Shown: piece after piece, positions 1 through 64,000 of the stretch
Layout: each line of letters begins with the position of its first letter
Numbering within the stretch: the stretch's first letter is position 1
Assembly: GCA_002104905.1 (NCBI GenBank)
Contig: MCFE01000052.1
Span: forward strand, 62,001 to 126,000
Length of the DNA: 64,000 nt
From: Basidiobolus meristosporus CBS 931.73
Taxonomy: Eukaryota > Fungi > Basidiobolomycota
Reading direction: 5' to 3'
The notes under the pieces: model-generated
Database searches by the model: none
What the model saw: the letters and a program-made list of their open reading frames with translations, nothing else
Told to the model about the DNA's origin: nothing
Program-made: the position numbers and the translations under genes

Positions 1-775
1 TTAAAGCATTTTCTTCTTCCTTCTTATTGGTGCTTGTTTTTCTTAATTCTTCCTCCAGGAGCCTTCTATATATCTAATTTAAGGTCAAATCTTCAGTTCT
101 GAGCTCTAGGGCTGATACAAGGCTCTGAAACTTATCTGTAAGGCTATTTAACATGGTAATTAGCACATCCTCATCAGTAGCTGGTAAGCCTACAAATTCC
201 ATCTCATCCACCAGCTGGGTAATTCTGCTAATTAGATTTTTCATTTTGTCTCCTGGCTGCATTCTTGTGGTAAAGAATTTTTGTCTAATCTACATTTTCT
301 TAGCAGCTGAACATGACTAATAGGTGTCTTCTAATGCCTTCCAGACATTCTTTGCTGTTTTTGCTCTTGAGCATTGAATTAGCAATTTGTCTTTAACATT
401 AAGGCAAATGCATTTAAAGACACTTTGTTCTTTCTGGTGGTACTTTAAGACTTCCTCTCCCACATTTTTAGGAGGGCATTTTTCTTCCATGCCAATATCC
501 CAAAGACCTCTTTCTTGTAGCAGTATCTTCAGCTTCACCTTCAACATTTGGCAGTTAGATCCATCCTGCATTTCAGCAGAGGGAAAAATTCCAGTAATAG
601 CAGTAGTAGACATTGCAGAGAGTGACAGCTTGGGGCTTATAGCCTGTTGTCAGAGTCTTGGAGATATTGGAAGTGATTGTGGGGACAAGTAGATTATGTA
701 GCTTTCACTTGATGATTTATTAAATGTAAAAGTAGTATTTATACTTTTACATGGTTTTGGCATTGTAAACATGTA
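1..775 (-). mobile_element. Truncated Ty1/copia element copy (partial 5' LTR ~645-775, PBS-like motif, degenerate gag); runs off the window start
   Basis: Minus-strand ORFs 317-613 and 74-262 (MSTTAITGIFPSAE..., LELRTEDLTLN) are close paralogs of the gag at 2860-3773. The reverse complement of 645-775 matches the 3' part of the LTR (...CTCTGACAACA) and is followed by GGCTATAAGCCCC. Confidence 0.9.
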
Positions 776-982
776 GTTTTGCACCTTAATAAAATAAAAG
801 GGTTTCAATAAAAGCAGAGTAAAGTTAGTTTATGTGTACATCAAATGCTTCAATTACTGGCTGGATGGATATTATGTAGGAGCAATAAGCTCAGTAACCT
901 CAAAGGAAAGATATGATGAATGGGCCACCAACATCATCCAAATGAGTATAAAAGTGGAGATAATAAACACAACCCTTCATAA

Positions 983-1331
983 TGTTGTAAAAGGCTGCAA
1001 TTCTACCTCCATATTCACCCAACTTAGTCACTTATAGCATTCCCTTCAAATCCTAGAGAATACTGACCAAATTCCTTGTTGGGATTTACTTGGAATATTT
1101 TCACCAAAATACCAGGTACCCAGAACATGAAAATTCTCAAAGTTGGCCAAACAGCCGCAAACTTTGCACAAATGTTCTTGGGATCTTTCTTAACCTATTC
1201 TATGTGCTTTTATGCCAATTCTATGTAAAAGTATAAATGCTACTGTTACATTCAATCAATTATTAGGTGAAAACCACATAATCTACTTGTTTTTCCCAAT
1301 CACTTCCAATATCTCCAAGACTCTTACAACA
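983..1331 (+). mobile_element. Solo LTR of the same copia family (349 bp, TG...CA)
   Basis: Starts TGTTGTAAAA, ends CTCTTACAACA and aligns by eye over its length to the LTRs at 2483 and 6812. Flanks CATAA and GTTCT do not form a TSD. Confidence 0.9.
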
Positions 1332-2482
1332 GTTCTTAAGTAAATAACTATCAACTTAGCAATAAGCTAAGTGAACTCCAACAAAAAACATAGAAAAGGC
1401 TGGCAAAATACCATTATGGTATCAGCTGAATTCCAAGTTTCTCAAAATTGACAACTCTCAGTATCTCTGTTGTTGGCTGATGAGCATGCAAGCAAACAAA
1501 TTCCCTAGGAGGAGACTAGGCCAATAACATCCATACCAAATTTGGTAATATGTGGCCAATTACTTCCATCAAAAATTGCATTTGAAGATTTGAACCAAAA
1601 ACACCAGCTGAATACCAGCAAAATACTACTAGAATACCAACAGAAAATCAGATGAATTCCAAGTTTGAGATTTTTCATTGGAGGAGTCTTGCATCATATT
1701 AGTGGTTTAGGTGTAAGCTTAGCAATTTAAACACCTGGGATCTTACTATACTTATTCTAAATGTGTGCATTGTTAAGACCATGTTATGGTGTAGCCATTA
1801 CTTCTATATTGAAAATATTATCAAGTAAAGATACATAGACCACCTGTTCTGTCAGCCACTTCCTGTTGTGCATAAATACTTAAAACTTAGCTGATTTTTC
1901 ACTGCTAGAAAATCTAGTACCCTAACTGTGCTTCCCAAACCCAAACATAGCTAATTCCAGTTATAGATTGTTCCACCACTTCTGATAATCTATTTTTAGC
2001 TGAAACACCTGATCAATCTTCATGTGATCAATGCATCTTCAACTTATCTGCTAAGTCTTTCCAAATGATTAGTCATCTAAGATCTATCCAACCACTTAGC
2101 AGCTGCTGTGACAACAGCTGATCAATGATGCAATTTTCATCTATTGTATGCACCTATCACCACCCAGACTGATTTCAATTTATCCAGTCACTTGGTGTTT
2201 ACTAATTCAACTTGATTAGAAAAGTATAAACAAATTTTACTGAGCCTTGTGGTTGGTGTGTGTCTCAACATAATTAAGATTGAGTCTGAGCAAAATTGAG
2301 AATACAACAATTCTGCTCTAGTCTCTACCCAAGCCTAGCATATCTAGTACTCCCAAGAACACCAAGCATAGCCTGCATAGCAAACCAACTCTGCTGCTTT
2401 TATAGCCAAACCCAGCTATATACACAACCAGTATTTAACCAGGATCTCTCTGCCAATATCTCTGCCACACTCTGACAATTCT

Positions 2483-2828
2483 TGTTGTAAAAATTTGTAT
2501 ATCCATGTATATGCTCACATAACTTAGTCACTTAGATCATTACCTTTGTATCCTAGAGAGTACTGACCAAATTCCTAGTTGGGATTAACTTTGAATATTT
2601 TCACCAAAATACCAGCTACCCAGAACATAAAAGTTCTCATAGTTATCCAAACAGCCCCAAACTTTGACATGCTCTTGGGGCCTTCCTTAACCTATTCTAT
2701 GTGTTTGTAATGCCAAGACCAGGTAAAAGTATAAATACTACTTTTACATTCAGTAAATCATTAAGTGATAAACACATAATCTACTTGTTCTCCCAATCAC
2801 TTCCAATATATTCAAGATTCTTACAACA
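2483..2828 (+). repeat. 5' LTR
   Basis: TGTTGTAA...TTACAACA; contains TATAAAT at ~2730; direct repeat of 6812-7157. Confidence 0.95.
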
Positions 2829-2859
2829 TCTAATGAGCCCTGAGCTGTCACTCTCTGCT

Positions 2860-5800
2860 ATGTCTACTACTGCTATTACTGGAATTTTTCCCTCTGCTGA
2901 AAAGTTGGATGGATCTAACTACCAAGTGTGGAAGATGAAGATGAAGATGCTGCTACAAGAAAGAGGCCTTTGGGATATTGTCATGGGAGAAGAATGCCCT
3001 CCTAAAAACGTGGGAGAGGAAGCCTTGAAGTACCAGAAGAAAGAACAAAGTGCATTTAACTGCATTTGCCTTAATGTTAAAGACAAATTGCTAATTCAAT
3101 GCTCAAGAGCAAAAACAGCAAAGAATGCCTGGAAGGCATTAGAAGACACCTACCAGTCATGTTCAGCTGCTAAGAAAATGTATTTGAGACAAAAATTCTT
3201 TGCTACAAAGATGGTGTCAGGAGAAGAAATGAAAATTTAATTATCATAATTACCCTGCTGGTAGATGAGATGGAATCTGTGGGCATACCAACTACTGATG
3301 AGGATGTGATAGTTACCATCCTGAATAGCATGACAGACAGGTTTCAGGGCCTTGTATCAGCCCTAGAGTTCAGAACTGAAGATTTGACCTTAAATTATGT
3401 ATATGGAAGGCTCCTGGATGAAGAATTAAGAAAATCAAGTGCAAATAAGAAGGACAAAGAAAATGCTTTAATAAGCAATGATAACCAACAAAGGAGGTAC
3501 CCAAGACCCTACAAAGGTAACAGCAACCTGTTTTGTAGCTACTGCAAAAGGAAAGGACACACATCAGACCAGAGTCTCAAAAAGAAAGATAATCAGCAAA
3601 AGAAGCCTCAATATGGAATTGCTGCAACAACTGAAGATAGACTATTCATATCTGCACTAAATATGACCACAAACAAGGATTCTCAGACGTGGTATATTGA
3701 CTCTGGAGCATCTCAACACTGTACATACCAAAAAGAACTTTTTACCCAATATCAAGAAATTCCAATTAAGTAGGTTTTATGGATGACAATAGAGCACTTG
3801 ATGCAGTGGGAGAAGGAACTATCCAAGTAAACCTAAGAAGCAGTGAAGGAAGCTATACACTGACTTTCAAAGAAGTACTCTATGTAACAGAAATAGCCAA
3901 GAACCTACTATCTGTAAGCAAGGCCACTGCGGAAGGACTCAGTTTCAGCTTTGACAATTCTGGATGAAAGATCACTGATCAAAATGATGCCCATATTGCT
4001 TTGGGTATCAGAGATTGGAATCTATACAAGTTGACTTATATTCCATCATACTTGGAAGCCAATATAAGTAACTTGAATGAAGAAACACCAATGCTTTGGC
4101 ACAGGAGATTTGGGCACATCAATTTTGATTATTTGTGCAAAATTATAAAAGATCAACTAATTTCTGGAGTAAAAATTGATCCCCCAGCTAAATTTGGAGC
4201 ACTGTGAAGCCTGCATATATGGGAAACAAGCCAGACAACTGTTCAAGAGCTCTGGGATAATCAAAACTAAGAAAAAACTAGATCTAATTCACTCAGATCT
4301 GTGTGGGCCTATGCACAATATATCCTTAGGTGGGATGAAGTATTTAATCACTTTTATTGATGATTATACAAGATACACATGGGTCTACTTCATGGAGAGA
4401 AAGGAAGAAGCTCTGTCTAGGCTCAGGGAATTTAAAGCCATGGTGGAGAGAGAAACTGGTGAAAAAATCAAGAAAATTCACCCTGACAATGGTGGAGCAC
4501 ATACCTCAAAACTCTTCATCCACTTCTGCAAAATTCATTGGATAAAGCAAGAGACTACTGTACCATACTCCCCACAGCAAAATGGAGTAGCAGAACATGC
4601 TAACAGATCAACAATTGATATGGCAAGATCTATGATCCATGATCAAAAATTATCCTATGATTTTTGAGCCAAATCAGTTGCCACTGATGTATATCTTAAG
4701 AATAGGAGTTATAACAGAATACTTTGTAATTCTACTACATTTGAAGCATGGTATGGATACAGACCAAGTGTAGAACATCTAAGAAGATTTGGGTGTACAG
4801 CATATGCCAAGAAACTGCCTGGAAATCAGTCAAACTTTGAGCCAAAAAGTGTAAAATGCGTATTTTTAAGCTACTGCTATGAGAGTAAAGCATGCAGACT
4901 CTACAGTATCAAAGCAAAGAAGCTAATCAAGTCCAGGGATGTGATGCTTGATGAAAATGCAAAATGTTTACAAAAAATGACATCAGATGATGACAAAAAT
5001 CTGAACTCAAATCCACCAACTGGCAGGATTGAATCAGAGCAAAACAATGAAGATTTTTTTACTCCAGAGGACTCTACAACCATGGTTCAGCCAGAATCAG
5101 TGCCCAGGAATATCCCAGAAGTGATCATTCCAGTATCAAATGCCCGGAGATCCAACCGGACAAGAAATAGCCCAAATTACTATATCAATGAGGGTACAAA
5201 CTTAGCCTATGCCTATTCAGTCCATATTGATGAGCCCCAGACTGTAAAAGAGGCCCTAAATAGCCCTCAGATGAAGTTTTGGAGATCTGCAATGACTGAG
5301 GAATATCAGGCCCTGATGGAAAAACAAACTTGCAACTTAGTCAAATTACCAATCAACCAAAAATCAATTGGATGCAGATGGGTCTTCAAGACAAAATACA
5401 AGGCTGATGGTACAATTGAAAGATACAAAGCAAGACTTGTAGCCAAAGGATACTCTCAAACAAAAGGACCTGACTATACTGAGACCTTTGCACTGGTAGC
5501 CAAGTTAAATTCCATCAGATTAATATTGGCTATTGCAGCCAAATATAAGTTTTTTATTCATCAAATGGATGTAAAAACTGCATTTTTGAATGAAGAACTT
5601 GATGAGGACGTGTATATGGACCAGCCTGATGGGTTTGTTGACCAAGATAACCCCCATTTGGTCTGCAAGCTTAAAAAGTCACTATATGGTCTCAAACAAT
5701 CACTAAGAGCCTGGAATTGCAATATAGATTCTTGTTTGGAATCTTTGAGTTTCAAAAGAAGTAATGCTGACTATAGTATATACTATAAGCCAGATAGAGC

Positions 5801-6800
5801 AAATCCAGTTCTATTAGCTCTATATGTGGATGTTCTTATTATAGCCACCAATAACCTAAAAACATTGGAAGAGACAAAATCCAGCCTATCTAAGGAGTTC
5901 AAGATGTCTGATCTAGGAGAACTTAGTTACTACTTAGGGATTAAGTTCTCCATAGACAGAAGTACCCAGACTATCACCCTAAGCCAATCCAAGTATATTT
6001 AAGATATACTAGAGTACTAAATGGAAGACTGTAAACTGGCAGCTACCCCAATGGAGACAAACATTAACTTGGTCAAAACTCAACCAAATCAAGAGAGCTT
6101 GGTGCCATCTGAAAGCCCTGACTTTCCTTATCAATCTATGGTTGGCAGTCTGATGTATATCATGCTTGGAAGACGTCCAGATATCTCATATTCAGTGAGA
6201 GTTGTCAGCCAACATAATCAGAACTATGGATCTGATCATATTGCAGCAGTTAAGTGGATTTTTAGATACCTAAAAGGAACTGCTGATATCTGCTTAAGAT
6301 ACACTTAAAAGGACTCAGAACAAGATCTTGTGGGATACTCTGATGCTGATTGGGGACAAAATTTGGAAGACAGAAGATCCACCACAGGATACACCTTTCT
6401 TTACTGTAAAGGAGCAATTTCATGGAATTCAAGAAAGCAACCAACCATAGCACTTTCTACCACAGAGGCAGAGTACATGGCAGCCTGTGAAGATACAAAA
6501 GAAGCAATGTGGTTAAGAAAGCTTTTTACAGATTTAGGTCTATGTCAAGAAATGCCTATTACTTTATTTCAAGATAATCAAGGATGTATACAATTAGGTA
6601 GAGATCCAACTTTTCATGCTAGAACCAAGCACATAGATATTAGACATCTTTTCATATGTGAAGCTATAGAGAATAACTTAGTTAGCTTAGTTTACTGTCC
6701 TACAGATGAAATGATTGCAGACATATTTACCAAACCATTAGCTAGAGACAAGTTTGAATATCTTAGGTCAAAATTAGGACTAGTCAGTATGAACATTTAG
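2860..6800 (+). pseudogene. Disrupted copia gag-pol polyprotein
   Basis: Motifs in order: gag, zinc knuckle CSYCKRKGH (last Cys lost), protease WYIDSGASQH, LWHRRFGH, integrase HSDLCGP/DNGG/QNGVAE, RT RYKARLVAKG/DVKTAFL/LYVDV (YVDD catalytic Asp lost), RNase H GYSDADW/TEAEY/QDNQG/ADIFTK. Broken into many ORFs by stops and frameshifts. Confidence 0.95.
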
Positions 6801-6811
6801 CTGAGTGGGAG

Positions 6812-7157
6812 TGTTGTAAAAATATGTATTTCCACCTAAATATTCGCATAACTTAGTCACTTAGATCATTACCTTCATATCCTAGAGAATACTGACTAAA
6901 TTCCTTGTCGGGATTTACTTAGAATATTTTCACCAAAATACCAGGTACCCAGAACATGAAAATTCTCAAAGTTGACCAAACAGCCCCAAACTTCAACATG
7001 TTCTTGGGACCTTCCTTAACCTATTCTATGTGTTTGTAATGCCAAGACCAGGTAAAAGTATAAATACTACTTTTACATTCAATAAATCATTAAGTGATAA
7101 ACACATAATCTACTTGTTCTCCCAATCACTTCCAATATCTCCAAGACTCTTACAACA
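6812..7157 (+). repeat. 3' LTR
   Basis: Preceded by PPT-like TGAGTGGGAG; TG...CA termini; followed by TSD ATTCT. Confidence 0.95.
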
Positions 7158-8345
7158 ATTCTAAGATTCTGCACCTAATTGTCCATTGGGTTCAGTTAAA
7201 CCATTCAAGCATTTTATTACATGTTTCTCTTGGATATAACACTTCCAATATCTCCAGCTCTTAAAACAGATAGTTTATATACTCTGGGGCATATAAAATG
7301 TATAGAAAGGTACCAAGAGCACTTTGCAGAGTATTGCCAAATTCTTATTATCTAAGTGCCTGACATTTGGCAACTGTGATTGAGGCAAACCCTGATTGAG
7401 AGATTTGACAGAGAGCAGTCAGGCTCAAAAGCTATGAGCTAAACTACCAAGTTGATTCTATTGTCTATGTATAAAGACCAAATTCAAGACTAATATGTGG
7501 AACCTGTATAAGGATAGTATAACTGAGTTAAATATATGTGGTGTGTGTAACCAAGAGCAGAAGTAAGATGTGTACAAGCCTCAGTTAGCCAAGTGAGATA
7601 TTGAGTACCCATATGCAAGACTTTATTGTTTAGTTGAGCTGACACATAATTAGTGCCAAGAACATCCCAAAAGATTTCTGAGTGGTGAGGAGTGATTTTC
7701 ATTTAATTGATATCAAGTGATTGGACTGATTCCAAAATGATTAGAAACATTTTCATCTACCCAGTTTTATATGTGAGCAAGACCCAAGGTTTGGATTCTT
7801 GCAGCCCATCAGGAGTTCCTAACCCCAGATGCTCTGTTGGATCACGATGATATCCATGCTTGGCATCTACTAAACAAGCACTACAGAGCTCGTACTGGTC
7901 TTGATTAACTTGGCCACGTATCACGGGTAGAATTGGATGCAAGACGGAAGATTTGCGGGGTAAAATCGTGACAATGTAGCCAATGACCATCCATGCTGAT
8001 AGCCGAAACTCTAGTGCAAGTTGGCCAATATACTTGAGCAAATGGAGGGGAAGCTTGATTTGCCTATATCAACAGCCCCATTTAACATGTATGATAATCA
8101 CGCACATTGTTATAGTTAAAACTCAATTAAACCAGCAGTCGGTTCGAGTGAATAGTAGTTGGCTACTATATATGGCAAGGCGAGCGGTTGATAATCCGTG
8201 ATGCCGTTCTCATCGTCTAATCTTGACTACGCACCAGCACCCCAGAACAAAAGAGATTTTTAGGGGGCTGGTCGAAATTGAAGCATGTGATTGTGGATGG
8301 GCATTACCCCATCATTTACCATGTCTCACAACCAAATGACCCATC

Positions 8346-8378
8346 CTGAACCCGCACTGAGCCCGCACTGAACCCGCA
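8346..8378. repeat. 3x 11-bp tandem repeat CTGA(A/G)CCCGCA
   Basis: CTGAACCCGCA-CTGAGCCCGCA-CTGAACCCGCA read directly. Confidence 0.85.
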
Positions 8379-9996
8379 CACTAAAACCCTAGGCGTTGTG
8401 GCAAAGTCATTGTAGGACGGGACCCCATTGGCCAGCTCGATAGTTTAACCGAAGGGAACACATTTCCCGAGTGGAGAGTTAAAGTTATCGTTTTGTGGCA
8501 AGGTCGTCAGGTGCGGCTAAACTCAGGTCATGCCACTTATTCAATACGTGCTGGTGCATGGAACCTGTCGGGTTGAGATCAGTTAACTAAACATGGAAAT
8601 CCATCTCCATATCCACTGATTCACCAGTGGTGGCTTCGCATTAACATCAAACCCTGTACACAAACCCTGAACAAGGCCCATGATGGCATCCCTACGCAGA
8701 GCATAGCAAGGAATACGGGGAGTGGGACAGGTTCAGTGAATATCATATGATTTCCTGGTGGACTGGCTCGGCTCAGTTGGCTTGTCACTTGCTTGCCTTG
8801 CGGTATCGGCACGAGGCCGGGGTTAAATCTGTGGGAATTTCCCACGATATTTTGCCGTTCCTAAAAAAACGACCACCCACCGTTGTGTGTCTGCATTCTA
8901 GAATTACCCTCTGTATTTCCTAAACCGACGCTGGAAAGATCTTCCAAAACGGATGGTTTCACTTTAGAGCGTCACTCACGAGCATGCATGGTTGTTGGAA
9001 TCCCCGAGTGCGACATTGCTTCTCTGCGCCGTCATCTGGTCCATGGAGCCGCTTGGCCAACCACACGGAGTCGATACCCTAGTGGTAGAGAAGACCAAAC
9101 TATGATAGCGTTGCGACAGTGCAAGATGACGGATCAAAAGGGGTGGTGGCGCTTGGATGGCTGAGCCACCATACACCCACCAACTCCTTGGTGAAGCTTT
9201 TCTTTGGATTGATGAGACTGAGGTGAGGGAAGCATTTCCATTCTAAGAAACATTTTGCCATCTGTGTCAATTAGATGGGGAGATATTGGGGTATTATGGC
9301 CTGTGGCCTGTGGCGATATCTTTGCAGATGCAGTGGGTTTATTTCCATTGTGGCGTCAATCCTTCATTGCCGCTGATTAAACATAAGGTTTTACATTGCT
9401 GACCATTGACACTCCGGTATGCTCGGAGAGTACAAAGCATCAATTTGGCAAAGATTATTAGGAATCGCCTCATTTGGGACTCCATGATGTCGGCCACGGT
9501 GTTTGAGTCATGGACTTAGGGTTAGGTGTGTGGTGCGTGTGGTGAGTCGGGGTAGATTTCATGGAAGTGGCGGGGGGAAGGGGCTGAGCAACAGATTACT
9601 AGGCGTCGACGAATCAATTGGGGTCTGACTGACTAACCGGCTCGGACTACATTACAGGTTGTGAAGTGGATACATTTGCATGTGCAAGCGAGGATGATTC
9701 CCTCTATGGGCAACCTGCCCTTTTTTGTACCATGCCACTGCTTAATTATCGAGATTTGGCCATTCAATTGATGGTGTTTCGGGTGAAATGACCGAAGCTC
9801 CCATTTCTATAGTCAGACTTCAGCCACATAGCTACCAGCCAGATTCCCGTATGGCTCATCTATTTAACTCGCGAAAGGGACAGCGGATGCTGGTTATTTT
9901 GCCAGAATCACTCTCCGTTTTTTTCATTCGATCTTCGCCACTTGCATACTTGTTTTTTACTGGAATTCACTCATATTTGCATCTCACCTCCCTACC

Positions 9997-11589
9997 ATGG
10001 ACGTAAGTATACGGTCAACAACTCCCCACAGCAGCGCCCTGGAGAGCCACTCCACACCACCACTGCCGATAGCCAGTCGCTCGGATCGGTATTCCACATC
10101 CAAAATGGACCATATTTCTAATGAATCCAACATTGGCCTTCTGGCATCCGCCGCTACCGCCGCGAACAATTATATCCATGCAACAGCAGACATTCCCGAA
10201 AAAAATGCTCGAGCCGAGATTTCCCCTGTGGAGAGCCACCCCACCTCTCCGATCAGCCCCCACTCTACTAGAGCTCCTTACCCAACGCCAACATCCACCC
10301 CAGCCCAACATCCATTTGTTGGCTCCAAATTCCCCTTACCTTCAGAGACCCCAGCTTCCAAATCACCCTTAGTGTCCATCAGCGAACCCAAGCCATCATC
10401 AAGAGCGGGAACTCCAAGTGGAAGCCGTCCCAATGGCACAGCCAATCCGGAGAAGCCATTTGCATGCGATCAATGTGATCAGACTTTTAGTAGACAGCAC
10501 AATCTTAAATCGCATTACCTGACTCATACACAAGAGCGCCCGTATCAGTGCAACGTTTGTAACCAACATTTTCGTAGACACCACGATCTCAAGCGCCACA
10601 GCAAGCTACATACTGGCGAGCGTCCCTACCAATGCACCATCTGTGATCGTTCCTTTGCCCGGCTGGATGCGTTGAATAGACATTTGAGAGCCGAGCGCGA
10701 AGGTGGTGGAGGCTGTAGTGGTGTGAGTCGGGGAACACGCACTCGATGCGCCAGCGGGGAGAAGGAGATGAGTGTGGAGAAAGCCTCCAGCCCCAAATTG
10801 CATGTCCAGGGAGGTACTGTTTCATCCGGTTCGCCTCGCCCCACGCCGTCACAAAGTGCCAAACACCATCCTAGTTTTACCGAGTCCAACTTCAGCATCC
10901 GTAGCGAATCTCTCGCAAACCGCTCCCCCTCGCATGGCCCAAATTCGCCTTATCAACAGCAACAACAACAACCCTCAGATAGTTCTCGGGCGGAAGACCA
11001 TGTTCCACTGGCCTCCAGCGGACGGAACTCCCCCATTGTCAAACCAGTTGCTCCTACTCCGACCATGTTACCACAGCTAAGTCCTGTTGAAACAAAACCT
11101 CAAATCCAACCGTACATCTTCCCATCGGAGAATCTATCTCGCATATACAGTTCCACCGGACATCATCTTGCTTTATCCTCCATTCAGGCCCAGGCAAGCC
11201 ACCTTGATTACCTTCCACAGCCCTCACTGAGCGGCTCGCAGTATCATGGCGTGCGAGTCGAGTCTCACGCTGGATTCCACCCGGAGAATATTTCATCCGA
11301 CCCGGGATATCGCGATTCTTCAGTCTCCTCACACTCCAACGATGATACCTCTTCACCCCGTACTATACAGAAGGCAGAAAGCAATGCAGGATTCTGCCCA
11401 GGCACTGAGGTGACGTACCTCCAAGAGAAGAATGAGTACCTCGAGGCTAGAGTAAGGGAGTTGGAGGCTGACCTCATCAACGAAAGGATGATGAAACGTC
11501 GTAGAGAATGGCTGGAGGAAAGAGTAAGGGAGCTGGAAATTGAGGTAAGAATAATTAATCAGAGACATCCTTTGAGCAACGAGAGCTAA
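9997..11589 (+). CDS. C2H2 zinc-finger transcription factor (3 fingers, Crz1-like finger array)
   Basis: Three CxxC...HxxxH-type fingers with TQERPY and TGERPY linkers (FSRQHNLKSH, FRRHHDLKRH, FARLDALNRH); Ser/Pro-rich low-complexity flanks, a poly-Gln tract and a C-terminal coiled coil. Confidence 0.9.
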   Translation: MDVSIRSTTPHSSALESHSTPPLPIASRSDRYSTSKMDHISNESNIGLLASAATAANNYIHATADIPEKNARAEISPVESHPTSPISPHSTRAPYPTPTSTPAQHPFVGSKFPLPSETPASKSPLVSISEPKPSSRAGTPSGSRPNGTANPEKPFACDQCDQTFSRQHNLKSHYLTHTQERPYQCNVCNQHFRRHHDLKRHSKLHTGERPYQCTICDRSFARLDALNRHLRAEREGGGGCSGVSRGTRTRCASGEKEMSVEKASSPKLHVQGGTVSSGSPRPTPSQSAKHHPSFTESNFSIRSESLANRSPSHGPNSPYQQQQQQPSDSSRAEDHVPLASSGRNSPIVKPVAPTPTMLPQLSPVETKPQIQPYIFPSENLSRIYSSTGHHLALSSIQAQASHLDYLPQPSLSGSQYHGVRVESHAGFHPENISSDPGYRDSSVSSHSNDDTSSPRTIQKAESNAGFCPGTEVTYLQEKNEYLEARVRELEADLINERMMKRRREWLEERVRELEIEVRIINQRHPLSNES

Positions 11590-12027
11590 CCCACTACCCT
11601 CTTCCAGAAATCACTGCTGAAAGGGCTTCTCATCGAACGGGATGATTATTCTTCAAGAACGGGCGCGTCCACCTCCCCCGCATACCCCGCCAACCCCAAG
11701 AATCCCACCAAGGAGTTCGGCAAAAAACGCCGAGTGGTTTGATTCGAACCAGATTCCCCAGATTTGTAGATATAATTCGCCTTGGACCATTGTAGATTTT
11801 TGTCGCGTAAATTCTATTTTAATATGAGCACCGATTATTCAATAGACATGGGTTGTGTAGATCGTAGTTTATATATGGCAAAATTAGGGCGTTCGAAGCA
11901 ACCGATATGAAAGCGATAGAATAAATAAGAGGATAGTACATGGAACCAAACGGGAGCAAAGATGAGGGAGGCAAAAATGAAATGGGCCGGAGAAGGATCC
12001 AGTTTGAAACCTGCATACTAGATACAT

Positions 12028-13334
12028 CTACTCGGGCTTGGAATGTGGGATACGACGGGACTTGAAATCCTGGGGGTGAACTTGCCACCAGGATGGCTTG
12101 AACTGGGGACTAGGCTTATCGCTGGAGGAGAAAGTGGGTAGTATGCTCTTGGTGTGCATCTCCTGGGTTTCTACGCTTTTGTTGGTCTTCGCCTTGTCGT
12201 AGAGGTACAGCCCGAAGAAGGTCAAGCTGAACCCGATCATCTGCATCACACTCACCGGTTGACGGAACCATATGATGGCGGAAACGATCACGAACACTCG
12301 TTTGAATAAGCTGGCGATGGAGTAGGTGACGGTGGTGGTCAGGGAGAGGACAGTGATCGACGACATGATCTGGCCATAGTGGGTGAGCCCGTTCAACAGG
12401 AAGTCAAACAGCAGTTGATACGTGGAGATGACCATCCGTCCAGTATGCACCTCTCCGAAAAGTAGTTGGAATCCTTCGGAGTAGATCCAGAGTGGGAACA
12501 TCAGGATAAACGAGCAGATCGTGGAGTAGAACAGAATGTTCAGTTTGTCCAATTTCTTTGTGTCCTTCGATAGAACCTTCTTCGATAGCATGTTTTGCAC
12601 GACAAAAATGATGCACGAGATAAGCGCATAAATGAACCCGGTGATCGACACGTTCAGTTGGAAGGTGAAGGCCAACATTACACCAACGGTCAGTGGAAGC
12701 AGGGAGAAATAAACCCCGGTTGAGTAGCTGGCTCCGTAGAGGATCTTATGCAACAGCACGGTGAAAAGGGGAGCTAGAGCCTGGGAGAGAGGTTAGACCT
12801 TGTTACCACGGACACGGGAAACGCTAAAAATACCTTGATAGTATGAACAACGCTAACAGGGACTTGTGAAAGGGCGACACTGGAAAAGACGTGCCCTCCG
12901 ATGGCGAACAAACTGATGGGTATCGTGGGTAATATGATCTCTTTGGTGGGCGGGTGGATTTTCGCCGTACCAAAGAAATGACTGATAACTAAGGCGAAGG
13001 TTGCGACCAGCCCGAATTGAACAAAGGTGAGCGTAACAGGGTATGAGAATTGGGTCAGGATGGATTTGCCGATGTTGTTGGTTATGGACGAAGTGGAGTA
13101 CCACAGCAAGCAGTAAAGGCAGAATTTCACAGTCGAAGTCAGCTTGATACTAGGCAGGAAACTGTATACATTCTCGGCAGCAGAACTGGGCAAGAAATTG
13201 ATTTGGGGCGAGGGATCTGATCTCTTTGAACGGTGTCGTCTCGTATTGTTGAAGAAACCACCAGACTCGGTACCAAGAAGGCCATCAGCTGTAACAGTTG
13301 GGAGAGAGCTTATGGTTTTGCTTGCCAAATACAT
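12028..13334 (-). CDS. Triose-phosphate/nucleotide-sugar transporter family (Sly41-like), 2 exons
   Basis: join(12028..12780,12834..13334) with a 53-nt GT-AG intron gives ...VVHTIK|ALAPLFTV..., 417 aa. TPT motifs WYSTSSITNNIGKSIL and TYSIASLFKRVFVIV. Confidence 0.88.
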
Positions 13335-13792
13335 TCTTCAGTATGTCTTTCTCTAGGTAAGCTGGCAAGGAGAAGAGCTGGAGCAAAGGGCTGATAGGTG
13401 AGCCAGTCATGTTATCTAACCACAAACACAAGTGTGTTTGGTGGGATCAATAGTGGCCAATCAGATGCGTAGGAGTAGAAAAGATATGGTAGATAAGGGT
13501 ACTGTTTCCCAAAAAGCACTTGCCAATCAATGACTATTAATCATTGGTTTAAGCAGGACTTGACCCGAAAGTTCTGCAGGAGATTCCCACAATGTGAACA
13601 GGAAATGTGACAAATGATAGAGTGCATTTACACATCTTAGTTGCTCATTGAACATAATCTGATTAACTTATGCCCACTTTAAAAACTTACATGTGTTACC
13701 TCCATTCAGCAGGAAAAGAAAAAAAAATGAAAAAAACCGAGTGGTGCACTGATATTCACTGGCATTGACTATTAGATGGTGGATCAAACGAT

Positions 13793-14953
13793 ATGACCGG
13801 TACTGAGGAACTTGAGCCTAACAAGCGTAGAAAAATGTCCGAGGAGCCCAAAAACCCTGAAGTGACACCAGTTGCTGAAAATAGCCTTGACGAAATCACC
13901 CAGTTGGACCAGCTTGATCCTGCGGAGCTAGCCAAACTGGGCTATGAATTTGTAACCAAGACTGAGGCGGACGTTGCACGCGACGAAAAATTCTTGTCCA
14001 AATGTGGCGAGGGTGATTTGGAAGGGGTCAAGGCTCTTTTGAAAGAAGGGGCTGATGTTTGGTATCGCGATGAGGCCGGCAAGAGCCCATTGCACGCAGC
14101 TTGTGCCGGCGGACACTTACAGGTTGTGGATGAATTGTTGCAGGCTGGTCACCAGTGGAACGCCGTGGATAACTCTGGCAAAAGCACCGGAGAGTATGCA
14201 AGCGAGAATGGCCACACTGAAGTTTATGAAAGACTCATTCAGGAAGGCTGCCGCGTAGAGCTTATCCTGGGCGTAATCGACCGTAAGGATGAGAAAGCTG
14301 AAGAGGCTGCGAACAAGGATTATCTCTCTCAGCCATTGCTCTACGAGGGCGAGAAGCTGCTCGATGCAGAGAAAAATGGAGTCATGATGGGGTGGGAGAA
14401 GCCTTTGATGGAGCGCCATGCCAAAATCATCTGCCCCTCCGAGGGACTCGATATCCTCAATGTAGGATTCGGGCTCGGCTTGATCGACGACGAGATCCAA
14501 AAGTACAAGCCCCGCACTCACACGATTATCGAGGCTCACCCAGATGTCTACGCCCACATGTTGAAACTCGGCTGGGACAAAAAGCCCGGGGTTCGCATTC
14601 TGTTTGGTCGCTGGCAAGATGTTATGGACCAGATTGAACACGCATTTGACGGAATTTTCTTCGACACGTTTGGCGAGTTTTACGCTGATCTCCGTGAATT
14701 TCATGAGCACGTCCCCAACATCTTGAAGGACGATGGGATCTATTCCTTCTTCAACGGACTTGGTGCCACCAACCAATTCTTCCATGACGTATACTGCCGG
14801 GTTGCAGAAATCGATCTCCGCGGTATGGGCATGACAACCGAGTACACCCCCATCAACATCGATCCGTCCGCCGATCAAATCTGGGAAGGGGTCAAAGACA
14901 GATACTGGACTCTCAACGAATATAGACTTCCCATCTGTCGCTTCATGGACTAA
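13793..14953 (+). CDS. RMT2: Protein arginine N-methyltransferase 2 (ankyrin repeats + type IV Rmt2/GAMT-like domain)
   Basis: Ankyrin repeats (SPLHAAC), then VMMGWEKPLM, LNVGFGLGLID, HTIIEAHPDV, FDGIFFDTF and YSFFNGLGA, typical of fungal Rmt2. Confidence 0.93.
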   Translation: MTGTEELEPNKRRKMSEEPKNPEVTPVAENSLDEITQLDQLDPAELAKLGYEFVTKTEADVARDEKFLSKCGEGDLEGVKALLKEGADVWYRDEAGKSPLHAACAGGHLQVVDELLQAGHQWNAVDNSGKSTGEYASENGHTEVYERLIQEGCRVELILGVIDRKDEKAEEAANKDYLSQPLLYEGEKLLDAEKNGVMMGWEKPLMERHAKIICPSEGLDILNVGFGLGLIDDEIQKYKPRTHTIIEAHPDVYAHMLKLGWDKKPGVRILFGRWQDVMDQIEHAFDGIFFDTFGEFYADLREFHEHVPNILKDDGIYSFFNGLGATNQFFHDVYCRVAEIDLRGMGMTTEYTPINIDPSADQIWEGVKDRYWTLNEYRLPICRFMD

Positions 14954-15175
14954 GCCATTCATCACTTGTGGTGTAATATATCAAACCTAAATATGTACAT
15001 GTATTCTACTGTCGAATCGTAATAAATCTCTCCCCCCAATAGGAGACTTTGTCAATGTCAATCTTGCGTTTCAGTAAAGAGGCTCGGTTTCGGTTGGCAA
15101 ATCTGGTTAGGAAACCCCTTGAAATAGCGTTCGTCCGCCAAGTGAGCAAGCACAGTTTCCCCATTCGGAGCCGTT

Positions 15176-15666
15176 ATGGAGCACCACACCGCGACCAGTC
15201 CCTGTCTGAACAAGGTTCGTTTCTCAAACTGTGCAATCGATTGTTTGCAAAGTGCTAACTTTCGTAGATGTCCCTAAATTGGGAATATCATAATGTGTGT
15301 GTGATAGTTGCCAATTGGCAAATCCACACCGTCACTGGACTGTTCGTGGCATGCTTTGGCGCTTTTAGCCTTTCGGTGATGTACGAACTAATGCGGCTGG
15401 TGATTCGGCTGGTGGATCTTCAAATAGGTTTGCGTAGGAATTCAGTTGGTGCTGCAAAGGATACACAACTATTTGCAATGACCAATGTTTCTTCTAAGCT
15501 GAGCTATGGGGAGAAGCTTATCCGCTCTGTGATGTATGCTATCCAGGTTTCCCTGTCTTATTGCCTGATGTTATTGTTCATGACTCTCAATGGCTTCTTG
15601 ATGGGAAGTGCTGTATTGGGTGGATTTGTTGGATTTCTTATCTTTTCGCAAGACACATTGCTGTAG
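15176..15666 (+). CDS. Ctr-family copper transporter (Ctr2-like), 2 exons
   Basis: join(15176..15214,15268..15666) with a 53-nt intron (GCTAAC branch). Three hydrophobic segments, MxxxM motif (LMLLFMT) and GxxxG. Confidence 0.88.
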
Positions 15667-15895
15667 AAAGAATACTTGGACCACTTGCTTGGTTGATTCC
15701 CATTTCCTATAGAATAAACACCCACCTATCTATATTCTGTTTGATGGCACTCTATCCAAATATTAAGTTGTAATTATATTCTGATCGGCAAGATGGAATG
15801 AGGCTACAGGAGAGAGGAAATGACGCGAGTATTGGATGTTTATTAGTTAATGTATAAAGACTGAAATATACATAAAGGGTGTTTCTATCAAAATC

Positions 15896-18156
15896 TCACA
15901 AGTTACACTCTACGTTGATTGGAATGGAGGAGATCAACAACTCATATTTCGACCAGGGTCGGTCAACTGTAATCTCGTCATCTGGGATTTCTGGAAGCTT
16001 GAAATTGGCGCTTCCGGGGGATGGGGGTTCATCGATTCTGAAATGATATGTCATGTTAGCCGCCGTTGTCATTAGAGTGATAGTGAACATTTCTTACGGC
16101 TTACTGCGTAGAGTAGCCACTCTACTAGGCAATGGTGTAGTAGGGTTTTTGGGATCTTGAACTAAAGAAAGATGAGTGTACATGGTCAATGGTGAATCAT
16201 TTTTTTTTTCACTTACTTCGGGAGCGCCTATCTTGGTTAATACGATGCTCAGCCTTGGCACCTTCACGCATGTTAATCATTCGGTTACGCTTATTAAGCT
16301 CCGCCAAAGCATCTAGCCTATTGTCGTGGGTTTTCTTGCGCACATTTGAGAGCTCGTCAAGCTCAGCCAATTTGGCATTTAACCGTTGAAGCGTACCAAG
16401 AAGTTAAGGTAATCGTGAGTCTATAAGCATTGCAGAAAAGTGCATAATTGAGTATCAAAAAGGATATTCCTCCATGTCTCCCGATTGTTCAGCCGTCTCT
16501 CTAAGTCTGATTAATTGTGCTTTCTCCATAGCTGTGTTGAGAGGAGCTTTCGCGAACTGCATCTTCTTTTGAATCATTTCATTGATTTCAGCCTAGAATG
16601 GGGTAAAATGAATACTTAATATGAGCAACATATAAAAAACCATATTTGCAACACGAACATCGGATAACACGTAGCTATGAGCTTTCTCTAGATCTTCCTT
16701 CTTCTCTTCTACATGATCCAAAGTCGGCATTTTCAGATGCTCGGCATGAAGTGTAGCCTCTAGTCGTTTGAATTCATGCTATTACAAGGACCAGTGGTAA
16801 GCAATATGGTCCCAAGACTGTCTATGAGCATATTGGGAAAAATACCATAGTGAAGGATCCATTAGAAACGATATCCATCAAGAATACTTTTTCTGCCTTT
16901 CCATGCTTGAGAAGCAAAGCTCTGTCGGTCATGGTATTACCAAGGCGGTAAGGACGATGGTATTTTGTTACGTCTACAAGAGGGTGTAAATCTCGGTTGA
17001 GGTTCTGAGAAACTGCCAATATTCCAACCTTCGATTTGACAGATTCTGTAAACCAGGTTCTTATTTTCATCCACACCAAGACCAATTCGTACGAAGCAAC
17101 CTGTAAATTCAAAGTATTAATACTGGAAATTTGACCGAAATTGCTGCCTGCACCATTACCGATGATAGTTCTTTCAAAGAAGGGGGTGTGAAGCCATTTC
17201 TCTAGTATATCTCTTCCCACACGAACTGAATTTAAATCCTCCAACTTGGCGTATCTCTTTTCCTGAAATCTGGGTGAGTAGAAGTGATAGAGAGTAGGCA
17301 AAAAGTAAAGATTACCTTTTGATGGACATCATGATCGGAATCTTCTTCAGATTCGCTGCGACCGCTATAGGATGGCGAGCGACGTTTGCTTCTGCGAGGA
17401 CTGCTGGATCGTTTCTGAGCTGAATGTAAATAGCAGCTTTGGTAGATTCAATGGCTATAAACTCACTTACCGGACGTGTACTCTTTTCTTCTCTTCGTCT
17501 TCTCAACTCTGAAAGTCCTTTAGTTTTCTCGCTTTCACGCGCTGTCGCTCTAGAAGATCCTAAAACACGGTACAATTAGTAAACTCCTTCAACCATGTGG
17601 CCAGGGAGAGGTAACACTTACTTCTAGTGGGATCGTCTCTTCGCTGACCAGCCTTGAGTTTCTTTTTTACTTCAAGTCGTTCAAGGAGATATTGTCTCTG
17701 TTCAAATCGAGAGCCCAATAAGTCATACAGGTTGAAAATGCACGACAATTCTTGATAAACTGACTTTTTCGGCGCGCTCAGTTAAAATCCCTTCTCTCTC
17801 CATTTCAGTCATGGCGGAAAGTCTATATGTGATTGCAAGATCAATGTCTATAGCTAATAAAGCTTTTGTTTTGGAAAATGACCTTCTTCTGTCCTCAGAA
17901 TCTTTGTATAAATCAGGTCCATATTCATCCACTGCTTCCTCTAAATCTGAATATTGATCGTCCGAAAATGCTTTTCCTTTCTCCTCGTCCGAATCGCTAA
18001 TATTATTGTAAATCTATTAGTATGTCGAAGCTCTTCGTTTGAGTGCTAGGGGAGTATATCTAACCGTGCTCTTCTGCGACGTTTGCGAGTATTGCGGGAG
18101 TTTCCTTCATCTCCACTTTCGACTAAAGCAAGAATTTCATCCGAGAGATCGTCCAT
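15896..18156 (-). CDS. RTF1: Paf1 complex subunit Rtf1 (Plus3 domain), multi-exon
   Basis: Exon fragments MDDLSDEILAL, DEYGPDLYKDSEDR, AMTEMEREGILTERAE and Plus3 RVGRDILEKWLHTPFFERTI...PYRLG...LKHGKAEKVF..VSNGSFT; several GT-AG introns. Confidence 0.93.
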
Positions 18157-19413
18157 TGCACACCAACTACACCAATACTTGCGAATATAATTTACCAGCC
18201 AACACGTAAAGGTCAGTTAAATTTCAAAATTATCAGTAACATCACATGACCCAGGCCAGTACACGAAATATTATGGGCATTGAATCATCCGCGTCTTAAA
18301 AGAACCTCATTGGTGCCTTGGTTTGATTGCAGAATAGCTTCAATCAACACACTCCATTCACTGAATGTAGCTTGGCTATAAGGCATTGCCTAACAAGGAT
18401 ATAACACTCAACTCAACAGTTCACATTTCAGTTGAGTAAAGTCCACTTCCTACATTTAACTTTGCCTAAAACATTTAGTATGATATATATTGTTATCGCA
18501 AATTCGTACCAGATTATTACATGGAAGCTTTATATGGTTATTATTGTTGGCTATGCAGACAAGTGGAAATGCCAAGAACCCCTATCAGAAACAGCAAAGT
18601 TAAAATTCTCTTGAGACTTTTTTGACAATACTCATACCGTTTCAAGATGGTCATGCAATGTATCCCACCCTAAATTCAGGGATAAATCTTGCACTGCTTA
18701 TAACTTTTCAAAAAAATAGTAGCTAGACTTTGTACTTTGCCTTGGAATAGTGTTTATGACGGCCTATATATTGCCTGTAATAATATACTTAAATATAAAT
18801 ATGGATACATCTCTGATATTCCATTAATTTAAAGCTTTGCAAATATATTTTTATAGCTTCATGCAATAATATAACTGGCAACATATACTAAGCTCACGCG
18901 GCCATTACTTAATGGTTTGTTAGGTAAAGCAAGGGATTAGAGTCGAGCTTCATAATGTGGAGGGCCAAGAAAAAAAGTGCGTAAAGTGTGGGTCTTTTAT
19001 ATTACTTAAGTCGTTTTACAATTCTTCAGAATTGGCAAAGCATCACCTTCATTGAATTTCCAATAAATCCGAATCCATTCCACCTCTGCTAAGTGAGAAA
19101 AGTGCTGTTTGTAGTCGTCCTATGTTGATTAAATGCTAAACAAGTTGAATTCATTCGTTGTATAACATTGAGCAATTTCAAGTGCTATTCCATATATAGG
19201 AACTCACAAATGTGTTCCACTCCATTGGTCCCTCGAGGTTTTCTTGATTGGCAGGTGGTGATATCTTATTTCCCCATGGGTGGGCTAAAGTCGTTTTAAC
19301 TTGTCTATTAAGAATACCTGAGTAACTCGAATTTTTCATTAACTATATTGATTGACTGCTTCATTTGGAGGCATGCTTCACTTTACTTTCCTCACACATT
19401 AAACTGCTCGGCA

Positions 19414-21314
19414 ATGAAATTTGGAAAAAGTCTAAGTGCTTCGGCGCAGGAGCTCCCAGAAGATTGGCGACAGCATGTGGTCCATTACTCCAAGCTGAAG
19501 AAGTGTATAAATCGGATTGTACAGGAGTTAGAGGAGAGTGGTTTGGCGAATCTTGCTGCCGAAAAAAACATCGAGAATACACAGCCAGTGAAGCTGGTAT
19601 ACTCATTTACTGGTATGTTGTCTTGCTGAATTTACCTACGGCTGAGTACAAACGCTCTCCTTGTTCCCTAGGTACGGTTGAGAATTTCTCTCCCAATATC
19701 GAAGTAATTGTGGGAGAGGATGCCGAGACAATAACCCCTGAACTTGAGGCAATATCTCTCAAATTTAACTCTTTCACTTCTGCCAATAGCGCAGACCCGA
19801 ATGAGGACTTGGTCCCTTCGCACACATATGGCAGTCAAGTAATAGAGGAAGTTAAATTAGATGAGGAAGTTACCTCGACTGCAAGCGACAGCGAGTCGCC
19901 CCGAAGTTCTTTTGATTCCCAGGATGTTGAAGAGAGCATATCGAGCTTTAATAAGCCCACTTTGTTGACCGATTCTAGCCATACCTCAAGGTTTGAGCCA
20001 TGCTAATTGACCCACTCCCGCACAGTATGCCAACCTTGTTTTCTAGAGCCGTCAGCATTGTACTACCTACAGACTCCGAATTCTTCGGGAGCCTGAGTAG
20101 CTCCATTAACGATCTTACACAATTCGAGCAGGATATGAACGATCTTTGCTCGACGAAAATCGTAAAGCTTGGATCTATCATCTCTCATATCGGGTCGCCA
20201 CATTCCAAGGATATGTACACATGGTAAGCGGAATCAGACTGTAAGTCGAATTGACATGCGTTCGAGGCTAATGCTATAGGCAGGCGTGAGATCTTTAATT
20301 TATACCTAAACGCAAGCATATGGATGGTTGGCGACCACGTATGGCAAAAGTCACAATCCATCGAGAAAACCAAAAAGCAGATTCAGTGGTTTATTCAGGA
20401 GATCACCCGCCTTTCTCTGGTAAATGATCTATCTCACGTTAATCCCTCCTGCGTGCGAATCGAAGCGATTGAACCTTGATACAGAATAGAAAGTTCCGTA
20501 CCCGTGACTCGATCAAAGCGCTTGAGGAATTCATCTTGGTTAGTCTGATTTTAGTGGATATTGAAGTCAATCACCATTCTAATCTATTCCACGTCAAAGC
20601 TCAACCGCGATTTGCTTGCCATAATGCAATTCCACGAGCTCAACCAAACTGCGGTTAGAAAGATCATCAAGAAACATGATAAGAGAACTCATCTTAGGTA
20701 AGCGGGCCCACACTGCATCGATTACTATCTACGTGACCGTTCATGTAATTCATCTGATGTTAGCGCGCAATCCTGGTTTGTTGATCTGATGGCCCCAAGT
20801 ATGCTATTTAAAGGCAATCTCTCAAAGGCACTCCTCAGCACTCTGCATGTAAGCCATTATACTGGGCTACAACTTGTCACTTGGCACTAACCACCTGCAC
20901 AATAGACCGAGTTGTTGATTATAATTCCGCAGCCAGATGACTATCAGTGTCCTATCTGTTTATGTAAGCCTGGAGATTTCCTAGATAACGCTAAATGTCA
21001 ACCTAACCGAACTTCGAATTTCTATAGCCCTCTCATGGAAGCCTATCAGGCTCAAATGTGGCCACGTTTTTTGCGTCCAGTGCATGATAAACGCCCAAAG
21101 ACGTAGAATGACCAACTGCCCGCTTTGTCGGACCCCCGACTCCATAACTGAGGCCAATACGGAGAACCTAGACATCCCTCGAATGAACTTCATGAAGCTA
21201 TTCTTCCCACGAGAAATCAAGGCCAAACAAAAAGAACACGACTACGAGCAAGCGCGAGAAGATATCAAGGTCATTGGCATTGATGAGGTCGACAGCAGCT
21301 GTGTGCTAATGTAG
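19414..21314 (+). CDS. SPX-RING E3 ubiquitin ligase (S. pombe Pqr1 / plant NLA-like architecture), multi-exon
   Basis: N-terminal SPX start MKFGKSL...W....HYSKLKK; C-terminal C3HC4 RING (YQCPICL / LKCGHVFC / NCPLCR) split across exons. Confidence 0.88.
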
Positions 21315-21623
21315 ATTATCTCACCATCAACCGATCCCACTGTAAATATGGTTAAATCATTAAAAGGAAATCAATTCAACGTGACTTCCTCTCGTGCCAC
21401 CCACTGCTCCAAATGGTGTTGTTTCATTTGCGTACTAGGATTGAAGGATTCGGTTGTAAGATTTGGGAAAATCACTTAGATTGAGGTTTTATTATGTTCA
21501 TGATTAGAAGTTAATAGCAAAGGGAGCGAGGATGCAGTTGTGGTTTGAGTACGGGGAAGGTGAAGATGGGTATAAAGAAAACATATACAAGCGGATAATA
21601 CGAGCTACGTGGATGCGATTGTG

Positions 21624-22770
21624 TTAGAGGGCTTTCTTTTGACGCTCGGCAACGTATTCTTTCAGCTTGTCACCACCGAAGACCATGCAAGTCTAGTAAA
21701 AAAATGTCAATATCAATCGGCGGATTGGTTCCCACAACAGACGTATACATACAGTAAGATAAACGCTAAGGCAGATACGTGGAGTAACGCCACGGTAGAA
21801 TCCTTTGAATCCGTTACGTTCATAAATGTACTTGGCAGTAGTGCTGATGCTCATCTTTTCTGGGCGATCAGCAGCCTTCGCCTGACTTTGCATCTCGACA
21901 CGAATCACCTCAATAGGCTGATTCCAGCAAGAAAGGGCTCCACCAATAACAGAGGCTAGATCGAGCAGATTAGCACACGAGGCCTGATAACCTTCATATA
22001 ACAATCGGGTACTCACAAGTGATTCTTTCCCAGTTCTCAAGCTTGCGAGTCTGGTCATCACCACGAATGATGGATTCGGTGACTCTGGAAATCCCAAATC
22101 TAGATCCCCAGTTGGTCATTTGACGCACAGCAACGGCTGATACTCCTCTGTTGAGACCAACGATTCCCTCTTTCTTGAAGATGTCGGCAGCAATCTTGAT
22201 GCTTGATGCGTTGGCATCAGGGCTCTTGTGGCGGGTAACTTCCACGGTCTTCATGAATGTGCAGAAGCCCATGGTGGTGTATGCTTGGGCAATACCACCA
22301 CCCATACCGCCTATGGCACCGGCGATGGCTGGTGAAGCACCGGCAAGTTGAGAATAGTAATCGATTTCGGAGGATGCGAAGAGCAGAACGCCACCCTTGG
22401 TTGATGCTTCGATCCATGCCCACTGAAAACCCCAGGTTAGTTGAGGAGACAAATCAAATGAATCAGTTGACTTACAGGAATCAATCCTTGATAGAAACCG
22501 CGGATTCCACCTCGCTGGTAGGTTCTCACAATAGAGGTCCAGAGGGAATCGTTTCGGTGAGCTTCGGGATTACATTAGGATTGAGCTATATCAGCATACA
22601 AAGATGGTGCTCTTACCAGCCATGTGGGTCTTGACTACCTCGAATGGCTGACCCAGGGTGGACACCTCGGCGGTTTGAATGAATGCACCTAGAGCAATGT
22701 TCACCCACGAGAAAGATTTCTTTTTGATGGTAATGTTGGGAATGCTTGGACTAACGGCAACAGTTGACAT
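21624..22770 (-). CDS. YHM2: Mitochondrial citrate/oxoglutarate carrier Yhm2, multi-exon
   Basis: [56 protein letters not shown] and [10 protein letters not shown] are diagnostic of Yhm2; last exon ...[13 protein letters not shown]...KAL*. Confidence 0.92.
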
Positions 22771-23745
22771 GGCAAGCTAGTATGTTCTTCAACAGGGTGA
22801 GCAAATGAGATATCTCGGTAAGCAAAACAGCCACTTGCTTTTAAATGGCTTGATGGGAATCATGTACTAAGCCAATGTAGCACAACACTGATGGCCACTG
22901 AATAATCTGGATAAGGAATGTATCCTTGGGCTTAATCAAACCAAGATCTTCATATTTTGCAATCAGTGGAGCTTTTCACATTGAACCTGCGCCACAGATA
23001 TCTCCACAGGGACCCAATGAAAACCCATTGATAGTTTGATTTCACGATATCAAGCCACCTCGATCATCCCGACTCCACACCATCTTTTCGGGACGCCTCA
23101 ATGAATCCAAAACATGTAGGATGATAAGCGGGTGGGTGGGGTGTGTATACGAGAGGTGGGAGTGACAGTGGAAGCGAAAGCGAAAGCAAAATGGTGCCTT
23201 TGAGCGTCTGATAGAGAATTGCTTCGCTGTTGATAGCGACTTGTGGCTTTTCACACTTGATGATACAATTAGTCACTGTGGTTAATATGAAACCAACTTG
23301 CCATTTGAGGAAGAGGATGATAAATCTTAAATCTATTTGGCGAGAAACCTGAATTTCCCATCAGTTGGTATTTTTATACAAAGCTACGTGGTGATTTTCC
23401 ACGTACACACAGGGGGCTATTGCTCCAATAATGCCTAGTGCACACCTTTCAGCGATGCCTCTTATCACCAATAGGCTATCAATTGCTGCTATATACGAAT
23501 GATATGAGCGAAGCTATCTGAGAACCAGCTGCCATTGGGCATGAGTAACCATGTGAGGTGGGTAGCCCTTCCATCATTGGCTGCCCGTTGTAAGCTCATG
23601 ATTCCACAGAATCAGCTGCATTGAATCATGCGAAGTAAACTCGCATCTAAGACATAAGCTATATCACAACACTAATGGCCAAGCCGTACACTTTTGTCGC
23701 CATTGAAGTTACTTTATCACTACTTTATTAGATAATTACCGGTGC

Positions 23746-25353
23746 TTAAGTGGGTGTTAGTGCCCATTCTGGCCATTCCGCTTCAAATTTCCAATCCAAG
23801 CCAGCATATCGCACCGCTTTCAGCCACAAAATCATTCGATCCGCATTTGGATCGGGTGGTGGATGAAGGCACATTTGACAGGGGTTTTCTGGGGACGGAA
23901 ATGCGTTGGTTGGCAATTTGGAGAGATCTGTAGGAGGATTGCCAGTGGCTTAGAGAGCGTGGTTGAACGAGAGTTAACAGAAGCGCCAACCTTTGTAAGG
24001 AGAATTGTTGTTCTCCCTCCGATACTCCAGATTATACAATGGGTCGTTGGCAATTGGATAGCCAAGGAATGCTAGATGAACTCTGATCTGGTGCATACGC
24101 CCGGTTTGTAGCTTGCCTATTAAACGCTGTTAGCCTGTTGGATCGATTGAGCTTTTTACATTCCGCGTACACGAAACAAGACTGGAATTTCCGTCAAAGC
24201 TGATTCTGTTGAATGTGGTGATACTCGGTTTCCCCGTCTCCGACACAACACTTCGGAAGGGGAATTTTTGAACCTCAATGGGGGCTTCGCACACCACCTC
24301 CTCACTAGGATACCATTAGTTACACAGACAGGCTTATTGTCTATAACAGAAAGCCTACTCTGGAAATCGGCCTTGAACCCTGCATATATACTCCTTTTCG
24401 GAGACGTTTTCGGTGAAGGTCTTCTGGAGGCTTTTATCTCCAGAGAGTTGACCCAAAATCAATACTCCCGCTGTAAGGCCATCAAGACGATGAATAGCTT
24501 GGAAATTGGTTACACTCGGTCACCGACAAGGATATCTATTGAGTACCACACATACGATTCATGGCATGACTAAGGCCATTTTCCTTTTGTAATATTCTGA
24601 GCAGAGTGTTGTAATTATACGTTCCGTTTGGATGGACCTTATGATCGGAGCAGTATTGTGTAAACTTGAGCTGCACTAGAAATATAAGCAAGAAACCTGC
24701 GTACCGGCATGCCATGGGGTTTGTCAACTACCACAAAGTTCGTTCCTTCGTGAATAAACTTAATCGCTCGGTTTGGAATGGCGGGTTCTGTGGACAGGCA
24801 GTTGAGAAAACACGTCGGACGTAGATTTTTGTTTGAACGTACCATGCCGGTGGATATCATGTGACGTGATATTGTCACCCAGCTTTAGCTTGTATTCTGG
24901 AGAGACCATCTCCTCATTCACAGTGATCCTTCCGACGTTCATGGCCCAAGACTTCAAAGCGATTAGGTGACGTGTTTAAAAGCCACGTTTTTTTAAGAAT
25001 ATCGGGAAGTTACCACAGTTTCTTTCGTGTATTTATTTGATAGTCCTGAACACATGACTTCAGGTAAGGTTTTTCCAAACCATTTAGCTTTTGTCCGAAC
25101 AAGGTAAGTAAAGCCGTACGGCTTTACCTTTCTGAAGCCTTGGATTACAGGTATATTAGAGAGGGTTGAAGATGGAAGTTTCGTGAAACAAACACACACC
25201 ATTTTCGAAATAATATTCCACGTTGTCGTAAGGTTCTGCTGGAAGATCAGTAATGGAGGTTGAGATACCAAACTTTCGGAGCTGTGCCAAGTGATTTCTA
25301 TCACCATGTAATAAACCTCTTGTGTTTAGCCTTTGGGAGACCTTCCTTAACAT
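23746..25353 (-). CDS. RluA-family tRNA pseudouridine synthase (Pus9/Rib2-like, probable mitochondrial presequence), multi-exon
   Basis: Spliced reading gives YYFENG|[28 protein letters not shown] (catalytic Asp), [24 protein letters not shown] and C-terminal [23 protein letters not shown]. Arg-rich N-terminus [15 protein letters not shown]. Confidence 0.88.
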
Positions 25354-25721
25354 AAATGTTGCTTAGAAAAGGAATAAACTGGTAGTATCCGGGCTGGAGG
25401 AATATTACTTGGAATATGGAGTGCCAGAAACGAAATTGGATTTTGCTAAATTTTGCTTGGCGGACTCATTCTAGAATATAAGGATCCTGTTTACTAACTT
25501 ATCATTGGAACAACCAATGGTGAGCATTTCCCGAACTAATGGTTCAAGCAAAATTAATTTGTTGTGCATAAAATCAGTTACCTCCAATATAACATACTCT
25601 ATTATTACTTCTGTGGCCCAGCAAATTAATCTTCTAGGCAAGATCAGGCTGGTATTAAACCACCAATAAGCCTCCAACAAACCGCCTCCTACCAACAAGA
25701 GGCTTCGCCCCTAGCATTCAT

Positions 25722-26738
25722 ATGATGGCACGTTTCAGAATGACACAGAAATTAAGTACTGCCATAATTCGATCGTATACTCATGCTCATAAGGAACGCC
25801 AAAGTAGGGTTTGTTGTTGGACTTGTGCTTTGTTATACCCACACATGCATTCTCTCATGCAGATCTGCAGCTATACTCCAAAATCAGTCGATTCCTTGAT
25901 CTATGTTAGTGCATTCAGCAGCCCAAGGCCATGCTTCTCCCTTACCTGTGCAAAGCGCAAATTACAAGGCGCGATTCGAACTGGTTGGGAAGAGCATTTC
26001 TCTTGGCTGGTAAAGTGACAGTGTACACACCAAAAAAAGCAATAGTAATAAGCACACAGATTATTCTGAAACCGTAGATACAGCCTCGTCACCAGCGTTC
26101 TGATTGTCAAGTTCAAATATCTCTGTCGGAGACTTTTGGTAAATGAATAACAGGGTTGAGAGCGGTTCCAGGTGGAAAATTACAGCGTACAGCGTGAGAA
26201 AGCCAGTATGTAAGGGTTTTGATTTCATTGTTCCTTTTACTGAGCTGCGTTCCAGGCTATTGAGTTCATAATCGACATGATCAATTAGTTACGTCGATAA
26301 CAATGCACAGATATCGGAACAATGCGAGCGGCGGTCAGGCTAGACATGAAATGATAGTTACTTTTGGAAGTGCGTCCAAACAACTATTTCCAAGCTACCA
26401 GCGATTTTCAACGTTCCTTGATGCACATCGATTTACAAACGCCACCGTTAGGCAGAGAAGCAAACCGACATAGCCTCTCTACTGACATTTTAACAGACTA
26501 GCTGAGATAACCCCGCAAGACAAAACGTCAGCGTACCTATGATTCTTGTGATTCCTATTTCGTCATCTCCCACCGAGTTTCATTTGCAACAAAGCGTAGG
26601 GATTCGTTTAGATCACTGGGATGCAAGGGACTGGAAAGGTCAAGGGAAATTATGCCTAATATAACTAGATGCTGTACCATATTCCTAAAATAACTAGATT
26701 CCCTTGAGATGCAGGATTCAAAAAATCAGGATTGAGCC
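25722..26738 (+). CDS. Putative micro-exon gene, hypothetical protein with a TPR-like segment (exon structure only partly resolved)
   Basis: Consecutive GT-AG introns join in frame to MMARFRMTQKLSTAIIRSYTHAHKERQ|NLQLYSKISRFLDL|SQITRRDSNWLGRAFLLA|DYSET|FKYLCRRLL. Downstream exons and the 3' end are uncertain. Confidence 0.4.
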
Positions 26739-27051
26739 ATTGTTATTAGGAGCTAGGTGAAATACTCGCTTCCTGGGGTTCTTTGATGCACCTGTAGTGA
26801 ACGCGCAGAATATGACACTATGTGTTCATTTGAAAACGCTCATTGTAACGCCAATTGGGAAGCGGTAAGGAGGTTGTCTCCTAAAGATGCGCGGAGACCT
26901 CCAACCAGTATAAATCTGATGTGGTCATTGACCATGCCCTTAAATTTAAATCAACGCTGAGACTGTCTCCTCCAAGGAGAAGCACCATCGCTTTGATTTT
27001 ATCCCCAGTATCCTTCCTGCCCGAAGCTCGCTCACTTATATGATAACCGAC

Positions 27052-29254
27052 ATGTCTTTTCCAGAGCTGGACGAGAAAAGGTACGGGCATCCTGCCGGTC
27101 TGGCTGTTTGCTGATTCACGGCTAATCACCGCGAAAAGTCTTCCAAATGTAGCACTCGTGGTTCGAGATATCACTCGTGCCAAGTCTATATCGCTAAGGC
27201 TGTATCCCGGCACGACGGTCAGGAAAGCCATAGAATTGGTGTGTAGCCTCTGAAATGCCCACCCCGCTTGCTAGCCTTCACTGACAGATTTTCTTAGTGT
27301 TGTGATAAATTTGAGTATTGGGAAGAATGGAACTACGGAATGTAATGGTTTGTTTACTACGCGCGTTTTCAGTTGACAGTGGAGTTAACTGATCTCCCAT
27401 TTAGCTATTCCCAGACGTTGAATAGCTGGCTCAATGATTGGTTTTCTGTCGAATCCTACCCGCCAGAGACAAGGGTGAGCTTTGTTATACATTTGTATCT
27501 ACGTTACAGTGTCTGATCTCCATCGAGTAGAAATCTTTGCTGCTGCTCACTAAGAAGCCAGATTACTTCGAGCTAATGGCCTCACGACTAGTAAGTTCGT
27601 TCCTAATTTACTTCAACAACAACGAACTTACATATCTATTCAGCCGGTGCTATCCAAGACGCCAGAGGACATCACCAAATTCGTTGCTTTCCGTCAGAGC
27701 TCATTCGCAAATCTATTCAACAAGACCTTCTCTGCTCTCAAAACTAAGATGCGCCCTGACTCTTTGTACCTAAGTATTTTGCTTTTTCGTCGAGACCACA
27801 CCGTTCTGCAAACAAGTAGCGGGGTTCTGCCCACAGTGGTCATTGCAGAAGACCTGAGCAAGACCTATACCGATCAAGAGTTCGATGAAAATAACGAAGG
27901 CTTTGCTTGGATTTTAAAATCGTCTATGGATTGGGAAGACGACACTGAGCAATTCACCTCCTTCTCGAACTCTCACCGCCAAGGAGGGAAGCTGGATCTA
28001 CGGGTGGCATTTTGTGAGGCGGTCACTACATTGACCAAACTCTTGAACCTGAAGAAGCTAGGATTTATCTATGACTATCCGGTCGAAATGGGTGTCACCA
28101 ACTCGAAATTTATCTTGGCATTTCAGTATGTTCCTGACAAGGAGCTCACCAACGTCGCCTCTGAGGCGTTAAAGAATGGAATACTTCGATGGAAATCCAT
28201 AGAGAGCTTGGAGCCTTCGGTCTATTCCCCTAGTTTTTCCATCCTCTCACAATGCTGGTCCATCTATAGCGCACGTAAAACCCAGTTGACGCCGGGGCTT
28301 TACGTAGGGCTCTATCATTTGCAATCAACACCCACTGGTCTTAATATTCTACTTTCCTCCGAGAGAAAACATCTCCTACCTATGGTTAAGATCCGAGATG
28401 ATTCCGAACTATCCGAGGAAGAGTGGGAATGGCTGAAATCCGGAAAGCAAAGGCCAGTTCAGGGGGAGGATATCCTCGAAGAGATCTGTTTGAACCTCCA
28501 GAGCTCTAAGGAATTTACCCACATGGACCACTTTAAATGGCTGTTCACCAGGAGCTTTCTAAGGCTACAGCAAATGACGCGTCTGTCACTATGTTCACAA
28601 GACATCTACGATGTCGAAACTATAGAAATTACCCTTCCCTCAACGAAGATGAATAACCGAGCTGCTTTTGTGCGAGCGAAAGATACATCCACAACTAGCG
28701 ATAAAGTACGCATGATACTCATAGTTAAACCTATGCAAATGCTTGATGAGAGCCTGATGTTTCGCGGGTTTGCATATCATCCCCGTCTAATCATGTACCC
28801 TTTCCGACTATTCGGTGCGCTTCATCACCACGTTCACGACCCTACTGTTTACGACCCGCTACGAAGGAACATACTACTACTACAGAGCACGATTCATAAA
28901 GCACAGAACGACCTCACCGCCTCGACAAAATCCATAAGCTTCAGTAACCAACAAGATACAACGAACACCCGTGACGTGATTAAGGTCCTGAAAGAGAAGA
29001 TCGAGGAGCTGAACGAGAAATGGAGCAGTACCTCCTGGGGGGTAAGAGTCCTAGATTGGGATAGAAACCGATCTTGGGAGAGTAAAATGGGGCATCAGAA
29101 TGGAACCCTTAACTTAATGCGCCGATCTAACTCTAATCCGCAACACTCCAAAGAAATGAAGATGCCTCGCGGCGCACATCTATCCAAGCCCAAAAGACCA
29201 ATGAGTCTTTGTCAGGCATCAGAGTACCCAATACCTAAACCGAACCTGGTATAA
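27052..29254 (+). CDS. Ubiquitin-like/RA-type domain + ANKFN1/WIDE AWAKE/Nmf9 conserved-core protein, 6 exons, ~637 aa
   Basis: join(27052..27080,27139..27238,27298..27341,27405..27474,27531..27590,27644..29254) is open, 1914 nt, with GT-AG introns of 53-63 nt. The exon 6 product carries ANKFN1-like blocks: FAWILKSSMDWED, LLNLKKLGFIY, LTPGLYVG, VKIRDDSELSEEEWEWL. Confidence 0.8.
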
Positions 29255-29479
29255 GCTTTTCACCATCCGAACCCTCATAATACCTAGATACAAGCTCTTA
29301 GAACTCTTTATTTATATAACTGTACTTTTAAGTTGAAACTTCATGTTACTTTTTTGTGTTCTTCTCTCTAGATCCCTGTACTTTAGTTACCAGTGAACAG
29401 AAACCGAGAACAATTACGGGACTGACGAAGTTAGAGACTTTCGTTTTTGCCAAATAAAGCTCGGCTGTTCAGAACTCGC

Positions 29480-29896
29480 TTAAAACAGCAAAGCAACCCA
29501 ACCGCCAATCAAGCATAAACCACCCAAAGGAGTTACAGGGCCCAATGGACGGAATCTTTCTTTGTCGAGAACCAAGAGGTAGATACTACCAGAAAAGAAC
29601 GCGGTGCCCGCAATGAGCAAGGGGCCAGCAGCATTGGTCTTACGCCCGAGAGAGGCGGCTAACAAGACCGCTGAGTGGAAAAGCTGATAATGAGCAGCAG
29701 TTTCCCACATCTTCAATTTTTTGGGATCGTTGTCTACATGCTTGGCTAAACCATGAGCACCGAAAGCTCCCAAGGCTACTCCGGTGGCACCTAGTACAAA
29801 TCATGTCAAAACCAAGAAAGAAGCTACACGTGCGTGTGTGCGCGTAATACCTAGGAAACAGCCAGCCCGCCAAAGAAACTGCGAAGTAACTACCAT
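29480..29896 (-). CDS. DUF423/TMEM256-family membrane protein, 2 exons
   Basis: GATGVALGAFGAHGL, WETAAHYQLFHS, FSGSIYLLVL and GPVTPLGGLCLIGGW; one GT-AG intron after MVVTSQFLWRAGCFL. Confidence 0.92.
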
Positions 29897-32161
29897 TGTT
29901 TGGTTAAGATGAATTGTTAGAATTTCTCCTTGAGAATATAAATGCACCATACATGGTGGCGGCTTATGTTGCTTAATAATCAACCGCACTCCAATTAGAT
30001 ATGGCATGTGTATAGATCCGTAGATGGAAACAATGCTAATCAGAATATTTTTGTGTAAAGTATTGGATAGTTTAGTTACTTTTTGACCTTTAGTGTAGCA
30101 TCAAGGGTTAAATAGGCTAATCATACCTCTTGGGACTTGCATCAAAATAATCATGAACCTCCTTCCTTTTCGATGAGATAGTGCACACTTTCTGGCTATC
30201 ACCAATGCATATTTTACCTTGGTGCTGAAAATCAAATATTCACAAAGACAAAACCATGACTGGAGCATATATCTTGATTAGTAAACGAATATAGCGAATC
30301 TACAATTCTGTGTGAAACATTAACGAGAATATTAAGCTAGCCATTGTAACCAAGTCAACCAAAATGATACGCATACCAGCCACTAAGCAATGCAATGTTT
30401 TCCCCATGATAGCCTCAACTTCAGATCAGGTATTCGTCTACTGATATATCCTCGCTCTGGTTTTAGGGATGGCTCCAAAGGGTGATTTGAAGGTCATCAG
30501 TACTAATGTCTCTGGATATGCAATTGAAGGTATTAGTGGTATCTATAGTTGCTGGTTCTGATTCCTTGATCATATTGCAAATAATCAATTAAGCACCAGA
30601 TTACTCATACACCATAATTATCTTCGGCAGATATCTTTGAATATGGCTGAGGAAGATGTTTTTACCAAGAACAAATATTGAAAAGATTGGCAAAGGAATC
30701 TAAAAGCCCTGCAAAATAATACCACACATACTTATATACCTTTCACAACACATTACAACACGTTCGTTTATTTTTACAAGATTGACAGATGTTTAAACAT
30801 ATATCTTTTCTCAATAAAGCAGTGAGCAAAACATTCTCACTTTTAGTTGTCACCAAGTCATTCTCAAGCCCCTCTTTAACATCAAACATACTGAAGTACA
30901 ATGAAGTACACCCACCTTTACTATTGCGAATTCTTGGGCAACTGAAGTACTATTCAACAGCCATACACCTGCCTTGGTGGTGATATGTTACAGTGGTAGG
31001 TACTTATCGCTTCTTCATTCATAAAATTGAAGCAAAGATCCATTACTCAAAAGTACATCACGATAATAATGATGAGACTTCACATAAAACATAGGGTCTT
31101 TTAGACACCAAAGTATACATTTGTCCTCATTTTCCGGATTTGAGGATCCAAATACTCTTAACCATAGATTCATGGTATAGCTGATTGCCAAATGAACATA
31201 TTGATATAAAGCCTTTGATCATCCATATCTAGGACCTTTCCACCATGATGCATTGTGCTAGAAAAACAATCATTCCACAACTCCTACGCACACCAGGAGT
31301 TACGCCCTTTGAATGGAGGATATGAATTTGCTATAGTTCCATTGCACTGTAGTATCCTCAAATAAAGAATTCCAATCTTCGCAAAAGAGTAGAATTTCGA
31401 GGCTATTTCTCATTTTCAGAGTCCAACAGAAATGAATATATATGAGGTTATATTCTTATGAACGTTTATCTCGAGCTGATGTACAGATATAGAGATGCAA
31501 ATTGACTTTTAGCATCGCAAATTTTATGCTGACTTGTTGACACCCGTATTAACTTGGACCCTAGATCTATTTTTCCAAGCCGGAGCAATTGAATTTCTCC
31601 AGAACACTGATAGTGTCAAAATTGAGCCCAGCCCAACTACCCTGGACCGTTCACTACACCTGGATAGTACTAGGTAACCCGCATGTGCACCAATTTGGGA
31701 ATTATAGATGATCGTGGAAAGTAGATGATAATCAGTTTACTGACTTGTGCTACTCACACATTGAGACAATGCCTGAATGTCAAACCCATCGTAGGAATCC
31801 TTGACTAAATTTTCTGGAATCGGAGAATAGGTTCAAGTGTAACGAGAAAATGCATCCGAATTGAAACAGGATGTCAGCTTTTTCAATACAACCAAATTCA
31901 GCATTGTGAACTATTTATTGTGGGTTGAAAGGGTGACCCAAATATTGTAGCCTGTGAATGATTTGCTAGTGAGAAACCTCAGTCATGATGATGGAGTTGC
32001 TGGATAAATGAAATAGGAAATGCTAAGATAGTGTGAATGGTTAGGGATCCGGGGATAAACAATATTGAATGTGATTAGCATCATATGTACAATTCAAGTG
32101 AATGGACGTCAAGGTATCCTTTTGACATGCAAGAGTGGTCATGTTACGCACTCTCAGGAAA

Positions 32162-33790
32162 TTACAGCTTCTTCTCCTCGGCGGGGGATTCAACATCGTA
32201 TCTGGGAGCTGATACAATTTCTTCACGGCTCTTGGTGTGGTACTTGCAAATAACCACATACACGAATCCTCCCAACAGGAGACCAATGAACCACGAGAAG
32301 TTGAACACCTTCTTGAAGAAGTCGGGGATACCCGCGACTCCGATCTTGTCCAAGAATCCTGGGAAGTTGGGGATGATGCCAATAATCAAGGCGACAATGG
32401 CTGGCATGTGGAATCCGTTACCATACCAGTAGATGCCTCCTGGCTTGTAGAGCTCGGGGACCTCGACATATCTCTTACGGACGATCCAGTAGTCGGCAAG
32501 GACGATTCCGCCAATGGGTCCGAGGAAGGTGGTGTAGGATGAGAGGAAGTTGAGGAAACCGTTGGCTCCTGAGAGCAACTTCCAGGGGCAGATGCAGATG
32601 CCAACCACCGAGCAGAGGATACTGCCACGTCTGATGGTCATATAGCGAGGAGCCAAGGAGGAGATGTCGTTGCCCGCGAACAAAGCGTTACCGGCGCAGT
32701 TGACTACCAATAAAGCCAGGGCGAAGCCAAGACCGAGGACGAATTGGAGCACACGGTTGAGTGCGTTTCCAGGGTCCATCTTGCTGATGAACACAATGGG
32801 ATCCCAGATGGCCTCACCATACAAGGCAATCGAGGCTGAGGAGATGAACACAGCCAAGAACCCGGTGAAGAACATGCCAAGGGGGATGGTCAATGCTTGG
32901 CCGATGGTCTGGGCACGAACGGTCTTGGAGTATCTGGTGTAATCGGGACAGTTGATGGCGAAGGTGGCCATATTTCCCATGACAGAGGTGACGCCGGAGA
33001 AGAAGGCCCAGAAGAAGGACTGCTTGGCCTTGACGTTTGTTCCGGCCATGGCCAGGACGGAGCTGAACCCACCGGCATTCACCACCGACCAGACAAACAA
33101 CACAATACCGGCCACGGGGAGGAAGAAGGCCTTGACCATGAACAGAGGTCTGATCTTCTCAGCGCCGAGGGCAATCACCGGGATACTGGCCAACCAGAAC
33201 ACCATGCATGGGATGAATTGGCGCATGTGGATGTCGGGGTCGGAGAAGCCCTTGGGGATGTCGTTGTATCCCGGCCAGCAAGCCAAGATCACCACATACA
33301 AACACTCGCCACCGAGCCAGAGGTTGACTCCGTACCAGATCCAGGCGAGAACGAAGCGCATGCACACCGGGATGTAGGCTCCCTTCATACCGAAACTGAG
33401 ACGACCGACCACCGGGAATGAGACATGGTACCTCGCTCCAGTCACTCCGCCGAGTGTGATGGCCACCGTGATCACAATCATACCGGTCATGAAGGTGAGC
33501 ATTGCTTGCCACCAGTTCATTCCGAGCGATACCAATGAACCAGCCATCAAGAACTTGGGAATGTTGAAGGCATCACTGATCCAGAATGAGACAAAGTTGA
33601 GAAGATCCCAGGTCTGTCTTTCTTCGGGAAGTGGGGCCATATCCTCACTCCAGTAGCGGTTGTTTTCATGCTCAACATCGCCACCCTTGGGCTTGATTTC
33701 CAACCAACTGTAAATAAAAGGGTACGCGTTAATTTCCAATATAAGACAATGCTTTGGCTAGATGATGTCTCACTTTCTGAATTTATCCAT
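32162..33790 (-). CDS. NCS1 nucleobase:cation symporter (Fur4/Dal4-type), copy 1
   Basis: join(32162..33707,33774..33790) gives MDKFRNWLEIKP..., 520 aa with ~12 hydrophobic segments; GARYHVSFPVVGRLSFG, DYTRYSK, LADYWIVRK. Confidence 0.93.
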
Positions 33791-36391
33791 TTGTGAATGC
33801 CGGAGGAGATGTTTACTGACTTTCAAAGGCGTCTCTTCAAACATATTTATAGTGTATTTTGCCTCAGGAAAAATCGTGTATGGGAATGTTGCACGAAAGT
33901 ACTGTACTTGGCTAATGTTTCTTCAGTACATAAAGCGCTTATCTTTCCCAAGGAGCCCAAATCTCGATTATTGTAATAGATGAGAAGCGCTCATGTGAGC
34001 AAGTCAAGAGACAATAAGATAGATTGATTTCGGATTCATAAACCAAGAGGGTGTACGCTCTCCGCATCTTGTCAGCTAAATGTAGAACGTGATTTTAATT
34101 TCAGAAAAGCGGAGTGATCAAATATACCACCAGACGTAAAGTGGCATACCAAACAATTTGTTTGACGGATTATCTTTAAAGTTTTGTGTATCCGGCGATG
34201 CATTTTAATTGATTGCGTACTGTAAAATTGAGGTCAGATTGCATTTGGACTAGTGGATAATCCCAAAACATAGACACCTGACTTGGCGTTGCCATCACTG
34301 GTAGCTCTACCTTTCGATAAATCCTTAAAGCTTTATTTTATAAGGATACCAATTCGCAATTAAATGACTGCCCCTTTGTTACACCATACATGGACGCTCT
34401 GACTTTCCTCTATATACTCTTTCGTTTGATTAGTTGAAGAAATATTTTCAGAATTCTTTCACTGAACGGGTGATGAGGGATTTAAGAAATCGCAAGTCAC
34501 ACTAACTGAATGACCTTTATCAATATACAAGTTTGCTCCTTGTCACTTCATTCCCGTTATTTGAGATTACATTTGATAGTGGATGTGCTACGTCCGATAA
34601 TCTATCGGACACAATCTTGCGCTACCTTACTTCGGGGATCCAGCTGTGAAGTATGGAAGGATCAAGTAAGCGCTTTTACGTTATGAATGATGTGTCTGAA
34701 TCCCAAACTTGACTTAATAGAGTAAGACAGAGTTTCAAACATTTATTTAGAATTCATATAAGGTTTATGCTTATACGCACTAAACAATAGCAGTAACTTT
34801 TTCTATTAGAGCACTGAACTCCATCATAGGTTTCAATCTAATCTGAGTCATATGGATCATGGCCGCCGAATAAGGACCTCCGGAACAGATGACTTTGGGT
34901 TGAGAACAGTTACTGAAGGAACTAATCCCGTAATGATCAGAAATTCAAGTTTGATCGGAGTGTTTCAAAGTTATCTTCCCGAAAGCTGGTTTACGAATAT
35001 GGATTAATCTTGATATAATGTTTGTAATCCTTGGATTGGTTTTTATCCTGAGATGAGGCGAGATTATTAGAGAATATTTGGATCTAGAAAACAACCAATT
35101 TGGAATAATTTTCGGAACAGAACAACAATCCCTCTATTCGATTCACACCCCTCAACATTTTCTTTTGTTAGATGATCTTTACTATTTTTCAAACTTTCAA
35201 GATAAAGGATAATTTTGACTTGCTTGATTTATGTTTGATGGATAGTATTATATTGCGAATTCACACTTTATACTGATGAAATTTTTAAGCCTACTATACC
35301 TGCATGCTATATTGGCTCCTATCTTTCTTGCCTCTTACAAATACAATATGAATGGACTCTATGTAAGTAGTTGGTAATGAATGGACACTCGAAACCTCGT
35401 TCATAGAAATATTACTATATAAGATACCACTATCCAAACGATAGTGTTATAATGTGCTTGTGCTCAATAACACTTCCGTAAATGCCCTGTGAACAAGCCA
35501 AGATCATTTTGGAAACAATTTTATGAAGTTAGCTGGCAAAGCACAGGATGATAAAATGATTATGATGTAGTAACTCTATTGTTGACATTCACCTACAATA
35601 CAAGACATGAAACAGCCGCTATACCGGTGCTTATTTAACATCCTACTATAATACGATGTAGATCATAGTGACATCCAATAGTTGCGTAAGAATGCACATT
35701 AATGGTCAACCTCTTGGCATATGGTATTTACCTAAGCTTGGTTTATAGGTCAGTATGAGAGGAATGTAGATATCATTATCCTAAAATAGTATACTTATCA
35801 CTTATCACTCAAACAATCAATGACCTTTGAGTGTTTACTCGGATGAACTTGTTTGAACTGATTGGTGTAAACGAGAATATTGCCACGTAATAATAAACCA
35901 TGAGCAGAATATTCCGAGTTGAGAATATATAATGAAATGCCATCAATCAAAAAGCCAAAGTACATATTTTTGGGCGAATTCGGTGGATATTAAAATATGG
36001 CATTAACATGGACTTGTATATGTTGGATATAAATAACTGGTTACGTAAATGGTAAAGAGCATCAAGCCAGTCGTCATATCTGAAACGCTCAGGGATTGTC
36101 ATGACGAAGTAGAGAAGGTAGAAGGTTCGTTTTTCAGGTAGTACGCATCAAAATTATCACCATCCGAGAACCCCACCATTCCTATTGGTAGGGAAGGGTC
36201 TGGCTCAGGCTGATGGGACTACCTTTGATGCAAATTTCATATGCACAAATACAAGTATTCTTAATTGGACGTCACAAAAGAGTCTAGTTGGTTGTAATTG
36301 ACTGAAACTAGGTCTACGTGGATTCTACTATAAATGTACGATTGATGGCTTAAGCAAGCAGCACATTATTTATCAAAATTTCATCTAAAGT

Positions 36392-38344
36392 ATGAGTTAC
36401 GTCCCAAGGCAGTTACCACGTAAAAATTCTCGTATTATCCATGACGACTCTTTGCCACAACCCATCTACATTGGCATCCACCATGAGAAAAACAAGGACG
36501 ATAACTCAACCACTTACTGTATTTACACCCATGACGGCTCCTACCCCTTGGATTACTCTGTCGAGACAGTAGAAGCCGGGACTGAGTTGAAGGAGGTTGA
36601 AGATAGGATTTTGGATGATCTAGTAACTTATGCTGCAGCCCAGCACTACAAAATCCATACAGTGGCTCTATCTCGAAACTATCCCTCAGATAAGGAAGAC
36701 CCTGATTCTATCGAGGCACCGCCCCCTAGCCTTGCTGGGCGTATATGGTTCGAGTTTGACGCCGTGCCCTTCCTGGTTGCCACTAGAGGACAATCGCCTG
36801 ATGAAAGAGCATGTGCTGCAGTGCGTAAGTCTATCATGTGGATGAGTCCACAGTTCCCGGGAAGTATTACACGAGTAGCAGTAAGTTACAACAACGAGGT
36901 AGATGTAGATTTAAATGGGGAAATTCATATGTGTGACTTGAGTCACTACAAGGCCATTACTGAGCCCAATACGTGGAAGTGCTTGACAAAATTTGCGGAC
37001 GAGATAAAGGATCGCAAATTGAAAATCAGCTTCTTCAATGCAACGCCCAGAGGTGGTGGTGTTGCATTGATGAGACATGCCAACATTCGTTTATTACGCT
37101 TGCTCGGGGTCGATGCTCACTGGTATGTAGTTAAACCGAAGCCCAATGTGTTCGACATTACCAAGCGCAAGTTCCACAACGTCCTGCAAGGAGTTGCACC
37201 CAAGGATGTACGTTTATCTGAGGATGATAAGGAGGTTTATCGCAACTGGATCAAGACGAACGCTGATCGATGGTCGGTTGAGGATGGCCCATTCCGCCAT
37301 TCGGATGTCATCATTATCGACGACCCACAGGTATCTGGACTGGTGCCATATATTCGTAAAATCAATCCGAAATGCAAGATCATCTATCGTTCCCACATTG
37401 AGGTTCGAGCAGACTTGGTAGCAGACGAGAATAGCCCACAGGCAGAAACATGGAACTTTATTTGGGATTTCATTAAGGATGTCGACCTTTTCATTAGTCA
37501 TCCAGTAGCCAACTTCATCCCCAACTCAGTGCCCGAGGATAAAGTGGTCCTACTACCAGCCGCCACCGATCCCCTGGATGGTCTTAACAAAGGTCTGAAC
37601 TTGCGGGATATGGAGTATTACAGATTGGTCTTCAACCGTATCTGTTATGATCAACATTCTCCTGAGCTTCGTAAAGGAGTGCCGTATATAATCCAGGTGG
37701 CCAGATTCGACCCATCTAAGGGTATTCCAGACGTTTTGGAGGTCTATAAGCTTCTACGCGATCGATTAAAGGCAGCGAACAAGCGACCTATCCCACAGCT
37801 GGTCATCTGCGGTCATGGTAGTGTTGATGATCCTGATGGTGCCGTTGTCTATCAGCAAATTCTTGACTTGCTTGCAGAGGACAGATATGTTGATCTAGCA
37901 AATGACGTTTGTGTTGCACGTGTGCCTGGAAGTGACCAATTACTGAACTCCTTGCTTCGCGGCGCCCATGTTGCACTTCAACTTTCCCACCGAGAGGGAT
38001 TCGAGGTCAAGGTTACCGAAGCATTAGCGAAGGGAGTTCCCGTCGTGGCCTACAACACCGGCGGCATACCTCTTCAAATAGTTAACGAACGCACAGGCTA
38101 TTTAGTTGAGGCACTGAATGTCGAGGGTGTTGTGGACAAAGTATTTGATTTATTCACCAACCATGAGCTCTACAGAACAATGTCTGAACATGCTCGCAAA
38201 GAAGCTAAACAAGAGTATTTCACCCAATTCAACACTGCTAACTGGCTGTTCGCTGTTCTGGAGGTACTCAAACACGATGACGTCTCAAATGGTAAATGCT
38301 GGGGACATCGTAAATGGTTGAAATCATTCTGGTACAAAGAGTAA
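36392..38344 (+). CDS. Fungal trehalose phosphorylase/synthase (GT4; Neurospora CCG-9-like)
   Basis: FFNATPRGGGVALMRH, VFDITKRKFHNVLQG, IDDPQV, IYRSHIE, QVARFDPSKG and REGFEVKVTEAL; intronless, 650 aa. Confidence 0.92.
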   Translation: MSYVPRQLPRKNSRIIHDDSLPQPIYIGIHHEKNKDDNSTTYCIYTHDGSYPLDYSVETVEAGTELKEVEDRILDDLVTYAAAQHYKIHTVALSRNYPSDKEDPDSIEAPPPSLAGRIWFEFDAVPFLVATRGQSPDERACAAVRKSIMWMSPQFPGSITRVAVSYNNEVDVDLNGEIHMCDLSHYKAITEPNTWKCLTKFADEIKDRKLKISFFNATPRGGGVALMRHANIRLLRLLGVDAHWYVVKPKPNVFDITKRKFHNVLQGVAPKDVRLSEDDKEVYRNWIKTNADRWSVEDGPFRHSDVIIIDDPQVSGLVPYIRKINPKCKIIYRSHIEVRADLVADENSPQAETWNFIWDFIKDVDLFISHPVANFIPNSVPEDKVVLLPAATDPLDGLNKGLNLRDMEYYRLVFNRICYDQHSPELRKGVPYIIQVARFDPSKGIPDVLEVYKLLRDRLKAANKRPIPQLVICGHGSVDDPDGAVVYQQILDLLAEDRYVDLANDVCVARVPGSDQLLNSLLRGAHVALQLSHREGFEVKVTEALAKGVPVVAYNTGGIPLQIVNERTGYLVEALNVEGVVDKVFDLFTNHELYRTMSEHARKEAKQEYFTQFNTANWLFAVLEVLKHDDVSNGKCWGHRKWLKSFWYKE

Positions 38345-38619
38345 CTGCCAGCAATTTCCGAATTCCGAGTCATTTCCAGTCTAAATTATTCAACAGGATA
38401 TGTAATATTGCTTATTTTCATGAAATAAAGCCATTTGTAAATTGGATAAAAATATTTTTGGCTCGGTCAGGTGACCCATGGGAAACAATATCCCAACATC
38501 GATAGTATTTACCCCACTCTTTAGTAAGCTAGTTAGATAAGATAGATTTTGCCAATTAAACTAAAGAATACCCAATTTTCATCCCGACAACCTTCTCCTT
38601 AGCTCCTCTCGTTCAAGTC

Positions 38620-39052
38620 ATGACCAGATTAACTTCTGCTGTTGCGGGCATTATTGTATCTGGTGCCTTAATTCATTATTTCAGGTCCAGCATTGAAGAA
38701 GATTTGAAAGGTGTTCGCACAACTATTTATGATGCCCGTCAAAAATTAGAAGAAACCCTTCCCAACGGAGGCAGCCCTAGAAAGGTAGGTGGAGAGCGTA
38801 GCCGCAACCACCTTTATCCCAAGCTTACGCCAAGAAATTGCTAAAATTGCCATATAGGTTGATGAAACAGTAGTGGCCAAACAGCCCCCCAGTACTCTCG
38901 ACCATATCTACAGATACCAGAGAAATCTGAATGAGAGTGTATTTCCTTCGTTTAAGCGCTCTTGGAATGAGGGAGTTTCTCGTTTTGCCAACCGCGTCAG
39001 TAACATCAATCTTGATGCGAACCAGTTAATCTCCGAGTGGAAACAAAAATGA
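38620..39052 (+). CDS. Small mitochondrial membrane protein, MICOS Mic12-like, 2 exons
   Basis: join(38620..38784,38858..39052), 119 aa; N-terminal TM segment, coiled region and KRSWNEGVSRF resembling the fungal Mic12 C-terminus. Confidence 0.6.
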
Positions 39053-39764
39053 ATCGCAGGCTTTCCTTGAAGTATTTGGGCATTCGGCAAATATGACATC
39101 TAACCTCGAGAAGAAAACGAACTCTTTTATGCTGCTACTGCTACATAGCTATGGTAGTTGATGGTAATGAAGATTCAAACAACCTTTGATTTAATTCCCT
39201 CATACTACGACCAGCATTCATATACACATCACATTTTCCAAGCAAATCATATTTCTCATTAAACAGTAATAAATAACACTCATTTACTGCACCATGTCCA
39301 TCAGGTCAACCTTGTATAATTACGTAATTTTTCGGATCTCCATACGACGAATTCCAGCGAAATCGAGTCTCTGGCAGCGTTGAGAGAGGAATCATTCGGA
39401 TCGAGGTATGGTGAAAAATTTCGGAATCAGTTTTTTTAGTGAAAAGGGATTTTTTTTTCGGGGGACCCACCCACCATGAAGGGAAAAAACGAAAAAAAAA
39501 GTGCTATCTAGAAATCGACATAGTATAGTGAAGTGTTGTTGGTCCACCCTCCCGACTAGTGTTCGCTTTCGTAACGTAAGCTTTTCAACTTTCTCTTTTG
39601 AAATTTGGTCTTTTTTCGTAGGGAATCGTTTACATTAGAGATCCCTATTGAGTCATATATATACATATATATACCCAAATATATTGGCTTGCTTGTGAAC
39701 ACACCTTGTCATAGACCTATTCTAAATTTCCCCTTACTTCTAGCTACCTTGAACGCACCTCAAC

Positions 39765-42454
39765 ATGTCTCGCTTTTTCCGTGGTGATTCCGACTCGGAT
39801 TCTGATGTCACTTCTAGTTCTAGTGAAGAGTCTTTCTACTCTTCTGACGAAGAACAATCCGAAGAAGAGAAAGAGCAAATTAAAGCCCCAGCTGGCGGTT
39901 TCAACCGCTTTATGAGAGGTGGTGCTGACGACGATTCCGATGATGATGAGGACGTAAAGCGTGTGGTAAAGTCCGCCAAGGACAAGCGTTATGATGAGAT
40001 GACAGCATCAGTTAAAATCGTTGAGAACGCACTCAAGATTAACGACTGGGTCACCATTGCCAGCGGTAAGGATCTAACTTTATACCCGTGAATCATTGTT
40101 GTTGCTTTATCATACTAACGCTTTGCTTTCGTAGAATTCGACAAACTTAGCAAGCTCATCTCAAAGGCTGCCAACTTATTCTCTACTTCTGGCACCCCCA
40201 AGTTTTACATTCGTTGCTTGGTTCACTTGGAGGACGGTTTGAAGGACGCCCTCGACAACAAGAAGAAGATGAACGCTTCTAATGCTAAGGCCCTCAACAG
40301 TATGAGACAAAAGCTTAGAAAGAACAACAAAACTTACGAGAAGGATTTGGAGGAATTCAGAAAGGTTTGTCGTGTGGTATCTTGCTTAGATAATCTAAAC
40401 ACCACGCTAACCTGAAATTCAAGAACCCTGCTGATGATGAGGGTGCTGCTGACGACGAGTCCGATGACTCCTACTTCAAGAAGGATGATGATTCTGAATC
40501 TGAATCTGACTCTGATGATGAGGCTGCTCCTGGTGTCAACAAGTGGCTCAAGAAGACCGAGAAACCTGCCAAGGGCAAGAAGGAAGCCCCCAAGAAGAAG
40601 GTTGAGATTGCTGCTCCCACCCAAGTTGCTGATGCCGATGACGGCTTCGCTACTGTTGGTAAAGGCGGAAAGATTGCTGAGTATACCTCTGAGAACCTCT
40701 TCAAAAAGCTCAACGAGATTGTCGAGGCACGTGGTAAGAAGAACACCGATAGAGCTGAGCAACTCTCCATTCTTGGCAAACTTCTCGCTGTTGCCGGTTC
40801 TCCTTATCAAAAGATCAAGGTTCTTCTCGTCTTGGTTTCTTCCCAATTTGACTATGTCCCCAGCATTACTGGATACATGCCTATTGATTCTTGGAAGAGA
40901 GCTGAAGAGCATATCAACAATCTCTTCACTACTTTAGAGAAGAACCCCGACATCAAGGTCTTCGAGGAAGCGGAGGAAATCGATGAGGAAGACAAAGAGG
41001 CAGTCAAGAACGCCACCCAAATTCGTGGATCTATTGCTTCCTTTGTTGAGCGTCTTGATGAGGAATTCATCAAGTCTCTTCAAATCATTGATCCTCACAC
41101 TCCTGAGTATTTGGCTCGTTTGACCGATCAATCCAGCCTTTACGCCATCATTGTTCGCTCCCAAGCTTACTTCGAATCCAGAGAATTGACCGAAAGCTTG
41201 ACTCGAGTGATTATGAAGCGCCTTGAGCACTTGTACTACAAGACTGCTGAGGTTTCCAAGACCCTCGAAGAGACCGTTCAAAAGTCCCTCCCCCAAAACC
41301 TCAAATCTTCGATTGTCAAGCAAACTGAGGATATTGATGAATTGATCCACTCACTCTGTGTTTACTTGTACAAGAATGCCAGCTCACTTCTTCGTACCCG
41401 TGCCATGCTTTGCCATGTGTTCCACCACGCCCTTCAAGGTCGCTTCCACGTTGCTCGTGACATGCTCCTTATGTCCCACCTTCAAGACTCTATTCACCAG
41501 GCCGACATTGCTACCCAAATTCTTCACAACAGAACCATGGTTCAATTGGGTCTTTGCGCTTTCCGTGAGGGTATGATCAAGGAGGCCCACGCTTGTCTTC
41601 AGGAAATCAGTGCTACTGGCAGAGTTAAGGAGCTTTTGGCTCAAGGTCTCCAACTCCAAAAGTACACTAACCTTACTCCCGAGCAAGAGAAACAAGAGAA
41701 GCAAAGACAACTTCCTTTCCATATGCACATCAACCTTGAGCTCTTGGAATGTGTTTACCTTACCTGCTCTATGCTCTTGGAGATTCCTAGCATGGCCGCT
41801 GCCGGTAGCAACCCTGAAGCTCGCAAGAAGGTCATCAGCAAGCCATTCCGCAGACTTCTTGACTACAGCGAGCGCCAAGTATTTGCTGGCCCACCTGAAA
41901 ACACTCGTGATCATATCATGGGTGCTTCTAAAGCATTGGCCACTGGTGACTGGACCAAGAGTCGTGACTTGATTTGCTCCATCAAGATTTGGGAGTTGAT
42001 TTCCAACGCCGACAAGATCAAGGAGATGCTCGCTCACAAGATCCAAGAGGAGGGTCTTCGTACCTACCTCTTCACCTATGCTTCCTACTACTCCACAGTC
42101 GGTTTGGAACAACTCGGTAGCATGTTTGATCTCCCTGCACCCGCTGTGTACAGCATTGTATCCAAGATGATCTTCAACGAAGAGATTCAAGCCTCTTTGG
42201 ATCAAGTTAAGGGTGTTGTTGTCCTCCACCGTGTTGAGCCATCTCGCCTTCAACTTTTGTCACTTCTCTTTGCTGACAAGGCTGCCTCTCTTGTTGAAAG
42301 CAATGAGAAGACCTTGGAACAGAAAGTGGCCACTCCCGGTAGCAACACAGGTTTGAAGCAAGGTCAAGGAAACCGTCGCTACCCTGCCGGTGACAACAAA
42401 TGGAACCAAACTCGTAACAAGCGTAGCCAAGTAAAGGCCGGTGGTCGCTCTTAG
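39765..42454 (+). CDS. NIP1: Translation initiation factor eIF3 subunit c, 3 exons
   Basis: MSRFFRG, acidic N-terminus, RVVKSAKDKR, IDPHTPEY, QADIATQILHNR, KQRQLPFHMHINLELLE and a C-terminal PCI domain. Confidence 0.97.
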
Positions 42455-44253
42455 ATTATTATTCTAATCCAAACCTCATCCCTCCCCTTACTCCCAATAT
42501 GAGCAAGCCACAAATTCCCATACTTCCACATTACCCTGTTTCTTGTTTCCATTTCTTTTCCCTTTAATTATCCTATTCCAAGAAAGGGAAAATACTGGGA
42601 GTTACTTTTTTATTAAAATGTATGATACATGAGAAGCTTCATTTTCCGTAGTCTTGAAATATTTTTCTGATCATTAGCTGCTGAAAAACTCGATCAAAAT
42701 CTCAATAAATCTGGAATCTCCTACGATTCAACCTGGCTTTATTTCATCAATATCGCGGACACTCGGATTCATAATATTATGTGGGTGAAGTTTGAAGTCT
42801 AGATGTTAAATAATGCTAGCGTGCCCCTCTCCATGCTAGAGAATACAAGCCTATATGGAAATTGAAGTGAGATATGACTTGATGCGTGTGTGGATCATTA
42901 TTTCCCAAGGCTAGTGCTCTTAAACAAGAGACATACGCTTGGAACACCTGATACCGAGACCTACCTGTAGCCAAAATATCGTACGAGAAATGTAGGAAAA
43001 ATAGAAAAAATTCAATCTTACTGAAGCGCTCAAATACAAGGGTATTCAAGAAACATGGCATTACCGCGCGCCCTATCAGAAATGCCATATGAAAATCAGC
43101 AGAAATCCAACTTGGATGAGTGTGCAACTTTTCAGAAATGAAGATTTGGGTCCATATTTAAGCATAATACTACATGCAATATATAGGCTGTCGTATACCC
43201 TATTCTCAGACAAAGTATGAAGTGTAGCCAGTATCTTTCTGAAAAATTATGAATAGCCCGAAGTTTATGGCTGTATTTGGAGTGGAATACCATCACAAGA
43301 ACGTATCAAAATGGTATAAATACCGTCAAAAATCCAATTTTGTTATTAATGATAGAAGGCATCTTCGTAGACTCTCTGTAGCACTAACTGGGTTTGAGGC
43401 ATGAAACCAGACCACTGGTAATGTTGAAAGTTGCTAGCAATATTCCTAGTTGTGCTTTATGAAGAGGAACAATGGGTTATTCCAGATTGATTGGACAATA
43501 TATTCCACAATGTATTCTGGTATTGGTATTCTGTAATGGCTTTAGCCATAAACCGATATCAATAGGATCTATCGGTATTGTGATACCGATTCTTGCTGTT
43601 CTGGTTTACCGAGCATCAGGCGGATTTGAAACACGTTCAGAAAAATCCGAACAGAGTAGCATATTAATGAAAATTCATACCGAAAATAAAACGTGGATTA
43701 CTTCTGAGAAATAACTTTCAACAACTTGAAGTTAATCTTGGGGATCATCGTTGCTGGATGATAAAAAACGTGGTTGGGTTTCGGAAACGATCGTTGGGGA
43801 TCAATATAGTTCAGTTTGGTGGTGTGGGAAATGGGGTAGATTAGATTATCGACGATGATGTTCCAACCTGGAACTCTGATGATTCAGGTTAGCCTGGAGA
43901 GCCAGCTGATGGAATATCGTTAGGGTTACAACAATTACATTGAGTATGTCACTCGACCCAGTAGTTGATGATCGATCTACTTTTCTGAAGTCAGCATCAG
44001 ACGTTGGAGAACAAGTTCCATTGAACGTATAGCTGGAGAACTCCACATATGTATACCTTATCAGTAGAACTCAAGAAAAAAACGAGTTTGAATCAAACTA
44101 GACATAAGCTCTATGGTTATATCACCTGTCCACATGATTTGGAGAATATGTGGCAATGAATATGAGAAATAAGTTCGAGGTTCAATGGTATAAATATCAA
44201 GCCACAAGAAAACCAAATCATAAACCAATTTCCTTCAGTCATACTCTGGATCT

Positions 44254-45900
44254 ATGGATCGCCTCAAGCAGTAAGTACTAGCAAGATGTCAGCATCTAAT
44301 AGAAACATATATAAATATTCAATCATTGTACCATTTTAGACTCCTGGAAATCAAGCCCAAGGGTGGCGATGTTGAGCATGAAAACAACCGCTACTGGAGT
44401 GAGGATATGGCCCCGCTTCCCGAAGAAAGACAGACCTGGGATCTTCTCAACTTTGTCTCATTCTGGATCAGTGATGCCTTCAACATTCCCAAGTTCTTGA
44501 TGGCTGGTTCATTGGTATCGCTCGGAATGAACTGGTGGCAAGCAATGCTCACCTTCATGACCGGTATGATTGTGATCACGGTGGCCATCACACTCGGCGG
44601 AGTAACTGGAGCGAGGTACCATGTCTCATTCCCGGTGGTCGGTCGTCTCAGTTTCGGTATGAAGGGAGCCTACATCCCGGTGTGCATGCGCTTCGTTCTC
44701 GCCTGGATCTGGTACGGAGTCAACCTCTGGCTCGGTGGCGAGTGTTTGTATGTGGTGATCTTGGCTTGCTGGCCGGGATACAACGACATCCCCAAGGGCT
44801 TCTCCGACCCCGACATCCACATGCGCCAATTCATCCCATGCATGGTGTTCTGGTTGGCCAGTATCCCGGTGATTGCCCTCGGCGCTGAGAAGATCAGACC
44901 TCTGTTCATGGTCAAGGCCTTCTTCCTCCCCGTGGCCGGTATTGTGTTGTTTGTCTGGTCGGTGGTGAATGCCGGTGGGTTCAGCTCTGTCCTGGCCATG
45001 GCCGGAACAAACGTCAAGGCCAAGCAGTCCTTCTTCTGGGCCTTCTTCTCCGGCGTCACCTCTGTCATGGGAAATATGGCCACCTTCGCTATCAACTGTC
45101 CCGATTACACCAGATACTCCAAGACCGTTCGTGCCCAGACCATCGGCCAAGCATTGACCATCCCCCTTGGCATGTTCTTCACCGGGTTCTTGGCTGTGTT
45201 CATCTCCTCAGCCTCGATTGCCTTGTATGGTGAGGCCATCTGGGATCCCATTGTGTTCATCAGCAAGATGGACCCTGGAAACGCACTCAACCGTGTGCTC
45301 CAATTCGTCCTCGGTCTTGGCTTCGCCCTGGCTTTGTTGGTAGTCAACTGCGCCGGTAACGCTTTGTTCGCGGGCAACGACATCTCCTCCTTGGCTCCTC
45401 GCTACATGACCATCAGACGTGGCAGTATCCTCTGCTCAGTGGTTGGCATCTGCATCTGCCCCTGGAAGTTGCTCTCAGGAGCCAACGGTTTCCTCAACTT
45501 CCTCTCGTCCTACACCACCTTCCTCGGACCCATCGGCGGAATCGTCCTTGCCGACTACTGGATCGTCCGTAAGAGATATGTCGAGGTCCCCGAGCTCTAC
45601 AAGCCAGGAGGCATCTACTGGTATGGTAACGGATTCCACATGCCAGCCATTGTCGCCTTGATTATTGGCATCATCCCCAACTTCCCAGGATTCTTGGACA
45701 AGATCGGAGTCGCGGGTATCCCCGACTTCTTCAAGAAGGTGTTCAACTTCTCGTGGTTCATTGGTCTCCTGTTGGGAGGATTCGTGTATGTGGTTATTTG
45801 CAAGTATCACGCCAAGAGCCGCTCAGAGATCGTTTACGAGCCTCGATTGGGAGTTGATAACAGCGTTGATGAGAAGAAAATGGGCTTTGTTGAGGCATAA
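44254..45900 (+). CDS. NCS1 nucleobase:cation symporter, copy 2
   Basis: join(44254..44270,44340..45900) gives MDRLKQLLEIKP..., 525 aa; core protein identical to copy 1. Confidence 0.93.
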
Positions 45901-46710
45901 ACCTTATTCCCAGTATTTCATAAAACCATCATATTTTATCATCTCACTCTCATAGGTTATTCCTCACATATTCATATCCCTTCCAATTTCTTCGAAGTCA
46001 TCCATCAACATGAGTAATAGCAATCCAAATAAACCTATTACAATTGACAAGCAAACTACACTTGAATGATCCGAGTCAAAATTACATTCCGCATGTTTAA
46101 GAGTGTTACCAATGTGGAACTCACATTGATAGTGATTTAATGGGCACACATTCAGATGGACGATAATCGTCGGTAGTATGTATAATTCATTCCTGTAAAT
46201 TTTACTCACACTAATGTCAAGTTTAACCTAGCCAAGCATTGAATTGGACCTGTGTAACCGGATTAGTCCGGAGAACTCTCGTCTCTGGTCACAATGGCCT
46301 GACACCTGAAATCATCATTAACCTGCGAGTTTGAAGCTGTAAACATATATTGTTTGGTACTAAACTAGGGAGCATATGGTGATGTAAATCATGATAATCT
46401 ATGCGATCCGATCCCAGGTACATACATGGCACAGAAGCCAGTTTCTAAGTTGATTGGGATATGTGACGGCGAAAAGAATGAAGCAACTTAAGACACATTT
46501 GAAAGAAATAGAAAACTTGACAATGAGTTGGGTATCAAGTAATATTTAAAACCGGTAAACAACTTCTTGTTAACAATATGTATTCATAAAGATGAAAACG
46601 ATGACGGGTAATGAATATATGCAAAATGGCTCGGTATGGAAATAGGAAAATAGTACTTGATTACACTGGTTAACACCTCAATCGTGATATGGTTTTATGC
46701 ACAATTAAAC

Positions 46711-48353
46711 CTATGCCTCGACAAAGCCCATTTTCTTCTCATCAACGCTGTTATCAATTCCCAATCGAGGCTCGTAAACGATCTCTGAGCGGCTCTTGGC
46801 GTGATACTTGCAAATAACCACATACACGAATCCTCCCAACAGGAGACCAATGAACCACGAGAAGTTGAACACCTTCTTGAAGAAGTCGGGGATACCCGCG
46901 ACTCCGATCTTGTCCAAGAATCCTGGGAAGTTGGGGATGATGCCAATAATCAAGGCGACAATGGCTGGCATGTGGAATCCGTTACCATACCAGTAGATGC
47001 CTCCTGGCTTGTAGAGCTCGGGGACCTCGACATATCTCTTACGGACGATCCAGTAGTCGGCAAGGACGATTCCACCGATGGGTCCGAGGAAGGTGGTGTA
47101 GGATGAGAGGAAGTTGAGGAAACCGTTGGCTCCTGAGAGCAACTTCCAGGGGCAGATGCAGATGCCAACCACCGAGCAGAGGATACTGCCACGTCTGATG
47201 GTCATGTAGCGAGGAGCCAAGGAGGAGATGTCGTTGCCCGCGAACAAAGCGTTACCGGCGCAGTTGACTACCAACAAAGCCAGGGCGAAGCCAAGACCGA
47301 GGACGAATTGGAGCACACGGTTGAGTGCGTTTCCAGGGTCCATCTTGCTGATGAACACAATGGGATCCCAGATAGCCTCACCATACAAGGCAATCGAGGC
47401 TGAGGAGATGAACACAGCCAAGAACCCGGTGAAGAACATGCCAAGGGGGATGGTCAATGCTTGGCCGATGGTCTGGGCACGAACGGTCTTGGAGTATCTG
47501 GTGTAATCGGGACAGTTGATGGCGAAGGTGGCCATATTTCCCATGACAGAGGTGACGCCGGAGAAGAAGGCCCAGAAGAAGGACTGCTTGGCCTTGACGT
47601 TTGTTCCGGCCATGGCCAGGACAGAGCTGAACCCACCGGCATTCACCACCGACCAGACAAACAACACAATACCGGCCACGGGGAGGAAGAAGGCCTTGAC
47701 CATGAACAGAGGTCTGATCTTCTCAGCGCCGAGGGCAATCACCGGGATACTGGCCAACCAGAACACCATGCATGGGATGAATTGGCGCATGTGGATGTCG
47801 GGGTCGGAGAAGCCCTTGGGGATGTCGTTGTATCCCGGCCAGCAAGCCAAGATCACCACATACAAACACTCGCCACCGAGCCAGAGGTTGACTCCGTACC
47901 AGATCCAGGCGAGAACGAAGCGCATGCACACCGGGATGTAGGCTCCCTTCATACCGAAACTGAGACGACCGACCACCGGGAATGAGACGTGGTACCTCGC
48001 TCCAGTCACTCCGCCGAGTGTGATGGCCACCGTGATCACAATCATACCGGTCATGAAGGTGAGCATTGCTTGCCACCAGTTCATTCCGAGCGATACCAAT
48101 GAACCAGCCATCAAGAACTTGGGAATGTTGAAGGCATCACTGATCCAGAATGAGACAAAGTTGAGAAGATCCCAGGTCTGTCTTTCTTCGGGAAGCGGGG
48201 CCATATCCTCACTCCAGTAGCGGTTGTTTTCATGCTCAACATCGCCACCCTTGGGCTTGATTTCCAACAATCTATATGATAACGGTGGGTAAGTATTTAC
48301 ATTCAGAGGATCTTGTCGACTCTTAAGTGAACTTACGCCTTCAGTCTTTCCAT
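46711..48353 (-). CDS. NCS1 nucleobase:cation symporter, copy 3
   Basis: join(46711..48271,48337..48353) gives MERLKALLEIKP..., 525 aa; inverted and tail-to-tail with copy 2. Confidence 0.93.
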
Positions 48354-50330
48354 GGTATGTGAGATTGTGATAGGAGAGGGAGATTCTGAATTGCAAGTGA
48401 CTTGAGTGTTTACTTTTATATTGTATGTGCCACAATTTAGACTTGACCATGGGAACTCGGTTGTCATGCTGAGTATATTGACCAGCGTATTATAGATCAA
48501 TATATCTTGTTAGACATCGTGCATTATACATCTATATATGATATATGCTAATAAAACCTTAAAGCTAATCGAACATGCGAATGGACCTAAGCTACGGAAC
48601 AGTTTCGATTCAGAATGTCGTTACCCCAAGGCCCATGGAAGTTGGGTCAGAGTTCCGGTTGACGATTATCACAGTGATACGATCAGAAACTACACGATTG
48701 GTATGGTCAGTTTGGACGGGATTATCGCTAAGCATTTACTTGACGAAACATGTATTTGAAGAAAATCTGTTTGTAAGCCTGTTTCTTCAGATATTTGGCT
48801 CACGATTAGCATCAATCGTTATAGCGATGTTAATCCCACAATGTTAATCAGAAGAAAACGGGTAGCTTGGTGGCTTGAATTTAATATTAGATCCGATCAA
48901 TCAAGTTCAACTGGTAAATCTACACCAGAATCCTCTATTTTCAACTTAGTTCCGATTAGATTGAAATCGGTATGAATATTGGTGGCGACAAGTAGAACTG
49001 GTGATGGGAATAATTGACAACCATGTTGTACTAATTAGTGCTCCCCTGGTCTCATTCTGATTGGGGTCAAGGTACATGCCAATTCTGAGCCATAAGAATA
49101 CATGATGCCTTACATAATAGCGTAATACCCTAACCACCAATTAGTTTTCTATTTCTAAATCCCTGCAGTAGTGAAAGAGCAGCGCTTTGGCAACATGGAT
49201 TTTTAATTTCTATCATACTTTGTCAGTAGCCTTGTATAGAGTGGTATATGGTGTTTGTTGCAGGTCATGTATATATCCATTTGATCTATACTTGATGCAC
49301 CTATGTGAAAGCGAGAGTAAAACTTCAATACTGGCAGTACAGTTCAGGGTGTTTTGGGAATTTTAGATATTTTGGTGGGTTGACTTTGAACAACCCTAGT
49401 AAGCCCTTCTTTAGCTGGTCTTTTGCTACCTTCTAAGTGAACTACATTACGTGAACTCTCACCCTGAGTTCATGAAAACTATTATCTTAACTTTATTTGA
49501 TTTGTTGGCTGGCATGTATTAAAAGTGGCAGTAGGAGTCCGGAAATGATTAGGAGTATTTAGAACAAATGGCGTTTTTGACTTGTTGGTTTATAGAGTTG
49601 ACATTAAGTATTTAAATTCTTGGAGGGACTTTGAAGAGATAATGATGACAAAACGCTGAGGAAGGTCCTAAGTTGTATGCTAGGTTTGACACCATTTAGA
49701 AGATCTTGAAAATTTTGGTACCTTCCAGTATTTCTACAACTCTTAGTATTAGTGAACATCATACAAAGTTTACTCGATCAATAAATCTCAATATCATGTA
49801 CTCCGCCTTAATATATGATTGATTTGGTGCTGAACTAATTATTTGTAACAGTGTCCATCAGTGGGTTTGCTCTATGTTTCCATTCGAGTTGTAAAGCCCA
49901 ACTATCTGGCAAGGCAAAGCATGATACTACTAATCATAGATAAACTACATTATATTACTCAGGAGCGATGCTGTCGATGTGCTCTGATAATATAGCGACC
50001 AATCTTTACTATAGCCCGCAGAGTATTACTGCAGAGCTCACGATTTGTCCAGTACCTCAATATTCTAGATGAATCTGTGTGATAATCTTTGCAGTCAATT
50101 ACATTTGAAGTGGAAATCTATAATTTTATTCTCTGGCTAGGCTTTGAGTTGCAGAGTTTAGGAGATGTTGTGTGTAAGAAGATGTGTGAGAGAGAGCGAT
50201 ATTATCAAACTTTGGACATAAGATAAAAACAACATTCATTACTATGTTTATAACATTGGAATGAGCACTGCTCACTTTTCTCCATAAGTCCCCACCATAC
50301 ATCCCGAGTTGGTGTTTGGAGCCCTGGAAC

Positions 50331-50659
50331 TGCTGCAAACTTCGTATATACACCTAAATATTATTTATATTAATTCTGTCGCCTAGATCCCAGCATATGA
50401 ACTTTGCTGTTTCCTACCCAAATTCTTGTTGATATATATTTTCACCAAGATGACAGATACCCAGAATATCAAGTTTTTCAGAGTCATTGAAAAGCCCCCA
50501 AACTTGGCACACATGCTCTTGAGACCTTCCTAGACATTTTCTCAAGAGCTTGGATACGAATAAATACCTTTTTACGTTCAATAAATCATGAAGTAAAAAT
50601 CACATAATCTACTAGCTGTCCCAATCACTTCCAATATCTCCAAGAAAACGTTGACAACA
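50331..50659 (+). mobile_element. Diverged solo LTR of the same copia family
   Basis: TGCTGCAAA...CACCTAAATATT start, TATTTTCACCAA, CACATAATCTACT and CCCAATCACTTCCAATATCTCCAAGA...TTGACAACA end, all matching the 2483/6812 LTRs; no TSD. Confidence 0.85.
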
Positions 50660-51755
50660 GCACCTAGCAAGTTTAGCACTTTTCTAAATACGCATGAGGG
50701 TGCATGTCTTGGTTGATGATATTGAAGCAATAATGGAGGTAAATAGGCAATCATTAGCCAATTCTATATTCTTGTCAAAGTTCTACAAGTTACAAAAATT
50801 TCAGGTTCGTCCCAAACTCCGGCTTTTCCTCGAACTATTCATATCATAGCATTCATAGAGCTCCATAAAGATATAAATACTTTGTTCCAGCTGAGTAAAA
50901 CAGAAAGTGGATACTGTATATTTTTTTAGTTCCCAAGACATCTTGCCAAATTACTGCCGTTGTCTTTGCTGCAGTTACCAGGTTTCCAAAATTAAAATAC
51001 AGTAAAAAGCATTGGATACGCTTACAAATATTCGAATTTATTTTATTTATTATCTACAATGGAAAGCTAAAATCTTCATACGTCTGTAAATTTGGGAGAC
51101 CGTGCAGTGATTACATGGCAAGATGAAGGAAAACTCAATATCATTTGAACAGCCTCATTGCTAAGAATTAAGGAAATAGCAGATTTGAATATTGAAAATA
51201 TTTGAAATGTACCAGAGCATCTATGATGTCGTATGAGCTCCCGAAATATACGTTTGCTGCATATTCGTATTCATCTAGTTTGAATGCAATTTTTGGTTTA
51301 GGAAAATCTACTTCTCGTAGCATGTGATGCATGGGCTTGTTTGGCTTATTTATACATTTTCCGTAAGCTTGAATGTTGCCATGGAAAGATATGCGCAAAG
51401 TTTGGGGCCAAAGATCAAAAAGAACTTACGAAATTAGATGTAACCTATGCAACAATAACAAGAAGGGAATGGTTCGAGCTACCTTGGATATATTGATTTT
51501 ACAACATTTCGGAAGTGAAGGATAGTATTTAGGCGCATCGGAAGCAAAAGATATTCCTTATACCTCCATTACGATATGAGGGTGATCATAAGGCAAGCAC
51601 CCTTAAAGAGAATAGGAACCAGTACTCGAGATTATTAATCTGTTGGGCACGTGCACAGAAATTGCCATACTCTGTGTAACAGATGACACTCAATCTAGAT
51701 ACGATAATGAGGCATGTATAAATTGTTAGAAACCCGCTTTCACATTAACAGCGTC

Positions 51756-52856
51756 ATGAGCGGAAAACTTTTCGAGTCTATTCAAGTGGGTCGTAACAAG
51801 CTGGAGCATCGAGTCGTGTTGGCCCCACTAACACGTTTCCGGGCAAACGATCAAGGAGTCCCCCAAGATATCGCCAGATTATATTATGAACAGCGCGCAA
51901 GCAAAGGGGGTCTACTGATTACTGAGGCAACGTTTGTTTCTCCGGACGGCGGAGGACTTCCTCACGTCCCAGGTATTTACTCACCGGCACAAATTGAAGG
52001 CTGGAAAAAAGTCACTGAAGCCGTGCATAAGAAAGGGGGAGTAATCTATCTGCAACTATGGTTCTTAGGCAGAGCCGGTATGAGTATGTTCTTACCTGAT
52101 AAGCATCAACCTGTCTCAGCCTCAGCTATCGCAATTACCGGTCAAGTTCACCCTGGAATGCCCTACGAGACTCCTAGATCTTTGGAACTGAGTGAAATAC
52201 CACAAATCGTAAACTCTTACAAGCAAGCTGCTTTAAACGCTATTGAATCCGGGTTTGATGGGGTGGAAATTCATGGTGCCAACGGATATCTCATTGACCA
52301 GTTCATCAACACCAACAGTAATAAGCGTACTGACATGTATGGCGGATCTATCGAAAATCGTTGCAGATTGGCCCTGGAGGTGATTGAGGCGGTAAGCACA
52401 GCTATTGGTCAAGAGAGAACAGCAATTCGGTTATCGCCGTATAATACGTTTCAAGATATGAAGGAGGACACTCCGGTAGAAACTTTCTCGTACCTTACAA
52501 GCGAGATCCAAAAACGCTTTGCAAACCTGGCATTCCTGCATTTCATCAAACCACGGATCTCCGGAGACACTGAAATTGAAGGTGATGAGCAACCCTTAGG
52601 CCTTGAACCATTCCGTGAAATTTGGAAGGGAGCCTTTATCTCTGCTGGTGGATACACTCCCGAGTCCGCTCTCGAAGCCGCCGAGCAAACAGGCGATCTC
52701 ATTGCTTTTGGGAGACATTTTATTGCCAACCCCGACTTACCGGCGCGTATCAGGAACAACTGGGAACTCAACCCGTACAACAGAAGCACTTTTTACACCC
52801 CCGGCCCGCAAGGGTACATCGATTATCCTTTCCATGATTTGAGACAACATTTGTGA
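51756..52856 (+). CDS. Old Yellow Enzyme family NADH:flavin oxidoreductase
   Basis: LAPLTRFRA, GGLLITEAT, EIHGANGYLIDQF (His/Asn/Tyr), YGGSIENR, AFGRHFIANPDL and TFYTPG..GYIDYP; intronless; likely start MSGKLF at 51756. Confidence 0.95.
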   Translation: MSGKLFESIQVGRNKLEHRVVLAPLTRFRANDQGVPQDIARLYYEQRASKGGLLITEATFVSPDGGGLPHVPGIYSPAQIEGWKKVTEAVHKKGGVIYLQLWFLGRAGMSMFLPDKHQPVSASAIAITGQVHPGMPYETPRSLELSEIPQIVNSYKQAALNAIESGFDGVEIHGANGYLIDQFINTNSNKRTDMYGGSIENRCRLALEVIEAVSTAIGQERTAIRLSPYNTFQDMKEDTPVETFSYLTSEIQKRFANLAFLHFIKPRISGDTEIEGDEQPLGLEPFREIWKGAFISAGGYTPESALEAAEQTGDLIAFGRHFIANPDLPARIRNNWELNPYNRSTFYTPGPQGYIDYPFHDLRQHL

Positions 52857-53008
52857 CATGTAACAAAATAAATGGCAATCAGGCGTTTCACGAAAGATGA
52901 AGCAACCTCTTAGAGGGGATACTGTCGCGGTGAAACCTCGCTAACCATAAGGCTCTATGACTTTCCATCATAAAAAGAGTGGGACGGAGTTCGTGACTGG
53001 TAGTTAAA

Positions 53009-53443
53009 ATGCTGCTTTTCTTGACTGCTCCTTTACTTCTTTTCGCTCTTGTAGGAACAGTGGTGGGGGTGACCAGTAAAAAAGCACTTCGCCAGTACCA
53101 GGTGCTCCACAAAGAGCTGTTACGCGTGACCAAGTTCTCAGAGAAGCGTTTAGCAAAGTTGGAGAATCAACTAACAACAAGGAGCTTGGACACAGATATC
53201 CGCAGAAAGCGCGCTCGGGATGAATACATGGCATTGAATGAGAGCGTCAAGAACACTTATGAAGGTTGGCAACAGGCCATGGCCAATTTGGATGACGGCG
53301 TTAATCCGGTCGACGAGGAAATCAACGACCGCCTTCAACAAGACCGGTATGAATATTTAGATATTCAAAAGAAATATTATCAACAGTACTTCCAAACCGG
53401 GAAGAATCTCGAGAAATACATCCGAAAGTATACTGAGCAATAA
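53009..53443 (+). CDS. Hypothetical secreted or anchored coiled-coil protein (144 aa)
   Basis: Hydrophobic N-terminus MLLFLTAPLLLFALVGTVVG followed by charged helical sequence; no family recognised. Confidence 0.6.
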   Translation: MLLFLTAPLLLFALVGTVVGVTSKKALRQYQVLHKELLRVTKFSEKRLAKLENQLTTRSLDTDIRRKRARDEYMALNESVKNTYEGWQQAMANLDDGVNPVDEEINDRLQQDRYEYLDIQKKYYQQYFQTGKNLEKYIRKYTEQ

Positions 53444-53508
53444 ATAATGTACAAAGCTAAGCCTCTCGATGAGCACTATACAAAGAAGGTTTATTCGCTA
53501 TTATTGCA

Positions 53509-54763
53509 TTATTCGTTGCGAAGGTTGGCCAACACCTCGATCTTGATTTGTGCCATGACTTCGTCTTTGAGCAGATCTTGGATTGGATAGTTGAGTGATG
53601 CTTCGTAGGCATAGATAATGGCGGTGTCATGAATCGACATGAACTGCTTATTCAAGGCCTGTATGCAGTTGCACACACGAGCGATGGTCTCTCTTTCAAC
53701 CACTGAGATTTCCTGCATTAAGATTTAGATTGGGATGAATCTCAATCGCATAATGTGTTGGAGATCCGTACCTGGTTTTCATTGCTGTAAACTGCCTCGG
53801 GGTTGAGCTCAACTTCAGATTGTGGAACACTCTTACTAACCCAAATGTATCCGTTCAAGCCTAGAATCACATCCACTCCAAAAGGTAGAGTATGGAAATG
53901 AGACCGACTTCTTTGAACCAATGATGGGGATACAACGACGAAAGAGCCATTGCGTAGCTAGAAAAGCCTGTTGAAAACTCTGCTGAAACTCAGAAGGGCA
54001 ATGAGATGTATTTACCTTTCCGTATTTCAAACTACGTGTATGGAGGGACATAGCGCCGTCGCCAAAGAAGGCTTGGGCTTCAGCCTATCAAAACACCAAG
54101 TTAGTGCAATTCATCTACCGGCAAAAAAATTCACTTACCACCACTAAATCGCCCTCAGCGAAAAACATTCTCATTTGAAGCTCATCGGATTCGGATTTTC
54201 TACGTTGTACACCACCGGGCAAGTTAATGGAGGAGAGTAAAAGCACTGAATCTTGTCGCGAATTGGTGTCGACCTTCCAGCGCTTTTGACCGACCTGTTG
54301 TATAGGTGAGGTGAAGGGATTTTTAATTTCCAGTGAAACGAGAACACACTATCCCTCGGTTACTAACATCAATAATACGGCCAACAACAACATCGCCAAT
54401 TTCACCCGTATATCTAGATACTATATTAATATACACTACAAATTAGAGTCAAATTAACAAAAGTTTACCTGGAACGTAAAGGTTTCACCGAAATTAGCTT
54501 ATTGACACGCTCCACTACACCGGCAAGGGAGGATAATACACGCTCCTCGTCTAAGTAAGTACCATGACCTCTGAAGAAAATGGAACGTCAATACTCAAAT
54601 ATGATACTCCTATAACATATGCGATCGACCTCATGAAGGCAGTATCCGAAGTGATACATTCACCAGGAGTCACGATGTGACCAATATGGTTCTCAGTATC
54701 TTCAACCATGCTGTCATCCTTGAACTCCACCGGCGCCGTAGGGTTTAGAAAGCGGATGTTCAT
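53509..54763 (-). CDS. RRP4: Exosome complex component Rrp4, multi-exon
   Basis: IVTPGECITSDTAFMR|GHGT, ELQMRMFFAEGDLVV and C-terminal RETIARVCNCIQAL. Confidence 0.92.
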
Positions 54764-55242
54764 TGCTGTGGTTATTTATATGTAAAGATATTAAACACAA
54801 TAGCACAAGTAGTGCTCCCACCAAAATGCAGTCTTCAACTCAAAGGGAACTTTTTTTCTTTTTTCTTTCGTGCCTAATTCATTTGTTGTATCTGATTTAA
54901 ATTTAACCATAACTCTAGTCTCGATCTCAGCGTTCACGCTTAAGGTCCAATTAAGCTGACAAAGAAAATACTCACAGATCGATTGTATTCAGGGTAAATT
55001 TATTATGTGGGAATTGATTCAAAAGTGTTTGGTGTGAGTTTGTGACGTGAAATACCAAAGCTTCCCACGATAAAAAGCCAGGTGAATAACCCGACGGTTG
55101 ATATTTAGCACACCTAAGCTTGGTCACCTCAACTTAACGACCCCTTCTCATGTTAAGAGCTATCACTGCAGCATCCCGATATCATTATTCATCTTCACGC
55201 AGCATATATACAGGGTATAAGCGTACATATCGAACCTCCATT

Positions 55243-56506
55243 ATGAAGGGTGATAAAATCTTCGAGAATTGTAAGTAATTACCAAACCACAAAATTCCAA
55301 GCAGGCTTTCAAATACTAAACATTTCTTTTCAGTGAGGCCCTCTGCTTCGTGAGTGACCCTGTTTTCAACTTCTCCAGCGTCTGTGCATTCCCCATCAAC
55401 ATCTTGAAAGCTAACCTTTCATGAAGTTTAATCGCAGTGGCACCACATCGTTCAGGTGAATATGATTACAAAGTATTGATGTTACATCGGTTAGTACAGC
55501 ATACCTCAAGGAAAATTTCGGGTTGAACTTCGTCCTAAAGCTGTTTTGCTTGAATAGTTCCTCCAATATGTCGTCCTTCGTGAATGCCCATGTATTTCCA
55601 GGTGGAAATGTGGACGGCAACGAAAATTTGGAAGAGTGGCTGAAACCTACTAAGAGCCCCTTATACCAACAGAACGGCTACAATCCTTCCGAAGATGATT
55701 TTCTCAAGCTAAAACTCTGTGCCATTCGAGAGACATTCGAAGAGTCAGGTTTGTTGTTAGCTAAAACTAGCAACAACCAGGATAAGTTACATAATGTTGA
55801 TGAGCTTCAGAGATGGCGCAATCTGGTACGATATTCTCATCATTTGAGAGGATTAATACTTGATACTAATTAGGGACTATTCAAGATTTACAAGGATGCA
55901 AGCGAATTTATTGAGATTTGTAGGGAGCAGCAGATCTATCCAGCAGTGGGGGATCTTGTTCATTTCTCCAACTGGATTACCCCCATCAACTACCCTAAAC
56001 GGTACGACACACATTTCTTCTTGACGTTTGTGAGCTTCGATCTTGACGGGCTCCAGTCGACCGTCATTGCCGATGGCCAGGAGAGTTTACACACTGTTTG
56101 GTATACGCCAGGCGAAGCCCTATCAGAATTTGAGAAGGGTGATATCACTCTGTTCCCTCCTCAGTGGTACACCTTAAAGGAGCTGAGCCGAATAAAGAAA
56201 ATATCAGAACTGAAACAGTCTCTGAGCAACCACAAGAGGGTTATTCCATTCATACCACAGTTTCAGAAAGCGGATCCTGTGTCGGCTCAAAGCTTCGCTG
56301 TTCAAGATGCACAAAAGCTGTTCTCGATATTACCGGGAGATGAGGCATACTCTCTACCAAGTGTCGCTATCTCGAAGCCAGGCAATCGCCACCGCCTTTG
56401 GGTCTGTAAAGATAAGGATAGCCAGAGAATGACGAACATCCGGATGGAAAAAAATTGCGAGGTAGAAATCGACGAGTCTCAGGAGCCTTTAAAATCTAAG
56501 ATGTAA
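55243..56506 (+). CDS. NUDT19-like Nudix hydrolase (acyl-CoA diphosphatase type), multi-exon
   Basis: RPSAS, SFVNAHVFPGGNVD, CAIRETFEESGLLL, FSNWITP..YPKRYDTHFF and LFPPQWY.L. Confidence 0.87.
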
Positions 56507-57000
56507 TCAACCATCTCGCGTCCACAATCTGAGCAATAAAGCAAATGCCAACACCCAACTCCACCTTGACGCGCATATGTGGGTACTATTGGTTATGGAG
56601 TATTTATGGAAGTAATCTAGGAAAGTCCAAGATATCGAGTATATATGGAAGTCGATGCAGTATTTAGATTTCCTTTTCCAAGATGTTGCTTAAATCTGGA
56701 ACTGCTAAAATCGCGTCAACGACTAACTTAGTCCTGACAATGTTCTCTTTCGGAAGTCGAGGCTTCAATTCTCTAGTTTAATCTATTTTGGGATGCATCA
56801 ACTAAAATACTGAGATTTGCTTTCTTGGGATACACGGTGAGTACGTGACTCCAATATAAAACGGCGCGACAATACTTGATCGTTCACATACTTTTCTTTC
56901 GTGAGTGCGTTAGTATCACATTGCCTTCATTCACTTTCCATGGACCAAGCAGATCACCCATTGTATTGAACACAGAATAGAACAACCACCATCCTCAACC

Positions 57001-57501
57001 ATGCTATCGAACTGGTATCTATCCATGAAGCTTTTCTTTCATCGACATTTTATACTACGTCGCAAGAAAGATATTGACATACATGACCTTAATATGGAGA
57101 TGCTGAGTACTGAGCTAAAAAAACAGATTTCCAGTGAGTATCCGTACAGTTTCATAGGAGAAATCCTAGAGGATTTCCAATTGGAGCACGTTAACGATAC
57201 AAGTCAATGTTTCGACGATGTCCACAAGGATTTCGTTAATTTTTTGATCCAAGAAAGACCCCATCGAACAAAGCCCACAAACTCACACAAGTCTAGCTCA
57301 ACTCGATCTTGCGACGTTGAAACGGATTCTACGAAAATGTCCAGCGAGCGAGAATCCTCTGAGTACTCCATCATTCACACCGACGACGAGATCATCCTTA
57401 ACACCGCTGTGCCCTCTATGTCACTGGCAGATTCACAAAAGACACGCCAGGAAGCTGGCTTTATAAATGACAACACAGTAATGTGGGTTTCGGTTGAGTA
57501 G
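57001..57501 (+). CDS. Hypothetical protein (166-aa ORF, possibly with a further exon)
   Basis: ATG-started ORF with an upstream TATAAAA (~56856); helical N-half and Ser/Thr/acidic C-half; no family recognised. Confidence 0.45.
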   Translation: MLSNWYLSMKLFFHRHFILRRKKDIDIHDLNMEMLSTELKKQISSEYPYSFIGEILEDFQLEHVNDTSQCFDDVHKDFVNFLIQERPHRTKPTNSHKSSSTRSCDVETDSTKMSSERESSEYSIIHTDDEIILNTAVPSMSLADSQKTRQEAGFINDNTVMWVSVE

Positions 57502-57812
57502 AAACGAACCACCCAATACCATGTAAAGATTCCATTCATTCATTGAATCATTCCCTGTACACACTATACCCCTATCGGAATATGAAACCCTAACAATAAA
57601 TTGTTGACTCGAGTCGATTATATAGGAATTGATGTTTATGCAACGAATCGGGCGCTTCACGATAACTATTTCGTCGGTCCCAGTTATAACAATGTTTTAT
57701 AAGAAGCTCATAGGCAGAGCGATAATAAGTGCGGTACTGATGCTATAACTGTTCAGGGTTGCTTCATATTCCATTCTCTTCAGCTCTACCAGATGGACTT
57801 GCACTCGGCCGG

Positions 57813-58980
57813 ATGTTCAAAGTGGATATTTTTCTCAGCCTTTTAGGAGGTGTTGTTGGCATTTTCAGCTGTGTGCTGGTCATCATGTCCTACATTTTAT
57901 TATCCCGAAGTAACTCGTTACGACTGCGACTAATTCTATCCTTGACTGTAAGCGGTATAAGAATTTGGTGAACTACTTTCAAAGTGAAATGAGGTCTCCT
58001 AACTGGATTTACCTTGCCAAGACATAATCACCGCCCTAAACTCTATTATCACTCGCTCTCTGTATATGAAACACAGGCTCGAGCCTGGTGGACTATGCTC
58101 CTTTAACGGGGTGGTATGGCAGACTGCAGTGCAAGTAAGTACAAGGCACTCGTATGCTTTACCATGCTAAAAATTTCTTTGAGTAGGTTGGCGTTCGATC
58201 CAAGATCCTTTAGGATGGTTGAATCTAACATCTTTCTGGCAACGCAACATGATACTGGTACTTCTTGCCATATGGGGCCTCCCATTTCTTAATTCATGAG
58301 CGATTTTATTTACTGTAGGGTATACACCTGGTATCTTAACAATGATTGGTATATGTGACTTGGAAATTCGACTGATCGTTTGGTTCGTGTAGTGTCTGGT
58401 AACTGGTGCTGGATTCCACTTCAGCCAGTCTGGATTCGATTTTTGACCACCCATGTACCTCGTTACATGGTGATTATAACTGTGTTTGCTCTTTACTTCA
58501 GGCTGTACTTCAATGTCAGAAATGCCTTTGTCTCGCATAAAGAGGATCTGGAAAGTCTTGGCATGCAGACTAGCCAAGCCCCATACAGCTCAATCGTTCA
58601 ATCCATGAGGATTGATACTCAAGAGCCAACCCAAAGTGAGAGTAAGTTTGGTACACTCGCCTTCCAAAATAAGAAAACCCCGTAGTTACTTTTTCTATTC
58701 AGCTATGAGTGCAACAGGAATATCATCTCTTGGTAGATCGTCAGCAGACGAGCAAAGGCTGATCAAATCCATGAGATTGCCCACGTTGTATCCAATTATA
58801 TATATCCTGCTTTGGCTACCTGGGCTGATTAATCGAATCTTGAAGGCATGTGGGTTGTCAGTTCAGGTCATGATTATTCTACAGTCGTCCGTACAGTTCG
58901 AGGGCTTGGCTAATTGCATCTTGTACGGGCTTACCGAGTCGAAGAAGAATTGCTTGAGCGATTCTTTGATGTTTGAGTAG
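57813..58980 (+). CDS. Git3/Gpr1-type G-protein-coupled receptor, multi-exon (start approximate)
   Basis: TM1 with RLRLILSLTVS|D, GLCSFNG..WQ..VQ, SGNWCWI...RFLTTH, and Git3_C-like LYPIIYILLWLPGLINR ... EGLANCILYG. Confidence 0.75.
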
Positions 58981-60012
58981 CAGAAAGTTTTGGAATTCCA
59001 CTGCAACGCCACCAACTATCTGAGAAGTGAAATTTGGTATCTGGCGGGTATTCCCACTTGCTCATTGGGTCCAGTATATGACGCAATTGAGAACTCTAGT
59101 GTGGCTAATCTGGTACCATACAAACGAGAAGGTGTGCGTGACAGTGTTACTATGTTCAATCGCCAAACCGTAGTCGATGGACTTGAAATATCTACTTGTC
59201 TACACGGAATAGGGCTGCTGGTGGTTGCAAAAGATTCACCAGTAGCCTGCTTGTTTGACAGTAACAAGATATTTAAATTGGTGAGACTGGCTAATGTCTT
59301 GGGCAACATGCCAATGCCATAGTAACTTGAATTAAACCCAGCCATTACGCACATCTGAAAGGGTAATTGTTGGTGGCCAAACAAGCTTTAATATGCTCAC
59401 ATGCCTTGTCCGATTACATCCCTCTAAATATAAATGGGTAGAAGACTGGATTCGGTCTTTGATAATGTAAATAGAGCTTCATCAAAGGGTATAAAGCCTA
59501 GCCAACCATCTGGCATCTCACGAGCACACTCTTGATCCTGCAACTAGGAAAAGTTTACAGTAAAACTTTGTAGACTAATGAATTCCCCGTGTACTACATC
59601 GCAACACTTTTGCACATTTTATTGGAAAATTTATTTGAAGTACGATAAGGAAATAGTCCACCTTCCATACATGGATGGCTACGTCCAATTAGCTCCCTCC
59701 AAAGAGACATCCTGTTGGTTGAGATCATGGTATTCGCTTAGGGCGCTAATTCTCTCTCAGCCCTCTCACCAATCAGCGACTAGTAACAACCTCGTGGTAC
59801 TTTGAATGGGTTTTCGGTTCGTGCAACCTTCCAATCTCCACAGTGTGAATGATCCCACATTAGGTCAAGGCTCTGGCACTATAAGACCGCATTACACTCG
59901 AAAGCCCCTCAACATGCCCAGCCTTTTGATCACTGTTTGATACGTCCATTCCTTCGCCTTTCACCCACTCCGTTGGTTCGAAGTATATTGGTTTTGCGCT
60001 CTCATCAATTAT

Positions 60013-60830
60013 ATGGCTAGTTTAGATCTGGGAACCTATCCTGTGGCTAAAACGGTAGTTCTAGTTACAAAGCTTTTAGAGTCGATCATCAAGGCCAACG
60101 ATAAGCTACCAGCTAAAAACGTAACATGGTTTCATTCAAGGGCAGTGCCGAACATCACAGTCCAGTCATATCTGCACCGAATCTTCAAATTCGCTCCGTT
60201 TGATAACGAGGCACTGCTGGGTGTGCTGGTCTACTTCGATCGGATCACTGAATTGTCTGCCAAACGGAAGAGCAACTTCATCATCAACTCCTTGAACATC
60301 CATCGCTTGTTGATTGCAAGTTTGGCTGTGTCTACCAAATTCTCCTCCGACGTGTTCTATCCCAACTCCCAATACGCCAAGGTAATCAACCATATCAATG
60401 GGTAAGGTCTACAAAGTATACTCAACCTCGAGTGCTGTTTATCTAGATTGGTGGCCTTCCCTTGGCGGAGTTGAATCAATTAGAGCTGGAATTCCTCTTC
60501 CTTTGCGGATTCGATCTATTTGTAAAGCCTGAGACACTTCAGAGATATGGCGACAAATTGCTGACGTTAACTCGTTCAAAGGAAAAGATTCACAGCAATG
60601 TCGGCATCCTGCACGTGACCGCCAAGCGCAATATCTCGAGCGTTGAGGAAGAGGGTGCCAAAGAAGAGGACCAGAAGCAGTACTACAGAAGGAAAACGTA
60701 TCATCTCACCATTGACCAACCGTACACAACCCGAATCACAGTGGCCTCTTTGCTAGCAAGCTCACCCATCTTGAATGGCACAAGTGAAAAATGGTCGGAC
60801 ACTACACAGTTGACAACTCAACCAGTCTAA
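60013..60830 (+). CDS. Pho80/Pcl6-7-type cyclin, 2 exons
   Basis: join(60013..60381,60447..60830); FHSRAVPNITVQSYLHRI, NIHRLLIAS...KFSSD.FYPN..YAK|IGGLPLAELNQLELEFL. Confidence 0.92.
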
Positions 60831-60976
60831 GTCTGATGTCTTTCACGGTGATTCTCATGTAAATTTTTTACTTTCAATTCTCCTCGATTCAGTGCACCCT
60901 CATACCCGCCTAATGTACTTGTAATTAATTAAACAAAGCCGATGTTTTGCCATGTAATCCTTTTAATGAATGAAGT

Positions 60977-62035
60977 TTATGCATCGAGATAGCAGCAAGC
61001 CAGTAAGGCGAAGAGCAATGGGGTGGTAAATGAGATTAAGGTTGAGCTAGCTGCGTTGAAGAGGTCAATGGATGGTCTAATGGGGGGTCCGGTCAATGTG
61101 GGTGCAGGTATGCTCTGATTTGGATTGGATGATGGTGGATCGGCGAGATTCAACTGAGAAGACAAAACACCGGAGATCAGGTGGATCACACCATTGCTTG
61201 CGATCATGTCGGTATGAATGATCTCCACGCCATTCACGTAGGTTGAACCATTTTCAGATTTGAAAGTTAAGGCTTGATTCATCAACGTGCTAAGGTTTTG
61301 GGATTTACTAAATTCGGTGGAATATATCACGGCTGGAGAAGCCACATGAAGTTTAGCCATATCTGATAGCGCGGAGTCATTGAGCGTATCAATCTTGAAG
61401 AGTCCAAAGGCGCTCTCCACTGGAACAAAAACTGTCACGCCCTTCATGGAATCAATCAATCCAGCCATATTCGTCTTGATTAAAATCTCCGAAAATGTCC
61501 GCGTATTCATTGTAGAGACGAGTTGACTGGGTTTGTCGGGTATTGGGAGTATTTTGTCGATGATGTGCATAATTCCATTTGAGGCTTCCAGACCTGGTTT
61601 TGTAAGACTGGCGTTGGCAATTATTGTACTGTTATTATAAGTATGCACTGGAAGTACTTGTGATTTTCCGTTAGGGAGGTTGACCAGAGAAGGGTCACTG
61701 AGAAGACTGGGTAGAAGCTGTGTATTTTTTAGGTCGGTTGTTTTTACTGTTCCTGGAATGATGTGGTATTTCAAAATGTTGCTGAACGCGACCGAGTCCA
61801 GCATGTTGATATTGGCGCTCGAGAAGGCAGCGTTGTTGGGCGCGAACAAAGTGTATGGGCCCTTACTTGCGAGCAGACTTCTAACTTCCTCAGTGGTTGC
61901 ATTTGTCAAAAATGTTGAAAAGGTGCTTAGATCTTCGTTGGTGGAAACATTGTCACTTATGGTCTTTTGGGTATCCTGGCCCTGGCAATAGGTGAGGAGC
62001 AAAAGCGAGCTAAAAAGTAGGTGGGCCCACTTCAT
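60977..62035 (-). CDS. Fasciclin (2x FAS1) protein with signal peptide and GPI-like C-terminus
   Basis: TLFAPNNAAF / ILKYHII / NGIMHIIDKIL and TVFVPVESAF / NGVIHLISGVL; hydrophobic N- and C-termini. Confidence 0.92.
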   Translation of the reverse strand: MKWAHLLFSSLLLLTYCQGQDTQKTISDNVSTNEDLSTFSTFLTNATTEEVRSLLASKGPYTLFAPNNAAFSSANINMLDSVAFSNILKYHIIPGTVKTTDLKNTQLLPSLLSDPSLVNLPNGKSQVLPVHTYNNSTIIANASLTKPGLEASNGIMHIIDKILPIPDKPSQLVSTMNTRTFSEILIKTNMAGLIDSMKGVTVFVPVESAFGLFKIDTLNDSALSDMAKLHVASPAVIYSTEFSKSQNLSTLMNQALTFKSENGSTYVNGVEIIHTDMIASNGVIHLISGVLSSQLNLADPPSSNPNQSIPAPTLTGPPIRPSIDLFNAASSTLISFTTPLLFALLACCYLDA

Positions 62036-63387
62036 AAAGATGGTAGAGAAATCCGGAGTATACAAAGGTGCTAACGATGTTTAATTGCCATTGATAATAG
62101 GTGGTAAAATCCACCGTGTGAAAGAAATTCAACCATTCCCAAGTATCACAAATCATGGGGTGAAAGTTCGATGGAAGACTCTATACGCGTATCTCATAAA
62201 CTTGTTCACTTGCTCAGAGTCATGTGGACAGTGTTTCGAAATACAAATGATGATGCATGTCTAGTGTTGGATGTAGCGAATTTTAGCGATCTAACTAGTA
62301 GTAGTGTATTACTAGACCTACAGAGCACGTTCTATCATCTGGTTTATGTCATCAAATTGGCACAAATCCAAACAAAATATGCGCTGTGAATGGACAAATA
62401 GTAGTGGTTAGATTAGATCTCCCGGAAGAGGTGTTACAGTTCAATTGTTCTCCAAGGGCTACCACCCCATCCTGAATATGGACCATACTGCCGTGACGAA
62501 GTCCTGTCAGTCAAGAAGTGGGCCTCCCACAAGGAATCAGAATTGCATTGTGTCACTTTAAGCTAGGCTAATTTGTTGGAAATTCATTTGACTAGTGGCT
62601 TTGTTAAAAAGACTTCAAACTGTGCGCTTACCCTCTAAAACATACTCTTGCCAAGAATCTACAAATATCCCTTTTCACTTCATGAATTTTCTCCGGATAC
62701 CCAAAAAGTAATTCACATGCTTCGGGCCCAAACCCTACAGAAAGATGCTAGTTCTTATGAAATAGATTAATGCAACTTGCCAATCGACTAATATTTTAGC
62801 GCTTTGTGACTGATTTATGTATTTGAAGGAGCATTTAATCCTCAGATACAAAATTCACCCAACAATGAGCTCATGATTTACAAAGAACACATTTGAATAG
62901 AAATATCTGGTGATAGTTCAATTATCGGGATGTTCGATTCTTACAGAATTCCCTGTAGAAAACAAAGTACCTTCCAATATCCACAGCAACCTCTTCGATT
63001 AATTTGTTTCAGTCTGGCACTTGTGGTTGTAATGCAATCAGATATATGCACTTTTTAAGTTTGGTTTCTTCAGGCTAATTCCCGTTGGAGTCTGGCCTAT
63101 CCAATGTGTGAGTACAATTTCAAGCGAATTATGACATAGATTTCAATAGCCAGTTTTAGTGGAATCCAAGCATTTATGAATCCACTGGTACATCTTGATA
63201 TGAAAGCATTTGCCAGTAAAGATAGCTCTAATGTTGGTAAATATTTCCGAAACACTCTATATGCTGTATTTTAGGGTTGCTCAATGAAAGTTGCCTTCAT
63301 GTTGAGTTTATTTAACTACTATATTGATAAGTTGGTTTCATCAGTCTCATAAAATTACTATGCTCAATAGAATCGATTCTTGGGTCA

Positions 63388-64000
63388 TTACGTCAATAAG
63401 ATGGTAACTAAGCCGAAGACAATACCGCCTAAGTAAACACCGCCAATGTTGGAAGATGCGCCACTTTTAGGAGTTGTAGTTGGATTGGATCCACCAGTTG
63501 TGGTGCTGGAGTTAGACTGTTGCCCTGGGATCAACACTCCATCTAGAACATGAACTACACCGTTGCTTGTGAGTACATTCGCAGTGACCACCTTGGCCCC
63601 ATTGATGGTCACACTCCCATTGGCGATCTTCACGTTCAGCACATTCCCCTGCACTGTGGTCAGTTTGTCGCCATCCTTGAGGTCGGTGGAGTACTTGACA
63701 CCTGGACTGACCACATGGTACTTGAGGACGTTGGTGAGAGCGGTGGCATTCAGCGAGCCAGCATTGGCCTTCTTGAATGCCTCATCCACTGGGGCGAAGA
63801 TGGTAGCACCCTTCAGCCCGTCTACGGTTTCCACAAGATTGGCCTTGGTGAGAGCATCCACGAGGGCGGTGAGATTGGCATTGGACGCGGTCTGGCTGGG
63901 CTTCACCGGAGGCAACAGGACCTGATCAATGATGTGAATCACACCATTCGATGACTCGAGATCAGCCTTGACAACATTGGCACTCTTCAGTCCATACGCC
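63388..64000 (-). CDS. Second fasciclin protein, 5' part beyond the window end
   Basis: SSNGVIHIIDQVL, TIFAPVDEAF, VLKYHVV, NGVVHVLDGVL, an S/T linker and a GPI-like hydrophobic tail. Confidence 0.92.
   Translation of the reverse strand, partial: AYGLKSANVVKADLESSNGVIHIIDQVLLPPVKPSQTASNANLTALVDALTKANLVETVDGLKGATIFAPVDEAFKKANAGSLNATALTNVLKYHVVSPGVKYSTDLKDGDKLTTVQGNVLNVKIANGSVTINGAKVVTANVLTSNGVVHVLDGVLIPGQQSNSSTTTGGSNPTTTPKSGASSNIGGVYLGGIVFGLVTILLT

Follow-up and report, generated by a model that had tools for sequence, protein, structure and literature searches.

A Basidiobolus gene joins the ANKFN1/WAKE/Nmf9 conserved core to a predicted beta-grasp head

In genetic terms, ANKFN1/WAKE/Banderuola proteins matter for sleep timing, vestibular function, asymmetric cell division and the targeting of channels and receptors. 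The literature views the family as holozoan, plus one odd fungal case that is perhaps a transfer. The gene K493DRAFT_384950 of Basidiobolus meristosporus CBS 931.73, which lies on the forward strand at 27052-29254 of the 64-kb stretch of DNA analysed here (the window), raises the question of whether fungi possess the family by descent. With criteria for ANKFN1/WAKE/Nmf9 orthology taken from PMC4488434 and PMC9210315, we consider it probable that this intron-bearing gene, one of five paralogues, encodes a vertically inherited fungal member of the core family, built of a head and the core and acting as a putative non-enzymatic cortical scaffold.

In our splice model of the window the gene has six exons and five introns, all of them GT-AG. 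Exon 1 (27052-27080) starts with the ATG at 27052 and contains codons 1-9 plus two bases; a second in-frame ATG lies at 27040, four codons upstream. Exon 2 (27139-27238) encodes β1, β2 and the start of helix 1 of a ubiquitin-like domain, according to the splice and structure models, and is followed by exon 3 (27298-27341), exon 4 (27405-27474) and exon 5 (27531-27590), which carries the end of this domain and a PDYFEL linker. Exon 6 (27644-29254) encodes residues 102-637 and the stop codon, and corresponds to a 535-aa open reading frame at 27647-29254. The introns (27081-27138, 27239-27297, 27342-27404, 27475-27530 and 27591-27643) are 58, 59, 63, 56 and 53 nt long, respectively, and have fungal-type branch sites. 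The spliced coding sequence of 1914 nt keeps its reading frame intact, and the resulting 637-residue translation is identical, letter for letter, to the database protein P0001 (K493DRAFT_384950). A first-pass annotation of this DNA had proposed that five small upstream exons splice in frame onto the large exon through GT-AG introns of 53-63 nt; all five lengths and borders were borne out, and the N-terminal peptide that it quoted was exact. Support for the splice model is indirect: it equals the deposited gene model, and the domain that the small exons encode is conserved in other fungal phyla and is predicted with a pLDDT of >90.

The locus was present in three genomic DNA sequencing runs, whose contigs pass through the introns without joints. 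Genomic read depth across the gene was even (about 205-285x), and the gene therefore belongs to the genome rather than to a contaminant. No further copies were found within the window. The protein is deposited in both NCBI and UniProt, annotated as ‘hypothetical’ and without a Pfam domain.

The protein is predicted to consist of four parts: a beta-grasp head (residues 13-89), a short linker, the ANKFN1 core (about 125-450) and a C-terminal helical region that extends to about residue 590. This layout comes from an AlphaFold model based on an 82-sequence alignment (pLDDT 84, pTM 0.84), which replaced an earlier model from nine Basidiobolus sequences (pLDDT 34). The head, which is ubiquitin-like and resembles FERM-F1 and RA domains, is encoded by exons 2-5 (27146-27554), and the core, which corresponds to the ‘non-motif domains’ of Zhang et al. 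2015, by 27713-28690. Beyond the core, residues 455-590 (28703-29110) form a sheet and three long helices (501-531, 538-564 and 566-584), and include a conserved W..W.VRVL.WDR.R.W motif. Other fungi match this C-terminal region, at profile positions 460-620. The final residues (593-637; 29117-29251) form a basic, Ser/Pro-rich tail that is predicted to be disordered (pLDDT <50) and is poorly conserved among the paralogues. Ankyrin repeats and FN3 domains, which the first-pass annotation had reported as missing, are indeed absent: Pfam scans of this protein and eight aligned paralogues gave no Ank family, even at E values up to 1, and no fn3 match, and it is the beta-grasp domain and linker that precede the core. 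Nor does the model contain a C-terminal RA domain, as the C-terminus consists of helices followed by disorder.

The large exon is homologous to the conserved region of ANKFN1/WAKE/Nmf9 that lies outside the ankyrin repeats and FN3 domain, as the first-pass annotation had claimed. A profile built from the Basidiobolus paralogues and searched against 1.84 billion proteins gave 213 matches. Animal ANKFN1/Wake proteins, which carry Ank, fn3, the core and a C-terminal RA domain, were matched with E values of 1e-15 to 1e-10 (for the whole library) over profile positions of about 110-445. The structural search agreed. The top three Foldseek matches for the AlphaFold model were human, mouse and zebrafish ANKFN1 (E values of 5e-20 to 1.5e-18, probability 1.00, TM 0.51 by query), and the alignment with the human protein (E = 5e-20) paired query residues 81-630 with residues 349-898. 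Searches of the AFDB clusters and the ESM Atlas gave a concordant picture. One AFDB cluster match, at rank 13, bears the name ‘Mab-21-like HhH/H2TH-like domain’, but as Pfam found no Mab-21 family in the 82 aligned members at E values up to 1, we treated this as an unverified automatic name. Language-model look-alikes (RA, SIN1 and kindlin for the whole protein, MyTH4-FERM for the core alone) scored 0.69-0.76, within the range of shuffled sequences, and are leads only.

Fungi and animals share 22 conserved positions, none of which resembles a catalytic set. They include G319 (100% in fungi and 100% in animals), L320 (97% and 100%) and Y321 (100% and 97%), which lie in the sequence GLYVGLYH (residues 319-326; 28295-28318), the counterpart of the animal signature GLYLGYLK. 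The GLY is kept and the last four residues differ. In the model this segment is part of a buried strand (319-330). Changing the first glycine of the signature to alanine yields a protein that fails to complement nmf9 in mice (PMC4488434). Aligned blocks common to the fungal and animal proteins are GIYLASLLY..D.RVLVT...LP..E, FHWLMKVACTWED, LGxxDLGQLY, GLYLGYLK and LPHCKIRDN.HVS.EEW.WLK. The block-by-block resemblance first noted for this exon is thus real in the aligned true sequences. Of the six animal strings then set beside it, only one, FLWFTKLSCMWED, occurs verbatim among 218 retrieved proteins, and the others are approximate.

Overall, the Basidiobolus protein shares with animal ANKFN1, Drosophila WAKE (Banderuola) and mouse Nmf9 the whole region after FN3, including the three non-motif domains, the GLY(L/V)G strand, the KIRD..EEW block and the C-terminal helices. 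It differs from them in having an N-terminal beta-grasp domain in place of ankyrin, FN3 and C-terminal RA domains. No solved structural relative of the core emerged from Foldseek against the PDB, VIA-align wide, VIA second look or a PDB-sequence profile, which matched the head only, these being whole-protein queries in which a weak core match may be masked.

A further likeness, by structure alone, was to Dikarya ‘MHYT domain-containing’ proteins, the cytoplasmic part of which is predicted to fold as the core does. Foldseek aligned them with the Basidiobolus model over 439 columns (E = 2e-15, rmsd 5.7 Å), and the Atlas search matched a cluster, 98% of whose members have PF03707, with a TM of 0.48 across 364 residues. 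These proteins have an N-terminal MHYT membrane domain where the Basidiobolus protein has its ubiquitin-like head. None was among the named top 150 profile matches.

On the fungal side, homologues were found in Zoopagomycota, Glomeromycotina, Mortierellomycotina and Mucoromycotina, and in one aphelid. The genera are Thamnocephalis, Piptocephalis, Rhizophagus, Geosiphon, Paraglomus, Entrophospora, Acaulospora, Mortierella, Actinomortierella, Haplosporangium, Radiomyces, Calcarisporiella and Amoeboaphelidium. Basidiobolus itself has an enlarged family, with five paralogues in the B. meristosporus genome compared to one copy in invertebrates; a second word-indexed search, started from the deep alignment, brought in nothing further except a B. 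ranarum paralogue and Haplosporangium. In the tree, most members of which are not assigned to an organism and none of which was identified as choanoflagellate or filasterean, the fungal clades followed taxonomy and lay outside the animal clade (98% SH-aLRT), with the Mortierellaceae proteins P0014, P0037 and P0218 inside the fungal clade. The core also occurs in a Diplonema protein. A fungal homologue, from Mortierella verticillata, was published in 2015; it too has the non-motif core and lacks ANK and FN3, and gene transfer was suspected since that was then the sole fungal genome with the gene (PMC4488434). The novelty assumed by the first-pass annotation is lowered by that report and by the existing database entries. 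As far as we searched, what is new is the wide spread in early-diverging fungi, the tree that follows taxonomy, the conserved head, the expansion in Basidiobolus and the core fold in Dikarya MHYT proteins.

Could the similarity to ANKFN1 be due to chance or composition, and the gene be a lineage-specific orphan? Pairwise comparison with animal proteins gives just 18-25% identity, and the core region is not covered by any Pfam model. Against this stand E values as low as 1e-15 among 1.84 billion proteins, in matches that are consistently of ANKFN1 architecture, an independent structure search that ranks ANKFN1 first, and an invariant signature of known function. Together these already refute a chance resemblance, to which we assign a negligible probability. 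Horizontal transfer from a holozoan, choanoflagellate-like donor is a stronger contender, and under it the fungal genes would have no bearing on the opisthokont ancestor. The suspicion raised in 2015 draws some strength from the lack of any identified Dikarya protein among the named sequence matches, and from Diplonema, which shows that the family appears in unexpected lineages. We nevertheless regard transfer as improbable, as the homologues span at least four fungal subphyla and an aphelid and form clades that follow taxonomy without nesting in the animal clade, fungal members have in common a fungal-specific N-terminal head and C-terminal motif, and the gene has ordinary fungal introns. The core fold shared by Dikarya MHYT proteins argues for divergence in that group rather than absence. 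A single, very early transfer into the stem of the fungi keeps some probability. Vertical inheritance of the fungal family is therefore the supported reading, and with it the proposal of the first-pass annotation that the core is older than animals. Since the complete core, including the invariant glycine whose change to alanine is a loss-of-function allele in mice, appears to have been inherited across early-diverging fungi, it is probably as old as the opisthokont ancestor or older, and would work without ANK and FN3.

What, then, does the head contribute? In the AlphaFold model it has the topology β-β-α-β-β-(α)-β and superposes on ubiquitin, FERM F1 and RA structures, and its profile finds kindlin F0, moesin F1 and talin F1 with E values of about 1e-3. 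The earlier assignment of the N-terminus to the beta-grasp domains of the RA or FERM-F0/F1 kind thus agrees with the predicted fold and with the structural and profile matches. The head is conserved among the fungal homologues, and Mortierella-type proteins match it too (profile positions 40-211), whereas the published Mortierella homologue was described as core only. Compared to the FERM F0/F1, RA, RBD and SPN domains (kindlin F0, talin F0/F1, moesin F1, SHANK3 SPN, SIN1 RBD and RalGDS RA), it falls below all curated thresholds, and no F2 and F3 lobes come after it. Weak Pfam matches to RA, RA_2, RBD and TUG-UBL1 were seen in some fungal heads. RA, RA_2 and RBD were each matched by just 2-5 of 23 heads, with best E values of 0.0066, 0.018 and 0.022, respectively, so that no Pfam RA/RBD threshold was reached, and the head of K493DRAFT_384950 itself matched none of the three. 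The first-pass annotation had also suggested that the RA domain was either permuted or independently acquired. A permuted copy of the animal C-terminal RA domain is not supported: hhalign of the fungal head profile against the animal ANKFN1 RA profile gave a probability of 63.6% over only 29 columns (β2 to helix 1), and jackhmmer from the animal RA domain recovered no fungal sequence.

RA and RBD domains contact Ras at the β1-β2 turn and at the start of helix 1. Most fungal heads keep basic residues at these two places, R23 and R38, which is suggestive of putative GTPase binding by the head. The head resembles ubiquitin, UFM1, Rad23 and FERM F1 as well as the Ras/Rap binders (RA, RBD and SPN), and it may instead be a structural or ubiquitin-like interaction domain, which would pack on the core like F1 in the FERM clover or bind partners of the ubiquitin-receptor type; the idea of a small-GTPase effector would then be wrong for fungi. 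We give this alternative substantial weight, though we do not favour it. Apart from the two basic residues, SHANK3 SPN is among the closest matches to the head (21-22% identity), and unicellular holozoan and invertebrate homologues repeatedly join the core to CRIB or RA domains (PMC4488434 and the matches found here). The choanoflagellate and filasterean proteins, with CRIB or RA, are similarly modular in coupling the core to a small accessory module of GTPase-binding type (PMC4488434). The Basidiobolus module differs in being N-terminal and neither CRIB nor a recognisable Pfam RA, and is closest to the FERM F0/F1 type.

We propose that the protein acts as a non-enzymatic scaffold near the cell cortex or membrane, a reading suggested by the lack of conserved catalytic-type residues and by animal genetics. 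The head would serve in recruitment or regulation, its likeliest partner being a Ras/Rap/Cdc42-type GTPase or some other cortical component, and the core would bind a conserved client. The parallel is with animal WAKE/Banderuola, where a family member binds Discs-large and supports the targeting of receptors and channels to the membrane (PMC9210315, PMC5493435, PMC9076693). This client is not simply transferable from fly to fungus, since fungi are not known to possess MAGUK polarity complexes of the Discs-large type found in animals.

The recurrence of the core with interchangeable small input modules (CRIB, RA, a ubiquitin-like head and possibly MHYT in Dikarya) leads to a testable hypothesis on its role. 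In its fullest form, which we advance tentatively and think rather unlikely to hold in every part, this hypothesis would make the ANKFN1 core an ancient signalling unit, modular and close to the membrane, that arose before animals and, given Diplonema, perhaps before opisthokonts. It would have been combined repeatedly with different input modules: CRIB or RA domains among unicellular holozoans, ANK-FN3(-RA) among animals, a FERM-F1/RA-like head among zygomycete fungi and aphelids, and MHYT among Dikarya. The Basidiobolus head would bind a GTP-loaded Ras/Rap/Cdc42-type GTPase. If so, the 637-residue protein would be a minimal, genetically separable model for the conserved client and activity of the core. 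Its compactness also makes it well suited to structure determination and to screens for interactions.

The studied gene (window 27052-29254, forward strand) comprises six exons, at 27052-27080, 27139-27238, 27298-27341, 27405-27474, 27531-27590 and 27644-29254, separated by five GT-AG introns of 58, 59, 63, 56 and 53 nt with CTRAY-like branch sites. These exons splice into an in-frame CDS of 1914 nt, whose 637-aa product is identical at every residue to the deposited protein P0001 (K493DRAFT_384950 of B. meristosporus CBS 931.73), which is also the top database hit for the large ORF (100% identity). The six-exon model of the first-pass annotation was therefore correct, and the five upstream exons it had described as missed already form part of the public gene model. 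Support for the splicing is indirect: it agrees with the deposited model, exons 2-5 encode a domain that other fungal phyla also conserve, and this domain is predicted with a pLDDT of 91-96. A related contig of metagenomic or transcriptomic origin, L001, carries the N-terminal domain and the conserved core in a single unbroken 664-codon ORF. Three genomic sequencing runs cover the locus at a depth of about 205-285x, with contigs that span the introns without joints.

The protein, whose homology and architecture we hold to be highly probable, consists of a ubiquitin-like head (aa 13-89), a linker, a full ANKFN1 core (aa about 125-450) and C-terminal helices. It has no ANK, FN3 or RA domain; the absence of the first two had been noted from the sequence, and a Pfam scan indeed found no domain in any Basidiobolus copy.

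A profile was built from nine Basidiobolus proteins, and a HMMER search with it through 1.84 billion representatives gave 213 matches at E ≤ 1e-3, 65 of them at E ≤ 1e-10. The best matches outside Basidiobolus (E 1e-102 to 1e-44) came from early-diverging fungi, where they are annotated as ‘hypothetical proteins’ (Entrophospora, Rhizophagus, Geosiphon, Paraglomus, Acaulospora, Mortierella, Thamnocephalis and Piptocephalis), with additional matches in Actinomortierella, Calcarisporiella, Radiomyces, Racocetra, Haplosporangium and the aphelid Amoeboaphelidium. At E 1e-15 to 1e-10 came proteins called ANKFN1 or Wake by NCBI/UniProt, from Hydra, Clytia, a spider, flies and ants. In these animal proteins the part aligned to the profile (positions about 110-445) is preceded by Ank/fn3 and followed by a C-terminal RA, for example Ank 330-387, fn3 488-571, core 613-931 and RA 1332-1414. 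The proposed homology of the large exon to the ANKFN1 conserved region is thus upheld by this search, and by Foldseek as described below. Its block-by-block pairing also stands in aligned real sequences, although most of the animal strings quoted for it are not verbatim.

Eight positions were at least 90% conserved in an alignment of 82 sequences (L156, P164, W198, W284, G319, L320, Y321 and P347), and 22 were conserved separately in fungi and in animals. G319-L320-Y321 is the counterpart of the start of GLYLGYLK, the most constrained peptide of animal ANKFN1, in which a Gly-to-Ala change at the first glycine failed to complement nmf9 in mice (PMC4488434). Four Glomeromycotina homologues (P0016, P0019, P0020 and P0024) are 1400-2400 aa long; head, core and C-terminal helices occupy roughly the first 850 residues, and a further 600-1600 residues without any Pfam domain follow the helices.

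An AlphaFold model of the studied protein, made with the 82-sequence alignment, had a pLDDT of 84.2 and a pTM of 0.84. Its top three matches in AlphaFold DB/Swiss-Prot were human, mouse and zebrafish ANKFN1 (E 5e-20 to 1.5e-18, probability 1.00; TM 0.50-0.51 by query). As query residues 81-630 aligned to human 349-898, the likeness reaches through the C-terminal helical region, past the part detected by HMM. ANKFN1 clusters in AFDB clusters and the ESM Atlas matched with TM 0.56-0.57 over 404-424 residues. No solved structure resembling the core was found by Foldseek, VIA-align or sequence profile, where the listed matches were all to the head and could mask a weak core match. The name of one AFDB cluster representative (A0A060YFU7, rank 13), automatically assigned as ‘Mab-21-like HhH/H2TH-like domain-containing protein’, is a tentative hint to the fold of the core; the Mab-21 family was absent from the Pfam scan of the 82 family members at E up to 1. 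The conserved residues are chiefly aromatic or aliphatic, together with R221, K350, R352 and E361. Nothing among them resembles a catalytic set, which suggests that the protein serves for binding or as a scaffold and is not an enzyme.

The predicted fold of the head is beta-beta-alpha-beta-beta-(alpha)-beta. A profile of 23 fungal heads matched kindlin-2 F0, moesin and merlin F1 and talin F1 among PDB sequences (E 1e-3 to 0.1). Single heads gave weak Pfam matches to TUG-UBL1 (12 of the 23, best E 4e-5), RA_2 (5), RA (4), RBD (2), UBL_AVO1 (2) and Kindlin_2_N (1), six families that all belong to the ubiquitin clan. The beta-grasp prediction thus holds, and the head can fairly be described as ‘RA / talin-F0-like’; these sequence matches do not establish that it belongs to the RA family itself. 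Nor is the suggestion of a permuted RA domain supported: jackhmmer started from the animal C-terminal RA domain recovered no fungal sequence, and hhalign of fungal head against animal RA gave 64% probability over 29 columns only. It is simpler to suppose that the two domains were acquired independently. The head is kept in homologues from Glomeromycotina, Mortierellomycotina and Zoopagomycota, so it goes far back in the fungal lineage, and it was overlooked in the 2015 account of the Mortierella protein.

How did the family come to be in fungi? Homologues were described in animals, choanoflagellates and filastereans (with CRIB, RA or neither), and the sole fungal case in 2015, Mortierella verticillata, was considered a possible horizontal transfer (PMC4488434); Ross et al. 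2021 repeated the holozoan framing. This earlier fungal member reduces the novelty assumed by the first-pass annotation. A quick, unrooted maximum-likelihood tree was built from 306 columns of the core in 81 sequences (P0096 omitted for low coverage); it has several long branches, organism names for a minority of its rows and no identified choanoflagellate or filasterean sequence among them. Animals formed a single clade in it (98% SH-aLRT). Opposite them lay clades of Zoopagomycotina/Kickxellomycotina, Glomeromycotina, Mortierellomycotina, Mucoromycotina and Basidiobolus, with one aphelid group and two more groups outside the fungal clades. Such an arrangement agrees with vertical inheritance among early-diverging fungi, which would date the origin to the opisthokont ancestor or earlier. 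A core was also found in P0077, a 1763-aa protein of the euglenozoan Diplonema papillatum annotated as ‘putative leucine-rich repeat protein’ (residues 642-943, E about 1e-10, whole library). With its relative P0103 it forms a long branch adjoining animals, and may reflect an older origin, transfer or an artefact. The protein studied here shows a new architecture within a known family and does not represent a new kind of system; the range of that family is much wider than published.

Dikarya ‘MHYT domain-containing’ proteins matched the core structurally (aa about 128-622 of the AlphaFold model m7b09b676bae9; Foldseek E 2e-15 to 7e-15, AFDB clusters). In the ESM Atlas the match was to a Basidiomycota cluster, 98% of whose members have PF03707 (TM 0.48 over 364 residues). 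If this likeness between models is homology, the core may not have been lost in Dikarya but instead joined to a membrane sensor domain.

Two arginines, R23 and R38, are conserved among the fungal heads, at positions that we take to be those where RA and RBD domains contact Ras, which makes a partner of the Ras/Rap/Cdc42 type plausible. The fungal protein would be a cortical or membrane-proximal scaffold, with the core binding a conserved client and the head recruiting or regulating the scaffold, plausibly through such a GTPase; we hold this GTPase step to be possible but less than an even bet. Fly Banderuola/WAKE binds Discs-large, cortical polarity depends on it, and it increases the amount of the GABA-A receptor RDL at the membrane (PMC9210315, PMC5493435, PMC9076693); in holozoan homologues the core is combined with CRIB or RA (PMC4488434).

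A word-indexed search found five family copies in B. meristosporus, including the studied gene, and further copies in B. ranarum. Identity to the studied gene is 39-46%, apart from its B. ranarum orthologue (80%). All Basidiobolus copies form one clade (99% SH-aLRT) in which the studied gene and this orthologue branch first.

At the locus, the convergent downstream neighbour (29480-29773, reverse strand) encodes a small DUF423 membrane protein (PF04241, E 1.8e-26), with no evident functional link to the studied gene. A second in-frame ATG at 27040-27042, four codons 5′ of the annotated start at 27052, would add MITD. Within the coding exon, the assembler contigs of both deep genomic runs break at 27982-28011 with a 30-nt overlap, and a minor contig of 37 nt lies there at a depth of about 8 versus about 245. 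This suggests either a variant at low frequency or a repeat-like word.
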